Assembly (NCBI GenBank): GCA_023267595.1
Contig: JAHFNB010000002.1
Span: 23,947-87,946, forward strand
Direction: 5' to 3'
Origin: a bacterium
GTDB lineage: Bacteria; Patescibacteriota; Minisyncoccia; Phycocordibacterales; UBA5272
Length of the DNA stretch: 64,000 nucleotides
Below the pieces are notes generated by a model. That model did not search any database and was not told the origin of the DNA. It was given only the letters and a program-made list of their open reading frames with translations. Position numbers and translations under genes: made by a program. Positions 1 through 64,000 of this stretch are shown here, one piece after another. Numbering within the stretch: position 1 is the stretch's first letter; the number at the start of each line of letters is the position of its first letter.

Positions 1-509
1 TCGCATATGTAATAACAAAAATTATAAAAAATTTTTTAAAAAAATAAAAAATAAAAAATAAAAAAAGTTATCCACATATTTTGTATGTGTATCTATTGTG
101 TGTGTATGATTGCACTGACATACTTATGTGTAGAGAGTCTGATCATGGTCGTGATCATAAAACAATTTACAAATCGCTCTCAAAATTTGAGTACTAAAAT
201 TTTATGGCAAAGAAAAGAAAAGCTGCTAAGAAGTCACACAAGAAGGCTTCAAAGAAGCGAAAGTCAGCAAAGCGTGCTTAGTCACACTTTGTGAAAATAG
301 AAGAAAAAGCATATGCTCCCACATATGCTTTTTCTTTTCTTTATCATAAAACTATTTCATCTACGTTGTTGCAGTTGCAGTTTTATCAGTCAACGTACTT
401 CTGTGTACGTTTTCTTCTAAAACTTTACTGCGCCTCGTCTCTAAAACAGTTTTCTGATAAATTTTTTTCTCATGAAAAAGCACTCCTTTTATGATATAAT
501 ACTTGGATA

Positions 510-3050
510 ATGTCAATTATTTCAAAGTTTTTCCCTGATGAGTCTAAAAAGACTATTAAAAGTCTGTCTCCAATTGTGGATGCAGTTTTTGCGCATGAAG
601 AAGCATTGAAATCTCTCACAGATATAGAACTTAAACACAAAGGTATTTCTCTTAAGGAACGTGTTCAAAAAGAAATAGAAGGATTATCAGGTGTAGAATT
701 AAAGCGAAAAGAAAAAGAAATCCTTGACGAAGTCTTACCACTTGCATTTGCACTTGTTCGCGAAGCATCTCGTCGTACATTACATATGATGCATTACCGT
801 GTACAGGTTATTGGTGGAATACTTCTCCATCGTGGTCATATCGCAGAAATGCGTACTGGTGAAGGAAAAACACTTGCTGCAACATTACCTGCATATTTAA
901 ACGCACTCACTGGTCGTGGTGTACACATTGTTACGGTGAATGATTATTTGTCACGTCGTGATGCCGTATGGATGGGACAAGTTTATGATGCACTTGGTAT
1001 TAGTGTGTCAGTAATTAATCATCAATCATCATTTATGTATGATAGTGAACATTTAAATAAAGAGGAAAGTAAAGATGACGCAAAACGAGATGAAGTCGGG
1101 TCATACAAAGTTATCTATGATTTCTTAAAGCCATGTAATCGTCAGGATGCATATAAAGCAGATATTACCTATGGAACAAATAATGAATTTGGTTTTGACT
1201 ATTTACGTGACAATATTGGCTATAATAAAGAATTAATTACACAACATACCCATCACTATGCAATTGTTGATGAAATAGACTCTATTTTAATAGATGAAGC
1301 ACGAACCCCTCTTATTATTTCTGCACCTTCTGTTGAGTCTAGTGATATGTATACCAAGTTCGCACGTATTGCAGATTCTCTTATTGAAGGAGATGATTAT
1401 ACCGTAGATGAAAAACAACGAGCAATTGCACTTACTGAATCAGGAATTAATAAAGCAGAGAGTACACTTGGCATACAGAATATCTATTCTATAGAGGGAA
1501 TGAAGTATGTGCATCATCTTGAAACTGCAGTACGTGCCAAGGCGCTTTTTATAAAAGAGCGTGAATATGTTGTGCGAGATAATGCAGTTGTTATTGTGGA
1601 TGAGTTCACAGGGCGTATGCAACCAGGGCGTCGTTGGTCAGATGGATTGCACCAAGCAGTCGAAGCAAAAGAAGGAGTAAAGATTGAACAAGAGTCACGC
1701 ACACTTGCCTCTATTACATTTCAGAATTATTTTCGTTTCTATGAAAAGTTATCAGGAATGACAGGAACTGCAGATACTTCAAAAGAAGAGTTCTATAAAG
1801 TATATGGTCTTGTGGTGACCCCTGTTCCTACACATAATCCTATCAATCGTATTGATCATGAAGATTATATTTTCCAAACAGAAAAAGGTAAATGGCAAGC
1901 ACTTACCAGAAAGATACAAGAATTACATACAAAAGGCCAACCAGTACTCATAGGTACTATCTCTATTGAGAAAAACGAAGAGATTTCAAAGTATCTAGAA
2001 CGTGCAGGTATTCCTCATACTATCTTAAACGCAAAGAATCATGAGAAGGAAGGAGAAATTATTGCAGAAGCCGGAAAGAAAGGTGCAGTAACTATTGCAA
2101 CAAACATGGCAGGTCGTGGTGTGGATATTAAATTAGGAGGTCCAAGTGCAACTGATGCAGAGCGTGAAGAGGTGCTTTCACTTGGTGGATTATTCGTGAT
2201 TGGAACAGAACGTCACGAAGCACGTCGTATCGATAATCAGTTACGTGGACGTTCTGGTCGTCAAGGAGATAAAGGCGAGACACAATTTTACGTATCTCTA
2301 GAAGATGATCTCATGCGTGTGTTTGGATCAAGTAATATAAAAAGTATGATGGGACGTTTTGGTATTCCAGAGGATGAACCGGTTGCAAGTAAACTTGTAT
2401 CACGTGCTCTTGAAGGTGCACAAGAAAAAATAGAAGGATTTCACTTTGATACACGTAAACACACACTTCAGTATGATGATGTATTGAATCATCAACGTAC
2501 CAGTATTTATGACAAGCGTCGCAAAATCTTGTTTAATGATGAGTCATTCGTCGATGAAGTGTTCGCAGAATTAATTGCACAGAAACCTGAACTTGAGAAT
2601 ATTCTTGTACAAAAAGAAGAAAAATATACACGTGAGGCTGTGCGTCATATCGTGCGAGTTATGATGTTACAAATTATTGATACTTTATGGATGGAGCATT
2701 TGGATGCAATGGAACATTTACGAAACAGTGTGAATCTCCGTGCTTATGGTCAACGTGATCCGCTCGTTGAATATAAAAAAGAAGGATTACAAGCATTCCG
2801 ATCTCTTGAGCAGTCACTTCGTAATGAACTTATTGTATTTATTGAAAATATTGATGGATTTTTTGCTTCACAACAAGCCGCACAAAATCAGCAATTTGTT
2901 CCCGTTATGGGCAGTGGAGAAAAAAGCGGAAGTGCTCCATCAGATAAAATCGGTAGAAATGATACATGTCCTTGTGGTAGTGGCAAGAAGTGGAAGAAGT
3001 GTGGAGAATTAAATACTGATGAACACAAACAATTGATGGAGAAGAAATAA
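510..3050 (+). CDS. secA: Preprotein translocase ATPase SecA
   Basis: 846-aa ORF with the DEAD-like motor region (GEGKTL, TGRMQPGRRW) and the C-terminal zinc-binding CPCGSGKKWKKC tail typical of SecA. Confidence 0.95.
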   Translation: MSIISKFFPDESKKTIKSLSPIVDAVFAHEEALKSLTDIELKHKGISLKERVQKEIEGLSGVELKRKEKEILDEVLPLAFALVREASRRTLHMMHYRVQVIGGILLHRGHIAEMRTGEGKTLAATLPAYLNALTGRGVHIVTVNDYLSRRDAVWMGQVYDALGISVSVINHQSSFMYDSEHLNKEESKDDAKRDEVGSYKVIYDFLKPCNRQDAYKADITYGTNNEFGFDYLRDNIGYNKELITQHTHHYAIVDEIDSILIDEARTPLIISAPSVESSDMYTKFARIADSLIEGDDYTVDEKQRAIALTESGINKAESTLGIQNIYSIEGMKYVHHLETAVRAKALFIKEREYVVRDNAVVIVDEFTGRMQPGRRWSDGLHQAVEAKEGVKIEQESRTLASITFQNYFRFYEKLSGMTGTADTSKEEFYKVYGLVVTPVPTHNPINRIDHEDYIFQTEKGKWQALTRKIQELHTKGQPVLIGTISIEKNEEISKYLERAGIPHTILNAKNHEKEGEIIAEAGKKGAVTIATNMAGRGVDIKLGGPSATDAEREEVLSLGGLFVIGTERHEARRIDNQLRGRSGRQGDKGETQFYVSLEDDLMRVFGSSNIKSMMGRFGIPEDEPVASKLVSRALEGAQEKIEGFHFDTRKHTLQYDDVLNHQRTSIYDKRRKILFNDESFVDEVFAELIAQKPELENILVQKEEKYTREAVRHIVRVMMLQIIDTLWMEHLDAMEHLRNSVNLRAYGQRDPLVEYKKEGLQAFRSLEQSLRNELIVFIENIDGFFASQQAAQNQQFVPVMGSGEKSGSAPSDKIGRNDTCPCGSGKKWKKCGELNTDEHKQLMEKK

Positions 3051-3088
3051 GTTGCTGCAGATACTCTATGGTAGAATAGTATATATCT

Positions 3089-4369
3089 ATGAAAGATCTT
3101 GTTAAGCAACTCGTTGTTGCTATCCTTACATGGGAAGCAAAGGTAGTTCTCTCAAAATATAAACCGTTTATTATTGGTGTTACTGGAAACCTTGGAAAGA
3201 CGAGTACCAAAGATGCAATCTACGCAGTTATGAAACAACATGTGTATGTGCGTCGTAGTGAGAAGAGTTTAAATAGTGAGTTTGGTGTACCACTTACTAT
3301 ACTTGGTGAAAAATCAGGATGGAATAATCCACTTCGTTGGCTTATGATTATTGTAAGAGGTTTTTTCGTATCCTTTAAAAGTAATTATCCTACACATCTT
3401 GTGCTTGAAATTGGTGCAGATAGACCAGGGGATATACAAAAGGTTTCCAAATGGTTACATCCTGATATTGTTGTGGTAACACAATTTGGTCAAGTTCCCG
3501 TACATGTGGAGTTTTTTGAAAATAGAGATGCGGTGGTTAATGAGAAAGGATATCTTGTTGAGGTACTTAAAGATACTGGATTATTTATTTATAATGCAGA
3601 TGATAATGATGCTCAGAAATTATTAAGTAAGACACAAGCAAGAAAAGTAAGTGTAGGTATTCATGAACAAGCCGATATAAAGGCAAACAATGTACGTATG
3701 TATGGTACTCCACTTATAGGCACTGAAGCAGATGTACTTATTGAAGATAAAGAATATCATATTGTTTTACCTGAAGTTGTAGGTAAGTCCCCTATCTATT
3801 CATCACTTCCGGCATTAGCAATCGCGCGAGAGTTATCTATTCCACTTGAAATTGCGTGTGCATCTCTCCGGGATTCTGATAAACCAAAAGGTCGTATGCG
3901 ACTATTATCTGGTATGAACGGTTCAATCATTATTGATGATACCTATAATGCATCTCCAAAAGCAACAGAGCATGGTCTTAAGACTCTTGCTGATATAGAA
4001 ACAAAGGGGAGAAAAATTGCTGTGTTAGGGGATATGCTTGAACTCGGTGAGTTTACTCATGATGAACATTATAAGATCGGTAAAGTTGCGGCAAAGTCTT
4101 GTCATAAATTATATACAGTTGGAATACGCGCGCGAGTTATTGCAGAAGGTGCACTTGATGAAAAGATGGAGGATATCCATATTATGGAATGCGATACATC
4201 AGTGGATGCAGGTAAGGAATTGGTACAAGTACTTAAAGAAGGTGATGTTGTGTATGTTAAGGGTTCTCAGAGTATGCGTATGGAACGTGCTGTAAAAATG
4301 ATTCTTGCCGAGTCTCATGAGCCATACAAAGTCTTAGTTCGCCAAGAAAAAGATTGGCAAAAGAGATAA
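3089..4369 (+). CDS. murF: UDP-N-acetylmuramoyl-tripeptide--D-alanyl-D-alanine ligase (Mur ligase family)
   Basis: 426 aa with the Mur ligase P-loop GVTGNLGKTSTKD, a central domain and a C-terminal Mur ligase domain; its position after secA is compatible. Confidence 0.8.
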   Translation: MKDLVKQLVVAILTWEAKVVLSKYKPFIIGVTGNLGKTSTKDAIYAVMKQHVYVRRSEKSLNSEFGVPLTILGEKSGWNNPLRWLMIIVRGFFVSFKSNYPTHLVLEIGADRPGDIQKVSKWLHPDIVVVTQFGQVPVHVEFFENRDAVVNEKGYLVEVLKDTGLFIYNADDNDAQKLLSKTQARKVSVGIHEQADIKANNVRMYGTPLIGTEADVLIEDKEYHIVLPEVVGKSPIYSSLPALAIARELSIPLEIACASLRDSDKPKGRMRLLSGMNGSIIIDDTYNASPKATEHGLKTLADIETKGRKIAVLGDMLELGEFTHDEHYKIGKVAAKSCHKLYTVGIRARVIAEGALDEKMEDIHIMECDTSVDAGKELVQVLKEGDVVYVKGSQSMRMERAVKMILAESHEPYKVLVRQEKDWQKR

Positions 4370-4405
4370 GGCAGGGGTTCTGTGCTATAATTTCGGGTAC
4401 TTTTC

Positions 4406-4480
4406 GGCCCTATCGTCTATCGGTTAGGACGTATCCTTCTCAAGGATAAAAGCGCGGTTCGATTCCGCGTAGGGTCACCA
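4406..4480 (+). tRNA. tRNA-Glu (anticodon CTC), CCA encoded
   Basis: Hand-folded cloverleaf: acceptor GGCCCTA/TAGGGTC, anticodon arm TATCC-TTCTCAA-GGATA, T-arm CGCGG-TTCGATT-CCGCG, discriminator A plus CCA. An extended -10 (tgtgcTATAAT) lies about 15 nt upstream. Confidence 0.85.
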
Positions 4481-4536
4481 ATTAGTGCTAGTACGAGAGG
4501 TATGAAATAAATTTATTCAGTGTTATTATTGACAGT

Positions 4537-6258
4537 ATGAGTTTTAAGTTTAAATCAGAGGATAAATCAATTGAAGAAGCTTTGTTTGGAATAAACAACC
4601 TAAGAGTTCCTCAGTTTCAAAGGCCTTACACATGGGAAGAAGACCAGTGCGGGGATTTTTGGAATGATCTAACTGATGATGATTCTTTTTTTCTGGGACA
4701 ATTTATTCTTAACTTCGAAAACAAGGAAAAGGAAAAATTTGTAGACATTGTTGATGGTCAACAAAGAACGACAAGTATATTAATACTATGTGCCGTTTTC
4801 CGCGATAAGTTAAAAGAGTTAGGTTTTAACGATGACGCAGATGTAATACAGGACAATGTGATGATTAGTAGAAAAAGTTTTGACGGGCCAGTCTTTAAGG
4901 TGCTGGTTTCACCCAACGTTAGTTCTTTTTTTGAAAAACACATTCAAACGGGTCAGAATGTGATTCAAACTAATACTTCATTTGATAATGATGAAGAAAA
5001 GAGGGTGATAAAAAACTATCTATTTTTTAAGGAGCAACTTAATGAACGCCTGTCTGGTTTAGATTTAAGTCATCAAGTCAAAGAAATAAAAAGAATTCAA
5101 ACTTTTCTGCTCAACACTAGAATAATTGTTACAGAAATCTATGATGAAAATGATGCTTATGAAATTTTTGAATCTGTGAATAATACAGGTATAGAGCTTG
5201 GGGTTGCGGACCTATTAAAAAATTTCTTGTTCAAGAGAGTTAAAATTGAAGAAGGGGGTTCAGTGTCAGATATAATGGATAAATGGAATGAAGTTTTAGA
5301 AAATGTCCAAAATTCTGAATTAACAAAATTTATAAGATATTATTGGCTTTCAAAACAAAAGGTTTTTGTAACTGAAGCAAAATTGTTTAAAGCAATCAAA
5401 AATCACCCTATAACCAGTGGTAAAGTATTACTACAAGAGCTTGTCGATAACGCTAAAATCTATTATGATTTACGAAACCCTCTTGATGCTGATTTTCAAA
5501 ATGTAGAGAACGTAGAAAGAGTTAGAAATTCCCTCATAGGAATAAGAGAGATGAATATTACTCAATGTTATGTTTTATTACTCTCTATCTATAGAAATAA
5601 AGATAAGATTAATACAAATTGGATAACAGTTTTTGAGCTTATTGAAAAATTTAATTTTATTTATCATGCTGTATCAAAATTACCAGCAAATAAGGTAGAA
5701 AAATTGTATCAAGAACTTGCCTTTAAAATAGAAGACATTGTAAACAAGAATGAAAACAGTGATTCGATGAGAGTTATTTTGGAAACTGAATTCAATAATC
5801 TTGAGAATAAATTAAAATCACTATTGCCCCCTAAAGAGGTTTTTATTCTAGGTTTTTCAGATCTCACTTATAAAAAGAAAGGTCTATGTCGATATACATT
5901 ATCAAAAATCGAAGAAAGTTTTGGAACCAAAGAGTATGTGCTTAACCACCCTACAATTACCATTGAGCATATATTACCTCAAAAACCTGGGAAAGACTGG
6001 AATTTAACATCCGGACAAATAAAAAACTATGTTCACAATATAGGTAATTTAACATTACTAGGTAAAAAACCTAATGGCACAGTTCAAAATAAGTCTATTG
6101 CAGATAAAATCATTATTTTAAAAGAATCAACAGAAGTAAAAATAACCCAGAAACTACTTTCTCAGATTGAGCCTACTGGTATATGGAATGAGGAATCTAT
6201 TAAAAGTCGAGCTATAGAGTTGGCAAATGTTGCCTTTGATAAGGTCTGGAAAATCTAA
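4537..6258 (+). CDS. GmrSD-family type IV restriction endonuclease-like protein (DUF262 N-terminal ParB-like NTPase + DUF1524 C-terminal His-Me nuclease)
   Basis: 573 aa. N-terminus has the DUF262 signature IVDGQQRTTS and FESVNNTG. C-terminus has the DUF1524 His-Me finger pattern IEHILPQ ... HNIGNLTLL ... N. Confidence 0.75.
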   Translation: MSFKFKSEDKSIEEALFGINNLRVPQFQRPYTWEEDQCGDFWNDLTDDDSFFLGQFILNFENKEKEKFVDIVDGQQRTTSILILCAVFRDKLKELGFNDDADVIQDNVMISRKSFDGPVFKVLVSPNVSSFFEKHIQTGQNVIQTNTSFDNDEEKRVIKNYLFFKEQLNERLSGLDLSHQVKEIKRIQTFLLNTRIIVTEIYDENDAYEIFESVNNTGIELGVADLLKNFLFKRVKIEEGGSVSDIMDKWNEVLENVQNSELTKFIRYYWLSKQKVFVTEAKLFKAIKNHPITSGKVLLQELVDNAKIYYDLRNPLDADFQNVENVERVRNSLIGIREMNITQCYVLLLSIYRNKDKINTNWITVFELIEKFNFIYHAVSKLPANKVEKLYQELAFKIEDIVNKNENSDSMRVILETEFNNLENKLKSLLPPKEVFILGFSDLTYKKKGLCRYTLSKIEESFGTKEYVLNHPTITIEHILPQKPGKDWNLTSGQIKNYVHNIGNLTLLGKKPNGTVQNKSIADKIIILKESTEVKITQKLLSQIEPTGIWNEESIKSRAIELANVAFDKVWKI

Positions 6259-6408
6259 ATCTACGCACGAGAAGGGTCAAAATGATATGCTAAAAACAAA
6301 CAAATAAACCTTGTGGGGGGGAATGAACCCATTAAGTTCTACCTGTTGAACGCTCACAGATAACAATGAGCAGTATTTTGGTGCGATTTTCATATTTGTG
6401 ATCCTATA

Positions 6409-6430
6409 GCAAGCCAACTGCTTGGCTTGC
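6409..6430 (+). repeat. Small hairpin GCAAGCCAA-ctgc-TTGGCTTGC immediately preceding structured element copy C
   Basis: Perfect 9-bp stem with the same ctgc loop as the hairpin that precedes copy B. Confidence 0.5.
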
Positions 6431-6433
6431 GAA

Positions 6434-6517
6434 GGAATCGAATAGGGGTCGAGGAGTCTCCTGTTTCGAACGAAGTAAGAAACGAGACGAGGTGACCGAT
6501 TCCGCGTAGGGTCACAG
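6434..6517 (+). repeat. Structured GC-rich element, copy C (GGAATCG...GAATAGGGGTCG...TGACC-GATTCC + tRNA-Glu 3'-end mimic)
   Basis: Shares the outer-stem architecture and GAATAGGGGTCG box with copies A (26863-26951) and B (56687-56789, minus strand). It ends with a 19-nt copy of the tRNA-Glu 3' end. Confidence 0.5.
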
Positions 6518-6594
6518 AATTGTCTTTTACCAAAAAACCTTTATTTTATAAGGTTTTTTGGTTATTACTATATAGGTTTCTTGGGCTAAAATGC

Positions 6595-6623
6595 TTGACA
6601 AAGGTGTTTAAATCTGCTATAAT
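6595..6623 (+). promoter_or_regulatory. Sigma70-like promoter (TTGACA-17 nt-TATAAT) upstream of the 6755 gene
   Basis: cTTGACAaaggtgtttaaatctgcTATAATga matches the consensus. Confidence 0.4.
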
Positions 6624-6754
6624 GACACACAATAGTGGACGTGTAAATACCTTAGATTATCAACGTGTAATAACAACGATTTCTCTGGTATTTTATTTTC
6701 ACTCACTATTTTCAGAAGACACAGGACCGTTTTATGGAGCGTAACCATTAAACT

Positions 6755-7291
6755 ATGATCAAAAACATTTATAAGGTAAGTCAAATACTCGCGTTTGTGC
6801 CATTCATGGCCATCCCAAGTATCTCACTTGCTTCACATATTGGCTCACTGAAAACTGCTTCTGTAACCACAGAACAAGTCTCAGTTGAAGATCTCCGTCA
6901 AGAAAAAGCAGATGCCATCGATTCTTATTTTAAGGATCGTTCAATGCCACTTAAAGGTACAGGTATGACATTCGTACTCGTTGCCGAGAAGTATGGTCTT
7001 GATTGGCGTCTACTTCCTGCAATTGCAGTTCGTGAATCCTCAGGTGGAAAGAATGCGTGTGGAAACAATCCATTCGGTTGGGGATCATGTAAGTTACATA
7101 ACTTCGGAAGTTTTGAACAGGCTATTGAATCTCTAGGTAAAAACTTAGGAGGTGCTAACCCAAAGACTGCTCGATACTATGCTGGAAAGTCAACTGCAGA
7201 AAAGTTATATCACTATAACGGTACTGTACTTGCTACATATCCAGATGAAGTTACTGAAATTATGAAATTAATCGAGACCGATAATAGTTAA
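6755..7291 (+). CDS. Secreted peptidoglycan hydrolase-like protein (glucosaminidase / FlgJ-type lysozyme-like domain)
   Basis: N-terminal signal-like hydrophobic segment. The motif LLPAIAVRESSGGKNACGNNPFGWGS resembles the ALESGWG...NNLFGI core of GH73 glucosaminidase domains. Confidence 0.5.
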   Translation: MIKNIYKVSQILAFVPFMAIPSISLASHIGSLKTASVTTEQVSVEDLRQEKADAIDSYFKDRSMPLKGTGMTFVLVAEKYGLDWRLLPAIAVRESSGGKNACGNNPFGWGSCKLHNFGSFEQAIESLGKNLGGANPKTARYYAGKSTAEKLYHYNGTVLATYPDEVTEIMKLIETDNS

Positions 7292-7360
7292 TATAATTAT
7301 CGATCTCGCGTGCCCCGCGAAACATACATGTGAAGTGGGGTAACTCATACCAGAGTAAAC

Positions 7361-7398
7361 AAAAACACGACCCGCAAAGGTCGTGTTTTTGTTTTTTA
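7361..7398 (+). terminator. Rho-independent terminator (aaaaacacgacc-cgcaaa-ggtcgtgtttttgtttttt)
   Basis: GC stem followed by a T-run, downstream of the 6755-7291 CDS. Confidence 0.5.
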
Positions 7399-7616
7399 TA
7401 TGAATGGTACACTTATGTGTAGGATCTTTATGAGAGGAGATAGCCATGTACCATATTTTATATAATCCACCAATTTGGATGTTACTGTGGTACAACATGT
7501 GGTGGTCTGCGTATAATCCGCACACCTACATGTCATCAAGGAAACGTGTGGCTGCAAATGACGAGTAACTTTCTCAAAGACCAAAATTGTTTTCAAACAT
7601 TTTGGTCTTTGTCTGT

Positions 7617-7916
7617 TTAATCTTTCTTATCTAGTTTATCTAATCCCAATTTCTTAACACCGAAGTAGACAACACATGCGATGATAATAAAATTAACACA
7701 TGCCCCAATAAATACTCCATATTCTATTGTTGCACCATATATTGTAAATGAGGCATTTTGTATACTCCCAAAAACAGAAAGTAATACTTGGAGTATAGGA
7801 TTGATAATATTTGTGACAATTGATTTTACAAGATCACTAATTGCGCCCCCGAGTATAAAACCAACTGCTAGACCAACTACACCTTGAGAACGAATAAATT
7901 CTAAAAATCCTTTCAT
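7617..7916 (-). CDS. mscL: Large-conductance mechanosensitive channel MscL
   Basis: Start MKGFLEFIRSQGVVGLAVGFILGGA matches the MscL N-terminus/TM1 pattern, and length is about 100 aa. The longer 160-aa ORF would overlap tRNA-Ser, so the internal ATG at 7916 is preferred. Confidence 0.8.
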   Translation of the reverse strand: MKGFLEFIRSQGVVGLAVGFILGGAISDLVKSIVTNIINPILQVLLSVFGSIQNASFTIYGATIEYGVFIGACVNFIIIACVVYFGVKKLGLDKLDKKD

Positions 7917-8000
7917 ATATATTATTAAATATTTTATAGAAGTTAGTATATCTTTTATCATTAGAAAGCAATAGTGAAGTGTGTTAGAATAAAGCCCATT

Positions 8001-8088
8001 CGGAGATGTGGCTGAGTTGGTCGAAGGCACCTCACTGCTAACGAGGCAAGGGTTTACGCCCTTCGCGAGTTCGAATCTCGCCGTCTCC
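8001..8088 (+). tRNA. tRNA-Ser (anticodon GCT), class II with long variable arm
   Basis: Acceptor GGAGATG/CGTCTCC, anticodon loop CTGCTAA, long variable arm CAAGGGTTTACGCCCTTC, T-arm GCGAG-TTCGAAT-CTCGC. No CCA encoded. Confidence 0.85.
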
Positions 8089-8102
8089 GCATATACCATC
8101 TT

Positions 8103-8192
8103 GGAGAGATGGATGAGTGGTTTAAATCAACGGTTTACTAAACCGTCGACCTTTTATTAGGTCCGTGGGTTCGAATCCCACTCTCTCCGCCA
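8103..8192 (+). tRNA. Class II tRNA (long variable arm; anticodon loop TTACTAA gives apparent anticodon ACT, so assignment is uncertain)
   Basis: Acceptor GGAGAGA/TCTCTCC, anticodon arm ACGGT-TTACTAA-ACCGT, variable arm CGACCTTTTATTAGGTCC, T-arm GTGGG-TTCGAAT-CCCAC, discriminator G plus CCA. Confidence 0.7.
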
Positions 8193-8300
8193 GTTTAAAA
8201 GTATTTTGTATATACCTAACTTTACTTGTTAGATATTGCTATACTAAACAAAAGACCTAGTCGGTTCTTATTTATTAATTAACATATAGACATAATAATA

Positions 8301-8765
8301 ATGAAAAAAGTATATCTGAGTATCATAATCACACTCTCAACATTGTCACTGACATATGCAGAAGAAGCACAGAAACAAATGCCTCCACAAGTGGCACCCA
8401 TGGTCTCTACTGGAGATGTAAAGATAGACGAGCAAATCAAAGCATTGAATAAGGAAATGGAAGAGAAGATCAAAGCAATTCGCGATGATTATCTAACACG
8501 AATTAAAGCAATTGTAGGAACAAGAAAAGTTATGATGGCATCCACAACTCCACGAGGAATGATGGAAGGAGAAAAAAGAGGAATGAATGAAGGAAAGAAA
8601 ATGGGTCGCCCTATGATGGGAACATCAACAGATGGAACTATGCAACCTCCGATGAGACGAGCAGAGGTGCGAGGTGTAGAAACAGAGAATCTTAATCAAG
8701 TTGGTAATGCATTTGGTCCACGTATTCAAAATTTCTTAAAAGGATTTTTTGGAGGAGGCGAATAA
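8301..8765 (+). CDS. Secreted Met-rich hypothetical protein (possible periplasmic metal/Cu-binding)
   Basis: Signal peptide MKKVYLSIIITLSTLSLTYA. Met-rich segments such as MMEGEKRGMNEGKKMGRPMMG and MQPPM resemble Met-rich Cu(I)-binding motifs. Confidence 0.45.
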   Translation: MKKVYLSIIITLSTLSLTYAEEAQKQMPPQVAPMVSTGDVKIDEQIKALNKEMEEKIKAIRDDYLTRIKAIVGTRKVMMASTTPRGMMEGEKRGMNEGKKMGRPMMGTSTDGTMQPPMRRAEVRGVETENLNQVGNAFGPRIQNFLKGFFGGGE

Positions 8766-8799
8766 TAGAGAACTTTGGTTCTAGTACAGCACTATATAA

Positions 8800-8822
8800 A
8801 CATCCCTGTGGAAGCAGGGATA
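8800..8822. terminator. Bidirectional hairpin terminator (atccctg-tggaag-cagggat) between convergent genes
   Basis: Perfect 7-bp stem between the 8301-8765 (+) and comFC (-) stops. Confidence 0.4.
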
Positions 8823-8831
8823 TTTATATAG

Positions 8832-9452
8832 TTAATGGGCAAGAGTTAAGGCTACCACATTTCTTGCACCATGTTTAAGAAGTATGTGTCTTGCTTCATC
8901 TAATGTTGCACCTGTTGTGGTTACATCATCAATAAGAATAATATTTAAGTTTTGTACAGATGCTATGACAGAAAATGATTTTTTTTGATTTTGTATACGT
9001 AGAGAGCGTGAACTGGTCTTCACTTGTCTTTTTCTGTATGAAGAACGTTTAAGTAGAGTATTATGTATTTCTAGTGAATAGAGAGTACTGATTGTTTGTG
9101 CGATAACTTCTGCTTGATTATATCCTCGTATGTATTTTCGTATACCTAGCATAGGTACTGGTACAAGTATCCATTTATTTTCTCTTATGAATTGATAATT
9201 ATTCAATTCATAGAGTAATGGTTGTACTAAGTCGCGTCTATGATAGTATTTTATTGCGTGAATAATACGTTTAACTCGTATATCTTTAAAACTATACAAA
9301 CTATGTATATATCTGTGCGGTGTATCAATAGATTTTCTCAGTGATTGTATACAAGGGGTACATAGCACATCTCCTTCTTTATGACATACATAACACGAAG
9401 GAGGAAAAAGCAAAGTAAGTAATTTGTAGAAGTGGGATACTATCGTCCACAT
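8832..9452 (-). CDS. comFC: ComF family competence protein (phosphoribosyltransferase domain)
   Basis: N-terminal Cys4 finger (CYVCHKEGDVLCTPC) plus the PRTase motif ILIDDVTTTGATL. Confidence 0.8.
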   Translation of the reverse strand: MWTIVSHFYKLLTLLFPPSCYVCHKEGDVLCTPCIQSLRKSIDTPHRYIHSLYSFKDIRVKRIIHAIKYYHRRDLVQPLLYELNNYQFIRENKWILVPVPMLGIRKYIRGYNQAEVIAQTISTLYSLEIHNTLLKRSSYRKRQVKTSSRSLRIQNQKKSFSVIASVQNLNIILIDDVTTTGATLDEARHILLKHGARNVVALTLAH

Positions 9453-9499
9453 ATCTGTAGTGTATACCCAAAATTAAGAGCCTTTACGGTGTATACTTT

Positions 9500-10573
9500 A
9501 TGTATATGTTTCCTTTCTTTAAAAAAGAAGAGATAGGACAGGCTATTGGGCTTGATATCGGATCTTCATCAATCAAGGTGGTACAACTTCGTCGTGAAAA
9601 AGAAAAAATAATTCTTGATACATATGGAGAAATTGCACTTGGTCCATATGGTGGAATGCAAGTTGGTCAGGCCGTACATCTTGGGGAAGAAAAAACAATA
9701 GAAGCAATTAACGACGTTCTTAAAGAAGCAAAAATAACTGCACGAAATGCTGTTGTTGCAATAGATCCATCAAGCGCATATGTATCTTTGGTTAAAGTTC
9801 CAAAAGTTGATGATAATGAATTAAAAACAATGATGCCACTAGAAGCACGTAAGTATATCCCTGTTCCGCTTTCAGAGGTGCAAATGGATTGGTGGCATAT
9901 CCCAACAACTATTAATATTGGTAAAGAAGAACGTATGGTAAACGTGGTACTCGCAGCAGTAAGTAATGACACTATGACGGCATATGATCGTATTATTCAA
10001 AAAGTTGGTTTCAAAAATGTTGAATATGAAATACATGGGTATAGTATTATTCGCAGTTGTTCACCGCAGACACAAGGAATGATTCTCTATGTTGATATTG
10101 GAGCACAATATACGACGCTTTCACTTGTGTACCAAAATACTGTGCTTGATATGCATGTTATCTCACGAGGTTCACAAGATAGTACAATACAACTTTCGAA
10201 AGCACTTTCAATTGCAATTGAAACTGCAGAAGATACAAAGCGAACATTTGGATATCTTGGTGACTCATCTAATTTATATATTAAAGATGTGATGCAATTA
10301 TCTAGTTATCCACTGTTTGGTGAGGTAGCACGTCTATCACTAATGTTCGAAAGAAAGTATAATCAGAATATAGAAGGAATAATTTTAAGTGGCGGTGGTG
10401 CGCGTGTTCCTGGTGTACTTGATGCGTATAATCAAACAGTACATATAGCAGGAAGAATTGCAACACCGTTTGAACAAATTGACGTCCCACCATTTCTTCA
10501 TGAAATGATAGAACGTATTGGTCCAACCTATGCGGTAGCCGTTGGTTGTGCTCTTAAAAAATTAGTTCCATAA
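9500..10573 (+). CDS. pilM: Type IV pilus assembly protein PilM (actin-like ATPase)
   Basis: GLDIGSSSIKVVQL actin-fold N-terminus, about 357 aa, first gene of the pilMNO set. Confidence 0.85.
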   Translation: MYMFPFFKKEEIGQAIGLDIGSSSIKVVQLRREKEKIILDTYGEIALGPYGGMQVGQAVHLGEEKTIEAINDVLKEAKITARNAVVAIDPSSAYVSLVKVPKVDDNELKTMMPLEARKYIPVPLSEVQMDWWHIPTTINIGKEERMVNVVLAAVSNDTMTAYDRIIQKVGFKNVEYEIHGYSIIRSCSPQTQGMILYVDIGAQYTTLSLVYQNTVLDMHVISRGSQDSTIQLSKALSIAIETAEDTKRTFGYLGDSSNLYIKDVMQLSSYPLFGEVARLSLMFERKYNQNIEGIILSGGGARVPGVLDAYNQTVHIAGRIATPFEQIDVPPFLHEMIERIGPTYAVAVGCALKKLVP

Positions 10574-10582
10574 ACCCAATTC

Positions 10583-11347
10583 ATGCCGTTTTCATTTAAA
10601 CCAACAGAAGCAATACAAGCAGAGACGCAAGCCTCTACGCCTCTAAGTGTTGATGGCATCTCTGCTCCTGCTTCATCTTCTGTAACACCATTTTCTACTC
10701 GTTTTTCTTTGGAAGGAAGGGGGATTCTTCAAATAGGTTTGTTTGCTATTTTTGGTTTTGCTATGTTGGTTACTATTATTCTTTTCGGATATAATTATTA
10801 TTTGACTTCACAAATAGAGAATAAAAAAGTACAACTCGCAGCATATGATAAAGAGTTTAGTACATTATCACTTGGTGATATGCAAGCATTATCAAGTCGT
10901 ATAAAAGTTATTGGGAATCTTGTACGAGAACATCCATCAGTTCGTGTTGCATTTCGTATTCTTGAAGAATCTGTAGAGAACCCTGTTATCTATAAAAGTT
11001 TCGATTTACATTTTTCTGACACACTTCGATCGTATGAGTTAGTATTGGCAGCATCTGCACCAGATTATCATTCTGTTGTTGACCAAATGGATACGTTCAA
11101 ACGAAAACCATTTGTGGGCTATATTCGTAGTATTACTCTTAGTGGTTTACGTCCAGACACATCAGGAAAAGTTAATTTTAACTTGAAGATGCCTATTGCG
11201 ATAACAGGCATGCTTCCAGAAGGTCTTACATTTCAAGATGTACCAGAGAATATACCAAATAGTACTGTGAGTACTTCTTCTCAGGCAACGAGCACTTCAT
11301 CACAAGCAACAAGTACAAATAAAATTGTTGTTCCATCAAAACCATAA
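10583..11347 (+). CDS. pilN: PilN-like type IV pilus assembly protein (single TM)
   Basis: One N-proximal TM segment (ILQIGLFAIFGFAMLVTIILFGY), position after pilM, Ser/Thr-rich C-terminus. Confidence 0.55.
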   Translation: MPFSFKPTEAIQAETQASTPLSVDGISAPASSSVTPFSTRFSLEGRGILQIGLFAIFGFAMLVTIILFGYNYYLTSQIENKKVQLAAYDKEFSTLSLGDMQALSSRIKVIGNLVREHPSVRVAFRILEESVENPVIYKSFDLHFSDTLRSYELVLAASAPDYHSVVDQMDTFKRKPFVGYIRSITLSGLRPDTSGKVNFNLKMPIAITGMLPEGLTFQDVPENIPNSTVSTSSQATSTSSQATSTNKIVVPSKP

Positions 11348-11906
11348 ATCTATGTCAAAAAATCTTCTTAACATACTTCTTGCGGTTGCATCCTTTGCAC
11401 TCTATTATATAATTATTAATCCTCTCTATACAGGAAGAGGTTCTGTATGGCAACCACAGTATGGTCTTACAACATTGCGTAGTACAAATACTCAGTATGA
11501 TGATACATTACAACAAGCAGAGAGTCTTCTTCAGGATGCAAAGCAGTTAAGTGCAAAGTATAAGTCAATTTCACAAGAGACGAAAGATACCATGAAGGTT
11601 ATGGTGCCTAATCAGGCAGATATGGACCCTGTAAGACTTGTTAGTGAAGTTGATTCTATTGCTGCTCGAACTGGGTTATCAATTAGTGATTTGAATTATT
11701 CTGAAGGGCAAGTCATTGGTAATCGTGGTGTATATACTATTTCTTTTACTGTAAAAACGACGTATACAAAGTTTAAAGAACTTATGCGTAATTTTGAAAC
11801 TTCTTTACGTCTTTTTACAATACAAAGTGTTCAGTTCTCTGTTCCTGAGACTGATGGAAATCTTATTGTATTTCAAGTTAAAATGGATACATACTATATA
11901 AAATAA
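11325..11906 (+). CDS. pilO: PilO-like type IV pilus assembly protein
   Basis: N-terminal TM segment (LLNILLAVASFALYYIII), then a coiled-coil-like region; position pilM-N-O. Confidence 0.5.
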   Translation: MLFHQNHKSMSKNLLNILLAVASFALYYIIINPLYTGRGSVWQPQYGLTTLRSTNTQYDDTLQQAESLLQDAKQLSAKYKSISQETKDTMKVMVPNQADMDPVRLVSEVDSIAARTGLSISDLNYSEGQVIGNRGVYTISFTVKTTYTKFKELMRNFETSLRLFTIQSVQFSVPETDGNLIVFQVKMDTYYIK

Positions 11907-11909
11907 TTT

Positions 11910-12248
11910 ATGCAATTACCCTCATCATTTCTTCAAAAGAAAACACTCATTATGGAAATAGGTATTCTTGTTGTATTTTTGATTGGTATGTATTATCTCT
12001 ATACAATGTTTAGTGAACCAGATACAACTACAACATCATCACAAGCAAGCGAACAACTACTTGGTCAGAACCTAACTCTTTTCTTAAAAGCAGTACGTAA
12101 TGATAAATTATCATTTGATACATCATCATTTATGAATCAACCACTGATTGAGCAATTGCAAGATTTCTCTGAAACAATTATCCCTGCGTCATCACGTGGA
12201 CGTGACGATCCATTTGCACCTTATGCTTTTACTCGACCTCTTCGTTAG
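11910..12248 (+). CDS. Small membrane protein (possible PilP-like)
   Basis: N-terminal TM segment (IGILVVFLIGMYYLY); positional inference only. Confidence 0.35.
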   Translation: MQLPSSFLQKKTLIMEIGILVVFLIGMYYLYTMFSEPDTTTTSSQASEQLLGQNLTLFLKAVRNDKLSFDTSSFMNQPLIEQLQDFSETIIPASSRGRDDPFAPYAFTRPLR

Positions 12249-13971
12249 TCAAAATAAGTTAACAGAATTAGAAGCAAAAGACATTGAGTCTGATCTTTCT
12301 CTTCGTGATGATTTACTTGTCGATACTGCACTTGCTGCGAAAAAAATTACTCCTGAAGAAATTACTGAGGTGCGCAGTGTTCTCTACGGTCTTCCTATTT
12401 ATAAAGATGAGATTCCTGAAGGAAAAGAACTCACAAAATATATTAGTGTCGTACAATCAAAGCAATTACTTGCGGTGCCACTAGAATTAAAAGAAGGAGT
12501 ATTATCTGTTGGTGTTGTTGACCCAGAACATGCAAATGTGCTTGATAGTTTACAGTTTTTATTTGGTACTGATCATCAGGCATACAAAGTATATTTGATA
12601 ACGTACGATGCCTACAGAAAACATTTTGGACTAGCAACAGAAGTTCCTGATGAAAAAGCATCACTTACTACCAAAGTTGATGATACTGTCCTTTCTTATA
12701 TTTCAAAAGATGAAACAGGAGAAAAAGATGCACAAGGATTAAATGAAGAAATGGATTTATCTAATGTAACAGGACTTCTTGATGAAGGATTAGCAAAGTT
12801 ACCTATTCCAGATATTTTTAGTACGATACTTCGTTATGCAATTGATAATGGAGCCAGTGATATACATATTGAACATATTGGTACTGCAGTACGTGCGCGT
12901 GTCAGAATGGATGGACAATTAGAAACAATTACGACACTTCCGATGAAGATGCATCCAATGCTTGTCGCACGTATCAAGATTTTATGTTCTATAAAATTAG
13001 ATGAAAAGAGAAAGCCTCAAGATGGACGATTTAGTACCAAATTTGGTGATCATACTATCGACTACCGTGTATCAACGTTTCCTGGGTATTATGGAGAAAA
13101 GGTGGTGCTCCGTATTTTGGATAGTTATAAGGGAGTACGACCAATTGATACGCTTGGATTTGGTGAGCAACAAATGAAAGAAATTCGTGATGCACTCGCA
13201 AGGCCATATGGAATGATCCTTATTTGTGGGCCTACAGGAAGTGGAAAGACCACGACGTTGTATTCAATGTTAAATGAAATAGACCGTGAACACAGAAATG
13301 TAGTGTCTCTTGAAGATCCAATAGAATACAATGTACCGTCAATGAATCAATCACAAGTATTCCCAGAGATTGGCTATACGTTTGCTTCAGGACTGCGTTC
13401 AATACTACGTCAAGATCCTGATGTTATTATGGTTGGAGAAATTCGTGATGCAGAAACTGCGCAACTTGCAATTCAAGCCGCACTCACAGGACACTTAGTA
13501 TTTTCAACAATTCACACGAATACGGCAATAGGAGTTGTTACACGTTTACTTGATATGGGTATAGAGCCGTACCTTATTGCACCTACAATTATTGCAACGA
13601 TTGGACAACGTCTTGCACGACAAATTGCAGAAGGATGTGCAGAAACTGTACAAATGACTACAGGTCTTACTGAAATAGTGCAAGAATCATTTAAAGATTT
13701 ACCCGATGAATTCAAAAAGAATCTTCCATTGGATAAACCACTTCATGAAGCAAAAGGAAATGCACAATTTGCAAATGGCATGAAAGGACGAGTTCCAGTA
13801 TTTGAAGTTCTTACGTTTACACAACCAATTGAAGAAGCAGTACTTCATAGTAAAGGTGAAGAAGAGATTTGGAAATTAGCACGTGCAAATGGCATGATTA
13901 CCATGAAAGAAGATGCAATTATTAAATGCATTAATGGCCTTATTCCGTTTGTCGAAATTAATGAACTTTAA
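12223..13971 (+). CDS. pilB: Type IV pilus assembly ATPase PilB (GspE family)
   Basis: GspE N-terminal domain, Walker A GPTGSGKTT, Asp/His boxes and C-terminal Cys-containing region. The ORF track starts at 12148, which overlaps the upstream gene, so the ATG at 12223 is preferred; the start remains uncertain. Confidence 0.9.
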   Translation: MLLLDLFVSQNKLTELEAKDIESDLSLRDDLLVDTALAAKKITPEEITEVRSVLYGLPIYKDEIPEGKELTKYISVVQSKQLLAVPLELKEGVLSVGVVDPEHANVLDSLQFLFGTDHQAYKVYLITYDAYRKHFGLATEVPDEKASLTTKVDDTVLSYISKDETGEKDAQGLNEEMDLSNVTGLLDEGLAKLPIPDIFSTILRYAIDNGASDIHIEHIGTAVRARVRMDGQLETITTLPMKMHPMLVARIKILCSIKLDEKRKPQDGRFSTKFGDHTIDYRVSTFPGYYGEKVVLRILDSYKGVRPIDTLGFGEQQMKEIRDALARPYGMILICGPTGSGKTTTLYSMLNEIDREHRNVVSLEDPIEYNVPSMNQSQVFPEIGYTFASGLRSILRQDPDVIMVGEIRDAETAQLAIQAALTGHLVFSTIHTNTAIGVVTRLLDMGIEPYLIAPTIIATIGQRLARQIAEGCAETVQMTTGLTEIVQESFKDLPDEFKKNLPLDKPLHEAKGNAQFANGMKGRVPVFEVLTFTQPIEEAVLHSKGEEEIWKLARANGMITMKEDAIIKCINGLIPFVEINEL

Positions 13972-14013
13972 AACAAAGAAATTGAATGATTACTAGTGAC
14001 TTAGAAAAAATAT

Positions 14014-14042
14014 TGACTTTTATATAAATATGTGCTATTATT
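14014..14042 (+). promoter_or_regulatory. Sigma70-like promoter (TTGACT-17 nt-tgcTATTAT) for the orphan 14092 gene
   Basis: aTTGACTtttatataaatatgtgcTATTATtt, with a strong SD aggaagga 8 nt before the ATG at 14092. Confidence 0.35.
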
Positions 14043-14091
14043 TATATAAATAAAAGTTCTTTTATAACTCCTTACAGGAAGGATAATAGAC

Positions 14092-14574
14092 ATGGAAAAC
14101 AATGGAACTATTGGAGTCCTTAAGGTCAGAAGAAGAAGACTCATCATCCCTGCGTGTGACGGTACTCGCGTTTTTTCAGAAATGAGAAAAGAGTATGGTG
14201 AAATCTATTTTGTAGACCAGCAAACCGTACAAAAAAACCATGTAACAAAAAAAGTCATAGTGGATGTTTACAAGTCGGTGTGTGATGCAACGTTTGTGCA
14301 GATGCTCGCCCCTTTTGGAAATGATCTCGATAGATTTTGCTTGACTCAACATCAGATTGACTTTTTTTTCAGGCGTCACTACTATACCTGCTCCTTTTTC
14401 AAAGCACCGTACGGAATCTTTTTCCTTCTCAAGGAAAAAGATCAGTATGTCCTCGCAAATATACGCTTACACACATTTCATTATTTGTCTGGGCTGATAT
14501 TTCCCCTTGATCACCCTTTCATTTGGCTTGCTGAGCATAACCCTCTTTTAGTTTTACCACAACAAGTGGTTTGA
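14092..14574 (+). CDS. Hypothetical protein (orphan insertion between pilB and pilT)
   Basis: 160-aa ORF with its own promoter, SD and downstream terminator; no recognisable domain. Confidence 0.4.
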   Translation: MENNGTIGVLKVRRRRLIIPACDGTRVFSEMRKEYGEIYFVDQQTVQKNHVTKKVIVDVYKSVCDATFVQMLAPFGNDLDRFCLTQHQIDFFFRRHYYTCSFFKAPYGIFFLLKEKDQYVLANIRLHTFHYLSGLIFPLDHPFIWLAEHNPLLVLPQQVV

Positions 14575-14604
14575 TTTTATGGTCAAATGATTTCTAGATA
14601 TTTA

Positions 14605-14638
14605 GTACCTCTGACCAATTTGGTCCGAGGTACTTTTT
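14605..14638 (+). terminator. Rho-independent terminator (gtacctctgacca-att-tggtccgaggtac + ttttt)
   Basis: 12-bp imperfect stem plus T-run directly after the 14092-14574 ORF. Confidence 0.5.
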
Positions 14639-14798
14639 CATGACGGCAGAAATGAAAAGTAGAATAGTTAAATTATAGAAAAATCTAACTTATAAAATCT
14701 GTGTCATATTTTTCTATTAACTGAAGTTATTGTCTGTAAACTATCTTAATTGTGGGTTGTTCAATTGTTTTCCATAACTTGCTTGTTATACTGATATC

Positions 14799-15857
14799 AT
14801 GAACTACGAGACAGAACTTGATGACCTCATCATGACACTTGTGAAAGAGGCAGGATCAGATCTTCATTTAACATCAGGATCATTCCCAACACTTCGTGTT
14901 AGTCGTGATCTCATTCCTCTTACGCGTAAAAAAGAATTGACAGGAGAAGATACGCTCGGATTTTTACGTGTTATGGTTGGGGAAAAGACACTTACAAATT
15001 TTGTAGTAAGTCAGGAGTTAGATTTTTCATATGAACATAAAAAAGAATACCGTCTTCGAGGAAATGCATCATTTCAACGAGGATTTATTTCTGTAGCCCT
15101 TCGTCTCATTCCAAAAGTTCATGCAATAGCAGAACTTAATCTTCCAGAGCAAATCGTAGCAATTGCACGTGAAAGACAAGGTTTTTTCCTTGTTGTTGGT
15201 CCTGTTGGACAAGGAAAATCTACAACACTTGCATCAATGATTGGGCTTATTAACAGTGAAGCAAAGCGTCACATTGTTACCATTGAAGATCCAATTGAAT
15301 TTCGTTTTGATCAAGATAAATCACTCATTGAACAACGTGAAGTCGGTGTTGATACCAAAGATTTTAATACTGCACTTAATCATGTTTTTCGTCAGGACGC
15401 AGATGTGATTATGATTGGAGAAATGCGTGATAAAGAAACCATTTCTGCCGCAGTCACTGCTGCAGAAACAGGTCACCTTGTTTTCTCTACAATTCATGCA
15501 AACTCTGCCGCACAAACAGTAGATCGTATTATAGATAGTTTCCCTGCAGATCAACAAGATCAGATTCGTCTTCAACTCGCATCATCTCTTATTGGTATTT
15601 TGTCCCAACGTCTTGTTCCTCGTGTGTCTGGTGGACTTATTCCTGCATTTGAACTTCTCTTAAATACTCCTGCAGTATCAAATCTTATACGTGAACGTCG
15701 TACGCATGAAATTGATGTGATTATTGAGACTGGTTCACAAGATGGTATGATAGATCTTGATAGAAATCTTGCAGAATTGGTACGTAAAGGAGAAGTTACT
15801 AAAGATGATGCACGTTCATTTGCACGCCGCCAAAATATATTTGATCGTCTTATCTAA
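14799..15857 (+). CDS. pilT: Twitching-motility ATPase PilT
   Basis: 352 aa, Walker A GPVGQGKSTT, Asp box, His box TIHANSAAQT, PilT-length retraction ATPase. Confidence 0.9.
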   Translation: MNYETELDDLIMTLVKEAGSDLHLTSGSFPTLRVSRDLIPLTRKKELTGEDTLGFLRVMVGEKTLTNFVVSQELDFSYEHKKEYRLRGNASFQRGFISVALRLIPKVHAIAELNLPEQIVAIARERQGFFLVVGPVGQGKSTTLASMIGLINSEAKRHIVTIEDPIEFRFDQDKSLIEQREVGVDTKDFNTALNHVFRQDADVIMIGEMRDKETISAAVTAAETGHLVFSTIHANSAAQTVDRIIDSFPADQQDQIRLQLASSLIGILSQRLVPRVSGGLIPAFELLLNTPAVSNLIRERRTHEIDVIIETGSQDGMIDLDRNLAELVRKGEVTKDDARSFARRQNIFDRLI

Positions 15858-15866
15858 TTTACGTTT

Positions 15867-17084
15867 ATGCTTTTTCACTATACCGCGATACAAGGAGATG
15901 GAACGAAAATAGAAGCAGACGTTGATAGTTATTCTTTGGATACGGCGATAGATTTACTACAAAAAAGAGGACTCAGTATTGTTGATATCAAAGAAAAAAC
16001 TGAAACGACACAATTACAACTTTTTACAGGATTTTCTTTATTTAAACCAAAGGTAAAATCAAAAGACGTCGTTATCTTTTCTCGTCAGGTAGCAACACTA
16101 TTTGAAGCAGGAGTTTCTGCACTTAAAGCATTTCGACTTCTTGCATCAGAAAACGAAAGTAAAGCATTACAAATAGAATTGACACATGTAGCAGATGATA
16201 TAGAAGCCGGAGTTTCTCTCTCAGATGCACTCGGTAGACGTCCAGAACTTTTCTCTACTTTTTATGTAAATATGGTAAAAGCAGGAGAAGAAAGTGGAAA
16301 ATTAAATGAAACCTTTTTATTTTTGGCAGATTACTTGGATCGTGATTATGAATTACATCAAAAAGTAAAAAAAGCCCTCACGTATCCAACATTCGTTGTG
16401 GGAACATTTATTGCCATTATGATTGGAATGTTCACCTTTGTGATTCCAAAAATGGCTGCTCTTTTTGCCGATAATGATGCAACACTTCCTCTTGTTACAA
16501 GAATAGTGCTGGGTATTTCTGATATCTTTGTAAAATATGGACCAATCACTTTTCCTTTACTTGTGGTAGCAGGTTGGTTTTTCTATAGATGGTCAAAAAC
16601 AGAGATGGGGACTCGTAAAATTGATGAGTTAAAGACAAAGACACCAGTTCTTAGAACTCTCTATCAAAGAATATTTCTAACGCGCTTAGCAGATAACATG
16701 AATACTATGCTTACAAGTGGAGTACCTATTGTAAAATCTATTGATATTACTGCTGCCGTTGTTGACAATGTTGTTTTTAAAGATCTCCTTAATCGTGTAT
16801 CACAAAAAGTGCAAGGTGGTACTGCTTTTTCAAAGGCACTATACGAAGAGCCGTTAGTCCCAAATATTCTCATTCAAATGGTACATATTGGTGAAGAGAC
16901 AGGAGAAATAGGGTATATTTTAAAGACACTTGCTACATTTTATAAGCGAGAACTAGATACAAGTATTGATAATGTTATTGGTCTTATTGAGCCTGCGATG
17001 ATTGTAGGCTTGGGTATTGCGGTTGGTATCCTTGTGTCGTCTGTACTTTTGCCTATGTATACACTTTCTTCTGCTATAAGTTAA
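15867..17084 (+). CDS. pilC: Type IV pilus platform protein PilC (GspF family)
   Basis: 405 aa polytopic membrane protein with duplicated GspF domains (two hydrophobic blocks). Confidence 0.85.
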   Translation: MLFHYTAIQGDGTKIEADVDSYSLDTAIDLLQKRGLSIVDIKEKTETTQLQLFTGFSLFKPKVKSKDVVIFSRQVATLFEAGVSALKAFRLLASENESKALQIELTHVADDIEAGVSLSDALGRRPELFSTFYVNMVKAGEESGKLNETFLFLADYLDRDYELHQKVKKALTYPTFVVGTFIAIMIGMFTFVIPKMAALFADNDATLPLVTRIVLGISDIFVKYGPITFPLLVVAGWFFYRWSKTEMGTRKIDELKTKTPVLRTLYQRIFLTRLADNMNTMLTSGVPIVKSIDITAAVVDNVVFKDLLNRVSQKVQGGTAFSKALYEEPLVPNILIQMVHIGEETGEIGYILKTLATFYKRELDTSIDNVIGLIEPAMIVGLGIAVGILVSSVLLPMYTLSSAIS

Positions 17085-17161
17085 TCTTATCCCCATATTC
17101 CCTTGTAGACCATCCCTCTTAGGATTATACTTACTTACATCTACTAAAAGATAGAAAAATT

Positions 17162-17773
17162 ATGTCACACACATTTATGAAAAAAGGTTTACGTGGGTTT
17201 ACGCTTATTGAACTTTTGGTGGTTATTGCAATCATAGGATTACTATCAACTGTAATTGCGGCACCTATTCAAAATGCACGAAAGAAAGCAAAAGATGCAA
17301 AGAAAATGGCAGAATTGAAAGCCGTACAGTCAGGACTTGATCAATATGCAGAAGCAAATGGTCAATATCCTGCAACATTAGGGGCACTTGTTCCTCAATA
17401 TATGCCTCGCTTACCTACTTTTGCATCTAGTAGTGCTGCAATTCGTGATCGATTCGCATATGTAGTCTATACAGGTACACCAACAAATGGTTCAGCAACA
17501 CGGTTCGGGTATCACTTAGGCGTTCATCTTGATGTGTTTGCAGAACCACTTAACAATGATGATGACTGTACAGGTTCTACAGTAGGGACATCTATTACTC
17601 CTCCTGCTTGTGTATGGTATAACTCTGGTGCTGCAATAACTGCTAGTTATCCAGATTGGGTAAGTGGAATGACAGGGACAGCAACTAATGCGGACTTTGA
17701 TGGAAGTGAAGCAGGGGATACAACATGTACCAACTCTACACAATGTGTATTTGATATAGCAGGCCAATACTAA
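17162..17773 (+). CDS. pilA: Type IV pilin (prepilin, probable major subunit)
   Basis: Class III signal KKGLRG|FTLIELLVVIAIIGLL with N-methylation site and E+5. Confidence 0.75.
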   Translation: MSHTFMKKGLRGFTLIELLVVIAIIGLLSTVIAAPIQNARKKAKDAKKMAELKAVQSGLDQYAEANGQYPATLGALVPQYMPRLPTFASSSAAIRDRFAYVVYTGTPTNGSATRFGYHLGVHLDVFAEPLNNDDDCTGSTVGTSITPPACVWYNSGAAITASYPDWVSGMTGTATNADFDGSEAGDTTCTNSTQCVFDIAGQY

Positions 17774-17785
17774 GGTTTTCTACTT

Positions 17786-18559
17786 GTGTTTTACGTTCTA
17801 TCTTTTCTCTTTGGTGCATCAATTGGAAGTTTTGTTCTTGTGATTGCGACACGACTTAACGTTGCACCTATACTGAAATCACGAAGTAAGTGCCTCTCAT
17901 GCGGAGAGGCACTTCGTGTATATGATCTGATTCCATTTTTCTCGTATATCTTTTTACGAGGTAAATGTCGTTATTGTTCATCACCATTTGGATTCACATC
18001 ATTAAGTATTGAAATAGTGTACGGTGTACTATACGTAGCCTTGTACCATTTTTTCCTCTTAGGAGAACATAGTCAGATAGGTATAGTGTTTTGGCTTCTT
18101 TATTATTCATTACTTTTTATCGTTATGGGAGTGATTGCACTGTATGATCTGAAACATACATATTTACCAGTGCCTTATTTATTAGGATATTGTGTGTTGA
18201 CCTTAGGTATGCTTTCTATACGGTACATGCAAAATGGAACAGGATTTACATTACTTGCTCCAGTTGTTGTTGCTCTTCCTTTTATGCTTCTTTGGCTTGT
18301 ATCACGGGGTAAATGGCTTGGATTCGGTGACGTTATCCTTTTCTTAGGAGTTGGCGCATTCTTCGGTATTGAACAAGGCTTTGCAGTGCTTTTACTTTCT
18401 GTATGGATGGGAGCACTTGTCGGTGTTGTTGAATATTTCGTTTATCAGAAAAATCTTAAAAGTAGAGCACTTCCGTTTGTACCATTTATTATTATTTCGT
18501 TTATTATTGTTTTGTTCACAGACATAGACATCTTTTCCATCGCGTCATTGTTTGCTTAG
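17786..18559 (+). CDS. pilD: Prepilin peptidase PilD (A24 family)
   Basis: N-terminal CxxC...CxxC zinc motif (CLSCGE...CRYC) and polytopic A24 peptidase membrane domain. Confidence 0.85.
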   Translation: MFYVLSFLFGASIGSFVLVIATRLNVAPILKSRSKCLSCGEALRVYDLIPFFSYIFLRGKCRYCSSPFGFTSLSIEIVYGVLYVALYHFFLLGEHSQIGIVFWLLYYSLLFIVMGVIALYDLKHTYLPVPYLLGYCVLTLGMLSIRYMQNGTGFTLLAPVVVALPFMLLWLVSRGKWLGFGDVILFLGVGAFFGIEQGFAVLLLSVWMGALVGVVEYFVYQKNLKSRALPFVPFIIISFIIVLFTDIDIFSIASLFA

Positions 18560-18574
18560 TGGTACTATTATCAT

Positions 18575-19231
18575 ATGGATTTCTCTCTTAAGTACCCGAA
18601 AGTGCGAGGATTTACGTTTATAGAATTACTTGTATCTCTTGCAATTATGGGGCTTATGATGACAATACTTTTATATCGCTATCCTGATACTGTAGTTCGT
18701 TTATCTCTTGCAAATGTTAGCCATACAACATCTCTTTTAATTCGAGAAGCACAGGTGCGTGGAAGTGCTATTGATTCAGTTAATAGTTCATTAGGAGGAT
18801 ATGGAGTGCGTGCATCACTTGCAACGCCAAGTAAACTAACATTGTTTGGTGATCTCATTGATATTAATGTTCCAAAACCATATGGTGTATATATAGGAGA
18901 TGGTTTATACGAAACATCTCCAATTGATGAAACAAAAAGTGAAACTAGGTTTCCAACAGGATATTCTTTTTCAAAATTATGTGTGATACCAACAGGTCAA
19001 ACAACATTTGTGTGTAATAGTAATTATTCTCCAAGTATTCAAACACTTACTGTATCATTCGTTCGTCCAAACCCTCAACCTTATATTTATATTAATGATT
19101 CAAAGGTAACTAATTTTACTGCAGGGTGTATAGAACTTATTTCGTATAAGGCTCCGTTAGTTGGACATGTACGTTCGGTACAAGTTTTTAACTCAGGGAT
19201 GATACGAACATATACAAGTGGATGTAATTAA
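18575..19231 (+). CDS. Minor pilin / pseudopilin
   Basis: Prepilin signal RGFTFIELLVSLAIMGLMMTIL. Confidence 0.6.
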   Translation: MDFSLKYPKVRGFTFIELLVSLAIMGLMMTILLYRYPDTVVRLSLANVSHTTSLLIREAQVRGSAIDSVNSSLGGYGVRASLATPSKLTLFGDLIDINVPKPYGVYIGDGLYETSPIDETKSETRFPTGYSFSKLCVIPTGQTTFVCNSNYSPSIQTLTVSFVRPNPQPYIYINDSKVTNFTAGCIELISYKAPLVGHVRSVQVFNSGMIRTYTSGCN

Positions 19232-19874
19232 TTCTATGAAAAAAATAATCTTTACCACATCATTACAAAACCCGAGAGGATTTACTCTTGTAGAACTTTT
19301 GATTAGTATGGTTATTTTCACTTCAGTAATCACGATTGCAACAGGGGCTCTTTTTTCTGCACAGACAATAAATACACGTCTTGAACAAACACAGTTAATA
19401 TTAGATGGTGTAAACCTTGCTGTAGAAGTAATGGCTCGTGATATTCGTTATGGTTCAGAGTTTCATTGTGATACAGTTATTCCTGCATCATCAATTCCAA
19501 TGACACGTACTAGTTGTCCATATGCAAATGGAGGAACTGTGATTATTTTGAGACCTTCAGTTGTGCTCTCTGGATCTAATGATCAAGCATCAGATCGAAT
19601 AATGTACTATCTTTCAAACGGTATTGTCTATAAAGATGAGTATAAAGAGGGTGTTATTGGAAATAAAATAACCTATCAGGTAACACCAACAGATGTGAAT
19701 ATTACAACACTTGCTTTCTATGTTACAGGTTCTGAAAATACATCAGCAGGAAATATTGTGCAACCACTCGTAACACTTGTACTCTCAGGAGTTACTGTTC
19801 CCGGTAAGACAAAAGTTACTCCCGTACAATTTACGATACAAACTAGTGTATCTGCTCGTGCGCTTGATATTTAA
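19218..19874 (+). CDS. Minor pilin / pseudopilin
   Basis: Prepilin signal RGFTLVELLISMVIFTSVITIATG. Confidence 0.6.
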   Translation: MDVINSMKKIIFTTSLQNPRGFTLVELLISMVIFTSVITIATGALFSAQTINTRLEQTQLILDGVNLAVEVMARDIRYGSEFHCDTVIPASSIPMTRTSCPYANGGTVIILRPSVVLSGSNDQASDRIMYYLSNGIVYKDEYKEGVIGNKITYQVTPTDVNITTLAFYVTGSENTSAGNIVQPLVTLVLSGVTVPGKTKVTPVQFTIQTSVSARALDI

Positions 19875-19878
19875 AATT

Positions 19879-20556
19879 ATGAGACTTTCTTTCTTATCAC
19901 AATTACAAAATAGAGTACGAGGGTTTACTCTCATCGAAACACTCGTCTCTGTTTTTATTATTACAACAGTAATTTTAGGGCCTCTTACGGTTGCATCAAA
20001 TGCCTCAACATATGCACGGCAAACAAAAGATACTATGACGTCTGTTTATCTTGCTCAAGAAACACTCGAGTTACTTCATCATGTGCAAGATTCTATCTAT
20101 CTTGAATGCGGTTCACAGACAAGTTCTAATTGTCTTCCACAAAATGGAGAGACACCCAGTGAAGCAGCATGGAGAATATTTAGAGCACGATTAGGATATA
20201 ACTCGCAAGGGGTATCATGTTATGCCATTGATAATCCGTCAGGGTGTACGTACGATTTTATTGATATGACGACTGATGAAAGTGCTAATCCAAGTAAATA
20301 TAGTAGTAATGGAAATTCCTGTGCAACATTATCAATAAGTATAGATCATGTGTATGTATGTACTGGTGTCCACGGAACTGGTTTTACCCCTACGTCATTT
20401 TCTCGAACACTTACTCTTACATCACTTAAAACATTTTCTGGTGGTGATGAAGATTATAATGACGATTTACGCGCCACGGTCACTATTTCATTTAAGCGAC
20501 CAAATGGATATACACGAAGAATAAAAGTAGTTGATTTTTTCCACGCACGCGCATAA
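19879..20556 (+). CDS. Minor pilin / pseudopilin
   Basis: Prepilin signal RVRGFTLIETLVSVFIITTVILGPL. The internal ATG at 19879 is chosen over the long overlapping start at 19777. Confidence 0.55.
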   Translation: MRLSFLSQLQNRVRGFTLIETLVSVFIITTVILGPLTVASNASTYARQTKDTMTSVYLAQETLELLHHVQDSIYLECGSQTSSNCLPQNGETPSEAAWRIFRARLGYNSQGVSCYAIDNPSGCTYDFIDMTTDESANPSKYSSNGNSCATLSISIDHVYVCTGVHGTGFTPTSFSRTLTLTSLKTFSGGDEDYNDDLRATVTISFKRPNGYTRRIKVVDFFHARA

Positions 20557-20560
20557 TCAT

Positions 20561-21193
20561 ATGAAATTATTTATATTTTTACAACATAAATTACGTAAAC
20601 AAAAAGGTTTTATTCTTCCGCTTACACTCCTTGTGTGTACTATTATTTTAACTGTTGCGACAGGTATTTCCGTTATCTTGGCCAAAGAGTTGTATTTTTC
20701 TCGAGTATCTCGTGATAGTCAACTTGCGTACTATGCAGCAGATACTGCAATGATGTGTGCACTTATGGTTGATGGAAAATATATTGATCCAACAACAGGA
20801 TTGGGTATTTTTCCATACAGTGCAGTGTTAGATGCAACAACAGAAATGAATACTGTATTAGAAAAGGTAAATCTACAAAGACAATTACGTAATTTACCAA
20901 ATCTTGTACTTGATGATATTAAGTGTGCTACTGCTCCTATATTTGATACTGCTATTTCTTCATTTACAACATCAGCATTTTCTCGTACCAACTCAGGTGG
21001 TGAACAAGAAAATGGTAAAACATCAACGTATACCATGCGAATGGATTTGGGAGATGGTACTGCACGTTGTGCATCAATTCTTATTTCAAAGACAGGTAAA
21101 TATAGACAAATTATTGCACGAGGATTTGCTGGATGTGAAGGCGTTGCTCATAATATAGAGCGTGCAGTTATTAATACAACAGAGGTCAGATAA
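20561..21193 (+). CDS. Pilin-like protein (PilX-like?)
   Basis: N-terminus KGFILPLTLLVCTIILTVATG is a degenerate prepilin-like hydrophobic segment. The ATG at 20561 is preferred. Confidence 0.4.
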   Translation: MKLFIFLQHKLRKQKGFILPLTLLVCTIILTVATGISVILAKELYFSRVSRDSQLAYYAADTAMMCALMVDGKYIDPTTGLGIFPYSAVLDATTEMNTVLEKVNLQRQLRNLPNLVLDDIKCATAPIFDTAISSFTTSAFSRTNSGGEQENGKTSTYTMRMDLGDGTARCASILISKTGKYRQIIARGFAGCEGVAHNIERAVINTTEVR

Positions 21194-21204
21194 TCCTAAT
21201 TTAA

Positions 21205-23238
<2,034 letters not shown>

Positions 23239-23532
23239 TTGCCACATATGTCAATAACATTAGAGGAACTAGACAATATATCGACTCTTGCCCGTATCGA
23301 TATTACTTCTGTAGAAAAACCAAAAATGCTTGCCGATATGCAGGCGATTGTAGAGTATATTTCTGAAATTAACTCTGTTAAAGGATCGGTAGATACGATA
23401 ATAAACTCACATCATAATATTACCCGTGAAGATGTAGTTACTCATACTACTGGTGATACTACAGAAGTATTACTTAGTGAAGCACCAAGTATTGAAAACG
23501 GGTATGTGAAAGTAGAGCAAGTATTCAAATAG
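23239..23532 (+). CDS. gatC: Glu/Asp-tRNA amidotransferase subunit C
   Basis: 97 aa immediately upstream of and translationally coupled to gatA, with a GatC-like N-terminus. Confidence 0.7.
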   Translation: MPHMSITLEELDNISTLARIDITSVEKPKMLADMQAIVEYISEINSVKGSVDTIINSHHNITREDVVTHTTGDTTEVLLSEAPSIENGYVKVEQVFK

Positions 23533-24978
23533 GTGACAGATAACGAAGTGAGAGAAAATACCAAGATGCAAAAAACACTGAAACAATTACATGAAGAATT
23601 AAAATCAGGAACTCTTACAGTAGATGATTTGGTTTCATCGTATAAAAAAGTAATTAATGAAAAAGATGGAGAAATACATGCATTACTAGGTATGTATTCT
23701 GATTCATTAGTAGCATCACAAATTACAAAGGCAAAAGAAATGTTTGCAAATGGTACTGCGACTGTATTAACTGGTATACCTATTGTTTTAAAAGATAATA
23801 TTTTGGTGAAAGGTGAGTATGCAACTGGTGCTTCAAAGATTTTGGAAAACTATGTAGCAACATATGATGCAACTGTGGTAACACGATTAAAAGAAGCAGG
23901 TGCAATACTACTTGCACGTGCAAATATGGATGAATTTGCGATGGGTGGTTCAACGGAAAACTCTGCATTTGGTGTTACCAAAAATCCTTATGATCTCACA
24001 AAAGTATCTGGTGGATCATCCGGTGGGTCTGCTGCAGTTGTCGCGTATGGTGGAGTTCCTGTTTCTCTTGGATCAGACACTGGAGGGTCTATTCGTCAAC
24101 CTGCATCTTTTTGTGGTGTTGTAGGATTAAAGACTACGTACGGTGATGTATCACGCTATGGTCTTATGGCAATGGGAAGTTCTCTTGATCAGATTGGACC
24201 ATTTGGAAAAAGTGTAGAAGATGTAGAGGAAGTATACAAAATTATTAGTGGTTATGATGTACACGATAGTACTTCACTTAAAGACGGAGAGCGAGGAATC
24301 AAGAACGAAGAACAAATAAAAAAAGTTATTGGTGTACCACGAGATTTTATTAATCGTGACGGTATCGATAAAGAGGTAATTACAAACTTTAATGAATCTC
24401 TTGAAAAATTAAAAAAATCTGGATATCTTATAAAAGATATTACAATTCCAAATCTTGAGAAAGCATTGTCAGTGTATTACATTATTATGCCAGCAGAAGT
24501 TTCCAGTAACTTAGCACGATACGATGGTATCAGGTACGGGTTGTCTCGTGGTGGAGAAACGAGTATTCGTAGTTACTTTGAATCTCGGACTGCAGGATTT
24601 GGTGAAGAAGTTCGTCGTCGTATTTTATTAGGTACATATGTGCTTTCTTCTGGATATTATGATGCATATTATAATAAAGCAAATATTGTGCGTGCAATGC
24701 TTACCGAAGAATTTGTAAAAATATTTAAAGATGTAGATGTAATTGCAACACCAACTTCTCCAGTTCCTGCATTTGGAATTGGAGAAAAAACAAAAGATCC
24801 ACTTGCAATGTATTTGGCAGATATTTTTACAGTACCTGCAAACATTGTTGGAGTTCCTGCAATTTCAATTCCGAGTGGAAAAACAGAAAAAGGTCTTCCT
24901 TTTGGCATGCAGTTTACAGCAGCACATACTCGTGAGGATGTACTATTCACTATCGGTAAAGATTTTGAAAAGTTATAA
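23533..24978 (+). CDS. gatA: Glu/Asp-tRNA amidotransferase subunit A (amidase)
   Basis: Amidase signature GGSSGGSAAVVA and Ser-cisSer-Lys region. GTG start at 23533, with an alternative ATG at 23566. Confidence 0.9.
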   Translation: MTDNEVRENTKMQKTLKQLHEELKSGTLTVDDLVSSYKKVINEKDGEIHALLGMYSDSLVASQITKAKEMFANGTATVLTGIPIVLKDNILVKGEYATGASKILENYVATYDATVVTRLKEAGAILLARANMDEFAMGGSTENSAFGVTKNPYDLTKVSGGSSGGSAAVVAYGGVPVSLGSDTGGSIRQPASFCGVVGLKTTYGDVSRYGLMAMGSSLDQIGPFGKSVEDVEEVYKIISGYDVHDSTSLKDGERGIKNEEQIKKVIGVPRDFINRDGIDKEVITNFNESLEKLKKSGYLIKDITIPNLEKALSVYYIIMPAEVSSNLARYDGIRYGLSRGGETSIRSYFESRTAGFGEEVRRRILLGTYVLSSGYYDAYYNKANIVRAMLTEEFVKIFKDVDVIATPTSPVPAFGIGEKTKDPLAMYLADIFTVPANIVGVPAISIPSGKTEKGLPFGMQFTAAHTREDVLFTIGKDFEKL

Positions 24979-24996
24979 TATACGTAGGTTATTCCA

Positions 24997-26373
24997 ATGT
25001 ATTCATTCTCCATAGATTATCTTTTTAATAGAGTGTACGACGTATTGCTTTGGATAAAGTATGTTTGGCTTTTTGGTATTTTACGTATTGATCCACAGGC
25101 ATATTTGGATGCACATATAGATAGAACATGGGATGGACTTCGTGATAGAGGATGGTTTGATAGTTATTTAGCCCACAAGAGTGATACGATGTTACCTGCA
25201 GATGTGCATGTATCTTTATGGCAAAGAGTTCTTGAAAAGTTTGGATATAAACTTCCTGATTCTGATAATGACGGTATTCCAGATGTTACAGATCCTAGTC
25301 CGTATGATTCTCATAATTTATCACAAGCAGCATTAAAAGAGCGTTATCAAGAAGATTACACGTTATGGGATAACATTAGAGATATTTTTGGTATTGGTCC
25401 AAAAGAAACTGATGGTGATGGAGTTCCAAATAGTTATGAATCTTCTCATGGTATGGATCCAAATAACCCTGATTCTGATAGAGATGGATTATTAGATGGT
25501 GAAGAATTACGTATAGGTACTGACCCACTTAATAATGATACAGATCATGATCTCGTACTAGATGGTCGCGATGAAGCACCACTTGATTCTTCTGTATCAT
25601 CAATTGGTCCTGATTCTGATGGTGATGGAGTGAGTGATAAAATCGAGAAATCACTTGGGACTGATATCTATAAAAAAGACTCTGATAGCGATGGTATTCC
25701 AGATTCTATGGATACGTACCCACTTGATGCAAATAATCTCAGTCAGGCACCTTCTTTTGATATTACAAAACATGTTGATGGGTTACATCTTTCCATACAA
25801 AATCCTATTCTTGCTCTTGTTGCAGATTTTTTGTCTATACTCACCATTCTCATTCTTCTTGTTCTTGTTTATGCTTCTGTGCGGTGGTTTATACAATTTG
25901 TAGGTTCACTTAATCATTATGAACATCATTTTATCGATACTCATAAACATAAAGGCGGTAGTTTTCATACTATCAAAGATGAAAGTATGCCTGCAGGTAT
26001 TCCGAATCTTCCTGTTGCAGAAGTTGGTGCTCCAATTGCACCCCCACAAGTAGAAGAATTTAAAAATCATCCACGTTTTGCAATTATTGAAGGATATTTG
26101 AGTAGTACAAGTGAAGCATTATGGAGGATAGGAATATTAGAAGCAGATAATTTACTCCATGATGTATTAGTAGAAAAAGGATATACAGGAACTGATATGT
26201 CAGAACTTCTTAAACAGGCACACTTCAAAACAATTGATCTTGCATGGGACGCACATAAAATACGAAATAGAATTGCACATGAGGGTTCAGCATTTGTACT
26301 TACAGAACGTGAAGCAAGACGTGCATTTACGTTGTATGAATCTGTGTTTAAAGAATTGAAAGTGATTAAGTAG
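24997..26373 (+). CDS. Membrane protein with thrombospondin type-3-like Ca-binding repeats and a C-terminal HEPN/DUF4145-like domain
   Basis: Repeated DxDxDGxxD motifs (DSDNDGIPDVTD, DGDGVPNSYE, DSDRDGLLDGEE, DSDGDGVSDK, DSDSDGIPDSMD), a TM segment ILALVADFLSILTILILLVLVYA, then a C-terminal region with AHKIRNRIAHEG (Rx4H-type HEPN-like motif). Confidence 0.5.
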   Translation: MYSFSIDYLFNRVYDVLLWIKYVWLFGILRIDPQAYLDAHIDRTWDGLRDRGWFDSYLAHKSDTMLPADVHVSLWQRVLEKFGYKLPDSDNDGIPDVTDPSPYDSHNLSQAALKERYQEDYTLWDNIRDIFGIGPKETDGDGVPNSYESSHGMDPNNPDSDRDGLLDGEELRIGTDPLNNDTDHDLVLDGRDEAPLDSSVSSIGPDSDGDGVSDKIEKSLGTDIYKKDSDSDGIPDSMDTYPLDANNLSQAPSFDITKHVDGLHLSIQNPILALVADFLSILTILILLVLVYASVRWFIQFVGSLNHYEHHFIDTHKHKGGSFHTIKDESMPAGIPNLPVAEVGAPIAPPQVEEFKNHPRFAIIEGYLSSTSEALWRIGILEADNLLHDVLVEKGYTGTDMSELLKQAHFKTIDLAWDAHKIRNRIAHEGSAFVLTEREARRAFTLYESVFKELKVIK

Positions 26374-26430
26374 TACTTGTTTATAGCCGTTAATTGTGGT
26401 ATTATATTTGAACTTCATTGAAGTTTATAT

Positions 26431-26501
26431 AGCGGAGTGGAGTAGAGGTAACTCACGAGGCTCATAACCTCGGGACACCAGTTCGATTCTGGTCTCCGCA
26501 A
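26431..26501 (+). tRNA. tRNA-Met (anticodon CAT), possibly initiator
   Basis: Anticodon arm CGAGG-CTCATAA-CCTCG, T-arm ACCAG-TTCGATT-CTGGT, acceptor AGCGGAG/CTCCGCA with unpaired 1:72 (A/A). CAT could also be tRNA-Ile2 (lysidine). Confidence 0.7.
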
Positions 26502-26527
26502 CAAGTAGTGCTACGTGACAAACACCA

Positions 26528-26568
26528 GGGAAGAAGCGCCCGCCACGTAGTGGCGGGCGCTTCTTCCC
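26528..26568. repeat. Perfect 19-bp GC-rich hairpin (GGGAAGAAGCGCCCGCCAC-gtag-GTGGCGGGCGCTTCTTCCC)
   Basis: Seen directly between the two tRNA-Met genes. The GC content is very atypical for this AT-rich window. Confidence 0.5.
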
Positions 26569-26627
26569 ATTAACATAAGTACTATCTTTTATCGGGCTTA
26601 TGGGTTACAGTTATTAAATAAAAATAT

Positions 26628-26701
26628 GTCAGTGTAGCTCAGTTGGTTAGAGCGAAGGACTCATAAGCCTTAGGTCGGAGGTTCGATCCCTCCCACTGAC
26701 A
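26628..26701 (+). tRNA. tRNA-Met (anticodon CAT), elongator-type or Ile2
   Basis: Acceptor GTCAGTG/CACTGAC perfectly paired, anticodon loop CTCATAA, variable AGGTC, T-arm GGAGG-TTCGATC-CCTCC. Confidence 0.75.
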
Positions 26702-26757
26702 CCCGTTTATACGGATTCTAGTTTTTTGCTAGAATGTGCAAGTAAGATTACAATCAT

Positions 26758-26831
26758 GCAGTCGTAGCTCAGCTGGTTAGAGCACCGCCCTGTCACGGCG
26801 GGGGTCGTGGGTTCAAATCCCATCGACTGCG
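26758..26831 (+). tRNA. tRNA-Asp (anticodon GTC)
   Basis: Acceptor GCAGTCG/CGACTGC, anticodon arm CCGCC-CTGTCAC-GGCGG, T-arm GTGGG-TTCAAAT-CCCAT. Confidence 0.85.
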
Positions 26832-26839
26832 CAAAAAGT

Positions 26840-26857
26840 AACTGACCTATATCAGTT
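26840..26857 (+). repeat. Small hairpin (AACTGA-cctata-TCAGTT) preceding structured element copy A
   Basis: Same relative position as the hairpins that precede copies B and C. Confidence 0.4.
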
Positions 26858-26862
26858 GCGTT

Positions 26863-26951
26863 GGGATTTGAATAGGGGTTGCGAAATTACTTCGAGCCTG
26901 CCTCGCCGTTAGGCGGGCAACGCGAGGCAGGTTTGCGACCAAATCCTATCA
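26863..26951 (+). repeat. Structured GC-rich element, copy A (GGGATTTGAATAGGGGTTGCGAAATTACTTCGAGCCTGCCTCGCC...GCGAGGCAGGTTTGCGACCAAATCCTATCA)
   Basis: Nested inverted repeats GGATTTG/CAAATCC and CCTGCCTCGC/GCGAGGCAGG. Roughly 75% identical to the minus-strand element at 56687-56789, with compensatory changes. The 3' end mimics the tRNA-Asp 3' end (about 15 of 18 nt). Confidence 0.5.
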
Positions 26952-27002
26952 CTAGTAGTATTTGCATATTTTTCTCGACCATGTTAGATTTCACAATATT
27001 AT

Positions 27003-27275
27003 ATGCAAATGTCAATTAACCTCTTCCACATAGTTGTCTTAATTTTTCGTACTTTTTGGATGGTACTCATCTCTCTTTTTATCTGGGTGAAAGGGTTTCC
27101 TCTTGTTCAACAACTTTTTTCAATAGTATTGCATATTATCGTTATCGGTTCTTTTATAGTAAGTATCTTTACGCAAAATCTCACTATGTTTGTGATATCA
27201 GGAGCCTTTCTTTTTCCATTTCCATATTCTATTGTATTACTTGCTATAGGATGTAGTTTCTTGCTTGCTATCTAA
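27003..27275 (+). CDS. Small hydrophobic membrane protein (hypothetical)
   Basis: 90 aa with three predicted TM segments; no homology recognised. Confidence 0.35.
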   Translation: MQMSINLFHIVVLIFRTFWMVLISLFIWVKGFPLVQQLFSIVLHIIVIGSFIVSIFTQNLTMFVISGAFLFPFPYSIVLLAIGCSFLLAI

Positions 27276-27318
27276 GTGTAAAGTTTTATTGTAAAGGTTT
27301 TTCTGTTAGAATCGTTGT

Positions 27319-28212
27319 ATGAAATATCAAGTGCTTATTTTTTATAAATACATAACAATAGAAAATCCTCTAGAATTACAAAAGAAGTATTTAGAACTTT
27401 GTACACGTTTTAAGTTGAAAGGTCGTACGATTATTGCACAAGAAGGAATCAATTCTACATTAGAAGGAACTGTAGAAGATACAGAAAATTTTTTGAAAGA
27501 ATTTTTACAAGATTCACGATTTTCAGATATTTTTGTAAAGAGAAGTGAGGGGACAGGAAATTCATTTCCAAAACTTTCTGTAAAAGTACGTCCAGAAATT
27601 GTGGCAACTCGTTTTCCACCTGAGATTGATCCTCGTATACAAACTGCTCCTTATCTTTCACCAGAGGAATTACATACATGGTATGAAAAGAATGAAAATT
27701 TTGTTGTTGTGGATATGCGTAATTCATATGAATTTTCGTCAGGACATTTTAAGAACTCTCTTGATACAAAGATGGACGCATCTCGTGAACTTCCAGAAAA
27801 GATAGATACCATTAAAGATAAAACACAAGGGAAAAAGATTCTCACAGTATGTACTGCGGGTGTACGATGTGAAAAAATGTCTGCATATTTACTGCACGCA
27901 GGATTTAAAGATGTCTATCAATTAGACGGAGGAATGCATAGTTATATAGAGAAATATCCTGACGGACATTTTGAGGGAACACTTTTTACTTTTGATAATC
28001 GTCTCGTGATGGATTTTGGTGGTAATAGGAAAATAATTGGTAGATGTAAACGTTGTGATGACAAAACAGAGCAATATCAAAACTGTGCAAATGCAGAATG
28101 TAATATGCTCTTCTTAATTTGTAATGACTGTATGTCATCTGAAGGTCCAGGATTCTGCAGTGAAAAATGTGAAAAATCCCCCGCACGAGTAGTACAAAGA
28201 GTGAGAGGGTAA
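27319..28212 (+). CDS. trhO: tRNA uridine(34) hydroxylase TrhO (rhodanese-domain UPF0176/YceA family)
   Basis: N-terminus MKYQVLIFYKY..., rhodanese active-site loop CTAGVRCEK, C-terminal Cys cluster. Confidence 0.8.
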   Translation: MKYQVLIFYKYITIENPLELQKKYLELCTRFKLKGRTIIAQEGINSTLEGTVEDTENFLKEFLQDSRFSDIFVKRSEGTGNSFPKLSVKVRPEIVATRFPPEIDPRIQTAPYLSPEELHTWYEKNENFVVVDMRNSYEFSSGHFKNSLDTKMDASRELPEKIDTIKDKTQGKKILTVCTAGVRCEKMSAYLLHAGFKDVYQLDGGMHSYIEKYPDGHFEGTLFTFDNRLVMDFGGNRKIIGRCKRCDDKTEQYQNCANAECNMLFLICNDCMSSEGPGFCSEKCEKSPARVVQRVRG

Positions 28213-28232
28213 ACTATGCTAGTATAGTATGT

Positions 28233-28544
28233 ATGAATATACAAGAACTCATCTCCTACATTGCAAAGCGGTATCAATTTACTCCAGAGAAATACCCAGA
28301 AATAAAAGATATGACAGAAGAAGAGAAATTATCTTTTGCTATCAGGCATTTATCTATTCATTTTTCAAAAACAGCAGGTAAAGTTGCAACAGTGAGTGAG
28401 GCACGTGATCATGGTGGAGAAATTGATTTTGAGAGTCTTAAGGTTGATGTTGCAAAGTCTCTTCTTAATACATTACGACTTGCAGAACTAGTAAAGGTTT
28501 CAAGTGATGAATTAGAGTCAATGATAAAAGCATACGTTAAGTAA
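28233..28544 (+). CDS. Hypothetical protein
   Basis: 103-aa ORF with coding-like composition; no domain recognised. Confidence 0.35.
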   Translation: MNIQELISYIAKRYQFTPEKYPEIKDMTEEEKLSFAIRHLSIHFSKTAGKVATVSEARDHGGEIDFESLKVDVAKSLLNTLRLAELVKVSSDELESMIKAYVK

Positions 28545-28608
28545 TAAGATTCCCCAGTCTTTGTATTTTTAAAATAAAAGTACCAAGAAATAATAAGTAA
28601 TCTTCTAT

Positions 28609-28637
28609 TTGACAAAAAGGTTATAGTTTGCTATAAT
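28609..28637 (+). promoter_or_regulatory. Consensus sigma70 promoter (TTGACA-17 nt-tgcTATAAT) with a ~140-nt leader before the DEAD-box helicase
   Basis: tTTGACAaaaaggttatagtttgcTATAATggg. Long 5' UTRs are typical of cold-shock DEAD-box helicase genes. Confidence 0.45.
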
Positions 28638-28780
28638 GGGTATATTATTTCCTTTATGGATATCCTCCGTGTAGTCAGTTTTATTTGACGCGTTGTGGCT
28701 AACCATACATCTATCTCCTCGATAGACATAACTTCATCGAAGAAGTTGAGCGCAAATAATTAACTTAATTACAACAAAAT

Positions 28781-30085
28781 ATGTATACCATCACTACTGG
28801 TGGGTCTACGGACTCACGCAATCGTTCTCGTTCGTCAGGTTCTCGTTTCTCTTCACCATCACGGTCTCGTTCATCATCTGAGAGGTTTTCTCGCGGTCAA
28901 TCACGAGGAGGTTCTCGAGGTGGTTTTTCTCGTGGAGGAGGGCGTCCTCTTAATCCAAAGCGTGGATTTAAAAAGGATTATATCGACGAAAAACTTTTTA
29001 TTAACAAAGAAGCAGGAGTTACAGAAACAGATCATTATAAACCGACTCACAAATTTACAGACTTCGGTATTGCTGAGATGTTATCTGCTAACTTAACTGC
29101 AAAAGGTCTCATTAGTCCATCTCCAATTCAAGACCAAGCCATTCCTGTGGTATTACAAGGAGGAGATGTTATCGGTATTGCAAGTACAGGTACAGGAAAG
29201 ACTGCTGCATTTCTTATTCCTCTTATCAATAAACTTGTGGCAAATAAAGACCACAAGATTATGGTTCTTACACCAACACGTGAACTTGCACAACAAGTAG
29301 AAGCAGAATTCGTCGCATTTACTCGTGGCATGAAATTATTCTCAGTATCATGTGTAGGTGGAGCACCAATTATGCGTCAAATTAAAGAACTTGAACTCGG
29401 TGTTCATGCTGTTATCGGCACACCAGGACGTGTCAAAGATCTTATTGAGCGTGGAAAGATAAATATGAATTATTTCGATAGTATTGTTCTTGATGAAGCA
29501 GATAGAATGCTTGATATGGGATTCATAGACGATATGCGTTCTATCTTAGGTGCAATGCCAAAGACAAAGCAAGGACTGTTTTTCTCTGCGACATTTTCAC
29601 CAGATATTAAACGTCTTTGTAGTGACTTCTTACAAAATCCAGTAACTGTTTCTGTAAAGTCACGTGACACTGCTGCATCTGTTATGCAAGATGTGGTTCG
29701 TGTTCAAGGAGATGGAGAAAAAATAGAAGCATTACATGGAATACTCCTTAAACCAGAATATGGAAAGGTACTTATTTTCCGAGAAATGAAGCGTCATGTG
29801 GATGGCCTTGCAGAAGAATTAAACAAGCGTGGATTCAAAGCGCTTGCATTACATGGTGATATGCATAATCGTGAACGTGAACGTGCGGTAAAAGCACTTG
29901 AAACAGGAAAGGTACAAGTAGTGATTGCAACTGACGTTGCAGCACGTGGACTTGATATCTCTGATATTTCACTTGTGATTAACTACGATATTCCAAATAA
30001 TTACGAAACATACATTCATCGTATTGGTCGTACAGGACGTGGAACAAAACTCGGTCACGCACTTACCTTTGTCCCAAAAAGATAA
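28781..30085 (+). CDS. DEAD-box ATP-dependent RNA helicase with N-terminal RS/RGG-rich extension
   Basis: Q-motif, Walker A ASTGTGKT, DEAD (VLDEADRMLDMGF), SAT, HRIGRTGR motifs. The first ~60 aa are Arg/Ser/Gly low complexity (SRSRSSGSRFSSPSRSRSS...RGGSRGGFSRGGGRP). Confidence 0.9.
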   Translation: MYTITTGGSTDSRNRSRSSGSRFSSPSRSRSSSERFSRGQSRGGSRGGFSRGGGRPLNPKRGFKKDYIDEKLFINKEAGVTETDHYKPTHKFTDFGIAEMLSANLTAKGLISPSPIQDQAIPVVLQGGDVIGIASTGTGKTAAFLIPLINKLVANKDHKIMVLTPTRELAQQVEAEFVAFTRGMKLFSVSCVGGAPIMRQIKELELGVHAVIGTPGRVKDLIERGKINMNYFDSIVLDEADRMLDMGFIDDMRSILGAMPKTKQGLFFSATFSPDIKRLCSDFLQNPVTVSVKSRDTAASVMQDVVRVQGDGEKIEALHGILLKPEYGKVLIFREMKRHVDGLAEELNKRGFKALALHGDMHNRERERAVKALETGKVQVVIATDVAARGLDISDISLVINYDIPNNYETYIHRIGRTGRGTKLGHALTFVPKR

Positions 30086-30104
30086 CTCTTTTGCAAAGAG
30101 AAAT

Positions 30105-30136
30105 AAAAAAAGTATGCCGTAGGCATACTTTTTTTA
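30105..30136 (+). terminator. Rho-independent terminator (aaaaaaAGTATGCC-gtag-GCATACTttttttt)
   Basis: 8-bp stem flanked by an A-run and a T-run after the helicase stop. Confidence 0.5.
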
Positions 30137-30224
30137 TTGACAAACTATGTTATTTATTATAGTTTAATATCAAACTTTCAGTATTCACTGTTAAGTATTA
30201 ATTCTTGTAAAAGGAGCGACAATA

Positions 30225-30659
30225 ATGGATATTTTGAATATTCTTCAAATTGTCTCGTCGTATGTTTGCAGTTTTGCTTTATTGGTAGCAACTCTCTTGA
30301 TCAATTACAAAGATCATGTGAAGGTTGAATCAAAACACCTATTCGGAAAAACAATATCTGCACTTCTTGTGGGTAGTGGTATCTACATTATCACAAGTTC
30401 TATAAGTAAGGTAGATATTCCTTACTTTAGTTATGTAGTATTGTTTGGAGTTTCGGTTTTTGCTGTATGGGTCTTGTGGTATGTGGTCCTTTATGGGTTG
30501 TATGTTGATTACTTTTTCTGTACACCCATTGGTCTGCGGTGTCATGCTTGGTATAAGAAAAAGTATGCACCGAAAACAGTATGGGATTGTATATTTCCTA
30601 AGAAGCATAACCCATGGTATCGTTTTCATCGCTGGTTCCTTGGTATTTTTTTAGGATAA
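30225..30659 (+). CDS. Hypothetical membrane protein
   Basis: 144 aa with several hydrophobic segments. Confidence 0.4.
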   Translation: MDILNILQIVSSYVCSFALLVATLLINYKDHVKVESKHLFGKTISALLVGSGIYIITSSISKVDIPYFSYVVLFGVSVFAVWVLWYVVLYGLYVDYFFCTPIGLRCHAWYKKKYAPKTVWDCIFPKKHNPWYRFHRWFLGIFLG

Positions 30660-30678
30660 TAAATATTAATTTTTATAA

Positions 30679-30704
30679 AGTCTCCGTCACGCGGAGACTT
30701 TTTT
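30679..30704 (+). terminator. Rho-independent terminator (AGTCTCCG-tcacg-CGGAGACTttttt)
   Basis: Stem plus T-run after the 30225-30659 ORF. Confidence 0.5.
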
Positions 30705-30808
30705 GCATCTTGTTGTTTATTAAGTTATAGTTATTACATATCAGAAATCAGTATTGATAGATAATGTTACGCATTTATATTTAACTTAAAAACATATAAC
30801 TAATAACT

Positions 30809-31354
30809 ATGAGTCATTTAACAGAAGGAAATAAAGTTCCACAAGTAATATTTAAAACACGTGTTCGTGATGAATCAGTTGCAGGGGATAATCCATTTCG
30901 TTGGCAAGACCTTACAACAGATGATATTTTTAAGGGAAAGAAAGTGGTAGTCTTTTCACTTCCAGGAGCCTTTACTCCGACATGCTCTTCAACACATGCT
31001 CCAGGATATGAAGAAAAATATGATGAGTTTAAGAAATTAGGAGTAGACGAAATAATTTGTCTATCAGTCAATGATGCATTTGTTATGTATAATTGGAAAA
31101 AGAACTTGAAGATTGAGAAAGTTTTCATGTTACCGGATGGGAATGCTGATTTTACTCGGGCTATGGGAATGCTCGTTAAGAAAGAAAATCTAGGTTTTGG
31201 TGAACGTTCATGGAGATATTCTATGTATGTTGATGATGGTATTATCAAAAAGATGTTTATAGAACCAGGAATGTCTGATAATTATGCATCAGATCCATTT
31301 GAAGTTAGTGATGCAGATACAATGCTTAACTATTTGAAAATGTCAGGAAAATAA
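30809..31354 (+). CDS. Peroxiredoxin (Prx5-like, AhpC/TSA superfamily)
   Basis: [21 protein letters not shown] peroxidatic-Cys motif typical of type 5 peroxiredoxins. Confidence 0.85.
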
Positions 31355-31361
31355 GAGCACT

Positions 31362-31760
31362 ATGAAGCAAATTTTATCAAAAATAAATTATTGGAATCTT
31401 GGTGTTGGTATGTTATTTGGGTTTATATTTGGAGTATGTCTTGTCTCATTTCTTGTACCATCAGGATTGGATATGATTCGTGTGTATCATATGGAGCAGT
31501 ATAGAGATTATAAAAATGGTACTATGATGATGAATCATACATCATCTAGTATTGGTAACAAGTATATGATGGGTACAGTTACATCTGAGAAGCAATTCGT
31601 AGAAGATATGATAGAACATCATGAGGCAGCAGTGATTATGGCAAAGCAGGTTCTTATGCTTAACCCACGGGCAGATATAAAAGCATTAGCAGAAGATATC
31701 ATTACTGCTCAAACAGGGGAAATAAAAATGATGAAAGGTTGGCTTATCAATTGGAAATAA
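31362..31760 (+). CDS. DUF305 family protein (ferritin-like four-helix fold)
   Basis: N-terminal TM/signal; HHEAAVIMAK and KALAEDIITAQTGEI...M motifs resemble DUF305. Confidence 0.5.
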   Translation: MKQILSKINYWNLGVGMLFGFIFGVCLVSFLVPSGLDMIRVYHMEQYRDYKNGTMMMNHTSSSIGNKYMMGTVTSEKQFVEDMIEHHEAAVIMAKQVLMLNPRADIKALAEDIITAQTGEIKMMKGWLINWK

Positions 31761-31772
31761 CTGGATACAATT

Positions 31773-32495
31773 ATGAAACATGCATTAAATATCACAAATC
31801 TTCGTAAAACCTACGAAGGAGGAAAGCAAGCCCTTAAGGGTGTAGACCTACTTATAGAAGAAGGTGAATTTTTTGCATTACTTGGTCCAAATGGTGCAGG
31901 GAAGACAACACTCATTAGTATTACTTGTGGACTTGTACAAAAAAATCCAGAAGATGGAAAAGTATTTGTACAAGGACATAATATTGATACAGATGGTGAT
32001 AATGCAAAAGTAAATATTGGTCTAGTACCTCAGGAATTTAACGCAGACATTTTTACAAAAGTTGAAGATATTCTCTATATTCAAGCAGGGTATTATGGTA
32101 TTTCTCGTAAGGAAGCAAAAGAACAAGTTGAGATGCTCTTAGAAAAATTATCTTTGAAAGAAAAAAGAAAAAGTACACCAATGGAATTATCTGGTGGAAT
32201 GAAACGACGTCTTTTAATTGCACGGGCACTTGTACATAAACCAACTTTTCTTTTCTTAGATGAACCAACTGCAGGAATTGATGTAGAACTTCGTCATGAG
32301 ATGTGGAAGTTTTTACAAGAGTTAAATAAAAGTGGGGTAACTATTGTCCTTACTACACACTATTTAGAAGAAGCAGAAAAATTATGCAAACGTATTGCTA
32401 TTATTGCGCACGGTGAAATAAAACGTCTCGGTACTATGGAAGAAGTGTGTAATGGTCGGAAATTAGAGGAAGTATACTTAGAAATAACCAAATAA
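31773..32495 (+). CDS. ABC transporter ATP-binding protein
   Basis: Walker A GPNGAGKTT, signature LSGGMKRRL, Walker B LFLDEPTAGID. Confidence 0.9.
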   Translation: MKHALNITNLRKTYEGGKQALKGVDLLIEEGEFFALLGPNGAGKTTLISITCGLVQKNPEDGKVFVQGHNIDTDGDNAKVNIGLVPQEFNADIFTKVEDILYIQAGYYGISRKEAKEQVEMLLEKLSLKEKRKSTPMELSGGMKRRLLIARALVHKPTFLFLDEPTAGIDVELRHEMWKFLQELNKSGVTIVLTTHYLEEAEKLCKRIAIIAHGEIKRLGTMEEVCNGRKLEEVYLEITK

Positions 32496-32500
32496 CTACT

Positions 32501-33274
32501 ATGACATTTCGCCAAAAATATATTGCATTCCTCACTATCTTTAATAAGGAAGTTATAAAATCAGTTCGTACTTGGAAGACTACTTTTTTACCTGCAATTA
32601 TTACAACAGTACTATACTTTCTTATTTTTGGAACATTTATTGGTTCTCAAATAAAGTCCATCGGTGGTGCGTCATATATGTCATTCATTGTTCCTGGCCT
32701 TGTGATGATGTCTATTTTTATGAATTCTTTTCAAAGTATGCTTTTTAAGTTTTATTTTTTGAAATTTCAAAAAACTATTCATGAAATTCTCATCTCTCCA
32801 ATGCCTGCATGGCTTGTGGTGTTCAGTTATATAGCATGTTCTGTATTTAACGGGGTTATTATAGGCACTCTTGTTTTTGCTAGTGCATATTTTTTCGAAA
32901 CGATTCCTGTGGCACATCCATTTCTTGCATTATTAATTGTACTTTTAGTTGCAACTTTTTTTGCATTACTCGGTCTTATCAATGCTGTCTATGCAAAGAC
33001 ATTTGAGGATATGAGTATAGCCCAGACTTTTGTACTTACGCCACTTACATACTTAGGAGGAATTTTTTATTCTATTACATTACTTCCAAGTATTTGGCAA
33101 ACAGTATCTCACTTTAACCCAATACTTTATATGATAAATGCATTTAGATATAGCATACTTGGGTTTTCTGATATCTCGCTCATGACTTGTTTATTAGTAA
33201 TCTTAGGAGGAATAGTTATTGCATTTTCTTGGGTATTATATCTCTTTAAAACAGGGCGTGGACTTAAAGCATAG
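32501..33274 (+). CDS. ABC-2 type transporter permease
   Basis: 257 aa with six hydrophobic segments, directly downstream of the ABC ATPase. Confidence 0.7.
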   Translation: MTFRQKYIAFLTIFNKEVIKSVRTWKTTFLPAIITTVLYFLIFGTFIGSQIKSIGGASYMSFIVPGLVMMSIFMNSFQSMLFKFYFLKFQKTIHEILISPMPAWLVVFSYIACSVFNGVIIGTLVFASAYFFETIPVAHPFLALLIVLLVATFFALLGLINAVYAKTFEDMSIAQTFVLTPLTYLGGIFYSITLLPSIWQTVSHFNPILYMINAFRYSILGFSDISLMTCLLVILGGIVIAFSWVLYLFKTGRGLKA

Positions 33275-33298
33275 TATGTTTGGTATACTTTTCCTTAT

Positions 33299-33892
33299 AT
33301 GGAAAAGAGAGACCAGATGAAACAGATACGAGATGAATTGCTTGATTTTAAGGTATCACCACTATATGTGTATAGAACAGAAAATAACTATTTCCCAGTT
33401 ATTGGCGAGGGATCACATGACGCAAGAATAGTTTTTATTGGTGAAGCACCAGGGGAGCAAGAAGCAAAAACAGCACGACCATTTTGCGGTAGATCAGGAA
33501 AACTACTTGATGAAATGCTCGTATCAATTAATCTAGATAGAGAAAAAGTTTATATCACTAATCTTGTAAAAGATCGCCCACAGAATAATCGTGACCCTAG
33601 TTTTGAAGAGATACAATTGTATGCTCCATTTCTTGATAGACAATTAGACATTATACGACCACGAGTTATTATTATGTTGGGGCGTCACAGTATGAATTAT
33701 TGTTTTGAAAAAGCAGGCATCAAAGAACAATTAGAACCAATAAGTAAAATACATGGGAAAGTTTTTAAAGGAAAATTATCATATGGTGAGGTGATATTAC
33801 TTCCGCTCTATCACCCAGCATATGCACTTTATAATCCGAATAATAAAGTTACCTTATTTGAAGACTTTAAACACGTACAACAATTTCTCTAG
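33299..33892 (+). CDS. Uracil-DNA glycosylase, family 4
   Basis: GEAPGEQE...PFCGRSGKLLDEML motif A, and motif B HPAYALYNP, of family 4 UDGs. Confidence 0.8.
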   Translation: MEKRDQMKQIRDELLDFKVSPLYVYRTENNYFPVIGEGSHDARIVFIGEAPGEQEAKTARPFCGRSGKLLDEMLVSINLDREKVYITNLVKDRPQNNRDPSFEEIQLYAPFLDRQLDIIRPRVIIMLGRHSMNYCFEKAGIKEQLEPISKIHGKVFKGKLSYGEVILLPLYHPAYALYNPNNKVTLFEDFKHVQQFL

Positions 33893-33894
33893 TA

Positions 33895-34479
33895 TTATTT
33901 TATTTTCTTGGCAGAGTATTCTATCTTTTTTAAAAATGTTTGGAAGTGATTTATTTTCTTTTCTCCTTGATAAATATCCAAATGCCCACAGATTTTTACG
34001 TCAATAACTTCTACTCCAGTAAATCCAAATACACACAGTTTCCAATATGAAAGAAGTGGCATAAAGATGAAATGGTAAAACCATGAAGCACCGCCATTAG
34101 TTACAAATATCTTTGCAGTTTTTCCTTTTAGTAATTTTTTTACTTTATGAGGACCAGTAAACTTGTAAGCAAATCCCATCCAAAAGGTAAGATCTGCCCA
34201 GTTTTTCATAATTGCCGGAGGAAGTCCCCACCAAATAGGATGTATAACAACGATTTCATGAGCCCAGGCTACTTGTTCTTGGAATTTCTTTTGTATCTTA
34301 GAAGGTTTAAATGTTCTAATATTTTCGAAGGTTAAGAGATCTACTGAATATTCTTTTGCATAGAGATCCACAATTTTTATATCATTATATTTTGATTTTT
34401 TTGCAACAGTATATGTCTGTGCAATCATATGTGTATGTCCAACAGATGATGGATGTGCAGTTACGATGAGTATATTCAT
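33895..34479 (-). CDS. Flavodoxin-like fold NAD(P)H dehydrogenase (FMN reductase family)
   Basis: N-terminus MNILIVTAHPSSVGHTH and the overall Flavodoxin_2 / NQO-like pattern. Confidence 0.65.
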   Translation of the reverse strand: MNILIVTAHPSSVGHTHMIAQTYTVAKKSKYNDIKIVDLYAKEYSVDLLTFENIRTFKPSKIQKKFQEQVAWAHEIVVIHPIWWGLPPAIMKNWADLTFWMGFAYKFTGPHKVKKLLKGKTAKIFVTNGGASWFYHFIFMPLLSYWKLCVFGFTGVEVIDVKICGHLDIYQGEKKINHFQTFLKKIEYSAKKIK

Positions 34480-34564
34480 GAGAACAGTATATAAGGACTA
34501 GGGATTAGGGACTAGTGGATACAAAATAACAAACCGGCTACGTGCGTGCCGGTTTGGGGTACTG

Positions 34565-35218
34565 TTACATCCATTTGTTGTCAAAAATGAAATGAACATC
34601 ACTTTTCCCATCTTCGCCAACTGTATGTTCTTCGCGTATTTCGAAATCTCGTGGAAGAGTGAGGTCACTGTCTGTTCGCACAAAGAAATAATTATTTTTG
34701 TTATTATGATTGATTTCACGCAAAATCCAGATCTCATCTAATGGTTGATTATTCCAATAGCGGTGATCTGTAAAAGAATGAATAATTGCATACCTTTTCC
34801 CTACACGCATAAATGGTGGTAGAGAAGAATGAGAAAGTCTATGGATTTTTTCAGGTATCCTATTTGCCATTACTTCCTTCATCCATCCAGTTCCTTCCGA
34901 AAAGAAAAATGCGGAAAGAAAAATTGAAAGAAAGAATATAGAAACAGAGTCCCCATATTCTTTAAAGAAGAAAGAGACAATAATCAGAGAAAGTATTGCA
35001 ATTACAATTATTGGTCTTGCAAAGCTTATCCAATGTTTACGTAGTTCTTCATCAGACATTTTTGTGTATTTTTCTGTAGCCATGAATCTCATGTAAGCAA
35101 GATACACTATGAAATATGGTGTTTTTGTCGGTTTCTCAAATGCAAGATAGAATAATCCAAGCCCCAAGAGAATTTTCCCCACAAAAGCCAAGATCTTGAT
35201 TTTTTTGCTAGTTTCCAT
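34565..35218 (-). CDS. Hypothetical polytopic membrane protein
   Basis: 217 aa with several hydrophobic helices; no domain recognised. Confidence 0.45.
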   Translation of the reverse strand: METSKKIKILAFVGKILLGLGLFYLAFEKPTKTPYFIVYLAYMRFMATEKYTKMSDEELRKHWISFARPIIVIAILSLIIVSFFFKEYGDSVSIFFLSIFLSAFFFSEGTGWMKEVMANRIPEKIHRLSHSSLPPFMRVGKRYAIIHSFTDHRYWNNQPLDEIWILREINHNNKNNYFFVRTDSDLTLPRDFEIREEHTVGEDGKSDVHFIFDNKWM

Positions 35219-35296
35219 CAGAATCCCCAGTTGGTTTATTTGTAAAGTTACAGTTCAAGTGTAACACTACCTCTTTTAAAGAGGGGTGTCAATTTA

Positions 35297-35327
35297 GAGG
35301 TCGGCAAGGCGAAGCCTTGCCGACCTC
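35297..35327 (+). promoter_or_regulatory. Hairpin in the rpoB leader (GAGGTCGGCAAGGC-gaa-GCCTTGCCGACCTC + gtatttt), possible attenuator/terminator
   Basis: 14-bp perfect GC-rich stem inside the ~300-nt non-coding rpoB upstream region. Confidence 0.35.
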
Positions 35328-35517
35328 GTATTTTCAGGGTTTATCTATTATCCACTATCCACCGCTAACTCTAGACTAATAGCCGTACCTATGATATAAT
35401 CGCCTGACTATTGACCACTGATTTAGTTTCGAGCGAGGACAATAAGAGTTGTAATAAAAGGGGAAATTATTAAGGATTCTTTATTTTTATAATAAGCCAA
35501 AGTAGGAAAGGCCTACT

Positions 35518-38500
35518 TTGGCGACATTTGTTGTTATGCCAAAAACACATTCACGCCCACAAAAGACATTTGCTAAGTATCGTGAACCACTTACTAAACT
35601 TCCTAACCTCGTCGAAAACCAAATCCTTTCATACAAAGACCTCACAGAAAAAGGAATTGTAGAAATTTTCCGAGAGTTCTCACCACTTCGTGATTATTCA
35701 GAAAAGAAGTTTGATCTTGAATTTATTTCATTTGAACTCTCTACTCCAAAGTATGATGAAGTGCATGCAAAAAATAATAAGTTAACATACGAAGCACCAT
35801 TACGTGCTCGTGTTAAGTTGACTAACAAAATCTTGAATACTGTTAAAGAACAGGAAATTTTCATGGCAGATTTTCCTTTAATGACAGTTCACGGAACATT
35901 TATCATAAACGGCGTAGAACGTGTTGTGGTTCCTCAACTCGCACGTTCTTTCGGAGTTTTCTTTGATTCAGAAGAATCAAAAGGAAAGAGATATTTTGGT
36001 GCAAAGATTATTCCTGCACGTGGTGTGTGGATAGAACTTGGTTCTGAGGCAGATGGAGGTATGTATGTACGAATCGATAAGAAGAGAAAGTTTTCTATTA
36101 TTGCACTTCTTCGTGTACTTGGTTTTTCAACTGATGATCAGATCAAAGCAGCCTTTAAAGATCATGATGTAGCAGGTCCACTTATGTCTGCACTTGTTGA
36201 TCGTGACGAAATAAAGACTATTCATGATGCATATATAGAAATATATAAACGTCTTCGTGATGGAGATCTTGCTACACCTGAGAATGCAAAAGAACATATT
36301 GATTCTATTATTTCTCCTGAACGATATGACTTATCTCCAGTTGGACGATTCCGTTTTAATAAACGTTTTGGTAAGTCAATTGATCCAAAAGATAAAGATG
36401 CATCACGTCGAACACTTTCAAAAGAAGATTTGGTAGATATCATTAATCATATTGTTGAATTAAACAATAATCCAAATGCACAAGAAGATGATATCGACCA
36501 CTTAGGATCTCGTCGTGTACGTTATGTTGGTGAGATGATGGCACAAAAGATTCGTACCGGTATGATGCAGATGAAGAGAAATATTCAAGATAAGATGTCA
36601 GTTATTGATACTGATACAACTCTTCCTATTGCCATTATCAATCAACGTCCTCTTCAAGCACGTATCAAAGAATTCTTTACGACAAACCAATTGTCACAGT
36701 TCATGAATCAGGAAAACCTTCTTGCAGAAGTAGAACACTTGAGAACTCTTTCTGCACTTGGTCCAGGAGGTCTCACTCGTGAACGAGCAGGATTTGAAGT
36801 GCGTGATGTGCACACATCACACTATGGTCGTGTATGTCCTATTCACACACCAGAAGGTCCAAACATTGGTCTTATTTTACGTCTTTCAAATTACGCACGT
36901 ATTAATGATTTCGGTATTATCGAAACACCATACGTAAAAATAAAAGAAGGAAAAATTACAAAAGAAATTGTCTATATGAATGCTCTTGAAGAAGAACGTC
37001 ATATTATTGCACATGCTGGAAATGAATACGGAGAGGATGGGAAATTAGTACAAGAAGAAATTGAAGTGAGAAAGGCTGGGCAACCAGGGCTTGCACTTCG
37101 TAATGAAGTAGAGTTTATTGATGTAGCAACAAATCAAGCATTTTCAGTTGCGACATCTATGATTCCATTCCTTGAACATGATGATGCGTCTCGCGCACTC
37201 ATGGGTTCAAACATGCAGAAACAAGCAGTGCCACTTATGTGTCCAGAGGCACCTCTTGTTGCAACAGGAATGGAAGGAGAAGCAGCAAAGCATATTGGGC
37301 GACTCATTATTGCAGAAGAAGCAGGTGAAGTTAAATATGTAGATGCAAAGAAAATTGTGGTAAAAGGTGAAAAGAAAGAACAAGAATATGCACTTATTAA
37401 CTTTGCACGAACAAACGCATTTAATCTTTTTCACCAAAGACCAATTGTCTCTCTTGGAGATAAAGTCAAGAAAGGACAAGTACTTGCGGATGCAGCAACA
37501 TCAGATAGAGGACAAATTGCTCTTGGTCATAATGTTCGTGTAGCCTTTATGTCATGGAATGGTGCGAACTATGAAGATGCCATTATTCTTTCAGAACGTC
37601 TTGTAAAAGAAAGTAAGTTTTCTTCTATTCACATTGAAGAATTTGTATGTAATGTACGTGATACAAAACTAGGTGCTGAAGTAACAACGCATGATATTCC
37701 AAATGTTGGAGAAAATAAACTTAAAAATCTTGATGAGGATGGAATTATTCGTATCGGAGCAGAAGTTCGTCCAGGAGATATATTAGTTGGAAAGATTACA
37801 CCAAAAGGTGAGACAGAACTTACTCCAGAAGAAAGACTTCTTCGTTCAATCTTTGGTGAAAAAGTTCGTGATGTAAAAGATTCATCACTTCGATTGGACC
37901 ATGGAAAGCGTGGACGTATTATTGGTGTAAAAGTTTTCTCACGTGAACGAGGAGATAATCTAGAATCAGGAATTATTAAGCGTATTCATATCGAAGTTGC
38001 ACAAGTTCGTAATATTTCTGTTGGTGACAAACTTGCAGGACGTCACGGAAACAAGGGTGTTATTTCAACAATTCTTCCTGTAGAAGAAATGCCATTTGAT
38101 AAAGATGGAACTCCAATTGATATTATTCTTACACCGCTTGGTGTGCCATCACGTATGAATTTGGGACAAATTTTGGAGATGCATCTTGGTCTTGCAGCAG
38201 ATACACTTGGTTACCAAGCAATCGTACCTTCATTCCAAGGAGCATCAGATAAAGAAATTAAAGAAGAACTTGTAAAAGCAGGACTCAATGAATCAGGAAC
38301 AGTACAACTCTATGATGGTCGTACAGGTGAGGCATTTAATCAAGAAACTGCAATTGGTGTGATGTATATTATGAAACTTCACCATATGGTGGAAGATAAG
38401 ATTCACATGCGATCAATCGGTCCTTACTCTCTTATTACACAACAACCACTCGGTGGAAAAGCACAAGGTGGAGGACAACGTTTCGGAGAAATGGAAGTAT

Positions 38501-38742
38501 GGGCACTTGAGGGTTATGGAGCATCACATATTTTGCGTGAAATGTTAACCGTAAAGTCTGACGATATCGTAGGACGTTCATCAGCATTCGATAGTATCAT
38601 CAAGGGTGAAGATGTAAAGGAACCAAACACTCCTGCATCATTTACAGTGATGTTAAATACATTACGAGGATTATCATTGGATGTTATCCCGCGTGAGAGA
38701 AAGTCGACTGACGCGCCAGTATTAGGAGAATCATCTCTATAA
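35518..38742 (+). CDS. rpoB: DNA-directed RNA polymerase subunit beta
   Basis: 1074 aa with conserved beta-subunit blocks (rifampicin-region GSSQLSQFMDQ-like QLSQFMNQEN, NADFDGDQ-partner regions). TTG start at 35518, or the ATG 18 nt downstream. Confidence 0.97.
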   Translation: MATFVVMPKTHSRPQKTFAKYREPLTKLPNLVENQILSYKDLTEKGIVEIFREFSPLRDYSEKKFDLEFISFELSTPKYDEVHAKNNKLTYEAPLRARVKLTNKILNTVKEQEIFMADFPLMTVHGTFIINGVERVVVPQLARSFGVFFDSEESKGKRYFGAKIIPARGVWIELGSEADGGMYVRIDKKRKFSIIALLRVLGFSTDDQIKAAFKDHDVAGPLMSALVDRDEIKTIHDAYIEIYKRLRDGDLATPENAKEHIDSIISPERYDLSPVGRFRFNKRFGKSIDPKDKDASRRTLSKEDLVDIINHIVELNNNPNAQEDDIDHLGSRRVRYVGEMMAQKIRTGMMQMKRNIQDKMSVIDTDTTLPIAIINQRPLQARIKEFFTTNQLSQFMNQENLLAEVEHLRTLSALGPGGLTRERAGFEVRDVHTSHYGRVCPIHTPEGPNIGLILRLSNYARINDFGIIETPYVKIKEGKITKEIVYMNALEEERHIIAHAGNEYGEDGKLVQEEIEVRKAGQPGLALRNEVEFIDVATNQAFSVATSMIPFLEHDDASRALMGSNMQKQAVPLMCPEAPLVATGMEGEAAKHIGRLIIAEEAGEVKYVDAKKIVVKGEKKEQEYALINFARTNAFNLFHQRPIVSLGDKVKKGQVLADAATSDRGQIALGHNVRVAFMSWNGANYEDAIILSERLVKESKFSSIHIEEFVCNVRDTKLGAEVTTHDIPNVGENKLKNLDEDGIIRIGAEVRPGDILVGKITPKGETELTPEERLLRSIFGEKVRDVKDSSLRLDHGKRGRIIGVKVFSRERGDNLESGIIKRIHIEVAQVRNISVGDKLAGRHGNKGVISTILPVEEMPFDKDGTPIDIILTPLGVPSRMNLGQILEMHLGLAADTLGYQAIVPSFQGASDKEIKEELVKAGLNESGTVQLYDGRTGEAFNQETAIGVMYIMKLHHMVEDKIHMRSIGPYSLITQQPLGGKAQGGGQRFGEMEVWALEGYGASHILREMLTVKSDDIVGRSSAFDSIIKGEDVKEPNTPASFTVMLNTLRGLSLDVIPRERKSTDAPVLGESSL

Positions 38743-38763
38743 TTTGTAACTTAAAAAAACACT

Positions 38764-41700
38764 ATGAAAACAATCAATACAACTAATTTTGACGGACTAG
38801 GAATCAAGATTGCTTCACCAGAAGCAATCGCATCGTGGTCATTCGGTGAAGTTACAAAGCCAGAGACGATTAACTACCGTACAGGACGTTCTGAACGTTA
38901 TGGACTATTCGACGAAAGAATATTCGGACCTGAGAAAGATTATGAATGTTACTGTGGAAAATATCGTCGTATTCGTTTCAAGGATATTATTTGTGAAAAA
39001 TGTGGAGTAGAAGTAACAAAATCAATTGTTCGTCGTGAACGAATGGGTCATATTACACTTGCATCTCCAGTTGCGCATATTTGGTTCTTGCGTACTGTAC
39101 CTTCACGTATTGCTCTTATTCTTGCACAACCAGTAGGAGATGTAGAAAAAGTAGTGTACTTTGCCGGATATGTTGTGAAGTCGGTGAATGAAACTGCAAA
39201 AGCACAGATCTTATCTGATCTAGATTCAGAGTTCAAGGCGAAAGTAAAATCTGCAAATGATGAAAAGACACAGGATAAACTCCGTGAACTTTTAACAGCA
39301 ACTAAGAAGGAGATTGAAGAAATTAAACCTTGGAAAATCTTTGATGAACTTACGTATCACCGTTATGCGATGAAGTATGGAACATGTTTCGAAGCAGGAA
39401 TCGGTGCAGAAGCATTATACGAAATATTTAAGACAATTAATTTAAAAGACCTTGAAGCAAAGATTGTTCTTCAACTTGAAAAAGCCGGAGCACTTGAACG
39501 TGAAAAAGCAGAAAAGCGTTTATCACTCGTACGAGCATTTCAAAATTCTGATATTCGTCCTGAATGGATGTTCATGACAGTTATTCCAGTTATTCCTCCA
39601 GGTATTCGTCCTATGGTTGCTCTTGAAGGTGGACGTTTTGCGGCATCAGATGTGAATGATTTGTATCGTCGTGTAATCAATCGTAATAATCGTTTGAAGA
39701 AATTGATGGAAATCGGAGCACCAGATGTTATCTTGCGAAATGAAAAGCGTATTTTACAAGAAGCAGTAGATGCACTCATTGATAACTCTGCACGTCATGG
39801 ACAAGATGCGGTGATGAGTCAATCACAAAAGAGACAACTTAAGTCTCTCTCTGATAATTTGAAAGGAAAGCAAGGACTTCTTCGTGGAAATCTACTTGGA
39901 AAGCGTGTGGATTATTCTGCACGTTCTGTTATTGTGGTTGGTCCGTCACTTTCACTTAATGAATGTGGACTTCCAAAGCATATGGCACTTGAACTTTTCA
40001 AGCCATTTATTATTTCAAAGATTCTCGAACGAGAACTTGCATTTAACATTCGTGGTGCGAATAAATTGATAGAAGATGCAATTCCAGAAGTATGGGCAAT
40101 TTTGGAAGAATGTATTGAAGGAAAATATGTTCTCCTTAACCGTGCGCCAACGCTTCACCGACTTGGTATCCAAGCATTTAATCCAAAACTTATTGAAGGA
40201 AATGCTATTCAACTTCACCCACTTGTATGTCAGGCTTTCAACGCGGATTTTGACGGTGACCAAATGGCCGTACACTTACCACTTTCTGTTGCAGCACAAG
40301 AGGAAGCAAGAACACTTATGGCGGCAAATAGAAACTTGCTCAAGCCAGGGTCTGGAGATTCAATTGTGAATCCTCGTATGGATATGGTTCTTGGTGCATA
40401 TTGGATGACAAAAGTTTTGGAGGGAGAAAAAGGTGAAGGGAAATATTTCGGTTCACCAAACGAAGCAATTACTGCATATGACTTCGACATCGTGTCATTT
40501 CGCGCAAAAATTTGGGTAATGCCATCTGATAAAGAAAAGTACGCAAAGTTTGAAGGAAAGCGTTTTGAAACAACAGTAGGACGTTTACTTTTCAACTCTG
40601 TACTTCCAAATGACTTCGCATACATTAACGATGAAGTAACGATAAAGAGAATGAATGCAATTATTGATGAAGTTATCTTGACTTATGGTCTTGAAACTGC
40701 ACCGTCAGTAATCGATAAGATAAAAGCATTTGGATACAAGTATGCAACTGTATCTGGTACAACATGGGGAATTGATGGCGTGAAAGTTCCACAAGAAAAA
40801 ACTGCACTTGTTGATGAAGGATGGACACAAGCAGCACGGGTTGATTCTGATTATGAAGAGGGACTTTTATCTGCAGAAGAACGTTATGAAAAGACAATAG
40901 AAGTATGGCAAGATGTTCGTGCAAAGATTGAGAAACTTATGCCACTTGCTATAGAAAAAAATGGTTCTGCATATGACATGATCACTTCCGGTGCCCGAGG
41001 AACTATTGCTCAGGTGATTCAGATGGCAGGTATGAAGGGTATTATTGTGAACAACTCAGGACGTAATATCGACTTTCCAGTTATCTCATCATACAAAGAA
41101 GGGCTTACTCCACTAGAATACTTCATTACAACATACGGCGCTCGTAAAGGTAACTCAGATACTGCTCTTAAGACTGCACAAGCCGGATATCTTACACGAC
41201 GTTTGGTGGATGTTGCACAAGATGCAATCATTACAGAAATTGATTGTGGTACAAAAGAAAGTAAACTTGTTCGAAAAGAAAATGCGCTTGGTATTGAAGT
41301 TCCAATTTCAAAAAATATTCGTGGACGTGTTCTTGCGGAAGAAATTAGTGCAAATGGAGTATTATTCAAGAAGAATCATCTTGTATCAAAAGACGATGCA
41401 CTTGTGATTGAAAATGCAGGTATCGAAGAAGTAAAAGTATTTTCTCCACTTGGATGTTTATCACTACATGGTCTTTGCCAAAAGTGTTATGGTCTTGATA
41501 TGGGGCGTAATAAAAAAGTAGATATTGGAGAGGCAGTTGGAATCGTTGCGGCACAAGCCATCGGTGAACCAGGAACACAGTTGACTATGCGTACATTCCA
41601 CGCTGGAGGAGTATCTGGAGTGGATATTACACAAGGTCTTCCACGTGTTGAAGAAATCTTTGAACGACGTGCCCCAAAAAATCCTGCAATTATTGCTCAT

Positions 41701-42363
41701 GAATCAGGTGAGATTATTGGTATGCGTGATGAAGGAAAAGAAAAGGTTATTCTTCTTCTTGCAGATGATGATGGAACAAAGAGTAAAAATGCTGGAAAAC
41801 AAATTGAATATACAGTACCATTCCGTCGTCAACCAATTGTAAAAGTTGGTGAGAGAGTAAAGAAGGGTCAAATGATGACAGATGGTTCTTGTGATATTGA
41901 TGAACTCTTTACTCATGCTGGTAAAGAAGTAGCAGAAGAATATATTGTGAGTGAAATCAATAAGGTGTATGAATTACAAGGTGCGTCAATTACACGTAAG
42001 CACGTAGAAGTCATCATCAAGCAAATGTTTGGTCGTGTGAAGATTGTAAATCCAGGAGAAACACGATTTACACAATCAGATGTTGTAGAAATATCTACAT
42101 TCCGTGCAGAAAATAATCGTGTAAAAGATCTTGGTCTTACTGAAGCAAAGGGAAGAAATCTCGTACTTGGTATTACGGACGTCGCACTTTCAACTGATTC
42201 ATGGCTTTCAAGTGCATCATTCCAAAACACTACACGTGTGCTTATTACAGCATCTACTCGTGGACAAATGGATGAATTGCGAGGTCTTAAAGAAAATGTG
42301 ATTATTGGACGACTTATTCCTGCAGGAACTGGACTTCGAAATAAATTAGAAGGAAAGGAATAA
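38764..42363 (+). CDS. rpoC: DNA-directed RNA polymerase subunit beta'
   Basis: 1199 aa with a zinc-binding Cys cluster near the N-terminus (CYCGKYRR...CEKCGVEV), the catalytic NADFDGDQM motif, the trigger-loop region and a C-terminal zinc site. Confidence 0.97.
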   Translation: MKTINTTNFDGLGIKIASPEAIASWSFGEVTKPETINYRTGRSERYGLFDERIFGPEKDYECYCGKYRRIRFKDIICEKCGVEVTKSIVRRERMGHITLASPVAHIWFLRTVPSRIALILAQPVGDVEKVVYFAGYVVKSVNETAKAQILSDLDSEFKAKVKSANDEKTQDKLRELLTATKKEIEEIKPWKIFDELTYHRYAMKYGTCFEAGIGAEALYEIFKTINLKDLEAKIVLQLEKAGALEREKAEKRLSLVRAFQNSDIRPEWMFMTVIPVIPPGIRPMVALEGGRFAASDVNDLYRRVINRNNRLKKLMEIGAPDVILRNEKRILQEAVDALIDNSARHGQDAVMSQSQKRQLKSLSDNLKGKQGLLRGNLLGKRVDYSARSVIVVGPSLSLNECGLPKHMALELFKPFIISKILERELAFNIRGANKLIEDAIPEVWAILEECIEGKYVLLNRAPTLHRLGIQAFNPKLIEGNAIQLHPLVCQAFNADFDGDQMAVHLPLSVAAQEEARTLMAANRNLLKPGSGDSIVNPRMDMVLGAYWMTKVLEGEKGEGKYFGSPNEAITAYDFDIVSFRAKIWVMPSDKEKYAKFEGKRFETTVGRLLFNSVLPNDFAYINDEVTIKRMNAIIDEVILTYGLETAPSVIDKIKAFGYKYATVSGTTWGIDGVKVPQEKTALVDEGWTQAARVDSDYEEGLLSAEERYEKTIEVWQDVRAKIEKLMPLAIEKNGSAYDMITSGARGTIAQVIQMAGMKGIIVNNSGRNIDFPVISSYKEGLTPLEYFITTYGARKGNSDTALKTAQAGYLTRRLVDVAQDAIITEIDCGTKESKLVRKENALGIEVPISKNIRGRVLAEEISANGVLFKKNHLVSKDDALVIENAGIEEVKVFSPLGCLSLHGLCQKCYGLDMGRNKKVDIGEAVGIVAAQAIGEPGTQLTMRTFHAGGVSGVDITQGLPRVEEIFERRAPKNPAIIAHESGEIIGMRDEGKEKVILLLADDDGTKSKNAGKQIEYTVPFRRQPIVKVGERVKKGQMMTDGSCDIDELFTHAGKEVAEEYIVSEINKVYELQGASITRKHVEVIIKQMFGRVKIVNPGETRFTQSDVVEISTFRAENNRVKDLGLTEAKGRNLVLGITDVALSTDSWLSSASFQNTTRVLITASTRGQMDELRGLKENVIIGRLIPAGTGLRNKLEGKE

Positions 42364-42394
42364 TTTTAGTTTAAAGATAGAGTCTGAAGATAAA

Positions 42395-42440
42395 AGGGGA
42401 TAAGAAAAAAGCGACTTAAAGTCGCTTTTTTCTTATCCCC
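42395..42440. terminator. 45-nt perfect palindrome / bidirectional terminator (GGGGATAAGAAAAAAGCGACTT-aaa-AAGTCGCTTTTTTCTTATCCCC)
   Basis: 21-bp perfect inverted repeat with an internal GC core flanked by A/T runs, just after the rpoC stop. Confidence 0.6.
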
Positions 42441-42588
42441 ACTATCCACGTGCGTGTCTATGTATATTTGCTTGACACATATGTGTAGGAAGAATAGAGT
42501 AAGTGTAACTATCACGTAGAGGGTATTGTCATAGTTGTATTGTGTGGTATTTTATTTACAAAATTATTCTTAAAGAGAGTTTATAAAT

Positions 42589-45500
42589 ATGAAAAATAAA
42601 TCAATGATTGGTGGACTTAAAGTTTCTTTAATTTCTTTGGTTGCAATGCTTGCAATGTCACAACTTGTATATGCAGATACAACATTATCTGTTTCAGGTA
42701 TTACAGTTGATAGTAAAGTGTATGATGGAAATACAACTGCAACTGTAAATACAACTGGTGCGGTCATATCAGGTATTTTAGATGGTGATGTTGTCACTCT
42801 TGATACATCAGGAGCAACATATACTTTTGCTACTTCATCAGTAGGTACAGGAATTTCAGTAATAGTTACTGGACTTACTGTAACTAGTGCTACAAGTACT
42901 GAGATATATACCCTTACGCAACCGACTCTCTCAGGAAATATAACAAAAAAGAATTTAACAGTTACAGGGATCACTGCATACAATAAGGTATATGATGGTA
43001 CTTTAACTGCATCATTAAATGCTACTTCTTCTGCGAGTCTTGTAGGAATTGTTAACAGTGAAGATGTAACACTAGATATATCTAGTGTTACAGGTGTATT
43101 TCTTAATAAAACTGTAGGGACTACAAAGACTGTAACAGTATCTGGATTGGCATTATCTGGTACGGCCAATTTAAATAACTATAGTCTTACTCAACCAACA
43201 ACAACCGCAGACATCACTCAACGTGATATCACCGTAACCGCAGTCGCACACACAAAGATGTATGACGGTACTACATCTGCAACAGGTACTCCTACTATTA
43301 CTTCAGGAACTCTTGCATCAGGTGATGCCGCAACCCTTACAGAAACATATGACACCGCAACTACAGGAACAGGAAAGACATTAACACCAGTTACTGTTAT
43401 TAAAGATGCTGGTCTTGTTGATGTAACTGCAAACTACAACGTAACTCCAGTAACGAATACTTCTGGTGTTATTGTTCAAGCACCACTTGTTATTACTGCT
43501 GCCGACAAAACTCGTGCATATGGTGTTGCTAACCCAACGCTTACTGTTACCTATTCAGGATTTGTTAACAGTGAAACTTCTGCAGTTGTAAGTGGTCTTG
43601 CAATTAATACAGTTGCTTCTTCTACAACAAATGTTGGCACAGTTTCAATTGTTCCATCAGGCGCAACTGCAACTAACTACAACATTTCATTTGTTAATGG
43701 AACACTTACTATCACACAAGCAGCACTTTCTGTAACTGCAGACGCACAAACAAAAGTGTATGGTAACTCAGATCCTTCACTGACGTACACTTCAAGTGGT
43801 CTAGTTAATGGTGATACTCTTTCAGGTGCACTTACTCGTGCTGCAGGAGAGAATGTGGGGACAAAAGCAATTACACAAGGGACTCTTACCGCAGGGGGAA
43901 ATTACAATATTTCTTACACAGGAGCCAATCTTACAATTACTACTCGTCCAATCACCATAACTGCTGCTGCTCACACAAAGATGTATGACGGTACTACATC
44001 TGCAACAGGTACTCCTACTATTACTTCAGGAACTCTTGCATCAGGTGATGCCGCAACCCTTACAGAAACATATGACACCGCAACTACAGGAACAGGAAAG
44101 ACATTAACACCAGTTACTGTTATTAAAGATGCTGGTCTTGTTGATGTAACTGCAAACTACAACGTAACTCCAGTAACGAATACTTCTGGTGTTATTGTTC
44201 AAGCACCACTTGTTATTACTGCTGCCGACAAAACTCGTGCATATGGTGTTGCTAACCCAACGCTTACTGTTACCTATTCAGGATTTGTTAACAGTGAAAC
44301 TTCTGCAGTTGTAAGTGGTCTTGCAATTAATACAGTTGCTTCTTCTACAACAAATGTTGGCACAGTTTCAATTGTTCCATCAGGCGCAACTGCAACTAAC
44401 TACAACATTTCATTTGTTAATGGAACACTTACTATCACACAAGCAGCACTTTCTGTAACTGCAGACGCACAAACAAAAGTGTATGGTAACTCAGATCCTT
44501 CACTGACGTACACTTCAAGTGGTCTAGTTAATGGTGATACTCTTTCAGGTGCACTTACTCGTGCTGCAGGAGAGAATGTGGGGACAACAACGATAACTCA
44601 AGGGACACTTAATAATACTAACTATAGTATTACGTATACTCCTGCAAACTTTGTGATTACTCCAAAACCAATTAACGTAGTAGCAAATGCGTTAAGTAAA
44701 GAACGACTAGCATCTGATCCAACACTCACATATACAGGAACATCATCACTTGTTGGAGTAGATACCTTTTCTGGCGCTCTTACACGTGCTACAGGGGAGA
44801 CAACAGGAACATATGCAATTTCTCAAGGGTCACTTTCTGCAGGAAGTAATTACACCATTAGTTTCACTGGAGCAAATTTCACTATTGTTGATACAACAAT
44901 ACCAACTCTTTCAGTAGTTTCTATTGTATCTAATAATGCAAGTACTACTCTTGCAAAAGTAGGTGATACAATAACAGTTTCATTTACTGCAAGTGAAGCA
45001 CTTAGTATTCCAACAGTAACTATTGCAGGTCAGTCTGCAACTGTATCTGGAACAACAACAAGTTGGACTGCAACGTATACAATGCAATCTGGAGACACAA
45101 CAGGTACAATTCCATTTACTATTACCTTTGCAGATATTACAAGTAACGCAGGTGTACAAGTAACTGCAACGACAAATGCAACAAGTGTTCTTTTTGATAA
45201 AACTGCGCCAACAGTAAGTATTGTATTTGCTGACACTGCGATGGGATTAGGAGAAACATCTCTTGTAACATTTACATTCTCAGAACCGGTGACAGGATTT
45301 GATAATACAGATATAACAATGCAAAATGGAACACTTACAACGGTTGCCTCAACTGATGGAGGTATTACATTTACAGGGACATTTACACCAACAGGCGGTA
45401 TTATTGTAAATACAAATGTAATGACAATAGGAAGTGGGTATGCAGATCTCGTAGGAAATGGAGCCGCATCATCTACTAATTCTTCTAATTATCAAATCAA

Positions 45501-45918
45501 TACACTTACGGTATCGGGTGGTGTAGCAGGACCGGGTGGATTTAGTACTGCTCTTGGTGGTGGTGGAAGTGGAGGTGGTGGAGGATCAGGTTCACCATCA
45601 ATTTCTACACCAACTGTGTCAAATAATACACCTTCAAATAACACACCAAATGTCTCTGCTTCACAGATAGGACAAGTGCTTGGTGTTAGTGTTACGAACT
45701 TCGTAAATGATTTAAAGATGGGAAGTAAGAATGATGTTGTAAAAGATTTACAAAAATTACTTATAGCAGATGGAATTCTTAAGAATGAACCAACAGGATA
45801 CTTTGGAGTTCTTACAAAGAATGCTCTAGCAAAGTGGCAGGCAAAAAATGGACTTCCTGCAACAGGATACTTTGGACCTATGACACGAGCACTTCTTAAG
45901 AAGATGAGTGGACAGTAA
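42589..45918 (+). CDS. Large secreted cell-surface protein (MBG/YDG-type repeats, Ig-like domains, Gly-rich linker, C-terminal peptidoglycan-binding domain)
   Basis: Signal peptide; multiple (K/M)VYDGT...T repeats typical of MBG domains; TAPTVS-type Ig-like segments; GGGGSGGGGGSGS linker; C-terminal PG_binding_1-like LQKLLIADGIL...GYFGPMTRALLKK. Confidence 0.8.
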   Translation: MKNKSMIGGLKVSLISLVAMLAMSQLVYADTTLSVSGITVDSKVYDGNTTATVNTTGAVISGILDGDVVTLDTSGATYTFATSSVGTGISVIVTGLTVTSATSTEIYTLTQPTLSGNITKKNLTVTGITAYNKVYDGTLTASLNATSSASLVGIVNSEDVTLDISSVTGVFLNKTVGTTKTVTVSGLALSGTANLNNYSLTQPTTTADITQRDITVTAVAHTKMYDGTTSATGTPTITSGTLASGDAATLTETYDTATTGTGKTLTPVTVIKDAGLVDVTANYNVTPVTNTSGVIVQAPLVITAADKTRAYGVANPTLTVTYSGFVNSETSAVVSGLAINTVASSTTNVGTVSIVPSGATATNYNISFVNGTLTITQAALSVTADAQTKVYGNSDPSLTYTSSGLVNGDTLSGALTRAAGENVGTKAITQGTLTAGGNYNISYTGANLTITTRPITITAAAHTKMYDGTTSATGTPTITSGTLASGDAATLTETYDTATTGTGKTLTPVTVIKDAGLVDVTANYNVTPVTNTSGVIVQAPLVITAADKTRAYGVANPTLTVTYSGFVNSETSAVVSGLAINTVASSTTNVGTVSIVPSGATATNYNISFVNGTLTITQAALSVTADAQTKVYGNSDPSLTYTSSGLVNGDTLSGALTRAAGENVGTTTITQGTLNNTNYSITYTPANFVITPKPINVVANALSKERLASDPTLTYTGTSSLVGVDTFSGALTRATGETTGTYAISQGSLSAGSNYTISFTGANFTIVDTTIPTLSVVSIVSNNASTTLAKVGDTITVSFTASEALSIPTVTIAGQSATVSGTTTSWTATYTMQSGDTTGTIPFTITFADITSNAGVQVTATTNATSVLFDKTAPTVSIVFADTAMGLGETSLVTFTFSEPVTGFDNTDITMQNGTLTTVASTDGGITFTGTFTPTGGIIVNTNVMTIGSGYADLVGNGAASSTNSSNYQINTLTVSGGVAGPGGFSTALGGGGSGGGGGSGSPSISTPTVSNNTPSNNTPNVSASQIGQVLGVSVTNFVNDLKMGSKNDVVKDLQKLLIADGILKNEPTGYFGVLTKNALAKWQAKNGLPATGYFGPMTRALLKKMSGQ
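43248..44583 (+). repeat. Exact tandem duplication (2 x ~616 bp, period 720 bp) inside the surface protein gene
   Basis: Sequence from cacacaaagatgtatgacgg to gagaatgtggggacaa is identical at 43248-43863 and 43968-44583, so the encoded ~205 aa are repeated verbatim. Confidence 0.85.
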
Positions 45919-46050
45919 AATTCTAAGTTAGAAGATTGAGGCTTGAAGTTGGGAGTTACAATTAATATAAAAGCAGTATCTATGATACTTTTTATATTTC
46001 TGTTGTCTAATGTCTATTGTCTAGCATTTACCCCTGCTATACTATAAAGT

Positions 46051-47043
46051 ATGAAGTTGGTCACTGCATTTAAACATCTTTTCATTCCTCACGATAAGAA
46101 TGATTACAAGCCACATTTTTTTCGAGAATTATCTGTTGCTATCATATTATTTGGCAGTATGTTTTTACTTGGTGCATCATTTGGTAGTTCATTTCTTATT
46201 CATAAAACAGTAGAAGGTGCTTCTATTGCAGCAGACGTTCTTATTGATCTTACCAATGAAGATCGTATTGCATTTAATGAAGCACCTCTTATTAAAAATA
46301 AGAAGTTAGATGAAGCAGCAGCATTAAAAGGACAAGACATGTCAAATAAAGGTTATTTTGCGCATACATCTCCTGAAGGAATTACACCGTGGTATTGGTT
46401 TAAACAAGCAAAGTATGATTTTCTTTATGCAGGAGAAAATCTAGCAATTAACTTTACGGAAGCACAAGATGTAGAAAATGCGTGGCTTAATTCTCCCGCA
46501 CATCGTGCAAACCTTCTTAGTGTGAAATTTCATGAAATAGGAATTGCAACAGTAGAAGGAATATACAATAATAATCCAACTATTTTTGTGGTGCAAATGT
46601 TTGGCACACCTGCGGTTGCAGAGACGGCTCTAACTGAAGATACGAATAAAGTAAAAGAAGTTTCGGAAACTACACAAAATAAAAAAGATACAGAATTAGC
46701 AACAAACGGAGAAGTTAAAGGTGAAACAAGTGTAGATAGCGGACTCATTCCAGTACTCAGTACAGATACATTGGAAATTGTAAAAAATGAACATGGTATG
46801 GAGATGAAAATAATAACGAGTACACCAGTAGAAACATACTCAACATGGTATGGACGATTACTATTTGGAGGGTCACGATATATTGAAATGGTTTATAAAA
46901 TTCTTATTTTCATAATTGCACTTGCACTTATTACAATGATATTGGTAGAAATACGAAAGCAACACCCACGACATATTTTATATGGTGTGGCACTACTTCT
47001 CGTGCTTACTGCTTTTGTGTATATTAACCACGGATTTTTCTAG
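46051..47043 (+). CDS. CAP (SCP/PR-1-like, YkwD-type) domain protein with N- and C-terminal TM anchors
   Basis: Motifs GYFAHTSPEG, AGENLA and NAWLNSPAHRANLL characteristic of bacterial CAP domains. Confidence 0.7.
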   Translation: MKLVTAFKHLFIPHDKNDYKPHFFRELSVAIILFGSMFLLGASFGSSFLIHKTVEGASIAADVLIDLTNEDRIAFNEAPLIKNKKLDEAAALKGQDMSNKGYFAHTSPEGITPWYWFKQAKYDFLYAGENLAINFTEAQDVENAWLNSPAHRANLLSVKFHEIGIATVEGIYNNNPTIFVVQMFGTPAVAETALTEDTNKVKEVSETTQNKKDTELATNGEVKGETSVDSGLIPVLSTDTLEIVKNEHGMEMKIITSTPVETYSTWYGRLLFGGSRYIEMVYKILIFIIALALITMILVEIRKQHPRHILYGVALLLVLTAFVYINHGFF

Positions 47044-47078
47044 AAAATAGGTATTCTTGAGTATGGTAAAATGAACAG

Positions 47079-48713
47079 ATGAATCCGAAAGATCAGGTAA
47101 AGGAAAATCTCTCTATTACAGATGTAGTCTCTACCTATATTCGTCTAGAAAAATCAGGGAACCAATTTCGTGCACGCTGCCCATTTCATAATGAAAAGAC
47201 TCCTTCGTTTTATGTTTCCCCTGAAAGAAAATCATTTCATTGTTTTGGTTGCCAAGCACATGGAGATATTTTTACTTTTGTAGAAAAAATAGAAAATATT
47301 CCATTTTTTGAAGCATTAAAAATATTAGCAGATAGAGCAGGAGTGACACTGACATCAATGGAAAAAAATAAGGAAGAAACACGTCTTATATCTTTATTAA
47401 AAGATGCAACAATTCATTTTGAAAATAATATACAAAAAAGTCCTGAAGCAAAACAATATCTTATGGAACGAGGGTTAACAGAAGAAACTATCAAGATCTT
47501 TCATATTGGTTATGCAAAAAATGAATGGCGAGATTTATTTATTTTTCTATCTTCACAAGGGTATCAACCAGAGGAAATAGAAGGCTCTGGACTTGCAATT
47601 AAAGCAACAGATGACTCGGGCAAAACTAAGGGTTGGTATGACCGTTTTCGGGGTAGGGTGATGTTTCCCATTAGAAACGTTTCAGGGGCCACAGTGGGCT
47701 ATTCTGGGCGAATTATGCCATCTCTGGTAGACCCAACGGTTGCCCAAGGGAAATATGTGAATACCCCAGAAACAAGCCTCTATCATAAGTCCAAGATCCT
47801 CTTTGGATATGATACTGCCAAAAAGAAAATGCAGGAGACAAAACAGGTGGTGGTTGTAGAAGGTCAGATGGATTTATGTATGAGTTATCAAGCGGGGGTT
47901 CATAATACAGTTGCCGTATCTGGTACTGCGTTTACCGATGAACACATTCATTTAATAAAACGATTTTGTGATACGGTTATTCTTTCATTTGATACAGATA
48001 CTGCTGGTCAAAGTGCATTAAAGAAAACAGCACTTTTGTGTTTACTTGGTGGGTTAGATGTGTATATTGTTGGCGATATAGGTACAAAAGACCCAGCCGA
48101 TTTAATACAAGAAAATCCATCAAAGTGGGTAACTGCGGTTGAAAAGAAACGCCACGTGGTTGAAGTTATGGTGCAGAATGTTATGAGTAAAGAAACTGAT
48201 GAAAGAATACGTGGACAAAAAATTGTAAGTGACGTACTCCCATTTGTACGTGCCATCCAGTCTCCAATAGATAGAGGACATTTTATAAAAGTGATTTCTG
48301 AAAAGTCAGGTATTTCACAAACTACTTTAACAGAAGAATTATCTCGCGGAGCAACATTTGAAACATCATATACTCCAGCAACAGAACAAATTGTACTTTC
48401 AAGTAAAGATAGACTTCTTCGTGAGATTATTGCGTATGCAACTCTTATAGGAAAACTAGATGATGAACTCTTTACATCGCTGCATATAGATATATCTATT
48501 TTTCCAGATGCAATTATTCAAGAAGAAATGTTTAATTTAGAAAAGAAAGTAATTAGCAATAAAGAGAAATATTTTGATGATTTAATCAGGAGTTATAAAA
48601 AAGAAATACACAAGGAAGGGTTACAATATTTACAGAAAAAGTTTCGTGAAGATGGTGCTGATCATGATAGTATCTTACAAGAGATTAATGAACATGTTAA
48701 AAAGGGATACTAG
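47079..48713 (+). CDS. dnaG: DNA primase DnaG
   Basis: Zinc-binding domain CPFHNEKTPSFYV...CFGC; TOPRIM with VVVVEGQMD and SFDTDTAGQ. Confidence 0.9.
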   Translation: MNPKDQVKENLSITDVVSTYIRLEKSGNQFRARCPFHNEKTPSFYVSPERKSFHCFGCQAHGDIFTFVEKIENIPFFEALKILADRAGVTLTSMEKNKEETRLISLLKDATIHFENNIQKSPEAKQYLMERGLTEETIKIFHIGYAKNEWRDLFIFLSSQGYQPEEIEGSGLAIKATDDSGKTKGWYDRFRGRVMFPIRNVSGATVGYSGRIMPSLVDPTVAQGKYVNTPETSLYHKSKILFGYDTAKKKMQETKQVVVVEGQMDLCMSYQAGVHNTVAVSGTAFTDEHIHLIKRFCDTVILSFDTDTAGQSALKKTALLCLLGGLDVYIVGDIGTKDPADLIQENPSKWVTAVEKKRHVVEVMVQNVMSKETDERIRGQKIVSDVLPFVRAIQSPIDRGHFIKVISEKSGISQTTLTEELSRGATFETSYTPATEQIVLSSKDRLLREIIAYATLIGKLDDELFTSLHIDISIFPDAIIQEEMFNLEKKVISNKEKYFDDLIRSYKKEIHKEGLQYLQKKFREDGADHDSILQEINEHVKKGY

Positions 48714-48818
48714 TGGCAGACCAACAGATGATAGACTTTAGACTACAGAAAATACAAAGAGATACCCACAGGTAGCATAGATTTTTTACTACACAAAGTG
48801 GATAAAGTATGGTAGAGT

Positions 48819-50195
48819 ATGCGGTACGTCCTTATGGCGAAAAAAGTTGCTTCAAAAAAGAAAATAGGTAAAAACAAAAAAACAGCCAAAACTGTTTCCA
48901 AAAAGACCACAGTCAAAAAAAGTATTTCAAAAAGAAAACTTTCAAAAAAGAAGAACGTAAAGCCAAGTAAAAAACATTTAAATAAAAAGACTACGAAGAA
49001 AGTTTCTAAGAAATTAGTAAAGAAAAGTGCAAAGAAGTCTACTCCAAAAGTAGAAGCAAAACCAAAATATAAACCAAAAGCATTTACGATAAAGACTGGC
49101 CCGACAAAGGTTCGTCATGAAGTAAAAACAAAAAAGATTCTTACTCGTGAACAAAACGAAGAAGAACTTCTCACAAAAGGAAAAGAACGAGGATTTATAA
49201 CATATGATGAAATCATACGTTATTTTCCTACGATTGAAACAGATATTTTGTTCTTGGAGGAGTTATATGAAAAAATGTCTGCAGCAGGTATTGATGTTCT
49301 TGAAGGTGGAAATCTTCTCGATATGGATGATGATCTTGCAAAACTTGCAGGAAGTGAAAATACGCATGACAGTATTCAAATGTATTTGCGTGAGATTGGT
49401 CAGTACCCACTTATTTCAGGTGAAAATGAACGTGAACTTGCACGCCGTATTGAAAAAGGGGATGTAGAAGCAGGAACACTGCTTGCAAAAGCAAACCTTC
49501 GTCTTGTTGTTTCTATTGCAAAGAAATATGTTGGGCGATCATCTGATTTAACATTGCTTGACCTTATTCAAGAGGGAAATCTTGGTCTTTTCAAGGCGGT
49601 GGAGAAATTTGATTGGAATAAAGGATTTAAGTTCTCAACATATGCGACATGGTGGATTCGTCAGGCGATTACACGAGCACTTGCAGATCAGTCACGTACT
49701 ATTCGTATTCCTGTGCACATGGTAGAAACAATCGCAAAATATAAACAAGTAGTACGTCGTTTGTCTCAAGATCTTGGACGTGATCCTCTCGCAGAAGAAA
49801 TCGCAGTAGAAATGGGAGTGGATGTTGAGAAGATTCACATTATAGAAAATATTAATCAAGATACTGTATCACTTGAAAAACCAATTGGGGACGATGATGA
49901 CAAGTCTACTCTTGGTGAGTTTATTGCAGATGACAAGATATTATCACCGGATGCTGAAGCATCTCATAGAATACTTGCAGATCAAATCAATGAAATACTT
50001 GACGATCTTTCACCAAAAGAAAGAAAGATCGTAGAAATGCGAAATGGATTAGGAGAATATGATGGTGTGATGCATACCCTAGAAGAGGTGGGGGCAGAGT
50101 TTGGAGTTACTCGTGAACGCATACGACAGATTGAGGCAAAGGTACATGAAAAAATACGTAGTCATGATAAATCTGAGAGATTGAGAAATTATTAA
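48819..50195 (+). CDS. rpoD: RNA polymerase sigma-70 factor RpoD with a lysine-rich N-terminal tail
   Basis: Regions 1.2-4 are present ([12 protein letters not shown] in region 2/3, and helix-turn-helix region 4.2 [22 protein letters not shown]). The first ~90 aa are K-rich low complexity in place of region 1.1. Confidence 0.92.
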
Positions 50196-50302
50196 GGAAT
50201 GATTAAAGAGCAATTCCATACGGGGTTGCTCTTTAATTTTGGTGTCGTTACTTTTTATGGTAGTGTTTATCTATTCGTTCTTTAGTTGAAAGGGAGAAAG
50301 CC

Positions 50303-50950
50303 ATGAATAATCAACATCAAGTAGTTTCCTCAATTGCTCATGTTTTCGTAAAGCCAGAAAGACAAAGTATTACGAAAACTCCTGAAAAAGAAGTAAGGCG
50401 TTATCAGATTTGGTGTAAGAAGCATACATATGAATGTAGACCAGTTCTGTATGTTATCTCAAACATCATTCGAACTCGTTTTAACGGAGTCGAAATCAAT
50501 CAGATTTCTTTGCGTCTTCTCAACCCGCAAACTCATCATTTAAAAGGGTCTACGATAGAGATGTCCGAGGCTCTTTTTTACGAGAAGCACAAATATCTGC
50601 AGTGGCGCGATCCAGAACTCACTCCAAACAGATCAGTAGTTAAAAGGGTCGGCGGAAAATTCGATATGGGTAAACCAACTTTTCTTCTTCTTGAGAAATT
50701 GGAATCTCTAGAAGATGGAAAACAGAGACTTACCTTTGTCGGATGGAATGTAAGTAAAAAAATAATTATCCATCCGAAGAAAAGAACGGTCATTACCATC
50801 AATACTATTGATCATTTCTACGAAATCCTCGATCCTCTCTTTTTCAGTCCGGAATATAATGGAAGACTTCAACTTCCTACACACGGAATGCGGATTGGAA
50901 GAGGCGATATGAATGAGGAAGAGGAGGAGAATAGTCTTGATGGGTTGTAA
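50303..50950 (+). CDS. Hypothetical protein
   Basis: 215-aa ORF followed by a strong terminator; no domain recognised. Confidence 0.45.
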   Translation: MNNQHQVVSSIAHVFVKPERQSITKTPEKEVRRYQIWCKKHTYECRPVLYVISNIIRTRFNGVEINQISLRLLNPQTHHLKGSTIEMSEALFYEKHKYLQWRDPELTPNRSVVKRVGGKFDMGKPTFLLLEKLESLEDGKQRLTFVGWNVSKKIIIHPKKRTVITINTIDHFYEILDPLFFSPEYNGRLQLPTHGMRIGRGDMNEEEEENSLDGL

Positions 50951-50966
50951 AGTTTCTTTTGTATGG

Positions 50967-50992
50967 GCCGCGCGTAGCGCGGCTTTGTTTTT
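50967..50992 (+). terminator. Rho-independent terminator (GCCGCGC-gta-GCGCGGC + tttgttttt)
   Basis: GC stem plus T-run after the 50303-50950 ORF. Confidence 0.6.
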
Positions 50993-51038
50993 CATTAAAA
51001 CCCTTGCAAAATAAAGGAAAATATGGTATTGTGTTTTT

Positions 51039-52007
51039 ATGTTAATCGATCACGTCACGTTAAAAATAGAAGCAGGAAAGGGTGGAACTGGCGTTGTACG
51101 ATGGCGACGTGAAAGTGGTATTCCGTTTGGCGGACCTGCAGGTGGAGATGGTGGAAAAGGTGGAGATGTGTATTTCCGTGTTGTTCGTGATATTCAAGCA
51201 TTATCTCCTTACAAACATAAAAAAGAATGGACTGCACCAGAAGGAATCGCTGGACAAAAACGTAGCATGCATGGAGCAAATGGTGAAGATTTATACCTCA
51301 CCATTCCAGTTGGATCTGTTGTGTACAATCAAGAATATGATAAACGTTATGAGTTTATGGAAGAAGGAGATTTTCTTATCCTTCGTGGAGGAAAAGGAGG
51401 ATTAGGAAATGAACAATTTAAATCTGCGACAAATCGTACGCCAAAAGAATTTACAAAAGGTGAACGTGGAGAGTTTGCGACATTTGATATCGAATTAAAA
51501 TTAATTGCAGATGTTGGATTGATCGGATTACCAAATGCAGGAAAGTCATCACTCTTAAATGCACTCACTCGTGCAGGAGCAAAGATTGGGGATTATCCAT
51601 TTACAACATTAGAACCAAACTTAGGTGCATACTTCGGATATGTTCTTGCAGATATTCCTGGACTTATTGAGGGAGCAAGTGAAGGAAAGGGATTAGGTCA
51701 TAAATTTTTGCGACATATTACACGTACACATACATTAGTTCATCTTGTTTCTGCGGAGAATGAAGATGTTGCAACAGTCTATAGTACTATTCGTGAAGAA
51801 TTAGGAAAGTATGATAAAGAACTTTTGAAACGTGATGAAGTAGTTGTGCTTTCAAAAGTAGATACTATAGAAGATTCTATTGTACAAGAAAAGTTAAAAG
51901 CCTTAAAAAAGGTAAGTAAAAAAGAAGTAATAGCCTTGTCACTGTATAAGGATGAAACCGTAAAAGCATTCGGTGATTTTCTTACTAAGAAATTGCAAAC
52001 AAAGTAA
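51039..52007 (+). CDS. obg: GTPase Obg
   Basis: Obg N-terminal glycine-rich fold (KGGTGVVRWRRE, GGDGGKGGDV) and G-domain GLPNAGKSSLLNALT. Confidence 0.9.
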   Translation: MLIDHVTLKIEAGKGGTGVVRWRRESGIPFGGPAGGDGGKGGDVYFRVVRDIQALSPYKHKKEWTAPEGIAGQKRSMHGANGEDLYLTIPVGSVVYNQEYDKRYEFMEEGDFLILRGGKGGLGNEQFKSATNRTPKEFTKGERGEFATFDIELKLIADVGLIGLPNAGKSSLLNALTRAGAKIGDYPFTTLEPNLGAYFGYVLADIPGLIEGASEGKGLGHKFLRHITRTHTLVHLVSAENEDVATVYSTIREELGKYDKELLKRDEVVVLSKVDTIEDSIVQEKLKALKKVSKKEVIALSLYKDETVKAFGDFLTKKLQTK

Positions 52008-52010
52008 GAT

Positions 52011-52715
52011 TTATCTCTCTTCCAATAAATTGTTCTTGTCTCCAGGAGTGAGTAATCCTACATGAAAGGCATCTATTCCCATACAAAGAGAAAGTGTGTA
52101 GGCTACAGAGTTTGAGTTTTCTGTTCCACCACGTAAACTGACACCGAGCATTGGATAAAGTAAATTTTTTTTATTGATGGATGGAATACAACTAAGTGCC
52201 ATACTCCACAATGTCTTCATATCACTTTTATTTCCCTCAGATAAAATCTTTCCAGGGAATTTCTTTTCAGATAGATAGTATCGTGGACTATTGAACTCCC
52301 AAACTTTTAATTCATCGGTTGATTTTGTCCCAATATATTTCCATTCCCCAGTATTTGAATCTGTTGCAAGACCATGCAATTCAGATATGATATTTCCATT
52401 TGGATCACGAAGAGCAAGATAGTTATGTCCTGCAAATCCAAATAAAAGTGGGTGTTGCATGATCTGTATACTCCAATTCCCTGTCTTTGGTTTTGGTGTT
52501 GGTCGTGTAATTGGGTTATGTGTAATACTGTAAATAAATATAAAGAAAAGTAATGACCAAAAAAGATCTTTTATAAATCTATTTGTAAAAATCATATAGT
52601 AAGTATAGCAATAAAAGTCTATATTGACAGGACTTTTCAAGTAGAGTAGTGTTTTATCCAGATGTACCTTATTTCTATCTGTCTGTGAGAGGAAATTATG
52701 AGCAAAGATGTGCAT
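52011..52715 (-). CDS. Hypothetical membrane-anchored protein
   Basis: 234 aa with an N-terminal TM segment (LFWSLLFFIFIYSI); no domain recognised. Confidence 0.4.
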   Translation of the reverse strand: MHIFAHNFLSQTDRNKVHLDKTLLYLKSPVNIDFYCYTYYMIFTNRFIKDLFWSLLFFIFIYSITHNPITRPTPKPKTGNWSIQIMQHPLLFGFAGHNYLALRDPNGNIISELHGLATDSNTGEWKYIGTKSTDELKVWEFNSPRYYLSEKKFPGKILSEGNKSDMKTLWSMALSCIPSINKKNLLYPMLGVSLRGGTENSNSVAYTLSLCMGIDAFHVGLLTPGDKNNLLEER

Positions 52716-53075
52716 GAAATGCGAATGGCAGCCTTGGCAGTATTGATTGCCGACCTTTCAATTGATCTCGAAGAGGAGAAAGAAGAAAGAAAAAACCAAG
52801 AAATAAAATTTCATCGTATGGAGGGTGGGGTTTCTCGCGAAGACCTTCGGGAAATCTTTGAAGATCAAATAAAGAGGGGGATGATTTCTTTTCCAGATAT
52901 TATCAAAAAGAAAGTACCAGTTCTTGGTACCTGTTTCTTTGAAAATCAAGAAAAGCCTACTGTTCCGAGAATGGGTTTCGGTCCGCTCCTTCATGCTCAG
53001 TTTTTCTACGGTGATGAACGGATAGATCTCAAATTTCGAATCTCGTTTATCCCGTTTGTGACAGAAGAAAAATAA
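52698..53075 (+). CDS. Hypothetical protein
   Basis: 125-aa ORF; weak call. Confidence 0.3.
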   Translation: MSKDVHEMRMAALAVLIADLSIDLEEEKEERKNQEIKFHRMEGGVSREDLREIFEDQIKRGMISFPDIIKKKVPVLGTCFFENQEKPTVPRMGFGPLLHAQFFYGDERIDLKFRISFIPFVTEEK

Positions 53076-53120
53076 CAATGAAAGTTCAAAAATGCCCCAC
53101 ATCGGGGCATTTCGTTTTTT

Positions 53121-54551
53121 TTATTGTAATGCTATTTTTAATAGTTCCTGAAAGAGTGCAGGATTTCCACTACCTTTTGATTTCTTCATACATTGACCTA
53201 CAAAATACATAAACATGGCTTCTTTACCAGATTTATAATCTGCAACTTGAGTAGGAGATTCAGATAATACTTCTTCTATAATTTTCTTTAATGCCTCAGT
53301 ATCATTTGTTTGAATGAGATTATGTTTTTTCGCATACTCTTTCGGGTCCTGGTCATCTTTCATAATTATTGCAAGAATATCTTTTGTTCCGCGTGAGGAG
53401 AGTTCTCCGCGTATATTCATGTTTATGAGTTTTGCAAAGTTATCTGATGAAGGAAGTTTTAAGGATCCATCTTTTGCTAGAAGTCCAAGAGTATCACTAA
53501 GAAGATAGTTTGCTACTAGTACAGCATTATTTTCTCCAACAGAAGATAAAACAGAATCATAATAATTACTCATATGTACGTCATCAATTAATATATCTAC
53601 ATAATTTAATTGTAGATTGTACTTAGCATATCTTTCACGACGAACAGAAGGTAATTCTGGAAGAGATTTTTTAATTTCATCAATATTAAAAAGTTTATGA
53701 AGATAAAGTTTTGGTAAATCTGGGTCAGGGAAATATCTATAATCATGTGCATTTTCTTTTTTGCGTTGTGAAAAAGTTTCTTGTTTTGCTTCATCCCATC
53801 CACGAGTTTCTTGAATTACTTTTTCTCCTTTTTCGTATACTGCAATGTGACGCTTTACTTCGTAGTTAATGGCACCAAACACTGATGCGAATGAGTTTAT
53901 ATTTTTAACTTCACATTTTGTACCAAATTTTTCTTTATCTTTTGAAACAGAAATATTTGCTTCGATACGCATTTGACCGAGTTCCATGTTTGCATCACTT
54001 GCCTCCACATAGCGAAGTATTCTTTGTAATTCACGTGCGAAGGCTACTGCTTCTTCTGCAGAATGAATCACAGGCTCAGTTACTAATTCCATAAGTGGAA
54101 CTCCTGCACGATTATAATCAACGAGTGTATAACCATCATTATCATGTGATGATTTCGCAGTATCTTCTTCAAGGTGAATACGAGTGAGGGCTTTTCCATT
54201 CACCATACCACCTACAACAATAGGGAGTTTATATTGCGATATTTGATAACCCTTTGGAATATCTGGATAGAAATAATTTTTGCGATCAAACTCTGTAAAG
54301 TCTGCAATAATGCCACCAACAGCACATCCAACAGTTATTACTTTTTTGATGGCTTCGTGGTTTGCAACAGGGAGAGTTCCAGGATGCGCCATACACACCT
54401 CACAAATATTTTGATTAGGTTTTTTCTCTGTTGGGTCATTTTTACACCCACACCACATCTTACTGTTTGTGTGTAATTCGGCGTGAACTTCAAGACCAAT
54501 AGTCGTAATATACGGAGAAGACATGGGGCTAGTATAGCAAAAAACCATCAT
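53121..54551 (-). CDS. gatB: Glu/Asp-tRNA amidotransferase subunit B
   Basis: N-terminus SPYITTIGLEVHAELHTNSKMWCGC and the overall GatB/GatE fold with C-terminal YqeY-like tail. The true start may be the internal ATG at 54524. Confidence 0.92.
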   Translation of the reverse strand: MMVFCYTSPMSSPYITTIGLEVHAELHTNSKMWCGCKNDPTEKKPNQNICEVCMAHPGTLPVANHEAIKKVITVGCAVGGIIADFTEFDRKNYFYPDIPKGYQISQYKLPIVVGGMVNGKALTRIHLEEDTAKSSHDNDGYTLVDYNRAGVPLMELVTEPVIHSAEEAVAFARELQRILRYVEASDANMELGQMRIEANISVSKDKEKFGTKCEVKNINSFASVFGAINYEVKRHIAVYEKGEKVIQETRGWDEAKQETFSQRKKENAHDYRYFPDPDLPKLYLHKLFNIDEIKKSLPELPSVRRERYAKYNLQLNYVDILIDDVHMSNYYDSVLSSVGENNAVLVANYLLSDTLGLLAKDGSLKLPSSDNFAKLINMNIRGELSSRGTKDILAIIMKDDQDPKEYAKKHNLIQTNDTEALKKIIEEVLSESPTQVADYKSGKEAMFMYFVGQCMKKSKGSGNPALFQELLKIALQ

Positions 54552-54682
54552 TCTTTAAAGTGTTTTCAGTGTCTGTGTAATGTGTGTATCTTTGACATTA
54601 TTGTTTATTTGTGATGGAATAGCAAATGAACTTGGCGCCTCATCATAAGGTAAAGAGAAATTGAACATTTAAAGGATATGAC

Positions 54683-55090
54683 ATGTCTACGACAATGGAT
54701 TTCTTCCCGAATAAAAAGACACCTTTTGATTTTGCAAAGGAAGGAAAGTTTTTCAAGGATGGTGCCATAAAGATGGCATTGCACGCATTTCATCTCGCGG
54801 GTCATCGTTACGAACAAGCAACCAAAGGAGAAAGAGAAACTTTGCTCATGGATTATTTGCAAACATCCATGCAATATATGGAAATACTCTACGGTGCAGA
54901 TCTTTATTGCACAACGGAGATATGGAATTGGAAGTTCATCTACTTTCTTTCGCGAGTAAAAATTCGTACCGAACTTAGGTTTGTTTACAGGTTTACCAAA
55001 CATAAGTTCAAGTCAGTAGTTTTCTCAGAAGAACAACGGCAATTGATGAGAAAGGTTGCTGAGTTGCTGAAATTAAAGGACAAGTCATGA
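54683..55090 (+). CDS. Hypothetical protein
   Basis: 135-aa ORF followed by a terminator; no domain recognised. Confidence 0.35.
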   Translation: MSTTMDFFPNKKTPFDFAKEGKFFKDGAIKMALHAFHLAGHRYEQATKGERETLLMDYLQTSMQYMEILYGADLYCTTEIWNWKFIYFLSRVKIRTELRFVYRFTKHKFKSVVFSEEQRQLMRKVAELLKLKDKS

Positions 55091-55096
55091 AAAGTG

Positions 55097-55126
55097 AAAA
55101 AGCACCGCGACGCGGTGCTTTTGTTT
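55097..55126. terminator. Bidirectional rho-independent terminator (aaaaAGCACCGCG-a-CGCGGTGCTtttgttt)
   Basis: Perfect 9-bp GC stem with A-run and T-run, between convergent genes (54683 + and miaA -). Confidence 0.55.
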
Positions 55127-56015
55127 ATGGTACTGGAATTATTGTTGCAATAGATTTATATTTTTTATTCCATGTTTCTTGACGTTTTGCATACTGCATA
55201 CTCTTTGTAATTATCTCAGTTTTCATTTCTTGTTTATTTATTTTTCCTTCAAGATATTTTGTAATTGTTACATATTCAAGACCAAACTTTTTCATTGTGT
55301 TAGAGGTATATCCTTGCTGTAGTATGTGTTTCACTTCATCTATCATTCCATTGTGTAATCGTTTTTCAAGGCGTTGTGTAATACGTTTACGTACTACATC
55401 TCGTGTAGGGGACATGAGATAGAGTTTTGTTGTATAGATGAGTTTTGGTTTTGTTTGTGTGGGAACTTTACCGAGAGATTCTACTATTTCAAGTGCACGA
55501 ATTATACGTACACGATTATGCTTATCTATTTCTTTTGCGCGACGAGGATCTTTCTTACAAAGTAGTTCATATAATTCCTCAGTTTTTTTCTTTTCGAGTT
55601 TTTCTCTTAATATAGTATTTGGTTCTACATGAGGTATTGATGTATTAAAAATGAGAGAGTCTATGTATTGACCTGTACCACCACAAATAATTGGAGTTTT
55701 TTTACGAGCGAGAATATCTTTGAGTATAGGGAGTGCATGCTTTTTATACTGTGCAACGGAAAAAGTATCATCAAGGTTACATATATCTAACATATAATGC
55801 TTAATACCTTGCATTTCTTTTTTTGTAATTTTTCCTGTGCCAATATCTAATCCTTTATATATTTGTCGTGAATCTGCAGAAATAATCTCGCCATTATATT
55901 TCTTGGCAAGTTCTACAGCAAAATCGCTTTTACCGCTCGCAGTTGGTCCTGTGACCACTATGATTTCTCCTTGTTTCATACATGATACACTAGCACATAT
56001 GTTAATTCTGTACAC
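55125..56015 (-). CDS. miaA: tRNA dimethylallyltransferase MiaA
   Basis: P-loop IVVTGPTASGKS at the N-terminus and IPT family length/pattern. Confidence 0.9.
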   Translation of the reverse strand: MYRINICASVSCMKQGEIIVVTGPTASGKSDFAVELAKKYNGEIISADSRQIYKGLDIGTGKITKKEMQGIKHYMLDICNLDDTFSVAQYKKHALPILKDILARKKTPIICGGTGQYIDSLIFNTSIPHVEPNTILREKLEKKKTEELYELLCKKDPRRAKEIDKHNRVRIIRALEIVESLGKVPTQTKPKLIYTTKLYLMSPTRDVVRKRITQRLEKRLHNGMIDEVKHILQQGYTSNTMKKFGLEYVTITKYLEGKINKQEMKTEIITKSMQYAKRQETWNKKYKSIATIIPVP

Positions 56016-56229
56016 AAAAGATAATTGTGCATATTGTGATAAAGTAAAGCGTGCTTTTTGGGAACATAGTGTAGTTTATGAAGAAAGAAATATAAAAAAT
56101 CAGGATTTTTTGAAAGAAGTACAATCATATCAAGCACGTACCATGCCATTTTTATTTGATACATCTGCAAACGTAGCAATGGCAGAGTCCGATGACATTA
56201 TTAGTTACGCAATAGAGGATTCGTTTTAA
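55999..56229 (+). CDS. Glutaredoxin/NrdH-like small redox protein
   Basis: MLILYTKDNCAYCDKVKRAF has a CxxC active site in a thioredoxin-fold context. The long ORF from 55837 is antisense to miaA, so the ATG at 55999 is preferred. Confidence 0.5.
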   Translation: MLILYTKDNCAYCDKVKRAFWEHSVVYEERNIKNQDFLKEVQSYQARTMPFLFDTSANVAMAESDDIISYAIEDSF

Positions 56230-56294
56230 CATACAAACAAAAACCACGTATTGACGAGAAGGTGTCATTACGTGGTTGTTGGAAGAACAAAGCA

Positions 56295-56612
56295 TTACAA
56301 CACATGCATTTCGATTTCTGGGAATTCGGTTGCTAGGAGAAGATGCGGTTCTTTCCTTTCTATCCTCCTTAGTTCCATAGACCCTCGTGGTAGACGAATC
56401 CATGTAAATGTCAGTACATCATATCTGACGAGTTTGTGTTCTTTTAAAAGAAATAATACTCTTTCGACAGTTATTCGAGAACATTGTTTATTGAATCTAC
56501 TTTTAATTCTTCGAGAAACCGCAAGTGAAGATGTGCCGCGTTCAAAATGATCTGGAATACTTGTCACTGATGCAAGTACACGGACATATTTTTTTGATCC
56601 TAAGAAATACAT
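56295..56612 (-). CDS. Hypothetical basic protein (weak resemblance to RNase P protein RnpA)
   Basis: 105 aa, Arg/Lys-rich. Segments LAVSRRIKSRFNKQCSRITVERV and YDVLTFTWIRLPRG loosely resemble RnpA motifs. This is a weak call; the overlapping + strand ORF looks non-coding. Confidence 0.25.
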   Translation of the reverse strand: MYFLGSKKYVRVLASVTSIPDHFERGTSSLAVSRRIKSRFNKQCSRITVERVLFLLKEHKLVRYDVLTFTWIRLPRGSMELRRIERKEPHLLLATEFPEIEMHVL

Positions 56613-56686
56613 GAAAAATCTCCCTGTTTAGAATCTTTTGTACAAACCCATTTATAGACTACTACAGAAAAAAATATTTGTATACT

Positions 56687-56789
56687 TTGTGCCGGGGGTG
56701 GGACTTGGTCACAAAACTACCTCGCATTGCTCGCCTGCCGGTGAGGTAGGCTCGAAGTAGTTTCGCGACCCCATATTCAAGTCCCACAC
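56687..56789 (-). repeat. Structured GC-rich element, copy B (minus-strand sense GTGTGGGACTTGAATATGGGGTCGCGAAACTACTTCGAGCCTACCTCACC...GCGAGGTAGTTTTGTGACCAAGTCCCACCCCCGGCA)
   Basis: Homologous to copy A with compensatory changes in both stems. Its last 21 nt (plus-strand TTGTGCCGGGGGTGGGACTTG, 56687-56707) exactly duplicate the 3' end of tRNA-Leu at 56841-56861. It is preceded in the minus-strand sense by hairpin AAAAGTGAC-ctgc-GTCACTTTT (56790-56810). Confidence 0.5.
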
Positions 56790-56843
56790 AAAAGTGACGC
56801 AGGTCACTTTTTCCCAACACAAAATCATTTCATTCTTTTTTTG

Positions 56844-56924
56844 TGCCGGGGGTGGGACTTGAACCCACACACCTTACGATACACGATTTTGAGTCGTGCG
56901 CGTCTACCATTCCGCCACCCCGGC
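56844..56924 (-). tRNA. tRNA-Leu (anticodon CAA), class II
   Basis: Minus-strand fold: acceptor GCCGGGG/CCCCGGC, anticodon arm CACGA-CTCAAAA-TCGTG, long variable arm, T-arm GTGGG-TTCAAGT-CCCAC. Confidence 0.85.
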
Positions 56925-57035
56925 TTTGATGTGAGTATTCTAGCATACTGTGTGCGTAAAAAGTATTTGTATTTCTGCCAACTAATAACTATTAACTACT
57001 AACTATCTTTGATATACTTTTGACATCATACACTT

Positions 57036-58139
57036 ATGGGAAACATTGAAGGCAATATTTTTTGGATAGAAACAGAGAAAATCATACCAAATCCGTACCA
57101 GCCACGGCGTGAATTTGATCAGGATAGATTGAAAGAATTATCTGACAGTATTCGTCAGTATGGAGTATTACAACCTCTTGTTGTATCACGGCAAGAAACA
57201 GTTTCGACTGACGGTAGTGTCAAAGTAGAGTATGAATTAATAGCAGGGGAACGCCGTTTGCGTGCTTCACGTCTTGCGGGACTCACTCAGGTGCCTGTCG
57301 TTGTGCGTACAGGGGATGATAGTCGTGCAAAATTGGAACTTGCAATTATTGAAAATCTTCAACGTGAAGATTTAAATGCAGTAGAACGTGCTCAATCATT
57401 CCAACGGTTAGCAGATGAGTTTAAATTGACATGGGCAGATGTTGGAAGAAAAGTTGGAAAGAGTCGTGAATATGTTTCGAATACTGTTCGTATCTTAATG
57501 CTCCCACAAGATATATTAGATGCTCTTTCAAAAGGGCAAATTAGTGAAGGTCATACACGACCACTTCTTATGCTTATCGACAGACCACAAGAGCAGATGA
57601 CGCTCTTTAAAGAAATGATGGTGCGTAAAATGACAGTACGTGAAGCAGAAAGTATTGCACGACGTATTGCATTTGAAAAAGTTCGTAAGAAAGATTTCTT
57701 CATGACACCAGAAGTGGTGGATATGGAAGAAAAACTCGCCGAAACATTAGGGACACGTGTACAAATAGAACCACGTGAACGTGGTGGGCGTATTTGGATA
57801 GATTATTTTTCTCATGAAGAATTACTCGCTTTATCTGTTGCAATTCGAAAAGCAGGTGAACACAAAACGCATAAAGGAATGTTTGATACTATCAAAGAAG
57901 AAGATATGGAAACATTGCGTGCACAAGGGGAAAGTCCTCGGCATATAGAACCAGTGACAGAGTTTACACATTTAGCACATGAAGATGTTGGAAATGAAGT
58001 AACACAAACCTCAAGTGAAGCAATAGAACAAGATGTGTATGGAAAAGAAACTGTTGCTATTGATGATAGATCTATTGCAGAAGTAAAAGCAGAAGAACAA
58101 AGTGATGATCTCTATAATGTTAAAAACTTCGCAATTTAA
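57036..58139 (+). CDS. parB: ParB/Spo0J family partition protein (with long C-terminal extension)
   Basis: ParB N-terminal domain with the LIAGERRLRAS arginine patch and HTH region; no adjacent parA in the window. Confidence 0.85.
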   Translation: MGNIEGNIFWIETEKIIPNPYQPRREFDQDRLKELSDSIRQYGVLQPLVVSRQETVSTDGSVKVEYELIAGERRLRASRLAGLTQVPVVVRTGDDSRAKLELAIIENLQREDLNAVERAQSFQRLADEFKLTWADVGRKVGKSREYVSNTVRILMLPQDILDALSKGQISEGHTRPLLMLIDRPQEQMTLFKEMMVRKMTVREAESIARRIAFEKVRKKDFFMTPEVVDMEEKLAETLGTRVQIEPRERGGRIWIDYFSHEELLALSVAIRKAGEHKTHKGMFDTIKEEDMETLRAQGESPRHIEPVTEFTHLAHEDVGNEVTQTSSEAIEQDVYGKETVAIDDRSIAEVKAEEQSDDLYNVKNFAI

Positions 58140-58143
58140 ATAA

Positions 58144-59628
58144 TTAGCGTGTTAGTAATTTCTCTAGAGTACTTCCGTGTTCTTTAATATAATTTCTGAT
58201 ATGACGTTTTGCAAGTGTTGTGCGAGCCATGTCTATCCATTTTCGTTTTGGTGTTGAACTTTCTTTAACTTCTATTTCTATAACATCTCGATTTTGTAAT
58301 ATGGTATCTAAGGGGACAAGTTTTCCATTTACTTTTGCACCTGCGGTATGATCTCCGATATCTGAGTGAACTGTGTATGCAAAATCAATAGGGGTTGAGC
58401 CTTCTGGTAAATCAATGACATCTCCTTTTGGTGTAAGAACAAATACACGATTTTCAAAAAAGTCACTTTTCAAGTTTTTCATAAACTCTTTATGGTGTTC
58501 TACATCTTGTTGCCATTCGAGTAGTTCTTTTGTCCAACCAGTTTTTCTTTGTATCTCTTCTTTGTTTGCATGTTTACCGAGTTCTTTGTAGGAGAGATGA
58601 GATGCGATACCGTATTCTGCTTCGCGATGCATTTCTGGTGTACGTATTTGTATTTCAAGAGTACTACCATCACCAGAAAATATTGTTGTGTGTAATGATC
58701 GATATCCGTTTGGCTTTGGTACAGCAATGTAGTCTTTGAATCTTCCTGGTACTGGACGATATAGTCCATGGATAACACCAAGTGCTTGATAGCAATCAGA
58801 GATAGTTGGTACGATAATACGAAGTGCAACCACATCATGCACTTTTGTTGTATCCATTTTGTAGCGCTTTAATTTTTGCCATAAAGAATACAGATGTTTA
58901 ACACGATGGTCGATGCGTTCAATTTCTACATCAAAAATAACAAGTTCATCTTTTAATTTTACAACAACTTTCTCTAATTGTTCATCAGAAATTGGTCGCA
59001 TACTTTCAAAAAGTTCCAAAGTTTTTTTGTAATCTTCCGGATACACATATGGAAATGCCGCATCTTCTAATTGTGCTTTTAATCGTCCCATACCTAATCG
59101 GTCTGCAAGACGTGCATGGATTTCAAGTGTTTCAAGTGCGATACGCTTTTGTTTTTCCGGAGAGACATATTGCAATGTTTCTATATTGTGTAATCTGTCA
59201 CAGAGTTTAATAACCACAACACGTATATCATCTGCCATTGCAACGAAAAACTTACGCAATGATTCGACGTGACGTTCTGCACCTGAATATCGTAATTTTC
59301 CTAACTTTGTCACACCTTCTACAAGTTTTGTAATATGGTCACCAAATTCTTTTGTCATCTCTTCATTAGTCACAGGAGTGTCTTCAAGTACATCGTGCAT
59401 AATGCCGGCTGCTATCGTATCAACATCCATTTTTAAAATAGCAAGATTAATTCCTGTTGCAAAGACATGATTGTAGTATGGTTCACCAGATTTACGTAGT
59501 TGTCCTTCGTGTGCTCTCTTTGCAAATTCACAGGCTCTTTGTATAAGTGTTTTATCTTTTTCTTTAATATCAGGAAGTAACGCAAAAATGCGTTCTGGGT
59601 TGGTATCCATAAAGAGAGGGGTGTCCAT
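58144..59628 (-). CDS. rel: Bifunctional (p)ppGpp synthetase/hydrolase Rel/SpoT (short form ending after TGS domain)
   Basis: HD hydrolase domain (HDVLEDT), RelA/SpoT synthetase domain (RSLHTTIF...GIASHLSYKE), TGS-like C-terminus. The C-terminal ACT domain is absent. Confidence 0.9.
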   Translation of the reverse strand: MDTPLFMDTNPERIFALLPDIKEKDKTLIQRACEFAKRAHEGQLRKSGEPYYNHVFATGINLAILKMDVDTIAAGIMHDVLEDTPVTNEEMTKEFGDHITKLVEGVTKLGKLRYSGAERHVESLRKFFVAMADDIRVVVIKLCDRLHNIETLQYVSPEKQKRIALETLEIHARLADRLGMGRLKAQLEDAAFPYVYPEDYKKTLELFESMRPISDEQLEKVVVKLKDELVIFDVEIERIDHRVKHLYSLWQKLKRYKMDTTKVHDVVALRIIVPTISDCYQALGVIHGLYRPVPGRFKDYIAVPKPNGYRSLHTTIFSGDGSTLEIQIRTPEMHREAEYGIASHLSYKELGKHANKEEIQRKTGWTKELLEWQQDVEHHKEFMKNLKSDFFENRVFVLTPKGDVIDLPEGSTPIDFAYTVHSDIGDHTAGAKVNGKLVPLDTILQNRDVIEIEVKESSTPKRKWIDMARTTLAKRHIRNYIKEHGSTLEKLLTR

Positions 59629-59703
59629 ATAGTTACAATATCAAAAAATTAAGAATATGTGAAGAAAGATTTTACTAAGGCGCCCATGGGCGCCTTTAGT
59701 TTT

Positions 59704-61914
59704 TTATTTTTTAATTTCTAATTTATGAGGATTATGATTCGGACAGGTTTTATCACTACAACGTTCTGGAATGGTTTTTGTACCAATCATCATAAGTTCG
59801 CCGCATAACGTACCGTCATCTTTTTTATAGGTACAACGATTTCCTGTAGGTCTCGTTTTGATAATATGTTTACAGTCTGGGTAATTTGAACATGAATAAA
59901 ATACTCCGAATCGCCCTTTTCGTTCTTCCATATACCCATCTTTACATTTATTACATGCTACTCCCGTTGAGTTTGCTTTACGCATTTCTTCATCTTGTTC
60001 TATGTATTTACATTTTGGATAATTTGAACAGGCAATAAACTTTCCATAACGACCATCACGTTCCATAAGTTCACCTGTACCACACTTCGGACATTCTTTA
60101 CCAAGTTTTTTAGGGCCTTCCATTACCGTTCCATCTATTTTGCGTGCACCCATGCATTCTGGATATCGTGAACATGAATAAAACTTTCCATTACGCGCAA
60201 GTTTTATCACCATAGTTGCATTACACAGTGGACACATCATTCCATCAGGTGCATCTCCCATACTTGTTGCTTTTTCAAGTTTTTCTTTTGATTTAACATC
60301 TTTTAAAAATGGTCCATAAAAATCTTTCAAGATTTTTAAATATGTCGTTTTTCCTTCGGCGATAGTATCTAACTTATTTTCCATATCTGCAGTAAATGTA
60401 TCACTAATATATGAGGGAAAATGTTCTTCTAGAAAAGAGATAACTACTTCACCTGTGTCTGTTGGATAGAGTGCTTTACTTATTTTTTCTACATAACCAC
60501 GTGCTTCGATGGTAGATAAAATAGAGGCATATGTTGAAGGGCGACCAATGTCACGTTTCTCCAATTCTTTAATAAGACCTGCTTCTGAATAACGATTTGG
60601 TGGAAGGGTGGCTTTTTCTATTGCTTGAAGTGTCTTTAGATTTAATGTATCACCTTTTTTAAGTTCAGGTAAAATGACATCGTCACCTTTTGCGTCTTGG
60701 TCAACAAGTAACCATCCTGCAAATATAACCACAGATCCTGTGACAGAAAAATTAGGAATACTTTTTGATGTAATATTTGCAACTACTTTACTACGTTTTA
60801 ACTTTGCGTCTTTCATTTGAGATGATACAGTGCGCTCCCATATCAATGAATAGAGTCGCTTTTCGTCGTCTGTTGTACCACCAGATCGTGATTGGGCATG
60901 TGTTGGGCGAATGGCCTCATGGGCTTCCTGAGCATTTTTTGATTTTGTTTTGTAGTGTCTAATTTCTACCAATTCTTTTCCAAAAATTTTTTCAATTACT
61001 GTTGCTATTTCAGATAATGCAGTTTGTGACAATGTTGTACTATCGGTACGCATATAGGTAATAAGACCTTTTTCATATAACTTTTGTGCAATACTCATCG
61101 TACGTGATGGGGAATATCCGAGCCGTGAGGATGCAGTTTGTTGTAGTGTAGATGTCGTAAACGGTGCACGTGGTGAACGTGATACTTCAGTACTTTCTAC
61201 CGAAACAACTTCCCAAGAATTATTTTTCCCTTCTTTGACAATTCTTTCGGCCTCTTTCTTTTCACGAGGTTCTATTTCACAATCAAGTTGCAATATATAT
61301 GTCTTACTTTCCTTCATTTTTCCAATTGTTGTGAACTCTCCTGCAATAACGTAATAGGTTTCAGGAATGAATGCACGTATTTCACGTTCACGTTCCATAA
61401 TGATGCGGAGTGCAGGGGATTGTACACGACCAGCAGAAAGACCATAACGGACCTTTTTCCAGATGATTCCTGAGAGATCGTACCCGACTAATCTATCGAG
61501 TACACGACGTGCTTCTTGTGCTTCTTTCAAATTAATATCTATATCACGTGGATGCTTCAGTGCTTCTTTGATAGCCTCTGGTGTAATTTCATGGAATGCA
61601 ACACGTTTTGCATTTTTTAAATTGCAGGCTTCTTGTATATGCCATGCTATTGCTTCTCCTTCACGGTCTGGGTCAGTTGCAAGGTAGACTTCACTTGATT
61701 TTTTTGCAAGAGATTTAATATCAGCAATCACCTTTTCTTTTCCTGCACTTACCTCATAGTGTGGAATAAAACCACCCTCGATATCAAGAGCCTTTTTATT
61801 ACTCTTTGGTAAATCACGAATATGACCAATAGACGCACGAACTGTATATTCGCCGTCGAGATATTTCGATATAGTTTTTGCCTTTGATGGACTCTCTACA
61901 ATTAATAGTTTCAT
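59704..61914 (-). CDS. topA: DNA topoisomerase I
   Basis: TOPRIM N-terminus (MKLLIVESPSKAKTI), catalytic Tyr region, and several C-terminal C4 zinc ribbons (CPLCN..., CPKCGTG..., CNKCKDG...). Confidence 0.95.
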   Translation of the reverse strand: MKLLIVESPSKAKTISKYLDGEYTVRASIGHIRDLPKSNKKALDIEGGFIPHYEVSAGKEKVIADIKSLAKKSSEVYLATDPDREGEAIAWHIQEACNLKNAKRVAFHEITPEAIKEALKHPRDIDINLKEAQEARRVLDRLVGYDLSGIIWKKVRYGLSAGRVQSPALRIIMEREREIRAFIPETYYVIAGEFTTIGKMKESKTYILQLDCEIEPREKKEAERIVKEGKNNSWEVVSVESTEVSRSPRAPFTTSTLQQTASSRLGYSPSRTMSIAQKLYEKGLITYMRTDSTTLSQTALSEIATVIEKIFGKELVEIRHYKTKSKNAQEAHEAIRPTHAQSRSGGTTDDEKRLYSLIWERTVSSQMKDAKLKRSKVVANITSKSIPNFSVTGSVVIFAGWLLVDQDAKGDDVILPELKKGDTLNLKTLQAIEKATLPPNRYSEAGLIKELEKRDIGRPSTYASILSTIEARGYVEKISKALYPTDTGEVVISFLEEHFPSYISDTFTADMENKLDTIAEGKTTYLKILKDFYGPFLKDVKSKEKLEKATSMGDAPDGMMCPLCNATMVIKLARNGKFYSCSRYPECMGARKIDGTVMEGPKKLGKECPKCGTGELMERDGRYGKFIACSNYPKCKYIEQDEEMRKANSTGVACNKCKDGYMEERKGRFGVFYSCSNYPDCKHIIKTRPTGNRCTYKKDDGTLCGELMMIGTKTIPERCSDKTCPNHNPHKLEIKK

Positions 61915-61933
61915 AGTGACAATAGAGTGTACT

Positions 61934-62896
61934 TTACACTATCCTTCGCACTTCGCCAAATATTTCTTCTATATGACCTTTTATTTCAAGTGAAGAAAGT
62001 GTCATTAAAAATTTTTCAGGAGTGAGTTTACTTTCAAGTAAAAGTAAATCTTTTTCTTTTGATTCTGTGAGTAGTTGCATAATGGTTTCCTCTTCAGGGG
62101 AGTAGGTGTATTTTTTCTGTGAAGTTTCTTTTTTAGAAAGATGAAGAAGTGAAAAAAGATCATCACTATGTGCAATTATATATGCGCCGTCACGAATAAG
62201 AGTATGTGTTCCTCGTGACGTAGGGGAAAATATTTCACCAGGAATAGCACCAATGTCACGTCCTAATTCTAATGCAAGACGTGCAGTGATGAGTGTGCCT
62301 GACTGTTCTTCTGCTTCGACAATTAATACCGCATCAGATAGTGCAGCAACGATACGATTACGTGCAGGAAATGTCCAGTTGGCGGCTTGTGTAAGGGGTG
62401 GTAATTCTGATATGAGCATCCCACCAGATTCTACAATTTCTTCTGCAAGATGGAGGTGTGATGATGGATATATAACACGTGTATCTAACCCATTTCCAAG
62501 TACGGCATATGTTTTTATATTGTGTTGTAATGAAGATACATGCGCAATACTATCAATACCATGTGCAAGACCCGAGATCACAATGACCTCCTCAGGAGGA
62601 AGTGATGCAAGTAAGTGTTCTATTGCTTGCTTACCATACTGTGAATGTTTACGTGAACCAACAACAGAAAGTATTCGAGGTGTCGCACGTCCGTACTCAT
62701 CAAGAGTTATATCAGGTAAATTTCCAGTAATATAGAGTTGTTCAGGAACTTCATGTAATTGTAATAAACGAGCAAGTAGTGGATGTTCAGAAAACTTTTC
62801 TCTCGGGATGATAGTTATCGGGAAAGACATATATTTATAGTCTATAGTGTATGACCTGTAGATGATAGTGAATACAAATAAAAAAACGAAGGCCAC
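61934..62896 (-). CDS. dprA: DNA-processing protein DprA (Smf)
   Basis: Rossmann-like DprA core with GLAHGIDSIAH and GAIPGEIFSPTSRGTHTLIRDGA motifs. Confidence 0.85.
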   Translation of the reverse strand: MAFVFLFVFTIIYRSYTIDYKYMSFPITIIPREKFSEHPLLARLLQLHEVPEQLYITGNLPDITLDEYGRATPRILSVVGSRKHSQYGKQAIEHLLASLPPEEVIVISGLAHGIDSIAHVSSLQHNIKTYAVLGNGLDTRVIYPSSHLHLAEEIVESGGMLISELPPLTQAANWTFPARNRIVAALSDAVLIVEAEEQSGTLITARLALELGRDIGAIPGEIFSPTSRGTHTLIRDGAYIIAHSDDLFSLLHLSKKETSQKKYTYSPEEETIMQLLTESKEKDLLLLESKLTPEKFLMTLSSLEIKGHIEEIFGEVRRIV

Positions 62897-62991
62897 TCGT
62901 CTTTGCGCATAGAGGATTATGTGTCCCCGCGCTAAGCGAGAACACTATCATATGCGCAAAGACGGATGTCTTCGCTTGTTTTTTTGATGTC

Positions 62992-63222
62992 TCAGTCTTT
63001 TTTTCGCATCATGTAAACTGCAATCACAATGACTAAGATGAGACCAAGTGTCCCATGCCAAAGGGCTTGGTTTTCGCTATATGCTTGGCCAAATCTCCGC
63101 ATAGTATTGGTCACGGATATTCCCATCATTTCAAGTGCTTGTGCAGCAATGAAAAGGATGAGAACGATTAGGAAAAACTTCGTAACTCCCTCATACGGAC
63201 TACCACCTGATGGTGCAGACAT
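62992..63222 (-). CDS. Small membrane protein (hypothetical)
   Basis: 76 aa with two hydrophobic segments; weak call. Confidence 0.3.
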   Translation of the reverse strand: MSAPSGGSPYEGVTKFFLIVLILFIAAQALEMMGISVTNTMRRFGQAYSENQALWHGTLGLILVIVIAVYMMRKKD

Positions 63223-63237
63223 TACTACTCCTTTTTC

Positions 63238-63546
63238 TTAGAGTGAATTGATGGCGCGAAGGGTCTCTCTTTGAGTTCCTTCGCAATCTTGATACGGTTC
63301 CGAGAGTTGTACTTTGGGTGCACCAACAAAACTTTGAATCGAGATGGTGGTCCCTCCGCCACGATTTTTGACACACTCTTTGTATGTCTCGATCGCCTCC
63401 CGTATATTATCTGCTTTTCTTCGTTGTGTATTGTCGTTTGTGCCATTTGTTGTCATGGGTTTATAGACGGCAATACCAGCAATGATTACATTAACCACTG
63501 CAACAACGCCAAGCAGAAGAACAATAGCCGGTGTTTTTGTCGCCAT
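63238..63546 (-). CDS. Hypothetical secreted/membrane protein
   Basis: 102 aa with an N-terminal hydrophobic segment; an overlapping alternative frame makes the call weak. Confidence 0.25.
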   Translation of the reverse strand: MATKTPAIVLLLGVVAVVNVIIAGIAVYKPMTTNGTNDNTQRRKADNIREAIETYKECVKNRGGGTTISIQSFVGAPKVQLSEPYQDCEGTQRETLRAINSL

Positions 63547-64000
63547 TTTTTTCTTTCTGCAGTGTGTGCACTGCGGTTGAGACTTACGAAACTATTTTTG
63601 GGTTTGGACGACCGTTTTTGCTTTTGAATAAGTCCCGAAGGTAAATCCAATTGAGATTATTAGGCAGAAAACTAGAGTGAGGAGAGTAAAATTTTTCAAT
63701 CTCATGTAAGGAATTTCCTCCTCCTCTTTTTGAATATGTACTGAAGGAAGTTTCATGGTCTCCTTAAGCACATTATCCAAAAGTTTAGGATCTTTCTCCC
63801 TTGTTGTTTCATCGAGGACTTGTGCTAGAAGTCCTTTAATCGGTGAACTTTGCAATCCACCCTTCCTATGCTCCATGGTAAGTCTCCTGTCTTTAAAGTT
63901 TCGTCCTCTTTAATTCAGAGAACGTCTATCTCCTATACTACAGTATTTATCTTATATGTCAAGGATTTTTTGAACTATGAAACATGTTGTGATGTTTATT

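Follow-up and report, generated by a model that had tools for sequence, protein, structure and literature searches.

Two independent features are superimposed downstream of a tRNA-Glu gene in the 64-kb stretch of DNA analyzed here (hereafter the window): a GmrSD cassette without an integrase (positions 4479-6357) and a resident, structured tRNA-trailer unit (6389-6517). We give this reading a probability of roughly 0.7; the comparisons below directly establish how the region is built, that the units covary and match their own tRNAs, that the tRNA-Glu units are orthologous, and where the cargo lies. The initial annotation described a single mini-island of about 2 kb, carrying a restriction gene and bounded by a duplicated tRNA 3' end, and was only partly right because two independent things lie on top of each other.

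The tRNA-Glu gene (anticodon CTC; 4406-4480, plus strand) was identified by ARAGORN and scores 55.9 bits against the Rfam tRNA model. The tRNA is 100% identical in L004 and L008; breaks of the Logan assembly inside it were uninformative. The 19-mer CGATTCCGCGTAGGGTCAC, which in the tRNA gene runs from T-loop base C56 to the first base past the discriminator (4460-4478), recurs exactly at 6497-6515, as first reported. These are the only two copies in the 64-kb window, even when up to three mismatches are allowed, and none is expected by chance (0 in 100 shuffles). The second copy is not part of another functional tRNA, as neither ARAGORN nor Rfam recognizes a tRNA at 6400-6520, and no cloverleaf or intron-split model covers this region. 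Published group I introns in Patescibacteria tRNAs are located at position 35/36 in the anticodon loop, not in the T-loop (PMC13011429). An intrinsic-terminator-like hairpin with a U-tract (6530-6561, plus strand; recognized from the sequence and an inverted match) closes the tRNA/unit region, and the strong promoter of the next gene follows at 6595-6623 (promoter score 12/12).

The distal repeat is the 3' module of the structured unit, which covers about 130 nt on the plus strand (6389-6517) and is recognized by a covariance model with 76.5 bits (E 1.6e-17). The folding energy of region 6395-6520 is -53.4 kcal/mol (z = -5.8), in agreement with the hairpin and structured end element proposed at the outset. 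The first part is an anti-acceptor segment, TTTGTGATCCTAT (6395-6407), that base-pairs in the fold with GTAGGGTCACA(GA), G·U pairs included; its orthologous counterpart in L005, L047, and L027 reads CTGTGATCA/CTGTGGTCA. It is followed by hairpin hp1 (6409-6430), which has a family-conserved CUGC loop and in which 9/9 pairs covary (helix 1), and by the anti-T segment GGAATCGAA (6434-6442). The latter is the complement of tRNA positions T54-C62 (TTCGATTCC) and forms P1 with 6497-6503 (helix 2). A bulge, GAATAGGGG (6440-6448), is invariant in a 35-sequence alignment, and the P2/P3 scaffold hairpin (6447-6497; helices 3-6, with conserved G·U pairs) is of a subtype shared with positions 12021-12112 of L027. 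The unit ends with the direct copy of the tRNA-Glu 3' half (6497-6515), and an equivalent 3' module is found in nearly all units examined. Throughout the family, the tRNA terminator hairpin is followed in this order by the anti-acceptor, hp1, the anti-T, an invariant GAAUA(N)GGGG bulge, P2/P3, and the copy from C56 to the 3' end, the whole folding as a three-way junction on the tRNA strand, either as RNA or as single-stranded DNA.

Two further units are present in the window, both without cargo, as the earlier observation of similar elements beside two other tRNAs had suggested. One (26818-26960, plus strand; 83.7 bits) is matched to tRNA-Asp (26758-26832), with 11/12 positions of the anti-T agreeing, and the other (56687-56831, minus strand; 105.4 bits) is matched to tRNA-Leu-CAA (56843-56924, minus strand) at 12/12 and 14/14 positions and repeats at least 19 nt of the tRNA 3' half without a mismatch. 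A GC-rich hairpin after tRNA-Met (26528-26568, 'copy A') was rejected as a unit by the covariance model. Searches with the Rfam 15 models returned only tRNAs for the window in gathering mode, and only tRNAs or sub-threshold hairpins in E-value mode for 6250-6760 and for L026 2150-2800, which together hold the tRNA-Glu unit and two canonical units. A limited literature search found no prior description, so that the tRNA-trailer units apparently form an undescribed family for which Rfam has no model. Readings of the unit as a kink-turn, a T-loop, an H/ACA-like RNA, an RNase P external guide, or a self-primed snap-back structure, judged from the sequence, did not fit convincingly.

A metagenome scan combined with the covariance model gave at least 44 units (39 hits in 24 loci, three in the window, and one each in L004 and L005). 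They follow at least 14 tRNA species and a tmRNA (L025) in related Paceibacteria-like genomes, a count of host genes that was made partly by reading 3' ends. A same-strand tRNA was located 29-369 nt upstream of 25 of 37 units. Each unit joins a constant scaffold to segments complementary to the T-loop-to-acceptor 3' half of the neighboring tRNA and to a direct copy of it. The anti-T matches the cognate tRNA at 10.6/12 positions on average compared with 7.9/12 for non-cognate tRNAs, and the corresponding values for the distal copy are 11.2/14 and 7.8/14. In the 35-sequence alignment, 93.7% of the cells are paired, whereas sliding the partner columns lowers this to 34-45%. Compensatory changes occur in 22 of 33 base pairs, a level that was reached in 0 of 500 shuffles. 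Conserved G·U pairs (in 33/35, 28/35, and 30/35 sequences) fix the strand and thus point to a fold of plus-strand RNA or single-stranded DNA. In L024, the anti-T corresponds to the distal copy, and both depart from the tRNA sequence, which argues that the fold rather than the tRNA match is maintained. The units would be transcribed as the tail of the tRNA transcription unit, would be kept for their fold, and may spread or be homogenized among tRNA genes via the shared T-loop and 3'-half repeats. No associated protein was found for the unit, which counts against the preferred reading of two superimposed features, and perfect as well as decayed distal copies, tandem arrays, and scaffold variants that are shared inside a genome suit a selfish mobile element as well as they suit a functional RNA.

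By analogy with integron attC sites and the CTX-phage attP hairpin, the unit could indeed be a selfish mini-element or a folded single-stranded recombination site, which we consider possible though clearly less probable than a resident unit. The stems formed by the anti-T with the T copy and by the anti-acceptor with the acceptor copy would rebuild a duplex image of the tRNA gene 3' half; guided by it, a trans-acting recombinase would place units, and perhaps cargo, at T-loops. Several observations fit, namely the strand-specific structure with its conserved bulge and loop, the near-identical scaffold at many tRNA species within one genome (L026, L045, and the window), the tandem arrays in L042-L044, the variable occurrence of units at orthologous tRNAs (tRNA-Ser-ACT has one in L004 and none in the window), and the start of the distal copy, always C56 right after a fixed GTGAC. 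Against this, no recombinase is consistently nearby, 2.9 million viral contigs yielded 0 matches to units, and every cargo observed is at the extreme tRNA 3' end and not within a unit. Moreover, orthologous tRNA-Glu units persist, with compensatory changes, across genomes with 75-80% MurF identity, and the model offers no mechanism by which three segments would be re-matched to each new tRNA.

Integron attC sites, the CTX-phage attP(+), and the IS110 bridge RNA (PMC11208160) share with the unit a strand-specific fold, bulged conserved bases, and target-complementary segments inside the element; they differ in that the guide-like segments of the unit are paired to an internal target copy instead of lying in loops, and in that cargo is found outside the unit. 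The unit consensus, read by eye, contains no R''/R' boxes (GTTRRRY/RYYYAAC), and no IntI, tyrosine recombinase, Xer, or DEDD gene was detected near the units, the XerD query being approximate and hence a weak test. The lack of boxes and of an integrase, together with the external cargo, speaks against identity with integron cassettes, and identity with an IS110/IS1111 bridge or seek RNA was rejected on the lack of an adjoining recombinase and the pairing of the anti-T and anti-acceptor within the unit. REP/REPIN sequences, transcribed intergenic structured repeats, and IS200/IS605 PATEs are likewise short, abundant, strand-oriented hairpins whose fold is conserved and whose copies are scattered over one genome, but the units differ from them in their link to the 3' ends of tRNA or tmRNA genes and in containing target-matched segments. 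No RAYT or TnpA gene was found flanking units and no Y1 gene in the window. The sole Y1_Tnp gene (L040; E 4.6e-16) is flanked by its own inverted repeats, GGGGACAGCCAC/GTGGCTGTCCCC, rather than by units, and is itself an insertion in a trailer hairpin. This leaves the HUH/IS200-like helper suggested in the initial annotation without support, either as an enzyme acting on the units or as a sign that they are REPIN-RAYT or IS200/IS605 PATE sequences.

It is improbable, although worth stating, that the units constitute a novel class of programmable nucleic-acid elements, in which a constant scaffold, a split anti-tRNA segment, and the 19-nt copy would be read as RNA or folded single-stranded DNA by a trans-encoded enzyme that recognizes the stretch from the T-loop to the 3' end of specific tRNA genes. 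If true, the outcomes could include the spread of units, the steering or blocking of integrases at tRNA hot spots, or action on tRNA precursors, and CPR bacteria would possess a guide-like or att-mimic system that has no described counterpart. Less credible still is a guide-like RNA, analogous to bridge/seek RNAs or the TnpB omega RNA, through which a nuclease or recombinase encoded in trans would find tRNAs or their genes. Candidate guides would be the anti-T plus anti-acceptor (about 22 nt) or the 19-nt 3' copy, which in the tRNA is preceded by a conserved GGTT. The constant scaffold joined to variable target-matched segments, the length and position of the 3' module, and the plus-strand fold are in keeping with such a guide; however, the candidate guides are paired to each other within the unit rather than exposed in loops, a non-exhaustive scan of about 50 loci revealed no DEDD, TnpB, IscB, or Cas gene, and each unit adjoins its own target, which neither kind of system requires.

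The second feature, the cassette, is built around the single intact ORF between the 19-nt repeats (4537-6258, plus strand; 573 aa), which encodes a GmrSD-family (DUF262 + DUF1524) type IV restriction-like defense protein, as initially proposed. Both Pfam domains score well above their cutoffs (GmrSD_N, E 2.5e-34, 119.6 bits, cutoff 33.2; GmrSD_C, E 3.9e-21, 75.8 bits, cutoff 23), and the protein contains the motifs DGQQR (as IVDGQQRTTS) and the His-Me-type EHILPQ/HN (as TIEHILPQ...HNIGNLTLL). PADLOC assigns it to its HEC-06/Orf5/SspE-like models (E 4.7e-93), which are defense-candidate models. In domains, motifs, and PADLOC class it thus resembles the GmrSD/BrxU/SspE nucleases; it differs in being distant from solved or characterized members (PDB 9jfl, a DUF262 protein, and SspE match with E about 1e-6) and in standing alone, without BREX or Ssp partners. 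Cleavage of modified DNA (e.g., glucosyl-hmC) and phage defense are predicted functions that follow from the family-level annotation and the HEC-06/Orf5 candidate models. A promoter-like site with an extended -10 (TG-TATTAT; 4502-4529, plus strand) ends 8 nt before the ATG, and L050, L053, L048, and L013 have its equivalent, TGnTAtnAT, ahead of the ATG; the transcript is probably leaderless or short-leadered.

The cassette covers 1,879 bp (4479-6357, plus strand) and comprises a left-end motif CAATTAGTGCTA, the promoter, the ORF, and a conserved 3' flank, with ends placed by comparison with L050 and L053. L050 is the closest homologue with usable flanks (86% amino acid identity, same conserved flanks), and there the cassette follows a different gene, tRNA-Glu-TTC, in an FtsA/FtsZ/TrxB context at the same tRNA position. 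Homology with L050, an independent insertion, begins right after GGGTCAC (4478) and ends with GCTCAC (6357), beyond which L050 continues into the terminator of its own tRNA, its junction reading AAACGCTCAC followed by AAATT. In the window, GGGTCAC is followed by CAATTAG on the left and GCTCAC by AGATAAC on the right, and cargo-less relatives have GGTCAC followed by A. The last tRNA bases before the cassette thus supply an attL-like core, GGTCAC (4473-4478), and the right end an attR-like core, GCTCAC (6352-6357). Alignment of the conserved 3' flank (6259-6357, about 100 nt) scores 37.5 with L050 and 32.5 with L053, where this flank is the same, compared with -4.9 and -4.2 for shuffles (sd 4.1), and stops exactly at GCTCAC. 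Its final 24 nt (6334-6357, AAGTTCTACCTGTTGAACGCTCAC) resemble the 3' half of tRNA-Glu and keep the GTTC-N14-TCAC spacing of 4457-4478, read from the sequence. The distal junction shows a core of 4-6 nt and this 24-nt tRNA-like arm, which matches, by eye, at 13/24 positions. The stretch GAGAAGGGTCA (6268-6278) was considered as a displaced tRNA end and discarded, as it is conserved cassette sequence and the junction lies at 6357.

Beyond this junction, 6358-6394 represents the original tRNA-Glu trailer, what is left of a T1 hairpin that the cassette pushed away. The hairpin of cargo-less relatives is recovered when 4478 is joined to 6358: the tRNA 3' end combined with 6358-6409 forms a 15-bp stem (z = -4.7) that resembles T1 of L005 and L008. 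The tRNA-Glu itself is intact and has an encoded CCA, which cargo-less relatives do not encode. The cassette would have entered through site-specific recombination with the shared core G(G/C)TCAC at the very 3' end of tRNA-Glu, in which the incoming left end supplied the CCA and the original trailer was pushed to 6358. In line with the initial statement that no recombinase is present, tblastn searches of the interval and of the whole 64-kb window detected none of the serine, Y1, or Xer-like type (the XerD query sequence was approximate, which makes this a weak test), and we therefore infer a catalyst that acted in trans or has since been lost. It would most likely be of the type carried by islands with a large serine recombinase, which occupy the same position at other tRNAs, between the tRNA and its cognate unit, in L037 (5.9 kb) and L033 (11.8 kb, with a type III R-M system). 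A DUF4440 gene is found in this position in L036, and all three have junctions of the same short-core kind. The stretch from tRNA to unit may serve as a landing zone for mobile cargo. Since the core is only 4-6 nt and the right arm matches at 13/24 positions, microhomology-mediated illegitimate recombination may also have been the route of entry.

In several respects the cassette resembles islands in tRNA and tmRNA genes (Islander, PMC4383910), which bring defense cargo to tRNA 3' ends, regenerate the tRNA end from the incoming DNA, and occur as successive or decayed insertions at one tRNA; the partly matching 24-nt arm of the cassette may correspond to the tRNA-like sequence at their far junction. 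The tycheposon islands of Prochlorococcus (bioRxiv 10.1101/2020.12.28.424599) likewise include integrase-less remnants or satellites, and large serine recombinases are carried by some elements both there and at the loci compared here. Insertion at a tRNA 3' end with regeneration, an empty site, and the same element elsewhere (L050) were all found for the cassette; an internal integrase was not. It differs further in having a single gene, a core of about 6 nt at the extreme 3' end, and no long displaced fragment, the long 19-nt repeat belonging here to a separate element, the unit.

It is this repeat that would make the interval one non-autonomous element of about 2.05 kb, with the GmrSD gene and the structured end inserted in the T-loop of tRNA-Glu between attL and attR copies. 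An exact 19-nt tRNA 3' repeat around the interval is the classical island footprint (Islander model, PMC4383910), and GmrSD homologues repeatedly adjoin tRNAs. Nevertheless, this single-element reading is largely refuted and retains little probability. The homology breakpoints lie at 4479 and 6357, the latter 140 nt short of the perfect repeat, and the re-joined trailer folds as a T1 hairpin. Cargo-less units carry the repeat of their own tRNA (L031, L047, and the tRNA-Leu unit of the window), and tRNA-3' copies, some perfect and others degenerate, are also present in cargo-less units at tRNA-Glu (L005, L027, L047). Empty sites were found, as the initial annotation had proposed to look for them: in L005/L041 (the site of L005 being the orthologous one) and in L027, found by a pattern scan, tRNA-Glu is accompanied by the T1 hairpin and the unit, and GmrSD is missing. 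Conversely, L050 and other loci have the cassette without a structured unit, and no distal tRNA repeat (up to 5 mismatches in 19) was detected at the other GmrSD loci, several contigs of which end just after the gene. From the breakpoints, the restored hairpin, the cargo-less units with a copy, and the unit-less cassettes it follows that the duplicate predates the cassette and is not the scar of its insertion. A duplicate older than the cassette comes close to the coincidental or ancestral repeat that the initial annotation had itself named as refuting its proposal. What stands of the small tRNA-targeting elements with defense cargo is a real structured family at tRNA 3' ends and a mobile GmrSD cargo, which do not form one element.

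That the GmrSD gene moves horizontally, as cargo without an integrase at tRNA 3' ends, is supported by homologues that immediately follow a tRNA-Glu or tRNA-Gln gene amid unrelated neighbors, and by one GmrSD gene on a contig with a rolling-circle Rep (L048). The ORF shares 74-79% nucleotide identity with homologues in other contexts, and the L048 Rep has no tblastn-level similarity to the Rep of L037. Composition argues only weakly for a foreign origin because GC3 does not differ from that of flanking genes; the GC check proposed at the outset gave a mildly low value for the GmrSD region (0.314 versus 0.364 for the window), and this barely deviant composition counts against the cassette reading. 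The similar GC3 and the several homologues beside tRNA-Glu would also fit a gene that is ancestral here and was deleted in relatives, its tRNA adjacency being coincidence or a shared ancestral tRNA-Glu-GmrSD pair, but this is very unlikely given the different tRNA-Glu genes (CTC versus TTC) with unrelated flanking genes, the homologues at tRNA-Gln and on the Rep-bearing contig, the precise junctions that left the trailer hairpin intact, and the absence of the gene at this site in relatives with 75-80% MurF identity.

The mobile elements of CPR bacteria are poorly known, and the cassette offers a clean example of a one-gene, integrase-less defense module moving between the tRNA-Glu genes of these ultra-small bacteria. 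It also indicates that a textbook footprint, i.e., a direct repeat of a tRNA 3' end around foreign cargo, can mislead, as in this lineage the repeat is a built-in part of a resident element and the true junction is elsewhere; how far a unit lies from its cognate tRNA is a practical marker for delimiting islands. The analysis further exposes a large, strongly covarying structured family whose members each correspond to the 3' half of the tRNA or tmRNA they belong to and which is a candidate source of sequence-programmable recognition. Whether the units act as a tRNA-processing or insulating RNA or as a new kind of tRNA-targeted mobile site, they would provide a testable handle on the biology of tRNA loci in CPR bacteria.

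The tRNA-Glu(CTC) gene (4406-4480) ends in CGATTCCGCGTAGGGTCAC, which runs from C56 of the T-loop to the first base past the discriminator, and an exact second copy of these 19 nt lies at 6497-6515. No other copy occurs in the window, even when three mismatches are allowed, and by chance none is expected. The sole ORF between both copies (4537-6258) carries GmrSD_N and GmrSD_C domains with the motifs DGQQR and EHILPQ/HN, and returns HEC-06/Orf5/SspE-like matches in PADLOC. The stretch 6395-6520 folds much better than its shuffles (-53.4 kcal/mol, z = -5.8), and neither a tRNA nor any Rfam family was found in it; likewise, no recombinase is present in the tRNA-Glu/GmrSD interval. The initial annotation, which had described this repeat, single GmrSD ORF, structured end element and lack of a recombinase, is borne out on all of these points. 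Its interpretation, namely one mini-island of about 2 kb bounded by the repeat, is partly supported: a mini-island exists, with different ends and a size of 1.88 kb. The window is part of a contig of ~157 kb. In independent Logan assemblies of the source samples (SRR14366791/96; L001-L003, window 1172-4435 and 4450-6831), the sequence breaks inside tRNA-Glu, between 4435 and 4452, and is continuous across the distal repeat; the breaks could stem from tRNA sequence common to several organisms or from a heterogeneous population at the cassette junction.

Using MurF (3089-4369) as a query, six CPR (Paceibacterota-like) genomes were obtained at 75-80% amino acid identity. One of these relatives, L005, keeps the order MurF, tRNA-Glu, promoter and downstream gene, with 282 bp from tRNA-Glu to the promoter versus 2.1 kb in the window. 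The 282 bp hold an AT-rich, terminator-like trailer hairpin (T1) and the structured element (here referred to as the unit) without cargo, so the GmrSD gene is an insertion relative to L005 and the unit lies outside it. The proposed search for an empty site in relatives thus succeeded, and the same locus overturns the earlier inclusion of the structured element in the insertion, as its cargo-less copy occupies the same site. In a further relative, L008, the structured element has decayed. On the other side, MurF and tRNA-Glu are only 36 nt apart in the window, and 0.7-1.9 kb of unrelated genes separate them in relatives (L005 7292-7960; L008 7282-9160; L009 7283-8250); therefore both flanks of tRNA-Glu are variable. 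In L004 (7282-8160), a 100% identical tRNA-Glu with encoded CCA is reversed with respect to MurF and the downstream gene, and a GGDEF-type gene follows it; its 3' end, GGGTCACCAAAGGGTCACAATTTG, contains two junction cores with 4 nt between them, suggestive of a scar left by cassette turnover or by inversion between tRNA-half repeats.

GmrSD homologues with 66-90% identity have unrelated gene neighbourhoods, yet a tRNA again lies directly 5', i.e., tRNA-Glu-TTC (L013, L050), another tRNA-Glu-CTC (L015/L016) or tRNA-Gln (L020-L022); a further homologue, L048, shares its contig with a rolling-circle Rep gene. No units were detected at these homologue loci by the covariance model. Nucleotide homology to more distant GmrSD loci is limited to the ORF, and the window, L050 and L053 have in common a left-flank motif, an extended -10 just 5' of the ATG, and about 100 nt past the stop. 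The 3'-flank alignments, which score 37.5 (L050) and 32.5 (L053) versus -4.9 and -4.2 for shuffles (sd 4.1), stop exactly at GCTCAC. The left junction in the window is GTAGGGTCAC/CAATTAGTGC (4478/4479) and the right one TTGAACGCTCAC/AGATAAC (6357/6358); the L050 counterparts read GGGTCAC/CATTGACGG and AAACGCTCAC/AAATT, and the terminator of tRNA-Glu-TTC itself comes after the right one. The last 24 nt of the cassette resemble a tRNA 3' half (GTTC-N14-TCAC at equal spacing, 13/24 positions identical by reading), and CCA is encoded in the cassette-bearing tRNAs (window, L050) where cargo-less relatives have GGTCACA. When 4478 is joined to 6358, the tRNA end pairs with the anti-acceptor segment in a stem of 15 bp (z = -4.7), the T1 arrangement seen in cargo-less relatives. 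Together, the limits of homology with L050 and L053 and the rejoined T1 stem delimit the insertion as 4479-6357 (1,879 bp). The cassette sits between tRNA-Glu and that tRNA's original trailer and unit, the 19-nt repeat being 140 nt past its right junction. The empty site would read GTAGGGTCAC/AGATAACAATG, and the junction of a cassette circle TTGAACGCTCAC/CAATTAGTGCTA.

The left-end motif CAATTAGTGCTA (4479-4490) has only two matches in the window, each abutting a tRNA 3' end; the other, CAAGTAGTGCTA (region 26502-26600), lies directly 3' of tRNA-Met (26431-26502) and is followed by a perfect 19-bp GC-rich hairpin (26528-26568), which may together be the remnant of a related insertion. As a unit, this hairpin was rejected by the covariance model. 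At L013 (4791-5000), tRNA-Glu-TTC and GmrSD are separated by a trailer hairpin that takes in the tRNA end and by a GC-rich hairpin (GTCGATGCACC...GGTGCAGGCGAC), whose GAGCGTAGCGAAGC loop region recalls P3 of the unit; here, a unit may have diverged very strongly, and the cassette would then lie downstream of it instead of upstream.

Other cargo occupies the same position elsewhere. A 5.9-kb element between tRNA-Gln and its cognate unit (L037) encodes two secreted proteins, a rolling-circle Rep and a large serine recombinase. The recombinase gene is on the strand opposite to tRNA-Gln, which it overlaps with its 3' end. An 11.8-kb island between tRNA-Asn and its cognate unit (L033) carries, besides a type III restriction-modification system, a related serine recombinase (31% identity), and L036 has a DUF4440 gene. 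In L040 (1-880), the trailer hairpin of a tRNA-Gln-type unit is interrupted by an IS200-like Y1 transposase gene; inverted repeats of its own (GGGGACAGCCAC / GTGGCTGTCCCC) and a direct duplication of ~65 nt flank this gene. As in the window, the L037 and L033 junctions have only 5-8 nt in common with the extreme tRNA 3' end; by parsimony, a serine recombinase is thus the best candidate for having inserted the GmrSD cassette. No large serine recombinase gene lies within the 64-kb window, and we infer that the enzyme would have acted in trans or has since been lost by deletion. The cassette is like the integrase-less remnants or satellites of tRNA-integrating islands catalogued by Islander (PMC4383910) and those described for tycheposons (10.1101/2020.12.28.424599); unlike such islands, it has no internal integrase and only a short core repeat.

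The idea of a family of structured elements beside tRNAs has fared well. A metagenome scan with the core pattern gave 25 loci, in 24 of which a covariance model trained on 35 copies counted 39 units; the model also places three units in the window (6389-6517; 26818-26960; 56687-56831 on the minus strand) and one each in L004 and L005. For 25 of 37 units, a same-strand tRNA lies 29-369 nt (usually 64-113 nt) upstream, and the associated tRNAs include Thr, Val, Arg, Glu (CTC, TTC), Leu (TAG, CAA, TAA), Lys, Cys, Ser, Gly, Pro, Gln and Asp. Units also adjoin tmRNA genes, as one in L025 (8547-8668, minus strand) lies 3' of smpB and a tmRNA-like 3' end, GGGAGTTCGATTCTCCCCACCTCCACA, assigned by reading and not called by ARAGORN. 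There is no Rfam model for the unit, no description was found in a limited literature library, and IMG/VR yielded no copies.

Every unit follows the same plan. The tRNA 3' end leads into T1, an anti-acceptor segment and hairpin hp1 with a CUGC or CUUC loop, followed by the anti-T segment, an invariant GAAUA(N)GGGG bulge, the P2/P3 hairpin ending in GUGAC, and the tRNA copy (C56 to the 3' end). Anti-T plus GAA is the complement of the neighbouring tRNA from T54 to about N64, with on average 10.6/12 positions matching in the cognate tRNA versus 7.9/12 in other tRNAs; for the distal copy the values are 11.2/14 and 7.8/14. At least 19 nt of this copy are free of mismatches in L031, L047 and the tRNA-Leu and tRNA-Glu units of the window; in others it has decayed. 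In two units it is split by a conserved insert of ~25 nt, GAAYTAGCARRTTCATGTCTTGGA (L036, minus strand, after core 6001-6029; L038, after core 601-628), which can fold as a T-arm-like hairpin (CAGG-UUCAUGU-CUUG), giving the unit a cloverleaf-like look.

Pairing holds in 93.7% of cells of the 35-sequence alignment versus 34-45% when partner columns are slid, and both-sided changes affect 22 of 33 pairs (162 cells), values reached by none of 500 shuffles. Three near-invariant G·U pairs (33/35, 28/35 and 30/35) would be C·A mismatches on the opposite strand, so it is the tRNA strand that folds, be it as RNA or single-stranded DNA. This covariation points to selection on the fold, which is strand-specific. 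The tRNA-Glu units of L005, L027, L047 and the window have idiosyncratic anti-acceptor sequences (GTGATC or GTGGTC, with G·U pairs) in common and show compensatory changes in P3; these units look like long-standing orthologues rather than newcomers. In L024, the anti-T segment and distal copy are consistent with each other and both unlike the tRNA, which suggests that internal pairing is kept rather than the tRNA match. Variants of the scaffold are shared per genome (e.g., a GC-rich P3 extension in both the Asp and Leu units of the window); two or three units may follow one tRNA, each closing with a copy of that tRNA's 3' half (L042 9469-9777; L043 1-482; L044 5968-6314; L039 4233-4630); and the orthologous tRNA-Ser-ACT has a unit in L004 and none in the window. 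Such sharing, arrays and patchy presence are typical of duplicative, concerted behaviour. This tRNA-Ser-ACT (window 8103-8192; L004 12140-12229), in tandem with tRNA-Ser-GCT, is itself unusual in being a serine tRNA with an unmodified-looking A34.

The alignments thus show a conserved three-way-junction fold on the tRNA strand with an invariant bulge and loop, two segments complementary to the tRNA 3' half and one identical to it, and long retention at orthologous sites. With modest confidence, the unit is read as a structured RNA that would form the tail of tRNA transcription units and in which the internal 3'-half copy would keep the anti-tRNA segments off the tRNA. Repeats that tRNA genes have in common, in the T-loop and the 3' half, would let the unit spread and become homogenised among them. 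Other possible readings are a guide-like RNA and a recombination site in folded single-stranded form. The unit is like attC and CTX-type folded sites in single respects and lacks their defining features; the same applies to bridge RNAs and to REP-like repeats. Kink-turn, H/ACA-like, RNase P external-guide and self-priming models were weighed from the sequence, and none was supportable.

By itself, the GmrSD mini-island is a rather unremarkable case of a defence cassette at a tRNA hot spot. The point of interest is rather the tRNA-matched family of structured units, of which the initial annotation had caught a glimpse and whose existence and anatomy are well supported.

Follow-up and report, generated by a model that had tools for sequence, protein, structure and literature searches.

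In the 64-kb window, by which we mean the whole stretch of DNA that was analysed, an intact tRNA-Glu gene (anticodon CUC) is followed after 56 nt, on the same strand, by an ORF that starts with ATG, encodes a GmrSD-like protein of 573 amino acids and separates the tRNA gene from housekeeping genes (Table 1). The initial annotation had read from the sequence a DUF262 domain with a DGQQR box near the N terminus and a DUF1524 domain with His-Me finger motifs near the C terminus, and all of these hold up. Pfam recovered both domains with significant E-values, PF03235 (GmrSD_N, DUF262) with E 2.5e-34 and 119.6 bits and PF07510 (GmrSD_C, DUF1524) with E 3.9e-21 and 75.8 bits, far above the respective gathering cutoffs of 33.2 and 23 bits, while a search of NCBIfam with the protein gave zero matches. 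In an alignment of 44 homologous sequences, the whole DGQQR box (D73, G74, Q75, Q76 and R77) is invariant, as are the core residues of the His-Me finger (E477, H478, L480, P481, G503, N504, L505, T506 and N513). The AF2 model, with an overall pLDDT of 86.9 and values of mostly 85–95 in the helical middle domain, places beta strands at residues 475–478 and 505–508, followed by a helix, which is the beta-beta-alpha scaffold of a His-Me finger. The gene is therefore confirmed as an intact member of the GmrSD-like superfamily that carries DUF262 and DUF1524 in a single chain, and dN/dS values of 0.01–0.07 between the ORF and five homologs show that it is under strong purifying selection.

Table 1. 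Features of the tRNA-Glu locus and its single-gene cassette (positions are those of the window)
Feature	Position	Strand	Basis or remark
tRNA-Glu (anticodon CUC), intact, encoded CCA	4406..4480	+	ARAGORN; Rfam tRNA 55.9 bits
Single-gene cassette, ~1.88 kb (leader, ORF, 3' noncoding segment)	4481..6361	+	homology limits
Left-end motif GCTAGTACGAG	4487..4497	+	alignment; GCTAG[CT]AC[GT]AG in L187, L190
Promoter-like site ATGAAA-16-TATTAT with TG	4502..4529	+	consensus scan, weak; 8 nt before ATG
GmrSD-like (HEC-06-type) protein, 573 aa	4537..6258	+	profiles, fold, invariant motifs, dN/dS
DUF262 / GmrSD_N ParB-like NTPase domain, aa 16-232	4582..5232	+	Pfam, invariant columns
PxFQRxYxW motif, aa 25-33			inside DUF262 domain
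DGQQR motif, aa 73-77	4753-4767	+	invariant; VDGQQR is aa 72-77
All-helical linker / middle domain, aa ~233-432	5233..5832	+	AF2 helices 243-428
DUF1524 / GmrSD_C His-Me finger nuclease domain, aa 433-564	5833..6228	+	Pfam, invariant columns, AF2
EHILPQ, aa 477-482 (contains E477-H478)	5965-5982	+	
NIGNLTLL, aa 501-508 (contains N504)	6037-6060	+	
N513 of His-Me finger	6073-6075	+	
Conserved 3' noncoding segment	6259..6361	+	starts CGAGAAGGGTC, ends ACGCTCACAGAT
Structured tRNA-trailer element, downstream border of cassette	6395..6516	+	fold, covariance model
Perfect 13-bp hairpin, then T-rich run	6529..6562	+	inverted repeat
Expected empty-site junction			GGGTCAC joined straight to AGATAACAATGAG
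Expected excised-circle junction			...ACGCTCACAG joined to ATTAGTGCTAGTACGAG

The limits of the insertion are given by noncoding homology with copies located at other sites (L187 and L190), which begins right after the CCA of the tRNA and ends abruptly at about position 6361. Between these borders there is no second ORF and hence no integrase, and a Pfam scan of 38 further ORFs of the window revealed no recombinase or integrase, no DNA methyltransferase and no dnd or ssp gene. The gene is missing between tRNA-Glu and orf178 in all three syntenic CPR relatives (L013, L014 and L017), and in two of these, L013 and L017, the tRNA-Glu gene is 100% identical and the cassette is absent. Synteny with such metagenome-assembled genomes is also what places the source genome in the CPR (Patescibacteria). 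With a GC content of 0.309, the ORF is the lowest among the 30 ORFs compared. Taken together, the absence from syntenic relatives, the atypical composition and the copies at other sites indicate that the cassette was horizontally acquired. The initial annotation had described the gene as the lone cargo of a tRNA-anchored islet, and both parts of this description agree with what we found, since no other accessory gene turned up among the ORFs scanned across this housekeeping window, no multigene defence system surrounds the gene, and an intact upstream tRNA-Glu is combined with syntenic relatives that lack it. As a side observation, the 3' flank of tRNA-Glu is a variable hotspot whose content differs among L013, L014 and L017; in L013, the tRNA-Glu gene is inverted, a sign of rearrangement.

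Within the cassette, the weak promoter-like site could possibly represent the gene's own promoter or belong to a short-leader transcript. Across three copies, the 3' noncoding segment retains ~76% column identity even though synonymous sites are saturated between cassette copies, and is thus conserved beyond the neutral expectation; its interpretation as a structured RNA is unsupported (z +0.8, alifold −2.35). Its terminal motif (6350–6361), which occurs once in the 64-kb window, repeats the 3' end of tRNA-Glu imperfectly and over a short stretch (~7/11 nt), and in a subclade associated with tRNA-Gln an analogous 3' segment ends in CCAGCCAGTT. A single match of the cassette-end motif in viral contigs was dismissed as chance; no GmrSD homolog is found there. 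An exact search of metagenome contigs for the attR or empty-site junction returned 0 matches, and Logan contigs with an identical copy of the gene run collinear with the window, without a circle or an empty-site junction. Since neither a recombinase nor a long att repeat belongs to the cassette itself, we put forward its mobility as a discrete element as a proposal only.

At first glance, a perfect 19-nt repeat (4460–4478 and 6497–6515), whose right copy corresponds to the 3' end of tRNA-Glu, would appear to provide the attL and attR of an islet. This assignment was rejected, because the region 6395–6516 is conserved in L014, which lacks the GmrSD-like gene. The right copy forms the 3' strand of a strongly folding element (MFE −50.9 kcal/mol, z −5.35), for which a covariance model could be built, with 14 compensatory pairs among the 36 of the consensus. 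This model finds further copies after tRNA-Asp and tRNA-Leu in the window, after tRNA-Ser in L013 and after tRNA-Glu in L014; the copies behind tRNA-Asp, tRNA-Leu and the tRNA-Ser of L013 are cargo-free, and each ends in the 3' end of its own tRNA. Both the strong folding and these cargo-free copies after other tRNAs also rule out the 19-nt repeat as an att site. Given that the covariance model gave zero matches at other GmrSD loci and at 80 metagenomic loci, the trailer element is lineage-specific and lies outside the cassette. The cassette was inserted between tRNA-Glu and this pre-existing trailer element. The hairpin that follows is likely to be where the tRNA-Glu transcription unit originally terminated, and the flank at 6531–6760 is conserved in L013 with 81% identity.

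The association with tRNA genes recurs among the closest relatives of the gene. Homologs with 66–87% identity are located directly 3' of tRNA-Glu in three loci (L003, L005 and L187) and directly 3' of tRNA-Gln in two (L010 and L184), in neighbourhoods that differ from one another, and two further close homologs (L182 and L186) do not adjoin a tRNA. As a trait of the whole family, tRNA adjacency was rejected, as none of 142 wider-family loci has a tRNA within 400 nt upstream; the family is frequent on plasmids, with 232 records, and some phages carry it as well. Among the other close homologs, the cassette of L184 alone is flanked by a tRNA-derived repeat (26/31 nt, z 8.7). CIMEs are cis-mobilisable elements that are flanked by att sites and have no integrase. 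The cassette described here resembles such tRNA-targeted islets and CIMEs in its insertion at a tRNA 3' end, its foreign composition, its absence from syntenic relatives, its short distal copy of the tRNA end and the lack of a recombinase in cis; it differs from them in spanning only ~1.9 kb with one gene and in having a very short and imperfect distal repeat. No integrase-bearing parent element cognate to the cassette was identified. One might speculate, although we regard this as unlikely, that it belongs to an undescribed family of integrase-less ~1.9-kb defence cassettes that a recombination system acting in trans would insert site-specifically at the 3' ends of CPR tRNA-Glu and tRNA-Gln genes. 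Each such cassette would consist of a leader, an ORF and a conserved 3' segment of 90–105 nt whose last nucleotides briefly repeat the 3' end of its target tRNA, and the trailers, with their paired copies of tRNA 3' ends, might serve as recombination sites, loosely like the attI and attC sites of integron cassettes.

We then consider the place of the protein within the GmrSD superfamily. The PADLOC models for HEC-06 match it over its full length (E 4.7e-93 to 1.2e-88), the best of them, PDLC04157, with 310.7 bits across aa 7–572 and profile positions 9–556 of 558. The other PADLOC scores are 257 bits for "Orf5", 67 bits for SspE and 33 bits for mREase_IV, a type IV model that matches aa 159–260 only (E 7.6e-9). 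In a PDB search with a profile of 44 sequences, DndI was matched over the full length (E 3.4e-32) and SspE with E 7e-18, and BrxU was absent from the matches at E ≤0.01. A Foldseek comparison of the AF2 model with the PDB ranks DndI first (TM 0.70), then SspE and BrxU, with no other significant match. DndI is the closest solved structure by both profile and fold, and by its profile scores the protein falls in the HEC-06 group rather than close to GmrSD proper, BrxU or SspE. The initial annotation had named the latter three as established cases of this architecture; the superfamily was correctly recognized, with the qualification that the subgroup is HEC-06 and the nearest solved structure DndI.

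HEC-06 (Hma-embedded candidate 06; Payne et al., bioRxiv 10.1101/2024.01.29.577857) protects E. coli alone, as one gene. It shares with our protein a single chain of ~560–575 aa composed of DUF262, a helical linker and DUF1524, and both contain DGQQR and a nuclease motif of the form EHxxP (EHICP in HEC-06, EHILP here). Both also lack the RLFDS motif of BrxU, and the N-terminal helix here has the sequence EEALFGI, in which both the R and the S of that motif are missing. The setting differs, in that HEC-06 was discovered inside Hma systems of other bacteria, whereas the gene described here is solitary and lies in a tRNA-adjacent cassette of a CPR genome. DndI of Salmonella (PDB 9JFL) is built from the same two domains and likewise contains DGQQR and a His-Me motif, at an identity of 19%; it is an ATPase and a Mg/Mn-dependent nickase, coupled genetically and functionally to iscS-dndBCDE, that senses phosphorothioate (PT) and restricts PT-free DNA (PMC11662687). 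No such partners occur near our gene in the 64-kb window or near its close homologs. SspE (PDB 6JIV/7DRS) likewise combines a DUF262 domain containing DGQQR with a DUF1524 nicking domain (Foldseek E 1.9e-13), but it is 771 aa long with extra regions, so that the terminal domains alone align (TM 0.43), and it is coupled to SspABCD, which is not found among the ORFs scanned here. BrxU and GmrSD proper (PDB 7P9K; Eco94GmrSD, EcoCTGmrSD), single-protein type IV enzymes directed against DNA containing 5mC, 5hmC or glc-5hmC, share the Pfam domain pair and presumably also the logic of an NTP-gated His-Me nuclease. However, BrxU reaches a Foldseek TM of just 0.34, the BrxU/GmrSD motif is DHIYP instead of EHILP, and BrxU sits in a BREX neighbourhood, with no BREX genes around the gene here. 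Mutation of the Q or R of DGQQR leads to loss of function in HEC-06 (10.1101/2024.01.29.577857), in DndI (PMC11662687) and in BrxU, and HEC-06 is inactivated by E471A/H472A (10.1101/2024.01.29.577857) and BrxU by D474A/H475A, both being the equivalents of E477/H478 here.

On this basis, we consider it likely that the gene, the sole cargo of an integrase-less ~1.9-kb cassette, encodes a stand-alone defence nuclease of the HEC-06 type within the GmrSD superfamily. The ParB-like DUF262 domain would bind and hydrolyse NTP via the DGQQR loop (D73–R77) and act as a conformational switch, the helical middle domain would mediate dimerisation and DNA contact, and the DUF1524 His-Me finger (E477/H478, N504 and N513) would nick or cleave DNA with a divalent metal. 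Type IV logic is the most economical account of its targeting, under which the nuclease would attack phage DNA carrying a base or backbone modification foreign to the host. Because the gene travels without a methyltransferase or dnd/ssp genes and HEC-06 protects alone, host DNA must be a non-substrate. The term "modification-dependent" derives from the solitary nature of the gene, and the target specificity of HEC-06 is not reported in the literature. The term could even be wrong in sign, since DndI, which depends on phosphorothioation in the host, restricts DNA that is unmodified; DndI and SspE sense the host's own phosphorothioate, in the opposite sense to type IV enzymes.

This leads to an alternative that we judge improbable, namely that the protein is an effector like DndI or SspE that senses host PT, nicks PT-free invaders and needs dnd or ssp genes located elsewhere in the genome; a PT-stimulated NTPase would then keep the enzyme off self DNA. 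The profile and fold rankings, headed by DndI with SspE second, and the matches of the PADLOC SspE models speak for it, as does an aromatic residue, F27, that aligns with DndI Y25, the PT-sensing residue of a hydrophobic pocket. Yet this position belongs to the generic PxYQRxYxW motif of DUF262, so that F or Y at position 27 does not discriminate. In the window, the scanned ORFs include neither dnd/ssp nor IscS-type or PAPS-reductase-type genes, and no such genes are adjacent to close homologs in any of ~10 independent contexts. The cassette that moves contains this one gene, its identity to DndI is low, HEC-06 acts alone in E. coli, and the PADLOC score for HEC-06 (311 bits) far exceeds that for SspE (67 bits).

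Decay of a larger island or prophage integrated at the tRNA, which lost its integrase and other genes while this one was kept by chance and is no longer important, would account for the missing integrase, the variable flank of tRNA-Glu in the three relatives and traces of rearrangement, among them the inverted tRNA of L013. We consider it very unlikely in view of the intact ORF, the invariant catalytic residues and the low dN/dS, and because the compact unit of leader, ORF and 3' segment recurs elsewhere with a 3' segment conserved beyond the neutral expectation. Least credible is a primarily selfish element whose nuclease spreads or retains its own cassette, either by addiction or by cutting unoccupied tRNA sites in a homing-like manner, and for which defence would be no more than a side effect: a single gene without integrase that recurs behind tRNA genes in four or more independent neighbourhoods, conserved noncoding cassette ends and the existence of homing endonucleases among His-Me/HNH nucleases would fit, but every DUF262-DUF1524 protein characterised so far is a defence nuclease, tRNA neighbours are missing from all 142 wider-family loci, the saturated synonymous sites between copies mean that the transfers are old rather than ongoing, and the sequence yields no cleavage-site logic.

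A stand-alone defence nuclease thus remains our preferred reading. The protein does not stand out within its known family, and its setting, though tidy, is not without precedent. The protein alone leaves knowledge of the GmrSD-like family unchanged; as a compact and easily synthesised protein of the HEC-06 type, it is suited to determining target specificity. The trailer element, which is supported by covariation and found behind several tRNA genes, is perhaps of wider interest than the protein, and it warns that tRNA-end repeats are not always integration scars. CPR bacteria (Patescibacteria), with their very small genomes, are often described as having little immunity beyond restriction-modification. 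For such tiny genomes, a conserved one-gene insert would offer a route to gain a putative defence at minimal genomic cost.

The open reading frame lies exactly where the initial annotation had placed it, and both domains read there from motifs by eye were recovered by Pfam with scores far exceeding the gathering scores: GmrSD_N (PF03235, DUF262; aa 16-232, E 2.5e-34) and GmrSD_C (PF07510, DUF1524; aa 433-564, E 3.9e-21). The motifs named with them are likewise present (DGQQR, aa 73-77; EHILPQ, 477-482; NIGNLTLL, 501-508). Residues that never vary across an alignment of 44 sequences (35-90% identity) are, in the N-terminal part, P25, Q28, R29, Y31, W33, D73, G74, Q75, Q76, and R77 and, in the C-terminal part, E477, H478, L480, P481, G503, N504, L505, T506, and N513. 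Against five homologs dN/dS is 0.014-0.072, with synonymous sites saturated. With an intact frame, invariant catalytic residues, and low dN/dS, the gene appears functional by every available sequence test.

The protein is securely a member of the GmrSD-like superfamily. PADLOC places HEC-06 models first (E 4.7e-93, 311 bits, full length), followed by "Orf5" models (257 bits); SspE scores 67 bits, and the generic type IV model matches only in part, at 33 bits. NCBIfam holds no model for the protein. Searched against PDB sequences, the family profile matched DndI (9JFL) over its full length (E 3.4e-32) and SspE (7e-18) and did not reach BrxU at E ≤ 0.01. The AlphaFold2 model (mean pLDDT 86.9, pTM 0.68) gave its best predicted whole-chain match with DndI (TM 0.70), then SspE (TM 0.43) and BrxU (TM 0.34), and the fold search found no significant match beyond these three. 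Together, the PADLOC ranking, profile search, and fold matches assign the protein to a HEC-06/DndI-like branch rather than to GmrSD/BrxU, which are type IV enzymes acting on modified cytosines. Its nuclease motif is EHILP where those of BrxU and GmrSD read DHIYP, and the RLFDS motif of BrxU is missing. HEC-06 is a GmrSD-like single gene that protects E. coli from phages, and its defence is abolished by mutations in DGQQR (Q79A, R80A) and EHICP (E471A, H472A) (bioRxiv 10.1101/2024.01.29.577857); the HEC-06 literature reports no target specificity. DndI is described (PMC11662687) as a phosphorothioate-sensing ATPase and nickase that partners IscS-DndBCDE.

Judged by homology to HEC-06, DndI, SspE, and BrxU, the DUF262 domain would hydrolyse NTP through DGQQR, gating a conformational change, and the DUF1524 His-Me finger would then nick or cleave DNA. 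Host DNA would have to be a non-substrate, because the gene seems to travel without partners and HEC-06 works by itself in E. coli. On the simplest reading, the target would be modified foreign DNA, as in type IV systems. The opposite logic, in which phosphorothioate-marked self DNA is spared, has in its favour that DndI, the nearest solved relative, works this way round, yet we consider it very unlikely here.

The window ORFs scanned, by Pfam (38 further ORFs, mostly of at least 140 aa) and from translations, include no integrase, no DNA methyltransferase, and no dnd/ssp gene. For these 38, Pfam points to housekeeping or cell-envelope roles or gives no match. Functions in the window include type IV pilus genes, LigA, GatA/B, RpoB/C, DnaG, RpoD, Obg, MiaA, ParB, RelA/SpoT, TopA, and DprA; SecA, a MurF-like ligase, ComF, and PilM/N/O were recognised by eye from translations. 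The syntenic MAGs (MurF 75-80% identity) are Patescibacteria/CPR, in keeping with the suggestion of a very small genome. Another ARAGORN call is a tRNA-Ser whose anticodon, ACU, has A at position 34, which is unusual for bacteria; it sits in tandem with tRNA-Ser(GCU), both in the window (8103-8192, +) and in the relative L013 (12140-12229, -).

The proposed tRNA anchoring was borne out: tRNA-Glu(CUC) precedes the gene by 56 nt in the same orientation, and the gene follows a same-strand tRNA by 40-210 nt on the homolog-bearing contigs L003, L005/L006, L187, and L010-L012/L184. Adjacency was judged only for loci with enough upstream sequence. The gene adjoins no tRNA in L186 or in L182, where a rolling-circle Rep gene is also present, and ARAGORN found none in the 742 nt upstream in L190. 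At 54-90% identity the homologs form a tight clade, set off from the next ones at ~45% and then ~41%, and clade members occupy unrelated housekeeping neighbourhoods. Since several clade loci adjoin tRNAs whereas a tRNA occurs in the 400 nt upstream of 0/70 metagenomic and 0/72 viral loci of the wider family, anchoring is a real property of the CPR clade and not of the whole family. Three relatives keep the order SecA-MurF...tRNA-Glu...orf178 and lack the gene, whose GC (0.309) is the lowest of 30 ORFs compared (mean 0.364, sd 0.021) despite above-average GC3. In L013 ("bacterium nzgw472", the closest syntenic relative; 7252-8160), the identical tRNA-Glu is inverted relative to MurF and orf178. 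Its 3' side carries GGGTCACCAAAGGGTCACAATT, which duplicates 7 nt of the tRNA end, and then a small ORF for a membrane protein, whereas no copy of the trailer element described below is present. This arrangement suggests recombination or inversion at a tRNA-Glu hotspot.

Coordinates and anchors of the features discussed (L numbers denote other contigs)
Feature	Sequence	Position	Strand	Remark
GmrSD-like ORF	window	4537..6258	+	ATG start, 573 aa
3' noncoding segment	window	6259-6361
3' noncoding segment	L187	6006-6110
3' noncoding segment	L190	2501-2603
3' noncoding segment	L184	7735-7823
3' noncoding segment	L191	4740-4830
Trailer element, tRNA-Glu copy	window	6395-6516	+
Trailer element, tRNA-Asp copy	window	26826-26959	+	covariance model
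Trailer element, tRNA-Leu copy	window	56688-56823	-	covariance model
Trailer element, tRNA-Ser copy	L013	12000-12119	-	covariance model
Trailer element	L014	8107-8223	+
Trailer element, divergent version	L017	about 9280-9400
Anchor	L003			tRNA-Glu-UUC
Anchor	L005/L006			tRNA-Glu-CUC, sequence different
Anchor	L187			tRNA-Glu-UUC, FtsA-FtsZ context
Anchor	L010-L012/L184			tRNA-Gln-UUG
Logan contig	L001			window 4452-6831
Logan contig	L002			window 4450-6763

Noncoding DNA is common to the window, L187, and L190 on both sides of the gene. On the left, the motif GCTAG[CT]AC[GT]AG comes shortly after the tRNA CCA; on the right, a segment extends ~105 nt past the stop codon, after which it begins CGAGRAGGGTC in most copies, and ends ...ACGCTCACAGAT at 6361, where homology is abruptly lost. 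Its ~76% column identity, despite saturated synonymous sites, comes with no RNA-structure signal in this segment, which suggests a DNA-level role, e.g. in recombination or regulation. A comparable segment in the tRNA-Gln subclade terminates, in L184 and L010, with ...CCAGCCAGTT, which copies the 3' end of tRNA-Gln; L184 shows a flanking direct repeat (26/31, z 8.7), and the left end of L191 bears a tRNA 3'-half fragment. From these shared ends and tRNA-end copies or fragments, the cassette would span about 4481-6361 and comprise a leader, one ORF, and the 3' segment, with no recombinase, which agrees with the single-gene cargo proposed initially.

The 3' end of tRNA-Glu recurs as a perfect 19-nt direct repeat (4460-4478 / 6497-6515), which was considered as attL/attR and ruled out: its right copy lies in a trailer element conserved in L014, a relative without the gene. 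This element folds at -50.9 kcal/mol (z -5.4 against shuffled sequence; -7.0 in L014 and -6.0 in L017), and a covariance model located further copies directly after tRNA-Asp and tRNA-Leu in the window and tRNA-Ser in L013. Each copy, about 115-135 nt long, terminates in a duplicate of its own tRNA's 3' end, running from T-loop to discriminator base (18/18 for Leu). This duplicate pairs with complementary segments further upstream, around the conserved core GAATAYGGGGTCGCGAAACTACTTCGAG...GGTAGTTTTGTGACC. Five copies support 36 consensus pairs, of which 14 show compensatory changes, and G.U pairs are conserved as well; the single copy scanned against Rfam (window 4300-6800) gave no match. Because the element is conserved in gene-less L014, follows other tRNAs, and is absent from other GmrSD loci, the cassette was inserted between tRNA-Glu and a pre-existing element, perhaps a miniature element, a recombination site, or a tRNA-trailer RNA.

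Searches recovered full-length relatives reaching about 31% identity on 232 plasmid records and in 6 phage records, and there are hundreds among metagenomic proteins. L182 (1-8122) carries an 86% identical homolog, P0004, on a 9-kb contig alongside an AAA_16 ATPase of 808 aa and a rolling-circle initiator (REP_ORF2-G2P); the contig possibly represents a plasmid or a phage-like vehicle. Upstream of this homolog are a GGTCAC hairpin resembling a tRNA end and two motifs also present in the L017 element, GGCTCACAAAT and TTAGTAACTTGTGAC. Elsewhere the cassette lies beside a C5 DNA methylase and NmeDI-like endonuclease (L191/L192, 4839-7069), DUF4145 and a PemK toxin (L010, 10073-11295), or a HATPase_c protein and methyltransferase (L184, 8066-10384), sites that look like small defence islands. 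Many short-read assemblies contain ~1.9-2.7 kb contigs holding this gene alone and broken inside the upstream tRNA (L001 and L002, and also L007, L009, L183, L188, and L189); the breaks may simply come from tRNA sequence common to co-occurring strains, or possibly from presence/absence polymorphism of the cassette.

Comparable att-flanked elements without an integrase are known (CIMEs). A trans-mobilised cassette system using tRNA ends and trailer elements as recombination sites is conceivable, and we regard it as unlikely. The protein itself belongs to an already known kind of GmrSD-like nuclease; what its setting appears to offer is a neat configuration, a compact, integrase-less, putatively mobile cassette found repeatedly at the 3' ends of tRNAs in CPR genomes.

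Follow-up and report, generated by a model that had tools for sequence, protein, structure and literature searches.

What is the structured segment that directly follows a tRNA-Asp gene in this CPR genome, and why does it end in a likeness of the tRNA 3' end? The original prediction had listed it as one of three related copies, A, B and C, in the window, the whole stretch of 64,000 nucleotides that was analysed.

Copies A, B and C in the window

The tRNA-Asp(GTC) gene, recognised by ARAGORN, by sequence and by Rfam (tRNA, 71.4 bits), occupies positions 26758..26832 of the + strand, and copy A follows directly on the same strand (26833..26957; 67.8 bits with the covariance model R1), as had been proposed. 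Its 123-nt fold has a z of -4.9, and the nested stems described earlier, GGGAUUUG/CAAAUCC(U) and CCUGCCUCGC/GCGAGGCAGG, are present in the minimum-free-energy structure. Fold and alignment place hairpin P0 (GUAACUGA / UCAGUUGC) at 26838..26859, with a mutated loop that reads CCUAUA in place of the family's conserved CUGC. The P1 5' strand (TTGGGATTTG, 26861..26870), delimited by sequence, fold and alignment, pairs with 26940-26948 and matches the T-stem 5' strand together with the T-loop of tRNA-Asp in reverse complement. It runs into the conserved box GAATAGGGGTTG (26870..26881), whose columns are invariant in 53 sequences and which takes in the final base of P1, the AAUAGG bulge and the beginning of P2. 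Hairpin P2 (26877..26939), supported by fold, alignment and covariation, has GGTTG/CGACC as its closing helix and a GC-rich inner stem, CCTGCCTCGC/GCGAGGCAGG. The terminal repeat DR2 (CAAATCCTATCACTAGTA, 26940..26957) is a degenerate duplicate of DR1, the 3' part of the tRNA-Asp gene from C56 (26814-26832): the match of about 15 of 18 nt initially given shrinks to 11 of 18 without gaps, and 13 matches need one gap (hand counts). Copy A has neither a left arm nor an acceptor-complement strand. Judged against the orthologous sites in loci L207, L210 and L194, it is a degraded, decaying family member, probably an old insertion of the tRNA-3'-end element that was partly deleted.

Copy B, on the minus strand as predicted, is a complete solo element (about 56686..56842, 93.8 bits with R1) behind tRNA-Leu(CAA) (56843..56924, minus strand; ARAGORN, sequence and Rfam). 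On that strand a left spacer precedes the acceptor-complement strand (56820-56813), followed by P0 with a CUGC loop (56812-56790), the P1 5' strand (56787-56778), the box (56778-56766), P2 (56771-56707) and DR2 (56707-56686). The latter is identical in 22 of 22 bases to DR1 (56861-56840), from C56 through three trailer bases beyond the gene end, which bears out the tRNA-Leu duplicate reported before. Copy B folds at -65 kcal/mol (z = -6.6), and 21 of its 22 DR bases are paired when it is folded as a circle.

Copy C, for which the original prediction gave no position, lies at 6395..6516 on the + strand (104.9 bits with R1) and is the right-end module of a cassette. Its target tRNA-Glu(CTC) (4406..4480, + strand; ARAGORN, sequence and Rfam) lies 2 kb upstream, and between them stands a defence gene for a 573-aa GmrSD-type (DUF262/DUF1524) type IV restriction protein (4537..6258, + strand), with Pfam matches to PF03235 (2.5e-34) and PF07510 (3.9e-21). 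The module, all on the + strand, comprises the acceptor-complement strand (6395-6407), P0 with a CUGC loop (6409-6430), the P1 5' strand (6434-6440), the box (6440-6451), P2 (6447-6497) and DR2 (6497-6516). Its fold has a z of -5.8 and an acceptor-like stem of 13 bp. The 19 of 19 duplicate of the tRNA-Glu 3' end is exact (DR1, 4460-4478, against 6497-6515).

Several relations drawn between the three copies are confirmed, some with corrections. The hairpin seen ahead of each copy is P0 in all three, and the box is common to them, with a 1-nt insertion in that of B (GAATATGGGGTCG). All three end in a duplicate of a tRNA 3' end, the Asp one degenerate, but C does not adjoin its tRNA. Copies A and B are closer than the 75% identity estimated by eye, with 84% over 82 nt, and the two compensatory differences between them are real: P1 has U-A in A and C-G in B, and the inner stem G-C in A and A-U in B. 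R1 scores A, B and C at 68-105 bits and the rest of the 64 kb at no more than 13.4 bits; the three match by construction because all are in the seed alignment. With filters off, R1 finds no further copy in the window, and the two tRNA-Ser and two tRNA-Met genes there are without the element. ARAGORN makes no tRNA or tmRNA call at A, B or C, and neither a promoter of their own nor a terminator within the elements themselves is predicted for any of the three. No recombinase occurs among the 30 window ORFs scanned. These ORFs gave SecA, a type IV pilus cluster, a ComF-like protein, ABC transporters, UDG, ParB, MiaA and GatB.

A family of folded repeats at CPR tRNA genes

The family was sought with two pattern scans and with R1. 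A covariance-model search had been put forward as the way to more copies, and R1 finds 125 beyond A, B and C, in 72 loci. With the strict pattern, the fold is present in 47 of 49 genome matches, and all 47 are MAGs of CPR bacteria (Patescibacteria). The second scan, for T-loops with A at position 57, yields 25 loci, 22 of them with a copy above 60 bits. Copies occur in CPR lineages that diverged deeply from one another and have very small genomes. Ninety-one of the 125 have a tRNA on their own strand no more than 120 nt upstream, representing 27 anticodons and 15 amino acids, and the element is found on the strand of its tRNA throughout. Two-thirds of the tRNA genes of the sampled loci, which are a biased sample, are occupied by the family. 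In viral contigs a loose pattern gives at least 120 matches, none with the fold, and the two strict patterns give zero; phage and plasmid records yield no blastn match. In these searches the ~135-nt repeat family is abundant in CPR/Patescibacteria and specific to CPR bacteria. It has apparently gone undescribed until now: a literature search of incomplete coverage, and so no proof of novelty, found no description of the element.

The earlier statement that the motif belongs to no known ncRNA family stands. A gathering-threshold Rfam scan of the whole window returns only tRNAs, as do scans at E-values up to 10 over A, C and the strong member L137, and the best overlapping Rfam matches reach at most half their gathering scores. 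K-turns, self-cleaving ribozyme cores and the bulge-helix-bulge of archaeal-type tRNA introns do not fit by eye, and no Rfam ribozyme family is matched.

The unit extends over ~135-165 nt, from tRNA C56 to a conserved ...GUGAC. Its first segment is the direct repeat (DR), a tRNA 3' end that belongs to the unit itself together with 3-4 trailer bases. The DR starts at C56, ends 1-4 nt beyond the tRNA end and measures 19-23 nt in complete copies. Next comes a terminator-like left-arm loop, where cargo genes sit when present; in solo copies a terminator-like palindrome lies between tRNA and core. The common layout then runs, 5' to 3', from a complement of the tRNA acceptor 3' strand and trailer through P0, a complement of T-stem 3' strand and T-loop, the AAUAGG bulge and P2 (closing helix GGUCG/UGACC) to the direct repeat from C56. 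The internal complement of the DR reaches into trailer bases that are not part of the tRNA. Since the 5' strands of the element complement the tRNA end that is duplicated, the unit as a whole mimics a three-way junction of tRNA-like form, in which the T-like helix passes into the acceptor 3' strand with zero intervening nucleotides, as it does in tRNA.

Selection on RNA or single-stranded DNA structure, suggested originally from the A/B differences, is upheld by an alignment of 67 copies. Pairing holds in 96.1% of cells versus 75.1% in shuffles, and the covariation score is 0.588 versus 0.197 in shuffles and at most 0.11 with partners slid. Compensatory double changes occur in 20 of 26 pairs, and one G.U pair is kept in 66 of the 67 copies. 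The single-strand fold pairs nearly all bases of the unit, DR included; circularised units fold at -53 to -83 kcal/mol (-28 to -39 when shuffled), with 19-21 of 22 DR bases paired. A Saccharibacteria subclass has extra hairpins at one defined position, the bulge. The complement of the tRNA end in the 5' strands, the CPR specificity and the degraded state of A had escaped the original prediction.

Empty sites, arrays and cargo

Orthologous tRNA genes of different genomes, which are not members of one population, differ in occupancy. At tRNA-Arg(TCG), the sites of L129, L130 and L169 are empty, and those of L141, L144, L147, L152 and L157 carry the element. At tRNA-Asp, L210 has an empty site, L207 and the 64-kb window have remnants, and intact copies are found in L184, L186, L194, L196, L198, L199 and L201. 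In L165 a solo unit stands between tRNA-Leu(TAA) and cargo, at the exact point where L131 has none. The unit is inserted so that the tRNA stays intact and its older 3' end is displaced downstream, and repeated insertions produce tandem and layered arrays. L170 has two perfect tandem units; in L159 a young copy is followed by a fragment and, behind it, an old diverged copy. Arrays are layered and decay away from the tRNA, DR decay being strongest in the distal DRs. The sequences just after successive DRs in L131 and L165 are similar (about 79% over 73 nt), which a simple insertion model would not predict and which appears to count against it.

Solo units contain no ORF at all. Cargo is bounded by the tRNA or a copy on one side and by the next copy on the other, and consists of accessory or defence genes, never a recombinase among the ORFs scanned: GmrSD, a HAD hydrolase, IucA/IucC with a hydrolase, YgjP, HerA, NUDIX and His_Phos. 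Cassettes from two different MAGs encode IucA/IucC proteins that share 84% identity. Single scans of 20 ORFs, from the cargo or next to copies, give no match to a recombinase family. The neighbourhood was also tallied around 88 copies of the genome-scan loci, which span 8-15 kb: 127 ORFs lie no more than 1.2 kb from copies, and their 25 commonest families include no recombinase or integrase and no HUH-transposase. In these same two sets no transposase or Cas1 is seen near copies. GmrSD homologues with 63-85% identity adjoin tRNA-Glu or tRNA-Gln or lie at contig starts, and neither the element nor a tRNA-end repeat occurs within 6 kb of the close homologues examined; these element-free homologues neither prove nor disprove cassette mobility.

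Mobile element or tRNA-like RNA

We privilege the hypothesis, with a probability of about 0.5, that the A-type module is the conserved end of small non-autonomous integrative elements residing in tRNA 3' ends of Patescibacteria, which would move by site-specific recombination at a folded single strand with a host enzyme acting in trans. The comparative data (large family, insertion polymorphism, tandem and layered arrays, cargo, decayed copies) thereby favour one candidate of the original prediction, the structured terminus of a miniature tRNA-targeting mobile element family. The case for mobility is built from sequence comparison, in which empty and occupied orthologous sites, tandem units, layered decaying arrays and cargo without recombinase seem to favour it. 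Recombination would join the tRNA T-loop, between T55 and C56, to the GAC|C junction of the folded strand at the P1/P2 boundary. As this junction lies opposite the bulge, the fold would offer a one-strand duplex copy of the target, like integron attC and CTX-phage attP. The putative recombining enzyme would be host-encoded. Three points weigh against mobility: no recombinase, nuclease or transposase is linked to the elements in the ORFs and neighbour families scanned, neither an excised circle nor an empty site inside one population was seen, and retargeting to 27 anticodon species would seem to require that the DR and two complements match each tRNA while the backbone (P0, box, P2) stays near-identical across tRNAs and lineages.

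The likeness to integron attC lies in a structured, imperfectly palindromic site 3' of accessory genes, kept more in structure than in sequence and with an unpaired stretch on one strand; as with integron cassettes, arrays occur and the recombinase is not in the cassette. The attC-like succession of P1, a 6-nt one-sided bulge, P2 and a variable tip is found, a likeness of architecture only. In contrast, the landing site here is the T-loop of many different tRNA genes, the element holds a complement of the whole tRNA 3' end and the extra hairpin P0, most units are empty and the family is limited to CPR bacteria. The RYYYAAC/GTTRRRY cores of attC are absent, the consensus of 53 and 67 aligned copies being TCGAATAGGGGTCG ... 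GTGACC, and no intI/attI is seen near copies (20 single ORFs; 25 commonest families of 127 ORFs). CTX-phage attP likewise has two inverted target-like segments; once annealed, they form a forked hairpin, unpaired in the middle, that imitates the double-stranded target on the chromosome. Tandem arrays arise at that target too, and the recombinase is host-encoded, as is proposed for the element. A folded strand whose duplex imitates the target is found here too, with 19-21 of 22 repeat bases paired in circular folds. The target is however a tRNA gene instead of dif, any Xer role is hypothetical, and the unit, only ~135 nt, carries no phage or replication genes. REP/REPIN (RAYT) sequences and IS200/IS605 ends are also short, hairpin-based, non-autonomous repeats in many copies that are moved in trans, as the element is proposed to be. 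IS608 pairs bases 5' of its hairpin with the sequence of the cleavage site, and the P1 5' strand of the element pairs beside the presumed cut. Its pairing is nevertheless far longer (about 10 + 7-12 bp), it is tied to tRNA 3' ends, direct repeats flank its units and no Y1/HUH transposase is found near copies. No DEDD-recombinase ORF of IS110/IS1111, the partner expected of an IS110 bridge RNA, adjoins any copy.

Two features would fit a functional RNA equally well: box, loop and pairing are strongly conserved between very divergent CPR lineages, and the element keeps strictly to a place behind the tRNA on its strand. The element could be a tRNA-like ncRNA or cis-acting RNA transcribed behind the tRNA or cargo gene, with insertions and arrays as by-products of duplication; its acceptor-like stem on a long T-arm-like helix would be read by RNase P, RNase Z or the CCA-adding enzyme, or would stabilise or terminate the transcript. 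Plant mitochondrial t-elements, which are tRNA-like and punctuate transcripts, viral 3' tRNA-like structures and the tRNA-like domain of tmRNA share this stem-on-helix arrangement and a place at transcript ends; the element differs from them in that a long helix replaces the T-loop, in having no D-arm or anticodon loop and in copying the neighbouring tRNA, trailer included. The constant strand, the strong covariation with its kept G.U pair, the CUGC loop and AAUAGG bulge, the zero-nucleotide junction, the Saccharibacteria hairpins confined to the bulge, which is typical of structured RNAs, and the persistence in very small, deeply divergent genomes all speak for such an RNA. We still consider it an unlikely solution, though one with a real chance of being right, given that presence varies at orthologous tRNAs, that many copies, A among them, are truncated or decayed, and that perfect tandem duplicates and remnants are stacked behind one tRNA. 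Furthermore, the complement includes trailer bases absent from mature tRNA, its acceptor-complement strand would compete in RNA with folding of the upstream tRNA, a terminator-like palindrome separates the core from the tRNA with no own promoter predicted, and even a weak Rfam match is lacking.

Two further explanations also start from DNA. The copies could be relics of ordinary tRNA-integrating islands, the repeat being attR and the conserved 85-135 nt an attP arm for a tyrosine integrase and cofactors, with island and integrase since deleted. A direct repeat from the T-loop to past the tRNA 3' end is the classic sign of integrases that cross over in the T-loop, and here a repeat from the crossover point to the tRNA 3' end does bound the insert; as in such islands and in Prochlorococcus tycheposons, the tRNA is restored, its old 3' end is displaced as a downstream repeat, insertions stack with the oldest repeat farthest from the tRNA, and cargo is accessory and defensive. 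Against this, the element is a tiny unit with reproducible boundaries and perfect tandem repeats, and its conserved end is a covarying fold with an internal complement of the whole repeat, which has no classical role in attP; covariation and the conserved G.U point to a folded single strand and not to a linear array of protein-binding sites. No integrase of its own adjoins the tRNA, where only accessory or defence cargo occurs, nor is one present in the 20 singly scanned ORFs or the commonest families near the 88 genome-scan copies, and viral contigs, phage records and plasmid records are all without a match. We find this origin improbable. A MITE-like cut-and-paste or copy-paste transposon, with the 20-23 nt repeat as a target-site duplication from staggered cuts and the complements as guide-like readers of the target, has a precedent in the casposon Cas1 integrase, which acts at a tRNA-Pro 3' end. 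Such duplication would explain why the repeat always matches the local tRNA, and the elements are small, numerous and non-autonomous. The flanking repeats measure 19-23 nt and coincide with the tRNA end. This origin is nonetheless very improbable: the repeats vary in length, no terminal inverted repeats are evident by eye at unit ends, weaker similarity runs on past the repeat in L131 and L165, and no transposase or Cas1 is seen near copies in the ORFs and neighbour families scanned.

Within the mobile-element hypothesis that we privilege, a bolder and rather unlikely version sees the unit as a mobile minicircle of DNA (or RNA), ~135 nt long and complete in itself, that finds its address by base pairing. 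The two complements would guide it to the tRNA gene, and the invariant scaffold (P0 CUGC loop, AAUAGG bulge, GGUCG/UGACC clamp) would recruit a putative CPR host enzyme for cutting and joining at the junction that the bulge marks. If true, the element would form an insertion system that is programmable, carries no recombinase and differs from integrons, Xer-exploiting elements, IS200/IS605 and IS110 bridge RNAs alike.

Genomes of CPR bacteria measure ~1 Mb, and few mobile elements are recognised in them. One repeat family would here deliver defence and metabolic genes to such genomes without carrying a recombinase. If the fold is a recombination substrate, a third independent case of target imitation by a single-stranded attachment site would join integron attC and CTX attP, and it would be the first to imitate a tRNA gene, re-specified for at least 27 different tRNAs. 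If it is a functional RNA instead, it would represent a widespread new class of tRNA-like RNA in a major bacterial radiation. The element would also account for the frequent breaks of CPR metagenome assemblies at tRNA genes, and the covariance model can annotate such loci. In the search for empty sites inside one population, exact-protein look-ups around A and C returned either no record or only short contigs that break in or near tRNAs.

A structured unit behind tRNA genes

Three of the seven tRNA genes of the window are associated with homologous copies, A, B and C, of one element. Copies A and B directly follow tRNA-Asp (26758-26832) and tRNA-Leu (56843-56924, minus strand), respectively, and a search for duplicated tRNA 3' ends places the end of copy C at 6516, 2 kb downstream of tRNA-Glu (4406-4480). 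All three fold far better than their shuffled sequences (z = -4.9 to -6.6) on a common plan: a hairpin P0, a stem P1, a one-sided AAUA(U)GG bulge (its box has a 1-nt insertion in copy B) and a hairpin P2 with GGUYG/YGACC closure, followed by a duplicate of the tRNA 3' end. Folds, plan and duplicates bear out the original prediction of a structured element after tRNA-Asp that is one of three homologous copies. The compensatory differences that it named between A and B are real and so is their homology, at 84% identity over 82 nt instead of the ~75% estimated by eye. The tRNA-end duplicates are exact as proposed for Leu (22 nt) and Glu (19 nt) and weaker than claimed for Asp, whose degenerate repeat has 13 matches and one gap.

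In all three copies, the P1 5' strand (Asp, ATTTGAA; Leu, ACTTGAA; Glu, AATCGAA) begins as the 5' strand of the T-stem and continues as the T-loop of the same tRNA in reverse complement; its pairing partners are thus the duplicated T-loop and the duplicated 3' strand of the T-stem. An extra strand upstream of P0 in B and C pairs with the duplicated acceptor 3' strand, leading to a tRNA-like three-way junction. Across the family this strand complements also 3-4 trailer bases outside the tRNA, so that the complement is directed at the gene or precursor and not at the mature tRNA. Each unit contains the tRNA 3' end three times, in direct, inverted (split by P0) and direct orientation.

A strict pattern that required the box, the GACC clamp and G57 in the T-loop matched 49 loci in a scan of one genome per prokaryotic species. 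The full architecture is found in 47, all of them metagenome-assembled genomes (MAGs) of Patescibacteria (CPR) labelled Saccharibacteria, Paceibacterota, Nomurabacteria, Parcubacteria, Gracilibacteria or 'bacterium'; the fold is absent from the two non-CPR matches. The window is itself from a CPR bacterium, judging by homologues of its TrhO protein, which are labelled Paceibacterota. The same pattern with A at position 57 yielded 25 metagenome loci, 22 of which have a copy scoring >60 bits behind tRNAs with A57. A covariance model built from 53 sequences, the search for further copies suggested with the original prediction, detects 88 copies in the first set of loci, 37 in the second and only A, B and C in the window, many copies reaching only 20-60 bits or having truncated repeats. 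A copy lies within 120 nt downstream, on the same strand, of 91 of the 136 tRNA genes in the fetched loci, a sample biased by being fetched for holding a copy; the tRNAs concerned cover 27 anticodon species and 15 amino acids. Rfam gives no match even in permissive scans, in agreement with the initial failure to recognise a known non-coding RNA. The strict patterns have no match in viral contigs, blastn gives none in phage and plasmid records, and no description of the element was found in the literature searched, including a 2026 tRNA-gene survey of 95 complete Patescibacteria genomes.

RNAalifold predicts P0, P1, the base of P2 and an inner P2 stem, with compensatory changes in 18 of 26 pairs. 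In an alignment of 67 copies, with the caveat that it was fitted to the model, 96.1% of cells hold a standard pair compared to 75.1% after shuffling and 34-43% with slid partners; the covariation score is 0.588 compared to 0.197 and at most 0.11, respectively. Both sides change in 20 pairs and one G.U pair is kept in 66/67 copies. Some of the P1 covariation is a necessary consequence of the differing tRNAs; P0 and inner P2 are free of this constraint and all their 13 pairs covary. The compensatory pairs and the excess of standard pairs over shuffles support selection at the level of structure, as proposed initially. The P0 CUGC loop and the AAUAGG bulge are invariant or near-invariant single-stranded parts. 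A subclass at tRNA-Arg(TCG) (loci L144, L147, L152 and L157, the latter at 4635-4859) has an extra ~55-75-nt hairpin in place of the bulge UA, between GAA and GGGGTCG, which turns the core into a four-way junction scoring only 33-47 bits in the covariance model.

Occupied sites, empty sites and cargo

The tRNA-Arg(TCG) site of Saccharibacteria, compared by anchoring on a common downstream landmark palindrome, lacks the element in L129, L130 and L169 and holds it in L141, L144, L147, L152 and L157. At the tRNA-Asp site, L210 (TrhO 74% identical to that of the window) has a plain terminator and no element. The syntenic L207 (TrhO 78% identical) kept the left arm, the loop 3' of the tRNA, together with the acceptor complement and P0, and lost P1 and P2; the window kept P0, P1, P2 and a decayed repeat, and lost the left arm. 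Intact copies are present at seven metagenomic tRNA-Asp loci, two of which have a second tandem copy. This series of empty, remnant and intact sites indicates that copy A is an old, eroding insertion. The 85 nt of copy A are the worn end of a CPR-wide, apparently undescribed family. Arrays are found in L170 (two identical tandem units, then a decayed repeat) and L159 (a fragment between a young copy and an old, diverged one), and partial remnants in L147 and L152. In arrays, the copies farther from the tRNA are the more decayed, a gradient that entry of new units at the tRNA would produce.

These regions have other particularities. A palindrome CGTTACA(N2-3)TGTAAC(G), independent of the element, separates the convergent tRNA-Arg(TCG) and tRNA-Gly(GCC) of Saccharibacteria (L129, L130, L132, L141, L144, L147, L152, L169) and may terminate transcription in both directions or bind a protein. 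The block of two tRNA-Met, tRNA-Asp and the remnant is inverted in L207 (1911-2509) relative to the window (26431-26957) between the same flanking genes (a 458-aa gene and TrhO). Independent short-read contigs of the window organism (L122, L124, L206) break inside tRNA-Asp and tRNA-Glu (window ~26798, ~26807 and ~4435), where repeats or population variation may fragment the assemblies.

Cargo is bounded by the tRNA or a copy on one side and by the next copy on the other. It is a 573-aa type IV restriction gene, GmrSD, between tRNA-Glu and copy C in the window (4537-6258, plus strand), and elsewhere a HAD hydrolase, IucA/IucC with a hydrolase, YgjP, HerA, NUDIX or histidine phosphatase. No recombinase family was matched among cargo or copy-adjacent ORFs scanned singly, nor is one among the 25 commonest families of 127 ORFs within 1.2 kb of copies. 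UPF0102/YraN and the CCA-adding enzyme are the top neighbour families because one syntenic tRNA cluster was sampled repeatedly. YraN, an uncharacterised predicted nuclease, is encoded inside the tRNA-Arg/tRNA-Gly/tRNA-Pro/tRNA-Gly cluster of Saccharibacteria (L129-L170; e.g., L141 2933-3340), flanked by the CCA-adding enzyme gene; its placement amid the most heavily occupied tRNAs is probably synteny only.

L131 (3934-6650) and L165 (whole locus), one from a MAG labelled Paceibacterota and the other from one labelled Saccharibacteria, have the same cargo at tRNA-Leu(TAA), an IucA/IucC-like protein (84% amino acid identity) and a hydrolase (63%). This cargo is missing from the site in at least six other genomes. 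The comparison suggests that the cassette moved horizontally as a whole. L131 has GGGCACAA followed directly by the cargo left end, whereas L165 has GGGCACA, then one extra solo unit with GGGCACAA at its end, then the same cargo left end. In Saccharibacteria copies (L132, L141, L147, L158, L172, L173), the left spacer immediately behind the tRNA has a GAGCGAAGCG-type motif that includes GCGAAGC, the sequence of a DNA mini-hairpin known for its extreme stability. L174 has a similar motif between tRNA-Glu and the GmrSD gene (5791-5830).

A putative folded recombination site and its alternatives

Circularised from C56 to ...GUGAC, the unit folds at -53 to -83 kcal/mol versus -28 to -39 kcal/mol for shuffles, with 19-21 of 22 repeat bases paired. 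In the resulting compact cloverleaf, one arm is an acceptor-like hairpin with the left arm as its loop, the second is P0 and the third is P1 leading to P2. The left-arm loop would be the place of the cargo, and closure of the circle the product of recombination between the two repeats. The presumed joining point, between GAC and C, lies on the continuous strand where P1 meets P2 and faces the six unpaired bases. Beyond the observed structure, insertions, arrays and lack of a recombinase near the copies, we infer a single-stranded intermediate that would fold to build a duplex copy of its target, the tRNA T-loop between T55 and C56, to be recombined with the chromosome by a host enzyme acting in trans. 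Integron attC sites and the folded attP of CTX phage follow such a logic, a single strand forming the duplex target copy that a host enzyme recombines with the chromosome. The element has only architecture in common with attC, whose core sites and integrase platform it lacks. It shares the repeat of tRNA-integrating islands but not their integrase, and the target-mimicking fold of CTX-type elements, any link to Xer being hypothetical. These comparisons class it as an integrative element that targets tRNA genes and has a folded attachment site; it is possibly a categorically new insertion unit addressed by base pairing.

We give a probability of about 0.5 to the reading that the element is mobile and integrative and uses its fold as the site of recombination. 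Observations that this reading does not account for count against it: the likeness, in L131 and L165, of the ~70 nt after each successive repeat, and the matching of the repeat and both complements to 27 tRNAs with P0 and P2 near-identical across tRNAs and lineages. The P2 type GAGGAGUCUCCUGUUUUAUGUA... is found in MAGs labelled Paceibacterota, Gracilibacteria and Saccharibacteria as well as in copy C. This near-identity would fit a primarily functional, tRNA-like RNA, as would the strict co-orientation with tRNAs, the conserved P0 loop and bulge, and the subclass hairpin of ~55 nt placed exactly in the bulge. Such a role is nevertheless unlikely considering the presence/absence polymorphism and decay of copies, the terminator-like palindrome between tRNA and core in solo copies and the lack of predicted promoters; an acceptor complement in RNA would, moreover, compete with folding of the upstream tRNA. 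The repeat could also be read as the trace of ordinary genomic islands, an explanation that fails on the reproducible short unit and on the integrase, which was not found among the ORFs scanned near copies, or as the target-site duplication of a transposon, a reading for which no terminal inverted repeats are evident by eye at the unit ends and no transposase was seen near the copies.

Other features of the window

ARAGORN identifies a tRNA-Ser with anticodon ACT (A34) at 8103-8192 (plus strand), adjoining tRNA-Ser(GCT). It makes the same call, again beside tRNA-Ser(GCT), in two other CPR genomes (L125 2406-2493 and L155 982-1069). Apart from tRNA-Arg(ACG), an unmodified A34 is uncommon in bacteria, and the call may reflect decoding peculiar to CPR or a wrongly assigned tRNA. 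Directly 3' of the first tRNA-Met, a GC-rich hairpin of 19 bp without mismatch (26528-26568), scored as a minus-strand terminator, has no relation to the element family. Copy C is directly followed by a terminator-like palindrome of A-tract, hairpin and T-tract (6530-6561). A perfect sigma-70 consensus promoter (TTGACA, 17-nt spacer, TATAAT and TG extension; 6595-6623) precedes the gene at 6755-7291. The region 8832-17084 encodes a ComF-like protein and then a type IV pilus cluster (PilM, PilO, PilB-type ATPase, a second T2SSE ATPase and PilC); CPR bacteria typically have such machinery for pili and DNA uptake, which would matter if the element moved in single-stranded form.
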